This document shows, piece after piece, positions 1 to 13,428 of a stretch of 13,428 nucleotides of DNA. Numbering within the stretch: the first letter of the stretch is position 1; each line of letters begins with the position of its first letter. The stretch is taken from positions 1 through 13,428 of the forward strand of contig JAJYNW010000023.1 of NCBI GenBank assembly GCA_021786105.1. The letters run 5' to 3'. The stretch is from a bacterium. Its GTDB lineage: Bacteria; Patescibacteriota; Microgenomatia; Daviesbacterales; UBA10151. Position numbers and translations under genes: made by a program. Under the pieces are notes generated by a model. That model saw nothing but the letters and a program-made list of their open reading frames with translations, was not told the DNA's origin and searched no databases.

Positions 1-260
1 TACCAGAAACTCCAAAAACAATATTACTGGATAGCTAAAGATATCTGTGCTTTTCCACCCTTGCTACTGGATAATATTTCCACTACTATTGGTCCTTGGG
101 GTGGATACAATCACCTAGCTCATTACCATTAGCACCTTTTAAAACTACGCTGTAATTGCTTTTTATTTGCTTGTGCTTCTTCTAAAATTTCTCCACATTC
201 TATAACATACTTTAAAACAGGACATTGCCAAAAGCAGAATCAAAAATTATATAGGTTAGC

Positions 261-289
261 TTGACAAAGTACGGACTTAGTACTACTAT
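261..289 (+). promoter_or_regulatory. sigma70-type promoter for the putative ncRNA
   Basis: TTGACA (261-266), 17-bp spacer, TACTAT (284-289); predicted start near 296, with no credible CDS downstream. Confidence 0.75.
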
Positions 290-295
290 TAAATC

Positions 296-630
296 ATCCT
301 AAAGGACATTAAGTCGATGGCCTGAAGGACTGCCCTTAGATAGACGCGCAAGCGAACTGTCACAGGGATTGAAAAATCCCTACTTAGCACGTTTAAAGCC
401 AGTATATTTTTCTTCACTGATTCGATTCTTTATGGGAGTTCGCAGTTGCGACCTGATACGACCAGTATCGGACTCACAGAACACCCACCTTAGCTATGCT
501 GAGGGAAAAATCTGGCTGACGACTAGTGTAGGGAGGAATTATTCTTCAAAGAAGAACAATTTTTCGAAGGAAGTATATTTTCCTTTTATATACTTCTTGT
601 ACCTACATCGCAGATTAAATCTGCAATTTT
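296..630 (+). ncRNA. putative structured non-coding RNA, family not recognised
   Basis: Nested helices: GATAG/CTGTC with a CGC-GCAA-GCG cap (339-361); TCCCTAC 377-383/GTAGGGA 528-534; AGCCAG 397-402/CTGGCT 512-517; a three-way junction GAGT 436-439/ACTC 472-475 enclosing two hairpins; CCTTAGC/GCTGAGG 488-504; TTCTTC/GAAGAA 542-556; GAAGTATAT/ATATACTTC 570-596. Imperfect pairs are G-U on the + strand, and the region sits between a promoter and a terminator-like hairpin. Confidence 0.6.
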
Positions 631-632
631 TC
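610..632 (+). terminator. possible intrinsic terminator
   Basis: GCAGAT-TAA-ATCTGC hairpin followed by AATTTTT and a further T-run at 641-647. Confidence 0.4.
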
Positions 633-669
633 TGGATATCTTTTTTTCTTCTTCACCAAACCTATTTTA

Positions 670-678
670 TGCTAAAAT
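670..678 (+). promoter_or_regulatory. extended -10 promoter for tRNA-Thr(UGU)
   Basis: TG-C-TAAAAT ending 17 nt before the tRNA 5' end. Confidence 0.45.
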
Positions 679-695
679 GTGTTTACCAAAAATAA

Positions 696-766
696 GCCTC
701 CTTAGCTCAGTGGCAGAGCAGCGGTTTTGTAAACCGTCGACAACAGTTCGATTCTGTTAGGGGGCT
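696..766 (+). tRNA. tRNA-Thr(TGT)
   Basis: Cloverleaf: acceptor GCCTCCT/AGGGGGC, D-stem GCTC/GAGC, anticodon arm GCGGT-TT TGT AA-ACCGT, T-arm AACAG-TTCGATT-CTGTT, discriminator T. Followed by CCCA rather than an exact CCA. Confidence 0.93.
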
Positions 767-771
767 CCCAC

Positions 772-1347
772 TTAAACATTGACCTTTTTAAGGATTTTCT
801 TCCAAGCAATTGTTCCCAGCAAATAAATTGCCACCAAACCCAGAATTTGGGCTACAATTGAACTAGATTGAGAAAAGTGATTGCTAAACAAATCTACCAA
901 ATTATCAGATAATTTTTTGGTTAGAGAGACCCAAAAAGTGTAACTAATCAACCTGCCTGCAAAAAAAGAGGCAGCCAACAGCCTAATTCTCATTTGTGCC
1001 AGACCGGCAGCAATAAAAACATTGTTTGAAGGAATGGGTAAAAAAGCATAAGCAATCACCAAAGGGATAGTAACTTTGTGATGCTTATTTAAATAGACTC
1101 CAATACTGGCATAATTCTCCTTTAAATCTTTTGGCAAAAGGCGCCGAAAAAAAATTCGAGACATGCCTGCCAAGATAATTCGGCCAAGGGTAGCAAAAGT
1201 AGCCCCAATTAACACCACCGGCAAAATCTGCATATGATATTTAGTCACAAAAAATGCCAAAATTATCCAAGTTGGCGGCATAAATGCCGGGATCACATTA
1301 ATCCCTAAAACAACACTGGCCAAAAACCCGTAAAGACCTAAAATCAT
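772..1347 (-). CDS. DedA/VTT (SNARE-associated)-like membrane protein
   Basis: 191 aa, multiple hydrophobic segments, Pro-rich re-entrant-type motifs (IPAFMPPTW; FLPIPSNNVFIAAG) and 'FFAGRLISY', typical of the DedA superfamily. Confidence 0.65.
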   Translation of the reverse strand: MILGLYGFLASVVLGINVIPAFMPPTWIILAFFVTKYHMQILPVVLIGATFATLGRIILAGMSRIFFRRLLPKDLKENYASIGVYLNKHHKVTIPLVIAYAFLPIPSNNVFIAAGLAQMRIRLLAASFFAGRLISYTFWVSLTKKLSDNLVDLFSNHFSQSSSIVAQILGLVAIYLLGTIAWKKILKKVNV

Positions 1348-1395
1348 AGGTATAGTGTAACAGATTCTGCTTTATTTAATCTCACCAAAACTAGT

Positions 1396-2556
1396 TCAAT
1401 AAATCTCCAAACCCGTTATTACATCAGTAATTCTAGTCTCAATACCGTTACTTTTAATATTAAGCACTGTTCCATCTGCCAAATCTCTTTGTGGCTTATC
1501 AGAATAAAGCAAAGCAAGATTTGATTCTCTTAAGACTTTTGTATCTTTATGGCTCAAAATCCCGCCGGAATCAAAAAAAAGATAGGCTTGCGGCTTATTT
1601 GCAATATGGGTAGGAAATCTTACTATTCTATGAATACTAGTTAAAAGTAAAGCTGGTAAATTGGTCTTCTGAGTTCTAGTAGAAGTTGAAACTTTCTCAT
1701 AGTTATCCCCTTCTTCATCTGTTACTCCAATGACAATCGGCTCAAAAGGACCGACCCTCCTGGAGTCGAATGTAAAATTGGCCATTTGTATTGGCTTAAA
1801 AGGACGGACTTGAAAAAGTTGGGTTGGCATTAAGCCAAATTCAATTTGATAGGTCCATCTCGGATCCATTTCCGGTAACTTGGTAATACAATCGTGCCAT
1901 CTGATTACTTCCCTCAGCTGCCTTTTTATTCCTTCTGTAAGAGTTATCAAATTTCTAACCCATGAGCCAAATTCTCTAAATCCCATCCCCTTCTCGTATG
2001 TTAATGTCTGCCTATAAACTGAATTACCTTCAGTAATAGTAGCCAAATAAAAATTGGGACGATTCGGGTGTTTGATGAAGGTGCCTCTATATAGCGAAGG
2101 CGCCACTTCTGCCGCAATCACATTAATCTCTGGAGGCAACTGATCCCTATCTACCATTTTTTGAGGAGAACAGGCAATCTCTCCAACTAAATCTTCTAAT
2201 CTCTGATTAAACTCTGCATCATCTACCAAAGGTCCAAATCCTCCGTCTAAATTAAAATATCTAAGGATTTTATCCTCACCTTTAAAAGTATCAACTGTAT
2301 GAGTAGGAAAAACTCCCTCAAAACCAACTAATTCCACTATCGCGCTGGAGCGGAATATCCTGGGCCAACCAATTCCGGCCTGATCCACCCTGGCTAAAAA
2401 ATCTCTGGGAGATTCACCAATCTCTCTGACTACCATCGGCATCTGCGGTATATGAAGCATATGCTGGACTACATGCTCCAAAAGTCCGGCTTTGGCCCCA
2501 TGCTGCCGAACTAACGCCTCAGGATATCTTAAATCCAGATTCTCTAATTGACTCAT
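1396..2556 (-). CDS. PPDK/PEP-synthase-like protein: N-terminal ATP-grasp domain plus C-terminal phospho-His swivel domain
   Basis: GAKAGLL (cf. GGKxxxL), FRSSAIVE..FEGVF (cf. VRSSAxxEDxxxxFAG), IEFG..QLFQVRP (cf. IEW..LQxRP), and DSGGILSHK..VLRE (cf. GGxxSHAAIVARE). ATG at 2556 preferred over TTG at 2595. Confidence 0.62.
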   Translation of the reverse strand: MSQLENLDLRYPEALVRQHGAKAGLLEHVVQHMLHIPQMPMVVREIGESPRDFLARVDQAGIGWPRIFRSSAIVELVGFEGVFPTHTVDTFKGEDKILRYFNLDGGFGPLVDDAEFNQRLEDLVGEIACSPQKMVDRDQLPPEINVIAAEVAPSLYRGTFIKHPNRPNFYLATITEGNSVYRQTLTYEKGMGFREFGSWVRNLITLTEGIKRQLREVIRWHDCITKLPEMDPRWTYQIEFGLMPTQLFQVRPFKPIQMANFTFDSRRVGPFEPIVIGVTDEEGDNYEKVSTSTRTQKTNLPALLLTSIHRIVRFPTHIANKPQAYLFFDSGGILSHKDTKVLRESNLALLYSDKPQRDLADGTVLNIKSNGIETRITDVITGLEIY

Positions 2557-2646
2557 AGTTTCTGGAATTTTACCTGAAATGTTACTTAGAAGCAAATACT
2601 TACTTTAAAAGGAATATTCTTATATTTTTGTAAATTAACACAATAA

Positions 2647-2668
2647 TATTACGATCGTGATAGTTTTG
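2647..2668. repeat. 22-bp direct repeat copy 1 with near-perfect palindrome (putative operator)
   Basis: TATTACGATCGTGATAGTTTTG; 21/22 identical to 3195-3216. Confidence 0.85.
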
Positions 2669-2679
2669 AATAAGAACAC

Positions 2680-3183
2680 TTATCTTCCAATGTCTTCGGA
2701 TTCCAAAACCATTACCCAATCTTCTATGCCTACCTGCTTGATAAAATTCCTCAAGGCTTTCGAACAATTCTTTTTTGACCCCCAAACTGATCGTTGAAAA
2801 TGCACAAATCCCCACTCTTTAAGTTTCTGTCGTAATAAATCTCTGGCCGGCCGTCTCTTTTCTGGAATATCAAAAATGATCAACCTCCATTTACCATCCC
2901 ATTTCTCGCCAGGCATCTTTAAAGCTGCCATTAGCGCCTTATCTTTACCTCGCTCACTTAATCTATAAAGCAATTTCTCATCACTAACCAGCTCAATCAA
3001 CCCTTTTTCTCTTAAACGTTTAAAAGCTTGCGCTAAAGATGTTTTCTTCAACGGATATTCCCAACCACTGCCATAAGCATAATAGCCTGGATTGTACATA
3101 AAATCTTCCAGTCTCACATAACCGTCCACGGATTTTTCCAGTGCAAATAAAATCAAATTTGTTAAACTCTTCTTAACTTTCAT
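2680..3183 (-). CDS. PaaX-family transcriptional regulator (winged helix + Cas2-like ferredoxin domain)
   Basis: wHTH segment 'SLAQAFKRLREKGLIE..YRLSERG' followed by the PaaX-type 'WDGKWRLIIFDIPEKRR..RDLLR..L..WGF..FQRSVW'. Confidence 0.85.
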   Translation of the reverse strand: MKVKKSLTNLILFALEKSVDGYVRLEDFMYNPGYYAYGSGWEYPLKKTSLAQAFKRLREKGLIELVSDEKLLYRLSERGKDKALMAALKMPGEKWDGKWRLIIFDIPEKRRPARDLLRQKLKEWGFVHFQRSVWGSKKNCSKALRNFIKQVGIEDWVMVLESEDIGR

Positions 3184-3192
3184 TAATTCATT

Positions 3193-3220
3193 ATTATTAC
3201 GATCGTAATAGTTTTGTCAA
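3193..3220 (-). promoter_or_regulatory. sigma70-type promoter of the PaaX-like gene (short or no leader)
   Basis: Minus-strand TTGACA (3220-3215), 16-bp spacer, AATAAT (3198-3193); the ATG at 3183 follows within about 10 nt, with no Shine-Dalgarno. Confidence 0.55.
3195..3216. repeat. 22-bp direct repeat copy 2 with perfect 16-bp palindrome (putative operator)
   Basis: TATTACGATCGTAATA (3195-3210) is a perfect palindrome, followed by GTTTTG. Confidence 0.85.
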
Positions 3221-3245
3221 TTACCTACTATCACATTAGCTATTA

Positions 3246-3274
3246 TTGGAAAACTGTATAAAATGATATAAAAT
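3246..3274 (+). promoter_or_regulatory. promoter for tRNA-Thr(GGU)
   Basis: TTGGAA (3246-3251), 17-bp spacer, TAAAAT (3269-3274), 11 nt before the tRNA. Confidence 0.55.
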
Positions 3275-3285
3275 AAACTCCGTTT

Positions 3286-3530
3286 GCCGAAGTGGCTCAG
3301 TGGTAGAGCACGTTCTTGGTGATCGCTCAAATTGCCCATCCAAATAGTAATATCTGGATGAATTCCGAATAACGGTTAAAGATTTTTTTAAAAAAGATTC
3401 AGACCGTGGCGCTTAAAATGCGCCCGAACGACTGACAAGGAGGTCCTTTTTTTATAGAGAAAGGATCAAGATACAGTCTAGCCAAAAGCGAAGAACGGGG
3501 TCACGGGTTCGATTCCCGTCTTCGGCTCCA
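3286..3530 (+). tRNA. tRNA-Thr(GGT), intron-containing; exons 3286-3320 and 3491-3530
   Basis: The joined exons give a clean 75-nt cloverleaf: GCCGAAG/CTTCGGC, GCTC/GAGC, CGTTC-TT GGT AA-GAACG, ACGGG-TTCGATT-CCCGT, T, CCA. Confidence 0.92.
3321..3490 (+). ncRNA. group I intron, 170 nt, inserted at tRNA position 36/37
   Basis: The 5' exon ends in U and the intron ends in G. P2 CATCCA/TGGATG with a GTAA loop; P3 TTCC/GGAG; P4 ACGGTT/GACCGT; P5; P6 GGCGC/GCGCC; P7 A(C)GACTG 3428-3434/CAGTCT 3474-3479; P8 GTCCTTT/AAAGGAT; J8/7 plus P7' AAGATACAGTC matches the S element. Confidence 0.9.
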
Positions 3531-3591
3531 TTATTACAATCTTAGCAAACAACCCGTTCGGGTCTTTGGTCTCACAAATCCTGAGAAGAAA

Positions 3592-3699
3592 ATGAATCTC
3601 CCCGACTTAAAAGTCGGGGTATCTTCTTCTCTGTTTCGAGAAAAGAGAGATTCATCCCCGCCATTAAAATGGCAAGGTTTTCTCTCGCAGAGAATAAAA
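3592..3699. mobile_element. non-autonomous IS200/IS605-type palindromic element (PATE/REP-doublet-like); boundaries approximate
   Basis: Two related GC-rich hairpins with TAAA loops, CCCCGACT-TAAA-AGTCGGGG (3600-3619) and CCCCGCCAT-TAAA-ATGGCAAGG (3656-3677), in ATGAAT../ATTCAT.. contexts that resemble IS200/IS605 ends; no transposase between them. Confidence 0.55.
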
Positions 3700-3895
3700 G
3701 AGGCTCAAGGGCGGGTATGTACTGTTGAATGCAGAAATACAAATGACGCAAACGCTTGCATAACTACTTGTTTGCAGAAATTCCAAAATCCTTCTCCTAA
3801 ATAATCTCAAATTAAAAACTTTATCCTAAATATCTTTCAATTTCTTTGTTAAGTTGTTTAAATTTTTGTATTGGAAGTTAAAGACTACAACAGAG

Positions 3896-4537
3896 TTATT
3901 TACAGAGGGTTAGATCTGTCCCAACCTCATATAAATTATTATCATCCCCGCCATCACTTTTAGCTTTATCTGCGTATTTAGAGGATTCTATCTTAGTATC
4001 CAGTTCCCAATCCTTTCCATCAGAACAATAATGGTAATAGTAGGTTGCGGAATTGACCGGATCGACAGGTAGACCTTTTGGTGGATACTGTGGGTCTCGC
4101 ACAGGCAGACTCATTCCTAATTTAGTAAAATTTACTTTAACCCAACCAGCCCCATCCAATGGGTTAGCTCCTGAGTCTATTGATTTACCTTCACAAGGTG
4201 GTGTTTGCCCGCTACACAACCAGCTGGCATCAGGAGACTCTTTTTGTGCATTTACCAACATCTCCTGTATATCAGCAAAGTCGGAAAAGCGTACAGCATC
4301 TCTAGCACGTTTTGTTAGCTCCAATGGGTTGATTGCTATTACTACAACAGCTGCCAAAACAGGAATCATAATTAAAAACAATACGGCAATCCCTGCTGAT
4401 AAGAGTATCTTGACCCATAAGGGCCACTTCATCCAAAGAAACATAAGTAGGACTCCAAGAGGGAAAAAGAACAGCAATGCGAGCACTGTTACAACAGTCT
4501 TCCACTTTGGTACTGATTGATTTTTATTAACAGCCAC
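3896..4537 (-). CDS. type IV pilin/pseudopilin-like protein (CPR type) without a prepilin cleavage motif
   Basis: LAAVVVIAINP..TKRARDAVRFSD..IQ pilin alpha-helix; LPVDP.N..YYY.YCSDG..WEL and DGG..YEVGT C-terminus; 4 Cys; GTG start. Confidence 0.7.
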   Translation of the reverse strand: MAVNKNQSVPKWKTVVTVLALLFFFPLGVLLMFLWMKWPLWVKILLSAGIAVLFLIMIPVLAAVVVIAINPLELTKRARDAVRFSDFADIQEMLVNAQKESPDASWLCSGQTPPCEGKSIDSGANPLDGAGWVKVNFTKLGMSLPVRDPQYPPKGLPVDPVNSATYYYHYCSDGKDWELDTKIESSKYADKAKSDGGDDNNLYEVGTDLTLCK

Positions 4538-4605
4538 TAAATTCAGTTAAAAATAATCTTGTAACAAAGTCAATAGCCATTTAATTTTTGAGCCTGAGTT
4601 GGCTA

Positions 4606-4635
4606 TTTACAAAGCTTACGTATTAACATTACTAT
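4606..4635 (+). promoter_or_regulatory. possible promoter for the 4662-7074 gene pair
   Basis: TTTACA, 18-bp spacer, TACTAT. Confidence 0.4.
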
Positions 4636-4661
4636 AGAATTAGATCGATAAGATTGAGACT

Positions 4662-5663
4662 ATGGAAGACAAAAATTGGAGTATTTCTGAGCTTTATAGT
4701 AAGAGCTGGCAAATTATTAAAGATAATAAAATACTCTGGTTATTTGGTATGGCTGCTGTTGGTCTTAGTTCTGGAAGTTCACGAACAAATATTAAATCCG
4801 GGGATATCGACTCTATAAGGAAATTTTTCCAGAATAACGACCCCGGTACTACTTCAAATAAAATAACTCAAGTATTAGGAGCTTCAACTGATACTTTTGC
4901 AGAAACCATTAAAAACTTGTTCTTTGCAGTGCCTATATGGGTGTATGTTTTGTTCGGCTTAGGTATACTACTACTCATCTTAGCAGGTATCGTCCTAAAT
5001 CTGATTTACTCCGCTTGGGCAAACGGAGCCTTGATTGCTGGTGTAAATGCAGGAACAGGTAGCCAAAAACCAACCATAAGCCAAAGCTCAAACAATGCTT
5101 TTCCAGCTATTAAAGGACTTATCTGGTTAAATATAATTCCTACACTAATATTCTTTTTAATTGCAGCCGCAGTATTAGGTATTCTTATCCTGGGAATTAT
5201 TTTACTTCCTTCTTTTTACAAAGCTATACCAATTATATTAACAGTGATAGCTGTGATTGGAGCTTTTATTGGTTGGCTTCTACTCACCTTAACTCAAATT
5301 TGGGCTAGTAGAAGGGTGGTAATAGATGGAAAACCTGGCAAACAATCTTTTCTTACTTCTTTTAAATTAGCCAAAGGAAGATTTTGGAAGATGTTAGGAT
5401 TAGGAATTGTTAATATATTAATATCACTAGCGGTCGGTTTTATTATTGCGTTTCCGTTACTAATAGCCGGAGGAATAACAATATTTAGCGTTTTGTTTTC
5501 CAAATCAAATTCATCTTTACTAGGCTTTGCAATTTTGAGCGTTATAGTCACCGCATTAATTTATATTTTTATCAGTCCTATTTTATTTGGCATTTTAAAC
5601 TCATTTAAAGCAACTGTTTGGACGCTAGCTTACAACAAAATTAAGGGAGAATATGACGAATAA
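4662..5663 (+). CDS. multi-pass membrane protein of unknown function
   Basis: 333 aa with about 6 hydrophobic segments and a 'SF.TSFKL.KG.FWK..GL' motif common in uncharacterised membrane-anchor families. Confidence 0.75.
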   Translation: MEDKNWSISELYSKSWQIIKDNKILWLFGMAAVGLSSGSSRTNIKSGDIDSIRKFFQNNDPGTTSNKITQVLGASTDTFAETIKNLFFAVPIWVYVLFGLGILLLILAGIVLNLIYSAWANGALIAGVNAGTGSQKPTISQSSNNAFPAIKGLIWLNIIPTLIFFLIAAAVLGILILGIILLPSFYKAIPIILTVIAVIGAFIGWLLLTLTQIWASRRVVIDGKPGKQSFLTSFKLAKGRFWKMLGLGIVNILISLAVGFIIAFPLLIAGGITIFSVLFSKSNSSLLGFAILSVIVTALIYIFISPILFGILNSFKATVWTLAYNKIKGEYDE

Positions 5664-7074
5664 TCAGCCAGCTGCAGGTTTCTTTCTGAGATTCCTTGCC
5701 TATTTTAACGAGAAGTTAATATTTCTTCTTTTAGCTTCTTTATATTTATGGAATGTATCAAAAAATAGTACGTTGAACAGTGTTTATCAAGGTATAGTAA
5801 TTTTACTGGTAATTATAGTTTTTTACTTCCTACTTGGTATGGTGTATACCGTCCTGTTTACTCATTATTTTGGAGGTGATATAGGGAAATTACTTGGCGG
5901 TTTAAGAGTTAGAGATCAATCCGGTAATAAATTAACTTTTAATAAAATCCTTTTCAGGCAACTACTATCTTATAAATTTTCCTGGTTAGTATTTGGGTTA
6001 GGATTCCTGTCAATTCTGAAAGACCCTAATAAACAAGCATGGCATGATAAAACAGTTGATTCTAATGTTTTTAGAGTACAACCACTCCTACCACTAGCCT
6101 TATTAGTCTTCCTTTTGACTCTTGGTGGCAGTGGATATTTTTTAAAATCAAGTTTCGATAACTTTCTTAACAGTCCTGTCAAACAAGAAGTATTAGGGTT
6201 AGTTGCAGCTTTTCAAGAACAAAGTAAAAATAATCAAAAAACCAGTGACCAAAAGATTTCAAAGCAAATTCAAGATCAACAACTTCAGGTTTACGACTTA
6301 ATGAAAGCTAACAAAATAGATGAGGCTCTCAAAGAAGCTCAGCTAATGTTAATAAATTCTAAAACTACAAGCGAAAAATCTATATCTACCCAAGTGATAG
6401 GAGAGGTTTATGCTTCTAAATTGGATCATCCAACTGCAAAAACATACTTTACTGATGCTTTGAAGCTAGACCAAAACTTACCAGGGGCATATATTGGGTT
6501 AGCTGCTGCAAATATTCGAGAGAAAGACTTCCAACAAGCTATAGCTAACGCCCAAAAGGCAATAGACCTTGCACCAAGCAGAAGTGATTATTACTATTTG
6601 CTTGGTTTAGCTTATTATGGAGCAAAAGATAAAGATAAAGCCATTCAAAATATTGAAAAAGCAATTCAGGGAAACCCTAATGTTGAGGAATATAAAAAGA
6701 CTTTAGAGGATATTAAAAATTCAACATCTCAAACCACTACCAATCAGACTCAAACTAAAACAACTGCTCCAGCTCAACCTACTGGTCCAGGATATACACA
6801 AGCTGATATTAAATCATGGCAGGATGAACTTTCGTATATTAACCAAGATTTGAGCAATATCCCAAAGTTTTTAGGCAATTCATCTTATGACCAAGGCAAG
6901 TTAAACCAAATGTCTACTCTGTTGGATCAGAGAAAAGCTATAGCCAATCAAATCTATACCAAAATGGTTAATAACCAAACTTTAACGACTCAAGACGAGC
7001 AAGCAATGAATACTTATGACCAACTTACATCTCAATATGCTTCTCTTGCTAATCAAGTCTTTCCACGCCAATAA
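5653..7074 (+). CDS. RDD-family membrane domain fused to TPR repeats and a C-terminal helical domain
   Basis: RDD motifs (AGFFLRFLAY..E; GKLLGGLRVRD; KQAWHDK..D..V), a TM helix, about 3 TPRs (AYIGLA..A..AIDLAP; YYYLLGLAYY..KAI..NP) and a T/Q-rich linker; overlaps the upstream gene by 11 nt. Confidence 0.8.
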   Translation: MTNNQPAAGFFLRFLAYFNEKLIFLLLASLYLWNVSKNSTLNSVYQGIVILLVIIVFYFLLGMVYTVLFTHYFGGDIGKLLGGLRVRDQSGNKLTFNKILFRQLLSYKFSWLVFGLGFLSILKDPNKQAWHDKTVDSNVFRVQPLLPLALLVFLLTLGGSGYFLKSSFDNFLNSPVKQEVLGLVAAFQEQSKNNQKTSDQKISKQIQDQQLQVYDLMKANKIDEALKEAQLMLINSKTTSEKSISTQVIGEVYASKLDHPTAKTYFTDALKLDQNLPGAYIGLAAANIREKDFQQAIANAQKAIDLAPSRSDYYYLLGLAYYGAKDKDKAIQNIEKAIQGNPNVEEYKKTLEDIKNSTSQTTTNQTQTKTTAPAQPTGPGYTQADIKSWQDELSYINQDLSNIPKFLGNSSYDQGKLNQMSTLLDQRKAIANQIYTKMVNNQTLTTQDEQAMNTYDQLTSQYASLANQVFPRQ

Positions 7075-7250
7075 AATAATCACTTGTAAACAGCCAACAA
7101 TTATAAACTCGCAAACGAATTTACTGCCAAATGACCTTTCAAGAGGCTTAATTGAAAAGCTAGTAATTTAGCCTCCTCAGAGTTATCGTTAAAGAGGTTT
7201 TGGAGTCCGACTCTAATACCGACTCCCGCTCCAATATTCCCCTTTTTTAT

Positions 7251-8054
7251 TCAAATTTTTAGCACCTCAGGAGCATTCACAACTCTTTCCGGAATGGTGG
7301 TATTTAGCTCCAAATGATAAACCCCGGAAGGGATCAACCCACAGCCGCCATATTTTTTCATCACCCGAAGTTGTGCCAATACATCTTCTCCTGAGTGTCT
7401 TTTTGGCAAATCCTGCCAAAAATCGAAGCCACCGACCGATTTAAGTTTTTGGGTATCAAAAAGAGTACAGCCACCCACCCAAGCTATTTTGTATTTTTTC
7501 TGATTGGGCCATCTTATTTTCAACTTCTCTTCTAAATGATAAATATTGGCAGCATTATGCAGAACAAACCGCTGCCATTTTTTCCCTCCGGGAGCAATTT
7601 TCTCCGGCTCAACTTTCCCTTCCCAAAATTCCATCCTTTGCTGTGAGGGCCTCGCATCCTCCTTATAACTTAAACCAATCACCGCCCTGCCTACAAACCC
7701 GCAATTTTCTTCTTCAATCGCCGAAACCATCCCTTCTAAAACAAACGACTCTAAAATCAAATCGTCATCCAAAAATAACGTATATTTTGTTTTAGATTTT
7801 TCAAAAAGGCACGCCCTTTGATGAGCCATTCCTAAACAAGGCGAGTTTTTAAAAATTTTAAGATCGATAAATTTAGTGGCAAAAATCCTCTTGAGGGCTT
7901 GAATTTCCCCCTCTTTTTTTAAATCAAACTTTTCTGATTGATCAGAAACATAAATATTAAAATCTTTATATGTTTGATAAAGCAAACTGGTTAAAACTGC
8001 GGTTAATGCCGTTAACCTGTTATAGGTGGGAATTAAAACAGTAACTTTTTTCAA
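7251..8054 (-). CDS. glycosyltransferase family 2
   Basis: VTVLIPTYNR, FLDDD and GED motifs. TTG at 8054 overlaps the upstream TGA and has GGAGG 7 nt upstream, so it is preferred to the start at 8084. Confidence 0.88.
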   Translation of the reverse strand: MKKVTVLIPTYNRLTALTAVLTSLLYQTYKDFNIYVSDQSEKFDLKKEGEIQALKRIFATKFIDLKIFKNSPCLGMAHQRACLFEKSKTKYTLFLDDDLILESFVLEGMVSAIEEENCGFVGRAVIGLSYKEDARPSQQRMEFWEGKVEPEKIAPGGKKWQRFVLHNAANIYHLEEKLKIRWPNQKKYKIAWVGGCTLFDTQKLKSVGGFDFWQDLPKRHSGEDVLAQLRVMKKYGGCGLIPSGVYHLELNTTIPERVVNAPEVLKI

Positions 8055-9115
8055 ATGGAATCCTCCGCCAGCATTCTTTTGCAAGCCTTACAAATTTCCT
8101 CAGGTGTAGGAGCAGGAATACATTCTTTAGGAAAAGTATATTTTAAAATTTCATTTTTACTCTTTAGTTTTTGGGGATAATCAAAAAATAAAATCTCATT
8201 TTTCACCATCCAAGGAGTATGCTCAGGATTAGTTCTGGCGTATAGAACTACCACCGGCGTATTAACCGCAGCCGCAATATGGACCGGCCCGGTATTATTG
8301 GAAAGAAGCAACGGGCTGACTGATAAAAGTCCTATCAACTCTGAAAGATCGAGCTGGCCAACTAAAGAAAAAGCCGACGGATTTTGTTGCAAAATTATAT
8401 CCGCCAATTTACCCTCCTGTTCTATTCCGGTTATCACCACCTGTATTCCCAACCTGTTAGTAATCAGTTTTGTGCTCTTGGCAAAAAGTTCAACCGGAAA
8501 CCTTCTCTTTGGCTCGCTTGACCCGGGATGAACTATCATCCAAGGCTTGTAAAGATCAGCTCCGGCTTCTTCCAATTTTTTTATCGCCCGGTAAACACCA
8601 ATTTTCGGCACTTTCAGTGAAAGGTTAGGGTTTTTTGTTTTTGCACCAATTGCCTCAACCAACTTCAGCTGCCGTTTTACTCCATGGGTTACCCCGGAAA
8701 ATGGCTCCGGGTCCGGGTACCAGTCCGTCAAAAGCTTATGCGGGTTTTCCCGGCAATATGACAGCCTTCTGGGAATCCCGGTCAAATAGGCAATCATCGC
8801 GGCGGGCAACGGGTTTTGGCTGAAATTGGTAAAAATAATACTTAAATCAAATTGCCTTTTTTTAATCTTGGGGAGAAGATTTAGTAAATCCAAGTTGCTA
8901 CTTTCTTTTTCTGACTTAATCCAAGGCGCGGTAAAAACCAATGTTTGGTCAACCTCGGGGATAAACCGAGCGATAGAAGCACCCATTTCCGAAGTTAACA
9001 GAGTTAACTTAACACCGGAAAAACTTTCCTTAAGAGCCCGCAATGCTGGACTGGTCATCAAAACATCCCCTAAATTATCAAGTCTTATACAAAGAATATT
9101 CTTAATGTCATACAT
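8051..9115 (-). CDS. glycosyltransferase family 9 (heptosyltransferase-like)
   Basis: ILCIRLDNLGDVLMTSPALRALK, VHPGSS..KRRFP, SNNTGPVHIAAAV. ATG at 9115 overlaps the hldE stop. Confidence 0.9.
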   Translation of the reverse strand: MYDIKNILCIRLDNLGDVLMTSPALRALKESFSGVKLTLLTSEMGASIARFIPEVDQTLVFTAPWIKSEKESSNLDLLNLLPKIKKRQFDLSIIFTNFSQNPLPAAMIAYLTGIPRRLSYCRENPHKLLTDWYPDPEPFSGVTHGVKRQLKLVEAIGAKTKNPNLSLKVPKIGVYRAIKKLEEAGADLYKPWMIVHPGSSEPKRRFPVELFAKSTKLITNRLGIQVVITGIEQEGKLADIILQQNPSAFSLVGQLDLSELIGLLSVSPLLLSNNTGPVHIAAAVNTPVVVLYARTNPEHTPWMVKNEILFFDYPQKLKSKNEILKYTFPKECIPAPTPEEICKACKRMLAEDSI

Positions 9116-10607
9116 AGGTTTGGGTATAAGGGGTAGGCGGCTTAGGATTATCCCTACTTTTAACCTTCTTGATAATCTTGGTGGTAGAACGGTCATAAAC
9201 AATCGGGATAATCTTCACCATGCCTCCATAACCTTCCACCACCGGAGTTTCCGGCAGACTCTCCCGGCTGTAATCCCCGCCTTTGACATAAATATCGGGT
9301 TTAATAAGCTTAATCAAATCAATAGGAGTATCTTGGGCAAAAGATACCACCAAATCAACGCTAACCAAGGCTGATAACACTGCCATGCGGTCAGAAAGCG
9401 CATTAACCGGCCGATCTGACCCCTTCAGCCGCCTCACACTCCCATCAGAGTTAACACCTACAATCAAAACATCTCCCAATCTTTTGGCCTCGGATAAGTA
9501 AGCAGTATGCCCGACATGCAGAATGTCAAAACAACCATTGGTAAAAACAATCTTTTTATTCTGCTCCCTTACCCCGCTGATGAATTTTTTTAGGTCAGAT
9601 AAATTAGCAGCTGTATTTTGATCAAAAGACAGAGATTGCCTCAGTTGTGCCAGAAAACAAGGAGTTGTTCCAGGCTGCTCTAATACCAAAGAGGTAGCCT
9701 GAGAACAAATCCGGGCAGCCTGGGCAGTGGTGGCACCCGCTGATAAGGATAATGCTAAAGCAGCAGTGAAAGTATCCCCAGCCCCGGAAGCGTTCTTGTG
9801 ATCACGAAGCCGGGAACGAGTCCTTATCGAAAGTCCTCCTCGGCCAAAAAACATGGCCCCATCCACATCCAGCGTCACGGCCGCACTCTCTGCGCCGGTA
9901 ATTGTTAGCAACTGATCCTTTTTTGACCAAATTTGCCTAATCCTGTTTTCTCCTATTTCCTTTTTTTGCATTCCTAACAACTCTATTGTCTCCTGGTAAT
10001 TCGGCTTTACGGCCGTGGCTTTGACTTTGGCAAACTGTTTAAGACAACCGGAGTCTGCTATTAATACTCGCGGATTTTTCTGCTGCAGTTTAGCCAACTC
10101 CTTGATAATTCTTTTTGTCATCACCCCTTTGTTGTAATCTGAAACAATCACGGCATCAAACTGAGTGTATATTTGCGCCAGTTTTTTTATGAATTTTTTT
10201 TGGGTCTTTTTTTCCAGTCCATCCCGGCTGCCGGAATCAATTCTGACTACCATCTGAAAGTCCGAATTTACTCTCTGTTTAACTAAGGTCGTCCGCCTTC
10301 CATCCTTTAAAACCCATTCAGTATTAACCTTAAAAGACTTTAATTTTTCTAATAAGGCTTTCCCCTCCTGATCACTGCCGATAACTGTCAGAAGATAAAC
10401 TTCTGCCCCCATCGTGGCTACATTTACTGCCGTATTTGCTGCTCCGCCCGGAGTTTGGGTAACCTGCCGGCAGTCAACTACCGGCACCGGCGCCTCCCGG
10501 CAGACTCGGGATGATTCGCCTTTTAAAAACACATCTAAAATTGCATCACCAATTACCAGCACTTTTAATTTGGGAAATTTGTCTAAAAATTTTATGTAAT
10601 CACTCAT
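9108..10607 (-). CDS. hldE: bifunctional heptose-7-phosphate kinase / heptose-1-phosphate nucleotidyltransferase
   Basis: PfkB-type domain (VIGDAILD, EAPVPVV, PGGAANTA, SDYNKG, KPN, GAGDT) plus a nucleotidyltransferase domain (FTNGCFDILHVGH, GVNSD.SVRRLKG..RP, YVKGGDY, STT). ATG at 10607. Confidence 0.92.
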   Translation of the reverse strand: MSDYIKFLDKFPKLKVLVIGDAILDVFLKGESSRVCREAPVPVVDCRQVTQTPGGAANTAVNVATMGAEVYLLTVIGSDQEGKALLEKLKSFKVNTEWVLKDGRRTTLVKQRVNSDFQMVVRIDSGSRDGLEKKTQKKFIKKLAQIYTQFDAVIVSDYNKGVMTKRIIKELAKLQQKNPRVLIADSGCLKQFAKVKATAVKPNYQETIELLGMQKKEIGENRIRQIWSKKDQLLTITGAESAAVTLDVDGAMFFGRGGLSIRTRSRLRDHKNASGAGDTFTAALALSLSAGATTAQAARICSQATSLVLEQPGTTPCFLAQLRQSLSFDQNTAANLSDLKKFISGVREQNKKIVFTNGCFDILHVGHTAYLSEAKRLGDVLIVGVNSDGSVRRLKGSDRPVNALSDRMAVLSALVSVDLVVSFAQDTPIDLIKLIKPDIYVKGGDYSRESLPETPVVEGYGGMVKIIPIVYDRSTTKIIKKVKSRDNPKPPTPYTQTYV

Positions 10608-11160
10608 TTTTAATAATAAAATTTGCTGCATCTAAAAGATCACTGGCTTTATATTCAGGAGTCCTAAACTTTCCAGTCAGCCATTCTGTTTCATGACCGT
10701 TATCCACCAAAATACTGCGGCAGCCGGCCCGGTTGCCCGTTTCAATATCATTCAAAATATCCCCGACTACCCAGCAATTTTTTAAATCAAGGTTAAATTT
10801 TTCCCGGGCCTTTTTAAGCATTCCGGTCTTAGGTTTCCGACAGCTACAAACCTTGGCATATGTTTTTATTAACCCTTGGGGAAGATGCGGACAAAAATAA
10901 AAACCATCTATGTTAACCCCAGATGATTCCAATAACTTTTCTATTGTTTTAAAGGCTTTATTTAAAGCCGGAAGCATAAAATAGCCTCTGGCCAAACCGG
11001 ATTGGTTTGAGAAAATAAATATTTTAAAGCCGTTTTTTTGCATAATTTTTAGCCCTTCACAAGCCCCCGGTGTTAACCGAATCAATTTTGGATTAACATT
11101 GTAAGGAACGTTCTCAATCAAAGTGCCATCCTTGTCTAAAAAAACCGCTTTGTTTTTCAT
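10600..11160 (-). CDS. gmhB: D-glycero-D-manno-heptose 1,7-bisphosphate phosphatase (HAD IIIA)
   Basis: FLDKDGTL, SNQSGLARG, CPH..CSCRKP, VGD..ND motifs; adjacent to hldE. Confidence 0.88.
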   Translation of the reverse strand: MKNKAVFLDKDGTLIENVPYNVNPKLIRLTPGACEGLKIMQKNGFKIFIFSNQSGLARGYFMLPALNKAFKTIEKLLESSGVNIDGFYFCPHLPQGLIKTYAKVCSCRKPKTGMLKKAREKFNLDLKNCWVVGDILNDIETGNRAGCRSILVDNGHETEWLTGKFRTPEYKASDLLDAANFIIKNE

Positions 11161-11215
11161 ACCATGAGAATAATAGAGGGAAGTAAAAACAGCTCTTGAA
11201 TATTGTAAGAACTAA

Positions 11216-12280
11216 TTAAGAACTCAACAAATTCTCCGCCGCCTCAATCACTTCCTTCACCTCCACCTCTGCCACAAATGAGGTTTCGTGTTTGCAGTTG
11301 GTCTTTTTTTGATTAAAAGGAAAAGACGCGCGGTTTTCATTGCAAAAAGGACAATTTACCATCCAGGAACTCAAACAAACACTTTTTTCCCTAAAGGGCA
11401 AAGCAGCCATTATTAAATTACTGCACCAGTAAATCCCCACTGTTTTACGTCCTAAAGCATCAGCCAAATGCAGCAAGCCGGTATCATTAGAGATAACAAT
11501 TTCCGAAAGCGAAAGTAATCCGGCCAGGCCGTTGATGGAAAGCTTGTTATAAAAATTGTCAGCCGAATGTTCCATTTGATCTATTACTGTTCTTACTATA
11601 TCTTCTTCGTTTCCGCTACCGGTAACCACAATCCTAAACCCTAAGGAGGCAAAATAATCTCCCACCACTGCGAATCTTTCCACCGGCCACCTTCTTCTGA
11701 CATCCATCGCCCCGGGATGTAGAATTATCAACTTCTGATTATTTCCTCCTAAAGCTTCCTTAGTTTCACCAATATCTTCTATCGTAGCCTCGAGCCGGGG
11801 CATAATTTTGGCAGTTTTTACACCCGCCAGCGAAACTACTTCCAACCACCTCAAATATTCATTTTGGTAATATTGATAAGAAATGGTCCTATTTAACGGC
11901 AGCGCATCGGAAGTTTGTGTGCCAATAGTCAGCTTAGCCCCTAAATTAAGCAAAAAAGGATTGGAATGACGGCCACCACCGTGCATCTGAATGGCTAAAT
12001 CAAACTTTTCTTTCTGCATTTTGGCAAAAAACTTTTCCAGCTGATGGGAATCATTTATATAAAATTCCTTCATCCCAACTCCGGCAACCGGAGGAATTAC
12101 GATCACCCGGTTAACCGGGCTTTTTCTTTTTGACAAAAAGGTTTGATGCCAAACCTTGCCTAAATAAATTATTTCAGCTTTCGGAAAAGTCTCTTTCAAA
12201 GCAGACAAGGCAGGCAAGGCAAAAATAAAATCGCCTAAACCGCTCGCCCGCAAAATAGCTATTTTTTTAAATTTATCCAT
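11216..12280 (-). CDS. glycosyltransferase family 9 (heptosyltransferase-like)
   Basis: ILRASGLGDFIFALPAL, LHPGA..RRRWP, SNDTGLLHLADA; C-terminal CPFC..CKH. Confidence 0.9.
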   Translation of the reverse strand: MDKFKKIAILRASGLGDFIFALPALSALKETFPKAEIIYLGKVWHQTFLSKRKSPVNRVIVIPPVAGVGMKEFYINDSHQLEKFFAKMQKEKFDLAIQMHGGGRHSNPFLLNLGAKLTIGTQTSDALPLNRTISYQYYQNEYLRWLEVVSLAGVKTAKIMPRLEATIEDIGETKEALGGNNQKLIILHPGAMDVRRRWPVERFAVVGDYFASLGFRIVVTGSGNEEDIVRTVIDQMEHSADNFYNKLSINGLAGLLSLSEIVISNDTGLLHLADALGRKTVGIYWCSNLIMAALPFREKSVCLSSWMVNCPFCNENRASFPFNQKKTNCKHETSFVAEVEVKEVIEAAENLLSS

Positions 12281-12355
12281 TAAGCAGCTAAGGATAATAT
12301 CTTACTGACGGAGTATAAATTTTGATTAAAGTTTTGGTAATAGTTTGTTAAACTT

Positions 12356-13264
12356 CTAGGGGGTTTCTACCTCCACCTGGATATGTTTTACCTGCGGCAC
12401 TTCCCTTTTGATATCTTTCTTAATCCGGTCCATTATCCCTTCAATCTCCCTGGTGGTTAAATTACTTTTTAGATTCACCTCCGCGTTAACCAATAGTTTT
12501 TCCGAACCGATATGCAAAGTTTTCAAACCTAACACCGATTTAACCTCTGGTTGCAATAAAGTGGCCTTTCTGATTTTAATTTCAGTTTCCAAAGAGGCGC
12601 TTTGACCAATAATCAACTCTTTGATAGTTATCAGCAAAATCACCCCGAAAACCATCAACAGACCGCCGATGGCAATAGCCCCTAAGCCGTCAAACAGCAA
12701 GTCGCCGGTAATTTGATAAAACATCAAAGCCGCAAAACCAAAAATTGAGGCCAAAGTCCCCATTAAATCCAACACAAAGGTAGTTTTTGTCTCAATCAAA
12801 GAGGAACGGGTAAAAACTTTTCCAATCTGCCTCATATTTCTGCCTCTCAATAATCTCCTGGCGCTTAAAGATAAAGCATATCCATTAGTTAAGGTAGTCA
12901 CGCCCAGTACGATAAAGGCCAGATAGATATTATTAACAGTGAGCGGATTAAGTAGTCTTTGCCAGCCAAAATAGATTGACAAAGTCGAGGTGACGCCTAA
13001 AATCAACAAACTGGAAAGCATGGTCCAAAAATATATCTCCTGGCCATACCCAAAAGGGTGTTTCTTGTCTGAAGGCCTCCTGGACCTGATCAGACCAATC
13101 AATAAAAATCCTGAAGCTGCCAAATCTGCCAACCCTTCCAAAACCTGGGCCACCATTACTACGCTTCCGGAAAGCATCGCCACGGCAAAACTGGTCAACA
13201 CATCAAGCAAATCAACCAAAAAGGAGGTAATAACGACTTTAGTAACAGAGGGGGCAGTCTGCAT
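12356..13264 (-). CDS. cation diffusion facilitator family transporter
   Basis: SGS..MVAQ..EGLAD, HPFGYG.E.YFW, six TM segments and a cytoplasmic dimerisation domain ending HIQVE. Confidence 0.88.
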   Translation of the reverse strand: MQTAPSVTKVVITSFLVDLLDVLTSFAVAMLSGSVVMVAQVLEGLADLAASGFLLIGLIRSRRPSDKKHPFGYGQEIYFWTMLSSLLILGVTSTLSIYFGWQRLLNPLTVNNIYLAFIVLGVTTLTNGYALSLSARRLLRGRNMRQIGKVFTRSSLIETKTTFVLDLMGTLASIFGFAALMFYQITGDLLFDGLGAIAIGGLLMVFGVILLITIKELIIGQSASLETEIKIRKATLLQPEVKSVLGLKTLHIGSEKLLVNAEVNLKSNLTTREIEGIMDRIKKDIKREVPQVKHIQVEVETP

Positions 13265-13328
13265 ATTTGCTAGTATATGATACCAGAAATTTTAAATTAT
13301 GCCGCAATGTCCCCGTAAATATCCGACA

Positions 13329-13428
13329 CTAACTCCTCTCTAAGGGTGGTCTCATGCCTTTGTTAATATGTGGCCTGTGATAATGATATCTGTCTAAGAA
13401 CTGGTTAACAACTAGGGTAAGTTGAGGT
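13329..13428 (-). CDS. C-terminal fragment of a DDE integrase-core transposase (IS481/IS3-like), running off the window edge
   Basis: Frame reads PQLTLVVNQFLDRYHYHRPHINKGMRPPLERS*, resembling the YNxxRPHxxLGMxTP tail of rve integrases. The adjacent 13303-13329 resembles an IS481 terminal repeat. Confidence 0.5.
   Translation of the reverse strand, partial: PQLTLVVNQFLDRYHYHRPHINKGMRPPLERS

Follow-up and report, generated by a model that had tools for sequence, protein, structure and literature searches.

The window, by which we mean the whole stretch of DNA analysed here (13,428 nucleotides; contig JAJYNW010000023.1 of assembly GCA_021786105.1, from a bacterium placed in Patescibacteriota; Microgenomatia; Daviesbacterales; UBA10151), houses at positions 261-632 a real, conserved and independently promoted gene for a structured non-coding RNA, encoded on the plus strand. 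Its neighbours are ordinary: a VTT/DedA-like membrane protein, a PaaX-type domain protein, an RDD+TPR protein, GT2 and GT9 glycosyltransferases and a PfkB-cytidylyltransferase fusion. The PaaX-type protein (2683-3183, minus strand, 167 aa) matches the central Cas2-like domain of PaaX at 79.2 bits. At 7254-10631, also on the minus strand, the GT2 and GT9 (heptosyltransferase-type) genes lie beside the HldE-like fusion of a PfkB kinase with a cytidylyltransferase, an arrangement that, judged from sequence, looks like a cluster for the activation and transfer of heptose-type sugars; the lineage of the window is generally thought to lack an outer membrane. The only Rfam match at gathering score in the whole window is a tRNA-Thr (UGU) at 695-770 (+), downstream of the RNA gene.

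The RNA gene opens with a sigma-70-type promoter at 261-289 (+), composed of a TTGACA -35 box (261-266), a 17-nt spacer and a TACTAT -10 box (284-289), which agrees with the consensus at 10 of 12 positions and is the sole promoter-like site on the plus strand between 150 and 800. Its -35 box, in the form TTGACAA, is found in all 20 aligned homologues, and from the spacing of the promoter we predict a transcript start at about 296. The plus strand of 290-632 folds at -105.9 kcal/mol (z -5.94, with 0 of 100 shuffles as good), the minus strand gives a z of -4.19, and the span closes with a hairpin (610-624) and a T run that resemble a terminator. An initial annotation of the same DNA had proposed the promoter, a structured plus-strand RNA transcribed from it and the terminator-like end, and had placed the RNA in a candidate new class; all of this stands except the new class, which does not survive the comparisons reported below.

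The region 296-630 is a composite and does not form one conserved domain architecture of ~300 nt. Conservation, in blastn and in alignment, falls into two blocks, 277-336 (the -10 box and a 5' leader) and 378-546 (the core), and alignment between species is lost beyond ~546. Because the two blocks adjoin directly in several relatives, the intervening 337-377 is an insertion in the window. This leader-core junction (columns 44-118 of alignment A1) holds anywhere from 0 to ~100 nt of unrelated sequence across species and is an expansion hot spot, occupied by unrelated hairpins in different species. In the window, the variable site is filled at 333-377 (+) by a hairpin (~333-367) with a GCAA loop and a linker; a loop of the GNRA type that had been listed among the features of the RNA does exist, but it sits in this window-specific hairpin.

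Beyond the core, the non-conserved 3' region (538-632, +) contains a hairpin at 542-547/551-556 followed by a U run, a second hairpin at 568-578/588-598, and the terminator at 610-624 with its own U run. Within it, 540-585 has a copy at 91% identity elsewhere in the genome (G000:C14:34359-34404, or positions 260-305 of locus L176), just past a small ORF, and is probably a shared terminator or intergenic repeat; because it is repeated in the same genome, we do not count it as part of a dedicated RNA architecture. The repeat is ~45 nt long, AT-rich and hairpin-forming, with weaker copies in G007, G020 and G023, and in one DNA run a contig from another locus matches 540-585.

The tRNA-Thr that follows is served by its own extended -10 element, TGCTAAAAT (670-678), and in most relatives the sequence aligned to it, ahead of the downstream tRNA, is a box of the TGGTAAAAT type; no -35 box is evident in 668-694. 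Of 19 relatives' loci, 16 have a tRNA on the same strand no more than ~400 nt downstream, and two of the three loci that lack one end within ~140 nt of the core. At several loci between L002 and L033, sub-threshold matches to RF04354 (Plastid-ycf2 5'UTR) lie antisense to tRNA genes, an artefact of a model that seems to catch tRNA-like sequence. In one metatranscriptome run, from a study that also includes DNA, the contigs overlap only the tRNA part (701-737) and originate from other organisms, which makes them uninformative on expression.

The core itself is a 160-nt rod. RNAalifold, applied to the 20 sequences of A1, resolves it into a closing stem, a central bubble and a terminal stem, all on the plus strand and given here in window coordinates: helices P1 (378-383/528-533), P2 (390-393/518-521), P3 (397-402/512-517) and P4 (407-416/500-509) lead to a bubble whose 5' strand spans 17 nt (417-433) and whose 3' strand spans 13 nt (487-499), beyond which the terminal stem P5 (434-441/479-486) carries a variable tip (442-478). 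Past the closing stem comes a conserved single-stranded 3' tail of the AGGAAUUAUU type (534-546, +), kept in 20 of 20 sequences save one A/G and one A/C position. Two long-range pairings deduced earlier from the single sequence, 377-383/528-534 and 397-402/512-517, are recovered as P1 and P3, and both covary. Two other proposals about the fold have to be given up: the pairing of CGATG (315-319) with CATCG (606-610) is contradicted by the local pairing of 316-319 in a leader hairpin, 606-610 being unalignable between species, and the supposed three-way junction at 436-475 is the variable tip of the terminal stem, where the minimum-free-energy fold of the segment has only a hairpin (453-459/465-471) and the relatives carry unrelated simple hairpins.

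Covariation supports this fold at two depths. Across the 42 pairs of the genus set, 98.6% of cells are paired, a share that drops to 39.5-52.4% if the 3' partners are shifted by one to three columns, and 12 pairs change on both sides; the observed values were reached by 0 of 500 shuffles on four of five measures and by 69 of 500 on the fifth ('further pair types'). In the class-wide alignment A3 (35 sequences), whose fit to the model biases it in the model's favour, changes on both sides occur at 33 of 37 pairs and paired cells make up 96.5%; none of 500 shuffles reaches the observed value on any of the five measures. The GGG/CCC pairs beside the bubble, as expected of a 6S RNA, are G-C in 35, 35 and 33 of the 35 class sequences, and the top pair of P4 shows one double change. 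The plus strand is confirmed by fixed U-G pairs, one of which, at alignment columns 156/249, is shared by all 20 sequences; on the opposite strand such pairs would be A-C mismatches. The preference for G-U on the plus strand, noticed originally in one sequence, holds across the alignment. A low-depth variant contig in DNA run X4, covering 397-525, differs by 12 substitutions and three one-base insertions, with all 16 listed places falling within 427-495, mostly in the terminal stem and variable tip; it probably derives from a co-occurring related strain.

We consider the core, 378-537 (+), to be a divergent 6S RNA (SsrS, the product of ssrS), and place the probability of this reading at about 0.85. 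In a permissive Rfam scan of 200-700 (501 nt), the top match was the 6S family RF00013, at 374-538 (+) with 29.9 bits and an E-value of 2.4e-4, covering the model from end to end (1-187 of 187); the remaining eight of nine matches at E<=10 were weak and unrelated, and RNase P, tmRNA, SRP and T-box RNAs, whose hallmarks had been sought in vain when the sequence was first read, gave no match at that threshold. The score lies 16.5 bits below the curated cut-off of 46.4 bits, and the window does not belong to the family at gathering score, a threshold that serves annotation as a working rule and describes no biological property. Because of this shortfall, automatic Rfam annotation would miss the 6S RNA of the window, and it appears to have a single copy to miss, as a search of the 1.04-Mb assembly (26 contigs, 92% complete) with RF00013 yielded one 6S candidate.

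The assignment is carried by a chain of homology that leads from the window to an accepted member of the family. A blastn search with 261-660 against 40 relatives matched 18 of 18 same-genus and 22 of 24 same-family genomes, while the few matches outside the family, fragments of 25-35 nt, were given no weight. R1, a covariance model made from the genus alignment A2, scores the core of the window at 155.1 bits and finds one full-length copy in each positive genome, 16 of 151 in the class, including six of seven from the family. R2, made from 35 sequences that do not include L044, finds one match each in 17 of 151 phylum genomes, and 11 of these genomes belong to other classes. With homologues this widespread, the description of the RNA as an orphan has to be withdrawn; the rates of 16/151 and 17/151 mean that the RNA is either very divergent or truly patchy. 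The chain ends at L044, where R2 (53.1 bits) and RF00013 (73.2 bits, above the cut-off of 46.4) mark identical coordinates on the same strand, which makes this locus a direct bridge from the RNA of the window to an accepted 6S RNA. The sequences flanking the bubble, GGGAG ... CACCCACCU, match the Rfam 6S consensus letter for letter and are present in L044 as well.

Searched directly, RF00013 recovers the same element from other parts of the lineage. Full-length matches were obtained at three of 19 genus and family loci at E<=0.1 (42.2, 39.9 and 29.9 bits), at four of 14 class loci at E<=1 (43.0, 42.8, 42.5 and 38.7 bits) and at four of 15 phylum loci at E<=1 (73.2, 46.2, 41.9 and 35.9 bits); in the orthologues they always fall on the element defined by the R1 and R2 models, with scores of 25-46.2 bits, L044 excepted. 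RF00013 exceeded its cut-off in 0 of 151 sampled class genomes, in a scan whose stricter filters missed the window's own genome, G000, and 6S RNA has for this reason gone unannotated in the class. A scan of genome contigs for the motif of the 5' leader was too degenerate to be of general use, giving at least 120 matches, of which those listed were nearly all due to chance and in unrelated taxa. When R2 was applied to four of these matches, the RNA was found only in L099, a Candidatus Daviesbacteria MAG that has both the leader motif and the core (154.9 bits) and matches the same-genus locus L004 over the stretch compared.

A further property of the core bears on how it might act. The 3' bubble strand can form an alternative hairpin of seven pairs, 488-494/498-504 (+), which excludes the top five pairs of P4 (412-416/500-504). 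Over the 20 sequences, 94.3% of the cells of this hairpin are paired, and its loop-closing pair is AU in five, CG in five, GC in five, UA in two, GU in one and something else in two. Under constrained folding, the hairpin and P4 states lie within 2.5 kcal/mol of each other in 17 of the 20, the exceptions being the window (-5.0 kcal/mol), L014 (+5.7) and L020 (+5.4). In the free RNA of the window, the hairpin state is favoured by 5.0 kcal/mol, and it is the minimum-free-energy state in eight of 20 homologues, the window included; when the 5' strand is blocked in silico, in imitation of a pRNA hybrid, at least five of the seven hairpin pairs form in 18 of 20 sequences. As modelled, a covarying hairpin in competition with an adjacent stem is the layout needed for pRNA-driven release. 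If the preference calculated for the window is real, its switch would be half-thrown from the start, nearer to the B. subtilis than to the E. coli case.

From what is established for other 6S RNAs, a working cycle can be proposed. The gene would be transcribed from its own strong promoter at 261-289, with a start ~80 nt upstream of the core in the window's family, so that the leader hairpin (296-336) and, in this genome, the private insertion hairpin would precede the rod; transcription would end at the AT-rich hairpins and terminator of 542-632. The rod with its open central bubble would mimic an open promoter and occupy the RNA polymerase holoenzyme that carries the housekeeping sigma factor. 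Upon a rise in NTP, the polymerase would use the 5' sides of the bubble and of P4 (~407-425) as template for a short pRNA, which would free 500-504, let the 488-494/498-504 hairpin snap shut and release the RNA. The model for these steps is the E. coli-type 6S RNA, in which, according to PMC8876501, pRNA synthesis unwinds the downstream helix and the 3' bubble hairpin then forms and drives release; for 6S-1 of B. subtilis, the same paper describes a small pre-formed hairpin.

How well other readings of the locus accommodate these observations can now be weighed. The initial annotation took 296-630 for a new multi-domain class of ~300 nt, a proposal that fits the want of an Rfam match at gathering score and the better-than-shuffled fold of the whole span, and it named a match to a known family as the outcome contrary to it. 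RF00013 is such a match. Conservation moreover ends at ~546 and is broken at 337-377, 540-585 is a repeated intergenic piece, and the 315-319/606-610 pair lacks a conserved partner; the reading fails because the core is a divergent 6S RNA, a known class that explains the candidate, and we hold it to be very improbable. Still harder to credit is a protein-coding region: an open frame with a TTG start does exist at 369-695 (108 aa), but it matches no Pfam family at E<=0.001, indels of 1 and 2 nt lie inside the most conserved blocks and the tips come in many lengths, and the substitutions are paired across helices, not gathered at third codon positions, with no conserved frame seen. A sub-threshold RF00013 score would also be expected of a 6S-like RNA of different action, such as one of the Ms1 type that binds core polymerase without templating pRNA, and Ms1 is, according to PMC9130861, a core-enzyme binder of 6S-related structure. 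We nevertheless think this improbable, given the letter-for-letter agreement of GGGAG ... CACCCACCU with the 6S consensus, the transitive link to a 6S RNA of 73.2 bits, and a covarying release hairpin that makes sense only with pRNA synthesis. A divergent 6S RNA is the reading that we carry forward.

What remains to be weighed is the 5' leader (296-336, +), which is near-invariant in the genus alignment and single-copy in its own genome by blastn. It is predicted to form an imperfect hairpin (297-300/326-329, 303-305/321-323 and 307-309/317-319, +) or, alternatively, a small one between UCC (297-299) and GGA (304-306) on the same strand. No pair of the alifold hairpin changes on both sides in the genus alignment; by eye, the UCC/GGA hairpin has one apparent double change (ACC/GGU in L014) and G-C for A-C in L027 and L030. 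The leader is found in the same-family genomes L024, L025 and L027, is degenerate in L030 and different in L026, and was absent from other families of the class and phylum when 14 and 14 loci, respectively, were inspected by eye. There, either only 6-10 nt separate the -10 box from the core (as in L029, L033, L034, L037, L041, L042 and L044) or, in L031, L032, L036, L043, L046 and L051, a short unrelated 5' hairpin stands between the two. Being seen only in the family of the window, the leader is a lineage-specific addition.

The decay machinery of the organism suggests what such an addition might do. Two nucleases of the genome exceed their curated cut-offs, RNase J with 549.6 bits (threshold 400) and RNase Y with 510.4 bits (threshold 454.35), at G000:C11:14763-16391 and G000:C23:3216-4475, and RNase E/G was not found in the assembly, which is 92% complete; going by these gene matches, its nucleases point to a Bacillus-type RNA decay toolkit. 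In B. subtilis, according to PMC10578484, RNase J1 removes an 11-nt leader from 6S-1, and the leader serves mainly to protect and stabilise the RNA. By analogy, the leader of the window most likely protects the RNA or serves in its processing, in an organism equipped with RNase J and RNase Y, and would most likely be a longer, structured counterpart of that 11-nt leader. Its near-invariant sequence, predicted loop bases included, exceeds the needs of a mere protective hairpin, and conservation this strong leaves room for a role beyond protection. Retained on the mature RNA, the leader could act as an additional functional domain that docks, for instance, a protein or RNA, making a composite 6S RNA in which 296-336 is more than a precursor or stability element. 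It is conserved as well as the best parts of the core, loop and bulge bases included, other genera of the family retain it (L024, L025 and L027), and it occurs once in the genome; on the other side, its absence from the 14 and 14 class and phylum loci inspected in other families means that it is not needed for 6S function, its fold is defined by no covariation, and no CsrA gene that might make use of its two AAGGA motifs was found in the 92% complete genome. On balance we regard retention as a functional domain as unlikely, if worth serious consideration. More speculative, and rather unlikely in our estimation, is the full proposal that the family's 6S RNA gained a sequence-invariant 5' domain that is kept on the mature RNA and has a second job, either protein docking or decay gated by RNase J/Y; if it were true, these ultra-small, host-dependent bacteria would control the turnover of their 6S RNA via the leader and not by pRNA synthesis alone.

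Particular roles for the leader were considered and set aside. Recognition of the two AAGGA motifs by CsrA was dropped, no CsrA gene having been found in the genome (92% complete). Pairing with the 3' tail (UCCU/AGGA) is at odds with the eight of 20 sequences in which the tail reads AGAA with no compensating change, and pairing with the 5' bubble strand (CCUAAAG/CUUUAYGG) with the variant leaders of L018 and L024, which are uncompensated. A mini-ORF (AUG-GCC-stop) lacks its stop in L007, L009, L012 and L015 and its AUG in L014.

The novelty of these findings is modest, and lies in a 6S clade missed by the Rfam cut-off across a class of the CPR and in a conserved 5' leader specific to one family. 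A full-text literature search, with most subscription journals outside its coverage, found nothing on 6S RNA in Patescibacteria, the candidate phyla radiation, Saccharibacteria or Microgenomates; the survey of 6S RNA across bacteria by Wehner et al. (2014) may nonetheless list representatives from candidate phyla. Alignments A2 and A3 could be used to extend the Rfam 6S family. That a 6S RNA is conserved at a genome size of ~1 Mb implies that the housekeeping polymerase has remained under global control by growth state in spite of heavy genome reduction.

Set beside known systems, the RNA of the window is placed by its resemblances and its departures alike. GOLLD and ROOL RNAs, to which it was at first likened, are several hundred nucleotides long and also adjoin tRNA genes, whereas what is conserved here amounts to ~160 nt and a leader of ~45 nt, and neither family matched at E<=10 in 200-700. 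That analogy was based solely on the tRNA neighbour, which has an extended -10 promoter of its own, and 6S followed by tRNA is here a conserved gene order. With Ms1 of actinobacteria, described in PMC9130861 as structurally related to 6S RNA and binding the core enzyme, it has in common a rod of 6S-related fold that escapes standard 6S models; it differs in keeping the 6S bubble signature and in being linked by model search to a bona fide Rfam 6S RNA. It resembles E. coli-type 6S RNA (RF00013) in being a rod of ~160 nt whose large central bubble separates closing and terminal stems, in the G-C helix and the CACCCACCU-type sequence conserved beside that bubble, in having a sigma-70-type promoter of its own and a single copy, and in a predicted 3' bubble hairpin that can be complete only once the adjacent downstream helix opens, as in the mechanism described by PMC8876501. 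Yet the window scores 29.9 bits, under the cut-off of 46.4, its hairpin has seven pairs as compared with nine in gamma-proteobacteria (PMC8876501) and is already competitive in the free RNA, and at the 5' end its family carries a conserved leader of 40 nt or more. Processing of the 5' end in the E. coli style is unlikely, because no RNase E/G was found in the genome. The RNA is also like 6S-1 (BsrA) of B. subtilis, which has a small 3' bubble hairpin pre-formed in the free RNA and which, according to PMC10578484, is made as a primary transcript with a 5' leader in a host with RNase J/RNase Y decay machinery. B. subtilis, however, has two 6S RNAs where one was found per genome here, and its leader is 11 nt long and unstructured, in contrast to the leader of the window, which at ~80 nt (~45 nt in minimal relatives) is predicted to be structured and is conserved in sequence.

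What the first reader, a model, noticed from the sequence alone, without database searches (positions are those of the whole stretch)
3286..3530. tRNA-Thr(GGU) interrupted by a group I intron at position 36/37
Seen: two tRNA halves separated by 170 nt. The only junction that obeys the exon-U / intron-terminal-G rule restores a TT-GGT-AA loop, consistent with the Thr-type acceptor stem (G1-C72, C2-G71). P1 can form as UUGGU/GCUCAA with the required U-G pair (3320/3325). Known: the classical bacterial tRNA group I introns are in Leu(UAA), fMet, Ile(CAU) and Arg(CCU), the last two also at 36/37, and tRNA introns have been reported in Patescibacteria. Inference: a Thr(GGU) host is not one I know to be described, and standard annotation would probably miss or miscall this gene.
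Basis: partly seen in the sequence, partly recalled or inferred. Interest (0 to 1): 0.85.

Follow-up and report, generated by a model that had tools for sequence, protein, structure and literature searches.

The report
Miniature self-splicing intron in tRNA-Thr
A threonine tRNA gene of a tiny-genome (CPR/Patescibacteria) bacterium is interrupted by an unusually short group I-type intron that standard annotation tools miss, and related introns sit at the same spot in the same tRNA in many CPR lineages.

Summary
Window 3286-3530 is one tRNA gene split by 170 nt. Exons 3286-3320 and 3491-3530 join to tRNA-Thr(GGU). Twenty uninterrupted Thr(GGU) genes in the same family read TGGT followed directly by AA, which fixes the junction at 36/37.

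The insert has a group I core, supported by covariation in 38 homologous split Thr(GGU) genes:
- L2 is a GNRA tetraloop.
- P3, P4, P6 and P9.0 covary.
- P7 and J8/7 are invariant.
- The intron ends in G.

Rfam RF00028 detects none of these introns. A model built from them does match the RF00028-positive tRNA-Tyr introns of other CPR genomes over its whole length.

The family occurs in at least 25 of 400 sampled genomes of the phylum, always in Thr(GGU), and clusters by host family. The window and one congener have lost P9, giving introns of 170 and 158 nt against 186-243 nt in the other 36.

Splicing itself is inferred; no RNA data were informative. A 2020 preprint lists 17 new intron-bearing tRNA types only in images, so I could not check whether Thr is already described.

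The parts
3246..3274 (+). promoter-like site (TTGGAA, 17 nt, TAAAAT) 12 nt upstream of the tRNA
   Evidence: Consensus scan. This is a pattern match only.
3286..3320 (+). 5' exon of tRNA-Thr(GGU): acceptor strand, D arm, 5' anticodon stem 3311-3315, loop bases U32 U33 G34 G35 U36
   Evidence: It is 91-100% identical to the 5' part of uninterrupted Thr(GGU) genes in relatives.
3321..3490 (+). 170-nt group I-type intron, ending in omega-G at 3490
   Evidence: R1 core match at 3361-3484, 111.9 bits.
3318..3336 (+). P1 hairpin: 3318-3323 pairs with 3331-3336; splice-site wobble U3320.G3334; guide sequence 3331-3336; loop 3324-3330
   Evidence: RNAalifold. Pair counts: U.G in 38/38, and 3 of 6 pairs change on both sides.
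3337..3360 (+). P2, 10 pairs with one A/C mismatch (3343/3354), capped by the GNRA tetraloop GUAA at 3347-3350
   Evidence: 10/10 pairs covary; L2 is GNRA in 38/38.
3363..3366 (+). P3 5' strand (UUCC), pairs with 3439-3442 (GGAG)
   Evidence: all 4 pairs change on both sides (for example CG 24 / UA 14).
3372..3407 (+). P4 (3372-3377 with 3402-3407) enclosing J4/5 AAA, an A/U-rich P5 (3381-3388 with 3392-3399) and J5/4 CA
   Evidence: (P4 99.6% paired, one compensatory change in G039).
3408..3424 (+). P6 hairpin (3408-3412 with 3420-3424)
   Evidence: (3/3 counted pairs covary).
3428..3434 (+). P7 5' strand: A3428, bulged C3429, GACUG 3430-3434. It pairs with CAGUC 3474-3478 and U3479. G3430-C3478 is inferred to be the guanosine-binding pair.
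   Evidence: Invariant in 38/38. Aligned in register with P7 of RF00028-positive introns. The guanosine-binding role is inferred by analogy with Azoarcus G129-C176 (PMC13168695, passages).
3439..3442 (+). P3 3' strand
3443..3466 (+). P8 hairpin, a plain helix without an internal-loop receptor
3468..3479 (+). J8/7 (AAGAUA) and P7 3' strand (CAGUC, U)
   Evidence: Invariant or nearly so in 38 sequences. It matches the RF00028 consensus AAGAUAUAGUC except for the change that compensates P7.
3481..3489 (+). P9.0 (G3481-C3489, C3482-G3488) closed by the 5-nt loop CAAAA, in the place where 36 relatives carry a P9 hairpin
   Evidence: both pairs covary (GC 24/AU 12; CG 22/UA 14). P9 is absent only in the window and G089.
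3490..3490 (+). omega-G, the last intron base
   Evidence: G in 38/38.
3491..3530 (+). 3' exon: A37 A38, 3' anticodon stem 3493-3497, variable loop, T arm, acceptor strand 3520-3526, discriminator U3527, encoded CCA
3600..3619 (+). terminator-like hairpin about 70 nt downstream of the tRNA
   Evidence: This is a pattern match only.

Best explanation
Window 3286-3530 encodes the genome's only tRNA-Thr(GGU). It is interrupted between U36 and A37 by a 170-nt group I intron of the compact bacterial-tRNA (IC3-like) type.

Inferred mechanism:
1. The pre-tRNA folds so that the last exon bases pair with the guide sequence UUGCC (P1). This places the U3320.G3334 wobble at the active site built by P3-P8 and P4-P6.
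2. A free guanosine bound at P7 (G3430-C3478) attacks after U3320.
3. The terminal G3490, held by the 2-bp P9.0, replaces it, and the 5' exon attacks after G3490.
4. This gives the anticodon loop UUGGUAA. The exons stay paired through the anticodon stem throughout.

Shown here: the split gene, the junction, the conserved and covarying secondary structure, the relationship to recognised group I introns, and the distribution.

Inferred only: catalysis, and whether it needs no protein.

The window's copy and that of one congener are a derived miniature form. P9 has been replaced by a 5-nt loop, and the P5 loop no longer carries the motif that is complementary to L9 in many relatives.
For: - Split gene and junction. 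Twenty of 20 uninterrupted alleles checked read TGGT|AA.
- No other Thr(GGU) gene in the 92%-complete genome: the set has Thr tgt and cgt only, while Arg gcg and Pro ggg exist elsewhere, so the alternative anticodons are already covered.
- Structure on 38 homologous split genes: 96.5% of cells paired, against 35-42% when partners are slid by 1-3 columns, and 0 of 500 shuffles reach any measure.
  - U.G at the splice site in 38/38.
  - P3: 4 of 4 pairs have compensatory changes. P9.0: 2 of 2. P2: 10 of 10. P6: 3 of 3.
  - P7 is invariant.
- RNAalifold finds P1, P2, P4, P5, P6 and P7 on its own.
- All 38 introns end in G.
- L2 is GNRA in 38/38. GAAA goes with a CUAAG..UAUG-type internal loop in P8 in 19 of 25, non-GAAA in 0 of 13. 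This fits the L2-P8 tetraloop-receptor contact described for Azoarcus (PMC2813881, passages) and the specificity of the 11-nt receptor for GAAA (PMC2275092, passages).
- Covariance model R1, built from the Thr intron cores, matches tRNA-Tyr introns over its full length at 29.5, 21.9, 20.1 and 12.1 bits (E 1e-6 to 0.08). Three of these four score 55.1, 47.1 and 44.9 bits with RF00028.
- No decay: the window keeps 46 of 46 intron positions that are invariant in the other 37. It keeps 62 of 65 positions that are at least 90% conserved, and the 3 misses all lie in the deleted P9.
- Window and G089 differ by compensatory changes in P2, P6 and P8.
- No tRNA-splicing endonuclease domain in the genome.
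Against: - RF00028 gives no match to this intron or to any Thr(GGU) homologue, even at E<=10.
- No RNA evidence of splicing. No RNA run holds the stretch, and the one RNA contig laid was uninformative.
- P7 and J8/7 never vary, so they carry no covariation evidence. Part of that invariance is ascertainment: 13 loci were found with a pattern that fixes these bases.
- The single-sequence minimum-energy fold does not contain P1, P3 or P9.0. It extends the anticodon stem instead.
- P10 can be at most 2 bp (A3491-U3333, A3492-U3332) and cannot be tested, because the exon is fixed.
- P9, a canonical element, is missing, and P5 is almost pure A/U, so the miniature form may fold poorly without help.
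- RtcB is encoded. It is also present in 6 of the 10 bacterial control genomes.
- The structure tested was derived from these same sequences, which favours it over the slid controls.
Confidence: 0.85

Rival explanations
1. The core is a group I ribozyme, but the P9-less miniature form no longer splices on its own. It depends on a host protein or chaperone, or on unusual ionic conditions, to fold.
For: - P9 and the L5 motif are lost only in the window and G089.
- About half of the relatives show L5-L9 complementarity of 4 nt or more: 18 of 36, against 24.5% of non-cognate pairs. This suggests that the contact matters.
- P5 is A/U-only and P8 is A/U-rich.
Against: - The L2 tetraloop, P8, P9.0 and every invariant core position are kept.
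- No intron ORF exists, and no candidate cofactor was identified.
- Nothing here measures folding.
Confidence: 0.12
2. The gene is a dead tRNA. The intron is a decaying relic that is no longer removed, and ACC/ACU codons are read by tRNA-Thr(UGU).
For: - Thr(UGU) and Thr(CGU) genes exist.
- Small genomes often reduce their tRNA sets.
- There is no RNA evidence of splicing.
Against: - 46 of 46 invariant intron positions are kept.
- Compensatory changes separate the window from G089.
- The exons are up to 100% identical to uninterrupted alleles, with all stems intact.
Confidence: 0.02
3. It is a protein-spliced (archaeal/eukaryal-type) intron, cut by a splicing endonuclease and sealed by RtcB.
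For: RtcB is encoded at G000:C26:35587-36837.
Against: - No tRNA_int_endo domain in the genome, while 4 of 4 archaeal controls ring.
- The site is 36/37, not 37/38.
- The flanks cannot form a bulge-helix-bulge: 7 unpaired bases would separate the only candidate helix from the anticodon stem (my reading).
- The conserved group I core would be left unexplained.
Confidence: 0.01

Closest known systems
Azoarcus sp. BH72 tRNA-Ile(CAU) group I intron (IC3; 'Ile2.5Ug' in Williams 2020)
   Same: - A bacterial tRNA host, with the same insertion site after the fifth anticodon-loop base (36/37).
- U at -1 and a terminal G.
- Compact, with no ORF.
- Elements P2-P8 and P9.0.
- A GNRA tetraloop on P2, with P8 as its receptor helix (PMC13168695 and PMC2813881, passages).
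   Different: - The host is Thr(GGU).
- 170 nt against 205 nt.
- No P9, and hence no L9-P5 tetraloop-receptor contact.
- P3 has only 4 bp.
- P7 reads GACUG/CAGUC.
- I could not align the two directly, because no Azoarcus sequence was available to the tools.
Group I introns in tRNA-Tyr(GUA) genes of other CPR genomes (L051 483-688, L066 830-1031, L067 2579-2796)
   Same: - The same phylum, often 0.4-1 kb from the Thr(GGU) gene, and about 200 nt long.
- The same order of P3-P4-P5-P6-P7-P3'-P8-J8/7-P7'.
- They align with model R1 end to end.
   Different: - They are recognised by RF00028 (44.9-55.1 bits), and the Thr introns are not.
- Longer P3 (6 bp).
- P7 reads GACUA/UAGUC.
- Different host tRNA.
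Classical bacterial tRNA introns Leu(UAA), fMet and Arg(CCU), and the 17 further tRNA/site types of Williams 2020 (bioRxiv 10.1101/2020.01.27.920355)
   Same: - Group I introns in the anticodon loop, delimited by U-1 and a terminal G.
- That survey found 0.49 split tRNA genes per genome in 'metagenomic assemblies from unnamed phyla' (whole text read).
   Different: - Whether Thr at site 5 is among the 17 is given only in an image table, which I could not see.
- That pipeline's first phase needs an RF00028 hit of about 18-20 bits, and I found no RF00028 match up to E = 10 on the Thr introns of 19 loci.
- Its second phase used a new model that I could not run.

Membership tests
Group I intron | 5' splice site after a U that forms a U.G wobble inside P1 with an internal guide sequence | tested here: met
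   U3320.G3334. U.G is present in 38/38, the flanking exon pairs are invariant and the three intron-side pairs covary.
Group I intron | Intron ends in G (omega-G), positioned by P9.0 | tested here: met
   G in 38/38. Both P9.0 pairs covary (GC/AU and CG/UA).
Group I intron | Core topology P3-[P4-P5-P6]-P7-P3'-P8-P7', with the P3/P7 pseudoknot | tested here: met
   P3 4/4, P4 and P6 are supported by compensatory changes. P7 is 100% paired but invariant.
Group I intron | Conserved J8/7 and P7 sequence elements that form the guanosine-binding site | tested here: inconclusive
   AAGAUA-CAGUC and ACGACUG align with the RF00028 consensus AAGAUAUAGUC and AGACUA, with a compensating change. Guanosine binding itself was not tested.
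Group I intron | Match to the curated Rfam model RF00028. [quoted passage not shown] | tested here: not met
   No hit at E<=10 on the window or on Thr introns in 19 loci. None at E<=1 in 7 family loci. The whole-genome search hit other places only.
Group I intron | Sequence-plus-structure similarity to accepted group I introns | tested here: met
   Model R1 built from the Thr cores hits RF00028-positive tRNA-Tyr introns over positions 1-121, at 29.5, 20.1 and 12.1 bits, plus a fourth Tyr intron at 21.9 bits. E-values from this model are rough.
Group I intron | Guanosine- and Mg2+-dependent self-splicing | not testable with these tools
   No RNA run holds the stretch. The reads laid were contigs.
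IC3 subgroup (bacterial tRNA introns) | Anticodon-loop insertion; compact core without P2.1 or P5abc; L2-P8 and L9-P5 tetraloop-receptor contacts | tested here: inconclusive
   The insertion site and compact core are met. L2 GNRA with a P8 receptor is met for the family. In the window L2 is GUAA and P8 is a plain helix. L9-P5 cannot exist in the window because there is no P9. No subgroup models were available.
tRNA-Thr(GGU) | Cloverleaf, anticodon GGU, A37, and near-identity to uninterrupted Thr(GGU) genes | tested here: met
   The tRNA stems are 100% paired with covariation in 38 sequences.
Bulge-helix-bulge (protein-spliced) tRNA intron | BHB motif at the exon-intron borders and a splicing endonuclease in the genome | tested here: not met
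   No PF01974 match. No BHB can be drawn on the sequence (my reading).

The most novel reading that the evidence does not exclude
The window (170 nt) and its congener G089 (158 nt) carry functional, naturally miniaturised group I ribozymes. They are shorter than the 205-nt Azoarcus intron that serves as the compact model system. The whole P9 arm is replaced by a 5-nt loop that closes P9.0.

They belong to a CPR-wide family that is inherited with its hosts, is restricted to Thr(GGU), and is invisible to RF00028. If that is so, tRNA-Thr(GGU) is wrongly reported as missing, or as Arg/Pro/Leu/His, in several per cent of CPR genomes. Nature would also have run a P9-deletion experiment whose product is still under selection.
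Probability: 0.45. Interest if true: 0.65.

Novelty: new member of a known kind. Interest (0 to 1): 0.5.

Why it matters
- Annotation. The only tRNA for ACC/ACU with a G34 anticodon is missed by default ARAGORN and by Rfam. It is miscalled in 16 of 38 cases when introns are allowed. CPR tRNA inventories and inferences about codon reading are therefore biased. A family-specific covariance model such as R1 fixes this.
- Ribozyme biology. The family gives 38 natural variants of a very compact group I core, 186-243 nt long. They show covarying tertiary contacts: L2-P8, and in part L5-L9. Two derivatives of 158 and 170 nt lack P9. These are candidates for the smallest natural self-splicing group I introns, and they are a natural test of what P9 contributes.
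- Evolution. The same intron sits in the same tRNA across distant CPR lineages, clusters by host family, and is patchy even within a genus. This speaks for old vertical inheritance with repeated precise loss, in genomes that are otherwise under strong reduction.

Tried and rejected
- Rfam. At the gathering threshold on the window, at E<=10 on 3200-3620 and across the whole genome, there is no RF00028 match on the intron. The 15.3-bit match at 4495-4651(-) is A/T-rich, overlaps an ORF and was judged spurious.
The pairing with G3325 was rejected.
- My own first idea. GCCAA 3481-3485 looked like a guide sequence at the 3' end pairing with exon UUGGU. I rejected it: in the 36 P9-bearing relatives these bases are the start of P9.0/P9, and GC 3481-82 covaries with GC 3488-89.
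- Bulge-helix-bulge reading. Rejected.
- Expression. No RNA holder is listed. The one metatranscriptome contig (X7, 113 nt) touches only D-arm-like and T-arm-like stretches, with 63 other bases between them. It is not this spliced tRNA and is not informative. DNA contigs with exon 1 running straight into exon 2 (loose ends at 3320) are uninterrupted alleles of other organisms in those samples, not splicing.
- Search for more P9-less forms. A pattern scan of metagenome contigs gave 7 places. None has a tRNA or an intron core, so all are chance matches. Records of the window's own genome may be left out of that scan.
- L5-L9 kissing. It is supported only for part of the family: at least 5 nt in 10 of 36, against 6.2% of non-cognate pairs. 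It is not applicable to the window.
- Other copies. Model R1 finds no second copy in the genome.
- Literature.
  - Eight paper runs found no paper that names a Thr(GGU) group I intron. One search returned only noise.
  - The library lacks most subscription journals.
  - Supplements are closed, so gpI.sto and the model of Williams 2020, which may include Thr, could not be seen.

Full report
**The observation**

The sequence at 3286-3530 reads as the 5' part of a tRNA up to the first five anticodon-loop bases. Then come 170 nt, then two loop bases and the 3' part of the tRNA with an encoded CCA.

Default ARAGORN finds only tRNA-Thr(UGU) at 695-770. Rfam at gathering threshold finds only that same gene. 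With introns allowed, ARAGORN reports one tRNA at [3286,3530] with a 170-nt intron, but it places the intron at 33/34 and calls the gene Arg(gcg).

The seven-base loop can be split between the two sides in several ways. Only 3320|3491 puts a U before the 5' splice site and a G at the intron's end. Exons joined there by a script are called tRNA-Thr(ggt).

**The junction is fixed by natural intron-less alleles**

A BLAST of 3286-3530 over the 96 genomes of the window's family gave two kinds of match.
- Full-length matches with an insert: G089, G043, G020, G044, G039, G023 and G005, plus G025 cut by a contig end.
- Many genomes in which query bases 1-35 directly abut bases 206-24x.

ARAGORN such loci as uninterrupted tRNA-Thr(ggt). 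All 20 read TGGT followed at once by AA. So the exon borders are 3320 and 3491, the anticodon is GGU and position 37 is A.

In the window's own genome (1.04 Mb, 26 contigs, 92% complete) there is no other Thr(GGU) gene, whereas Arg(gcg) and Pro(ggg) genes exist elsewhere.

**What the insert is**

Eight family members (alignment A1) share long identical blocks separated by hairpins that differ by compensatory changes. RNAalifold predicts P1, P2, P4, P5, P6 and P7 on its own.

I then widened the set in two ways.
- A pattern of the P7/J8/7 blocks, scanned over one genome for each of 185,579 species, gave 13 loci. Their titles name Daviesbacteria (2), Saccharibacteria, Yanofskybacteria, Azambacteria, Kerfeldbacteria and Gracilibacteria, plus six 'uncultured Gammaproteobacteria' MAGs whose labels I doubt. 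Seven of the 13 are the family genomes already seen. All 13 sit in a tRNA reading ...TGGT|intron|AA....
- A BLAST of one intron over 401 sampled genomes of the phylum gave 37 genomes with a match. Of the 29 loci fetched besides the window's own, 25 hold a split Thr(GGU) gene and 4 hold no tRNA. Seven weak-hit genomes were not fetched.

This gives 38 distinct split genes (alignment A2). In all 38, exon 1 ends in TGGT, the intron ends in G and exon 2 starts with AA.

**Structure test**

I counted a hand-drawn group I structure on A2.
- 96.5% of cells form standard pairs, against 35-42% when the 3' partners are slid by 1-3 columns. No shuffle out of 500 reaches any observed measure.
- P1 pairs exon GGU with GCC of the guide sequence. 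The U.G wobble (window U3320.G3334) is present in 38 of 38, and the three following intron pairs covary.
- P3 (3363-66 with 3439-42) has compensatory changes at all four pairs.
- P9.0 (3481-82 with 3488-89) covaries at both pairs.
- P2 covaries at 10 of 10 pairs and P6 at 3 of 3. P4 has one compensatory change.
- P7 (GACUG/CAGUC, plus A3428-U3479 with C3429 bulged) never varies.

Two caveats apply. The structure was derived from these sequences. Thirteen of the 38 were found with a pattern that fixes P7 and J8/7.

The single-sequence fold of 3311-3497 reproduces P2, P4, P5, P6, P7 and P8 (z = -5.05). It does not reproduce P1, P3 or P9.0.

**Tertiary-contact signatures**

L2 is a GNRA tetraloop in 38 of 38. 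When it is GAAA, P8 carries a CUAAG..UAUG-type internal loop in 19 of 25. When it is GUAA, GCAA or GGAA, P8 carries one in 0 of 13.

This is the pattern expected for an L2-P8 tetraloop-receptor contact. Passages in PMC2813881 name P2 and P9 as the loop elements and P5 and P8 as the receptor helices in Azoarcus. Passages in PMC2275092 describe the selectivity of the 11-nt receptor for GAAA.

In many P9-bearing members the P5 loop and the P9 loop are complementary. Runs of at least 5 nt occur in 10 of 36 cognate pairs, against 6.2% of 1,260 non-cognate pairs and 5.6% of shuffles. This hints at a loop-loop contact in place of the L9-P5 tetraloop-receptor contact.

**Relation to accepted group I introns**

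RF00028 does not match the window's intron at E<=10, the seven family homologues at E<=1, or the Thr introns in 19 further loci at E<=10.

In those same loci it does match neighbouring tRNA-Tyr introns (55.1, 47.1 and 44.9 bits) and a tRNA-Leu intron (63.1 bits). A covariance model of the Thr intron cores (R1: 37 sequences, 121 positions) scores the window at 111.9 bits. It matches four tRNA-Tyr introns over its whole length at 29.5, 21.9, 20.1 and 12.1 bits.

The printed alignments put P4, P6, P7, P8 and J8/7 in register. The Thr introns differ by a short P3 and by a compensated change in P7. [quoted passage not shown]

I therefore file the insert as a group I intron despite the missing Rfam hit.

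**The window's special form**

Intron lengths are 158 nt (G089), 170 nt (window) and 186-243 nt for the other 36. The Azoarcus model intron is 205 nt (PMC13168695, passages).

The two short ones are from the same genus and are each other's nearest relatives (83% identity). Both lack P9, so P9.0 is closed by the loop CAAAA. Both have lost the L5 motif.

The window keeps 46 of 46 otherwise invariant intron positions and 62 of 65 positions that are at least 90% conserved. The three misses lie in the deleted P9. Window and G089 differ by compensatory changes in P2, P6 and P8. This argues that the miniature form is still under selection.

A pattern scan of the metagenome collection for further P9-less forms gave only 7 chance matches.

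**Distribution and history**

The intron is present in 9 of the 96 family genomes. It is present in at least 25 of the 400 other sampled genomes of the phylum. This is a lower bound, because BLAST with one query is insensitive.

Within the window's genus, two genomes have the intron and at least five have the uninterrupted gene. On a maximum-likelihood tree the introns cluster by host family: the 20 labels need 19 changes, which is the minimum, and 0 of 200 shuffles do as well. Kin share labels, so this shows clustering and not a rate.

There is no ORF in the intron, and model R1 finds one copy only in the genome. The simplest reading is old inheritance with repeated precise loss.

**Rivals**

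The genome has no splicing-endonuclease domain and no bulge-helix-bulge can be drawn. RtcB is present, but it is also present in six bacterial controls. A dead gene is unlikely given the conservation. Whether the miniature form needs a protein is open.

**Novelty**

[quoted passage not shown] Williams 2020 (whole text read) raised the number of tRNA/site types from 4 to 21 and found many in metagenome-assembled genomes of unnamed phyla. The list itself is in images that I could not see.

Eight literature searches found no paper that names a Thr(GGU) intron. I rate the finding as a new member of a known kind. The P9-less 158-170-nt form and the blindness of RF00028 to the whole family are the parts most likely to be new.

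**Context**

- A promoter-like site ends 12 nt upstream of the tRNA, and terminator-like hairpins lie 70-130 nt downstream.
- Neighbouring ORFs: a PaaX_M-domain protein at 2683-3183(-), and an ORF without Pfam match at 3899-4537(-).

Noticed in passing
G000:C8:11976-12212 (-), = L001:1501-1737: The genome's own 16S rRNA gene (RF00177, 1063.8 bits) contains a stretch that matches RF00028 at 30 bits, below the 50-bit cut-off. It is probably a group I intron near the 5' part of the 16S gene, as is often reported for CPR rRNA genes.
   Followed up: partly
window 3531-3720 (+): The region just downstream of the tRNA folds strongly (MFE -63.8 kcal/mol, z = -4.86, 0 of 200 shuffles as good). It has a long closing stem and two G+C-rich hairpins at 3600-3619 and 3660-3673 that also score as terminator-like. 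No Rfam family reaches threshold; HgcC scores 19.6 bits on the minus strand. It is either an unknown small RNA or a tandem terminator.
   Followed up: partly
whole genome G000: ARAGORN finds 38 tRNAs but no Tyr, His, Gly(UCC), Arg(UCU/CCU) or Ala(GGC/CGC). It finds Ile(UAU), and Arg(GCG) in place of Arg(ACG). Some of the missing genes may lie in the missing 8% of the genome, or may carry introns that ARAGORN does not resolve. Model R1 and RF00028 found no further intron.
   Followed up: partly
L051 458-742, L066 805-1088, L067 2523-2822, L075 1677-1951; L038 3020-3357: Other CPR genomes carry introns of about 190-270 nt in tRNA-Tyr(GUA) next to the Thr(GGU) gene, and one in a tRNA-Leu. RF00028 recognises four of the five. 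ARAGORN miscalls the L066 one as Ser(gga).
   Followed up: partly
L051 824-1420 (+): A 198-aa free-standing ORF lies between an intron-bearing tRNA-Tyr gene and an intron-bearing tRNA-Thr gene. It has a weak, below-cut-off LAGLIDADG_3 match (17.4 bits, E 0.0055). It may be a homing-endonuclease relative sitting beside ORF-less introns.
   Followed up: partly
alignment A2, P5 and P9 loops of relatives (e.g. L046, L057, L072): The loops of P5 and P9 are mutually complementary, with different sequences in different lineages (up to 6 nt). This suggests a loop-loop contact in place of the L9-P5 tetraloop-receptor contact of Azoarcus-type introns.
   Followed up: partly
window 2683-3183 (-): The ORF upstream of the tRNA has a PaaX_M (Cas2-like) domain (79.2 bits). 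The ORF at 5653-7071 combines an RDD domain with TPR repeats.
   Followed up: no

Follow-up and report, generated by a model that had tools for sequence, protein, structure and literature searches.

A 170-nt group I intron without a P9 hairpin in the tRNA-Thr(GGU) gene of a Patescibacteria genome

The split tRNA-Thr(GGU) gene

The window analysed here is a stretch of 13,428 nt from contig JAJYNW010000023.1 of assembly GCA_021786105.1, which belongs to a bacterium of the Patescibacteriota (Microgenomatia; Daviesbacterales; UBA10151). It carries a tRNA-Thr(GGU) gene whose anticodon loop is interrupted between nt 36 and 37, and the parts of the locus are the following:

3246 to 3274, forward strand: promoter-like site, TTGGAA-17-TAAAAT, a consensus match alone at nine of 12 positions, ending 12 nt upstream of the tRNA gene
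3286 to 3320, forward strand: 5' exon of tRNA-Thr(GGU), with the acceptor, the D arm and the 5' anticodon stem CGUUC, then UU and GGU
3321 to 3490, forward strand: group I intron of 170 nt, no ORF, beginning with G and ending with G
3491 to 3530, forward strand: 3' exon of tRNA-Thr(GGU), with AA, the 3' anticodon stem GAACG, the T arm, the acceptor, the discriminator and CCA

The 5' exon ends in UUGGU, the anticodon being last, and the 3' exon opens with AAGAACG at 3491 and encodes CCA at 3528-3530. A BLAST search against 41 related genomes gave some match in 23, and in seven relatives (G023, G011, G018, G017, G007, G024 and G010) the query parts 1-35 and 206-242 are directly adjacent. These seven intronless tRNA-Thr(GGU) genes demonstrate that the insert consists of exactly these 170 nt, with both ends fixed to the base. 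The same exon-intron junction was found in a genome of the same genus, G009. A DNA contig from an independent study spans 3291-3555 without any difference from the window, so the deletion of the P9 hairpin described below is not an assembly error. This DNA occurs in communities of mine drainage or tailings. The split gene was detected neither by ARAGORN nor by the Rfam tRNA model, and no ORF of at least 60 aa overlaps positions 3184-3591.

The genome to which the window belongs (G000) comprises 1.04 Mb in 26 contigs and is 92% complete. ARAGORN and model searches of this 92% complete genome found no tRNA-Thr(GGU) besides the split gene, and genes for tRNA-Thr(UGU) and tRNA-Thr(CGU) are present. 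The tRNA-Thr(UGU) gene lies in the window at 695-770, on the same strand and 2.5 kb upstream of the split gene at 3286-3530.

Fold, covariation and group I membership

Twenty-nine related introns, all at the same tRNA-Thr(GGU) site, were collected with model and pattern scans. Eight came from the 96 genomes of the window's family, in which the match of a ninth genome was a different intron. Scanning every species genome yielded 11 stretches that the model confirmed without exception; seven were already in hand and four were new. A phylum sample of 401 genomes supplied the other 17: there 21 genomes matched, namely G000, these 17 and three chance matches. The named records with close intron relatives belong to Candidatus Daviesbacteria and other Patescibacteria. 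The structure drawn for the window intron is composed of the following elements:

3318 to 3336, forward strand: P1 hairpin, exon GGU and intron GAU (3318-3323) with AUUGCC (3331-3336); loop L1 is CGCUCAA (3324-3330)
3337 to 3360, forward strand: P2 and its GNRA loop, 10 pairs with one A-C mismatch; L2 is GUAA (3347-3350)
3363 to 3366, forward strand: 5' strand of P3, UUCC, pairing with GGAG at 3439-3442; core pseudoknot with P7
3373 to 3406, forward strand: P4, 3373-3377 with 3402-3406, enclosing J4/5, P5 and J5/4
3381 to 3399, forward strand: P5, 3381-3388 with 3392-3399; eight pairs, all A-U or G-U
3408 to 3424, forward strand: P6 hairpin GGCGC/GCGCC; all four counted pairs change on both sides
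3428 to 3434, forward strand: 5' strand of P7, A(C)GACUG, with C3429 bulged; pairs with 3474-3479
3443 to 3466, forward strand: P8 hairpin, 3443-3452 with 3457-3466; two C-G pairs could receive L2
3467 to 3479, forward strand: J8/7 CAAGAUA and 3' strand of P7 CAGUCU, invariant in the family
3480 to 3489, forward strand: P9.0 region, G3481 and C3482 with G3488 and C3489, closing a CAAAA loop; stands where P9 should be
3490, forward strand: terminal (omega) G and 3' splice site; all 29 introns end in G

The minimum free energy (MFE) of the intron has a z-score of -5.1, and none of 200 shuffles folds equally well. Across the 29 introns, 94.9% of the cells of the drawn structure with its P3/P7 pseudoknot pair, versus 80.6% in shuffles; the value of 94.9% was reached by none of 500 shuffles, and slid partners gave at most 45.8%. 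Thirty-two of the 49 pairs change on both sides, and every helix contributes to this count except the invariant P7. In P1, the U3320-G3334 wobble marks the 5' splice site and is U-G in 29/29 introns, and two intron-side pairs covary. Nine of the 10 pairs of P2 change on both sides, and its GNRA loop is kept in 29/29 rows of alignment A5. P3 has just three to four pairs, three of four changing on both sides and the outermost one being unpaired in 10 of the 29 introns, and two-sided changes are also seen in each of P4, P5 and P8. All six pairs of P7 are identical in 29/29 introns; P7 and most joining strands are invariant and give no covariation. The sequence-only reading had proposed a 170-nt group I intron in a tRNA anticodon loop, with P1 to P8 all traceable, P5 nearly all A/U and a GNRA loop kept on P2, and these proposals are borne out by the intronless genes, the fold and the covariation.

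By analogy with the consensus of the Rfam group I model RF00028, G3430-C3478 is presumed to be the guanosine-binding pair. Docking of the GUAA loop of L2 on P8 is probably retained. The P8 helices of L060-L074, of the Patescibacteria-group intron (L049) and of the Yanofskybacteria intron (L045) combine a GAAA L2 with an asymmetric CUAAG...UAUG-like internal motif, and the family members with a GUAA or GCAA L2, the window included, have a plain P8 helix; it looks as if the receptor type switches together with the L2 loop type.

RF00028 itself gave no match at the window intron at the gathering threshold, none on 3250-3560 (311 nt) even at E <= 10, nothing at the window locus in a whole-genome search of G000, and none on six P9-bearing relatives at E <= 1. 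Group I membership thus rests on our own covariance model and on structure and covariation. This silence of RF00028 at any threshold tried is what could be held in favour of some other structured insertion that merely resembles a group I intron, an explanation that is close to refuted: the terminal G and the U-G wobble are there, as are a pseudoknotted core and J8/7-P7 strings close to the consensus, and these features covary; moreover, a covariance model, R1, built from the two introns of G000 and G009 bridges to an intron that RF00028 scores at about 90 bits. That intron lies in a tRNA-CAU gene of G002 and was matched by R1 at 37.3 bits and by RF00028 at 90.1 bits, which ties the tRNA-Thr family to accepted group I introns. 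In a by-eye comparison, the J8/7-P7' string AAGAUACAGUC differs by one base from the RF00028 consensus AAGAUAUAGUC, and the P7 string is GACUGACA versus the consensus GACUAAAc, the A-to-G change being offset by a U-to-C change on the other strand. By these sequence comparisons, we classify the window insert as a group I intron and a member of a Patescibacteria tRNA-Thr(GGU) 36/37 family.

Other group I elements were seen on the way. A different compact intron of the same genus (L040; G002:C59:24270-24447, minus strand), 188 nt by our reading, is inserted between nt 33 and 34 of a CAU-anticodon tRNA, and GUAA caps its P9. The sole RF00028 signal of G000 is in the 16S rRNA gene on another contig (L031; C8:11976-12212, minus strand) and, at 30 bits, stays under the cut-off. 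With a textbook AAGAUAUAGUC string and an ORF-like stretch upstream, this locus probably belongs with the rRNA group I introns reported for CPR bacteria. When G000 was searched for further group I cores by the S-like string, a group I context was found only at this 16S intron and at the tRNA-Thr intron.

Loss of P9 and the 3' splice site

A P9 hairpin is present in 27 of the 29 introns, between the invariant UAGCC that follows P7 and the last bases, and in these relatives its base is CCUCU/AGAGG, with five to six covarying pairs. The stretch from P7 to the terminal G measures 32-49 nt in these 27 introns versus 12 nt in G000 and G009, where it reads UAGCC AAAAGCG and lacks the hairpin plus the following U. 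As had been counted before, 10 nt, AGCCAAAAGC (3480-3489), separate the last P7 pair (3428:3479) from the terminal G at 3490, and the L9 contact noted earlier as missing is indeed absent, P9 and its loop being gone. The G000 intron is 170 nt and the G009 intron, 81% identical to it, is 158 nt, versus 186-243 nt for the other 27. In a tree built without the P9 columns, G000 and G009 form one branch (support 94/93) inside an eight-intron clade of the window's family (87/98), the other six members of which have P9. Nested among P9-bearing introns in this way, the loss of P9 is one derived event.

The pair of 158-170 nt comprises the smallest natural group I examples that we found. The earlier suggestion that the window intron may be near the natural size minimum therefore holds in part: the intron is unusually small, but at 170 nt it is not the smallest, the G009 copy having 158 nt. 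The Azoarcus intron, 205 nt, had been taken as the size benchmark, which does not suit this family, since P9-bearing members already have 186-204 nt. Our literature search found no tRNA intron without P9 and no natural group I intron below 186 nt, and the data set of Williams 2020 may contain such sizes. Among 241 million metagenome records, a set in which the window's own records may not be included, three matches to short-tailed variants were obtained, none of which fits the model, all being chance; a viral scan for P9-less copies gave one match, inside a coding region. In a class sample two of 151 genomes matched, namely G000 itself and one weak match of 29.4 bits, and an order-level search covered the same 96 genomes as the family and added nothing.

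P9 could have had a partner in L5. In the six P9-bearing introns closest to the pair, L5 has a shared word with UGC and L9 the matching complement; in three more distant introns the words are of the CAC/GUG type. Complementary G+C-containing words occur in L5 and L9 of all 10 nearest P9-bearing relatives; G000 and G009 are without the L5 G+C word of the six closest. This would fit a loop-loop clamp between L5 and L9 whose L5 half decayed after the loss of P9, and is offered as a lead only. As a role for P9, such L5-L9 kissing did not reach significance in a shuffle control outside two introns: matches of 4-5 nt were reached by 7-43% of the shuffles in seven introns, one intron has only a 3-nt match, and two stand out (8 and 79 of 2000 shuffles). 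Cross-pairings between different introns score equally well.

With P9 absent, the short tail itself contains the pairing that could place the 3' splice site. A 2-bp GC-CAAAA-GC helix in the tail had been interpreted as a vestigial P9, and alignment with the relatives shows instead that it is P9.0, the helix that flanks P9. In 27 of the 29 introns P9.0 is made of two standard pairs, among which three compensated types occur; the exceptions are the Yanofskybacteria and Gracilibacteria introns, with one mismatch each. The combinations of J7/9 bases and of the last two bases before the terminal G are:

J7/9 GC: last two bases GC
J7/9 AU: last two bases AU
J7/9 AC: last two bases GU
J7/9 GU: last two bases AC

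The earlier remark that no obvious P10 forms also stands: at most two A-U pairs (3491-3492 with 3332-3333) are available, and the relatives inspected do no better.

The last intron bases have a second possible partner. Inside the P1 loop or at its margin, the bases at intron positions 4-6 or 5-7 form a triplet that complements the last three bases including the terminal G, and the combinations are:

P1-loop triplet CGC: last three bases GCG
P1-loop triplet CGU: last three bases ACG
P1-loop triplet CAU: last three bases AUG
P1-loop triplet CAC: last three bases GUG
P1-loop triplet CUC: last three bases GAG

The match is full in 21 of the 29 introns, has one wobble in four and a mismatch in four. 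All 11 introns with a tail other than GCG (ACG, AUG, GUG or GAG) match best against their own tail type, nine of them fully, and none has CGC. In the window this pairing takes the form:

3324 to 3327, forward strand: L1 bases CGCU, complementary to AGCG at 3487-3490; seen in the MFE fold, as an alternative to P9.0

The L1-tail pairing and P9.0 are mutually exclusive. The former ties up the terminal G and so cannot be the catalytic arrangement; as a guess, it might be a holding position of the 3' end before the first step or a lock after splicing. No description of a covariation among the P1 loop, J7/9 and the tail was found in the literature.

Probable splicing after the loss of P9 and comparison with known introns

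The account that we consider likely is that the window intron is a member of the tRNA-Thr(GGU) 36/37 family that lost P9 and the next base by one deletion, in an ancestor shared with the same-genus species, and is still removed from the pre-tRNA. The intron would fold into the usual core, consisting of the P3/P7 pseudoknot, P4-P6 and P8; exogenous guanosine would attack after U36, at the U-G wobble of P1; and the terminal G3490 would then enter the P7 pocket, upon which the exons would be joined. The 3' splice site would be set by the terminal G, the 2-bp P9.0 (3481-82 with 3488-89) and the exon anticodon stem CGUUC/GAACG, and the pairing of the last intron bases with the P1 loop, 3-4 bp, may be an additional determinant that could not act alongside P9.0. 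The second outer clamp, from P9 to L5, would be lost.

Conservation after the loss is consistent with this account. Of the 53 columns outside P9 that never vary among the 27 P9-bearing introns, 52 are kept in G000 and likewise 52 in G009, the single miss being the deleted U; in a leave-one-out control the P9-bearing introns miss 0-4 such columns. The introns of G000 and G009 differ by 28 substitutions at aligned positions, and 13 of 46 modelled pairs differ, seven with two-sided and six with one-sided changes; all 13 are standard in G009 and 12 of the 13 in G000. In the exons, the changes found in the acceptor and T stems are compensated, and the anticodon loop is intact. In this one pairwise comparison of kin, such is the pattern of a P9-less RNA whose fold selection would still maintain, within a tRNA gene that would still be needed. 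The kept core, the seven two-sided changes and the intact exons suggest that the introns of G000 and G009 probably still splice. Over flanks of about 7 kb, only the tRNA and the intron match between G000 and G009, which does not separate descent from transfer; this synteny comparison also took in two intronless relatives.

The same data bear on the explanation that the gene is dead or dying, in which the P9 deletion crippled splicing, tRNA-Thr(UGU) and tRNA-Thr(CGU) cover the ACN codons and the locus drifts. The two other tRNA-Thr genes of G000 would permit this, P9 is described as essential in PMC3873408, a search for RNA runs containing the locus gave none, and no spliced joint across 3321-3490 was seen in four sequencing runs, one of them RNA. 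We nevertheless regard it as improbable, as both copies retain 52 of the 53 core columns that the family keeps invariant, the 28 substitutions include seven two-sided compensatory changes and leave no broken pair in G009, and the stem changes in the exons are compensated, with the anticodon loop intact. The sole matching RNA contig proved to be another tRNA, as its match is confined to the D-arm and T-arm parts, which are 63 letters apart in it.

A more serious rival is that the intron splices only with help, a host protein (synthetase-like or another RNA-binding protein) stabilising the fold or placing the 3' splice site where the clamp between P9 and L5 is missing. It gains from the absence of one outer contact out of the two that compact tRNA introns have, and from P3 having so few pairs and P5 only A-U or G-U pairs; many group I introns require protein cofactors according to PMC2813881. 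Yet no ORF lies in or beside the intron, P9-bearing relatives occur in similarly reduced genomes, which implies no special factor, and engineered constructs with only P9.0 react without protein in the experiments outlined in PMC11417360. We judge the need for protein help to be rather unlikely. Going further, the 158-170-nt RNAs could be the smallest natural self-splicing group I ribozymes, working without P9, P10 or protein, and the whole family could use a toggle between L1 and P9.0, in which the P1 loop would hold the last three bases during the first step, keeping the G from the pocket, and J7/9 would take them over in P9.0 for the second step. If true, it is through this toggle that the introns without P9 would manage to locate their 3' splice site; we put it forward as a tentative and rather doubtful extension.

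Members of the tRNA-Thr(GGU) 36/37 family in Patescibacteria share the same tRNA and site, the U before the intron and the G at its end, the 53 invariant columns, P1-P8, the L2 GNRA loop and P9.0. The other 27 members collected have P9 and 186-243 nt, unlike the introns of the window (170 nt) and of G009 (158 nt). Williams 2020 (bioRxiv 10.1101/2020.01.27.920355) gives 21 tRNA settings, and in PMC8172020 tRNAs of CPR bacteria are said often to carry group I introns that hide them from detection. The Azoarcus intron, 205 nt in length, has both P9 and P9.0 (PMC13168695). Like the window intron, it is a compact ORF-less intron of a tRNA anticodon loop with P2-P8 and P9.0, and no more than three exon bases enter its P1. 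It differs in that it has P9, and the introns of the window and G009 are 35-47 nt shorter and without P9, which makes the second clamp impossible; moreover, self-splicing is proven for Azoarcus and putative for the window intron.

The Azoarcus intron sits after nt 36 and has two tetraloop contacts, L2-P8 and L9-P5. Judged by such a pair of clamps, the mark of subgroup IC3 (compact bacterial tRNA introns), the window intron has the L2 GNRA loop and lacks the P9 partner. Group I ribozymes are a main model in the study of how RNA folds and catalyses, with the Azoarcus intron of 205 nt serving as the 'minimal' natural form. A natural pair of 158-170 nt, with relatives that keep P9, offers a ready comparison for the role of P9 and its clamp in folding, stability and the choice of the 3' splice site. 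The P9-less pair could also offer a smaller scaffold for ribozyme engineering, and the way in which P1 loop, J7/9 and 3' tail covary in this family provides a concrete hypothesis on what happens to the terminal G from the first step to the second.

The loss of P9 is not unique among group I introns. In the engineered circularising ribozymes with Tetrahymena and Pneumocystis cores, as sketched in PMC11417360, the site of the second step is likewise set by a short duplex by the terminal G, without P9, P9.1 and P9.2; the constructs described there are man-made, with large cores and a need for high Mg2+, whereas the window holds a natural gene. In the trans-spliced mitochondrial rnl intron of Prasinoderma, the P9 arm has been lost or replaced while sister introns keep it, as set out in a section of PMC3873408; in that account the intron, unlike the one in the window, is not in a tRNA and not below 200 nt. 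For help at the 3' splice site, the reference list of the review PMC3984707 cites Zaug et al., and here CGUUC with GAACG would be available. What our results add is twofold: P9 was lost by a derived deletion inside a single genus, and J7/9 and the P1 loop both covary with the 3' end.

As the tRNA finders and Rfam overlook the gene, tRNA-Thr(GGU) is wrongly scored as absent in such genomes. Among the 37 tRNAs that ARAGORN lists in G000, His and Tyr are not represented, nor are Gly(UCC) and Arg(UCU); these genes may lie in unassembled parts of the 92% complete genome or may be split by introns that the tools overlook. The intron mode of ARAGORN, which loses several ordinary tRNAs of G000, proposes a tRNA-Pro(GGG) with an 824-nt intron at C8:4620-5539 (minus strand), and this may be a ghost call.
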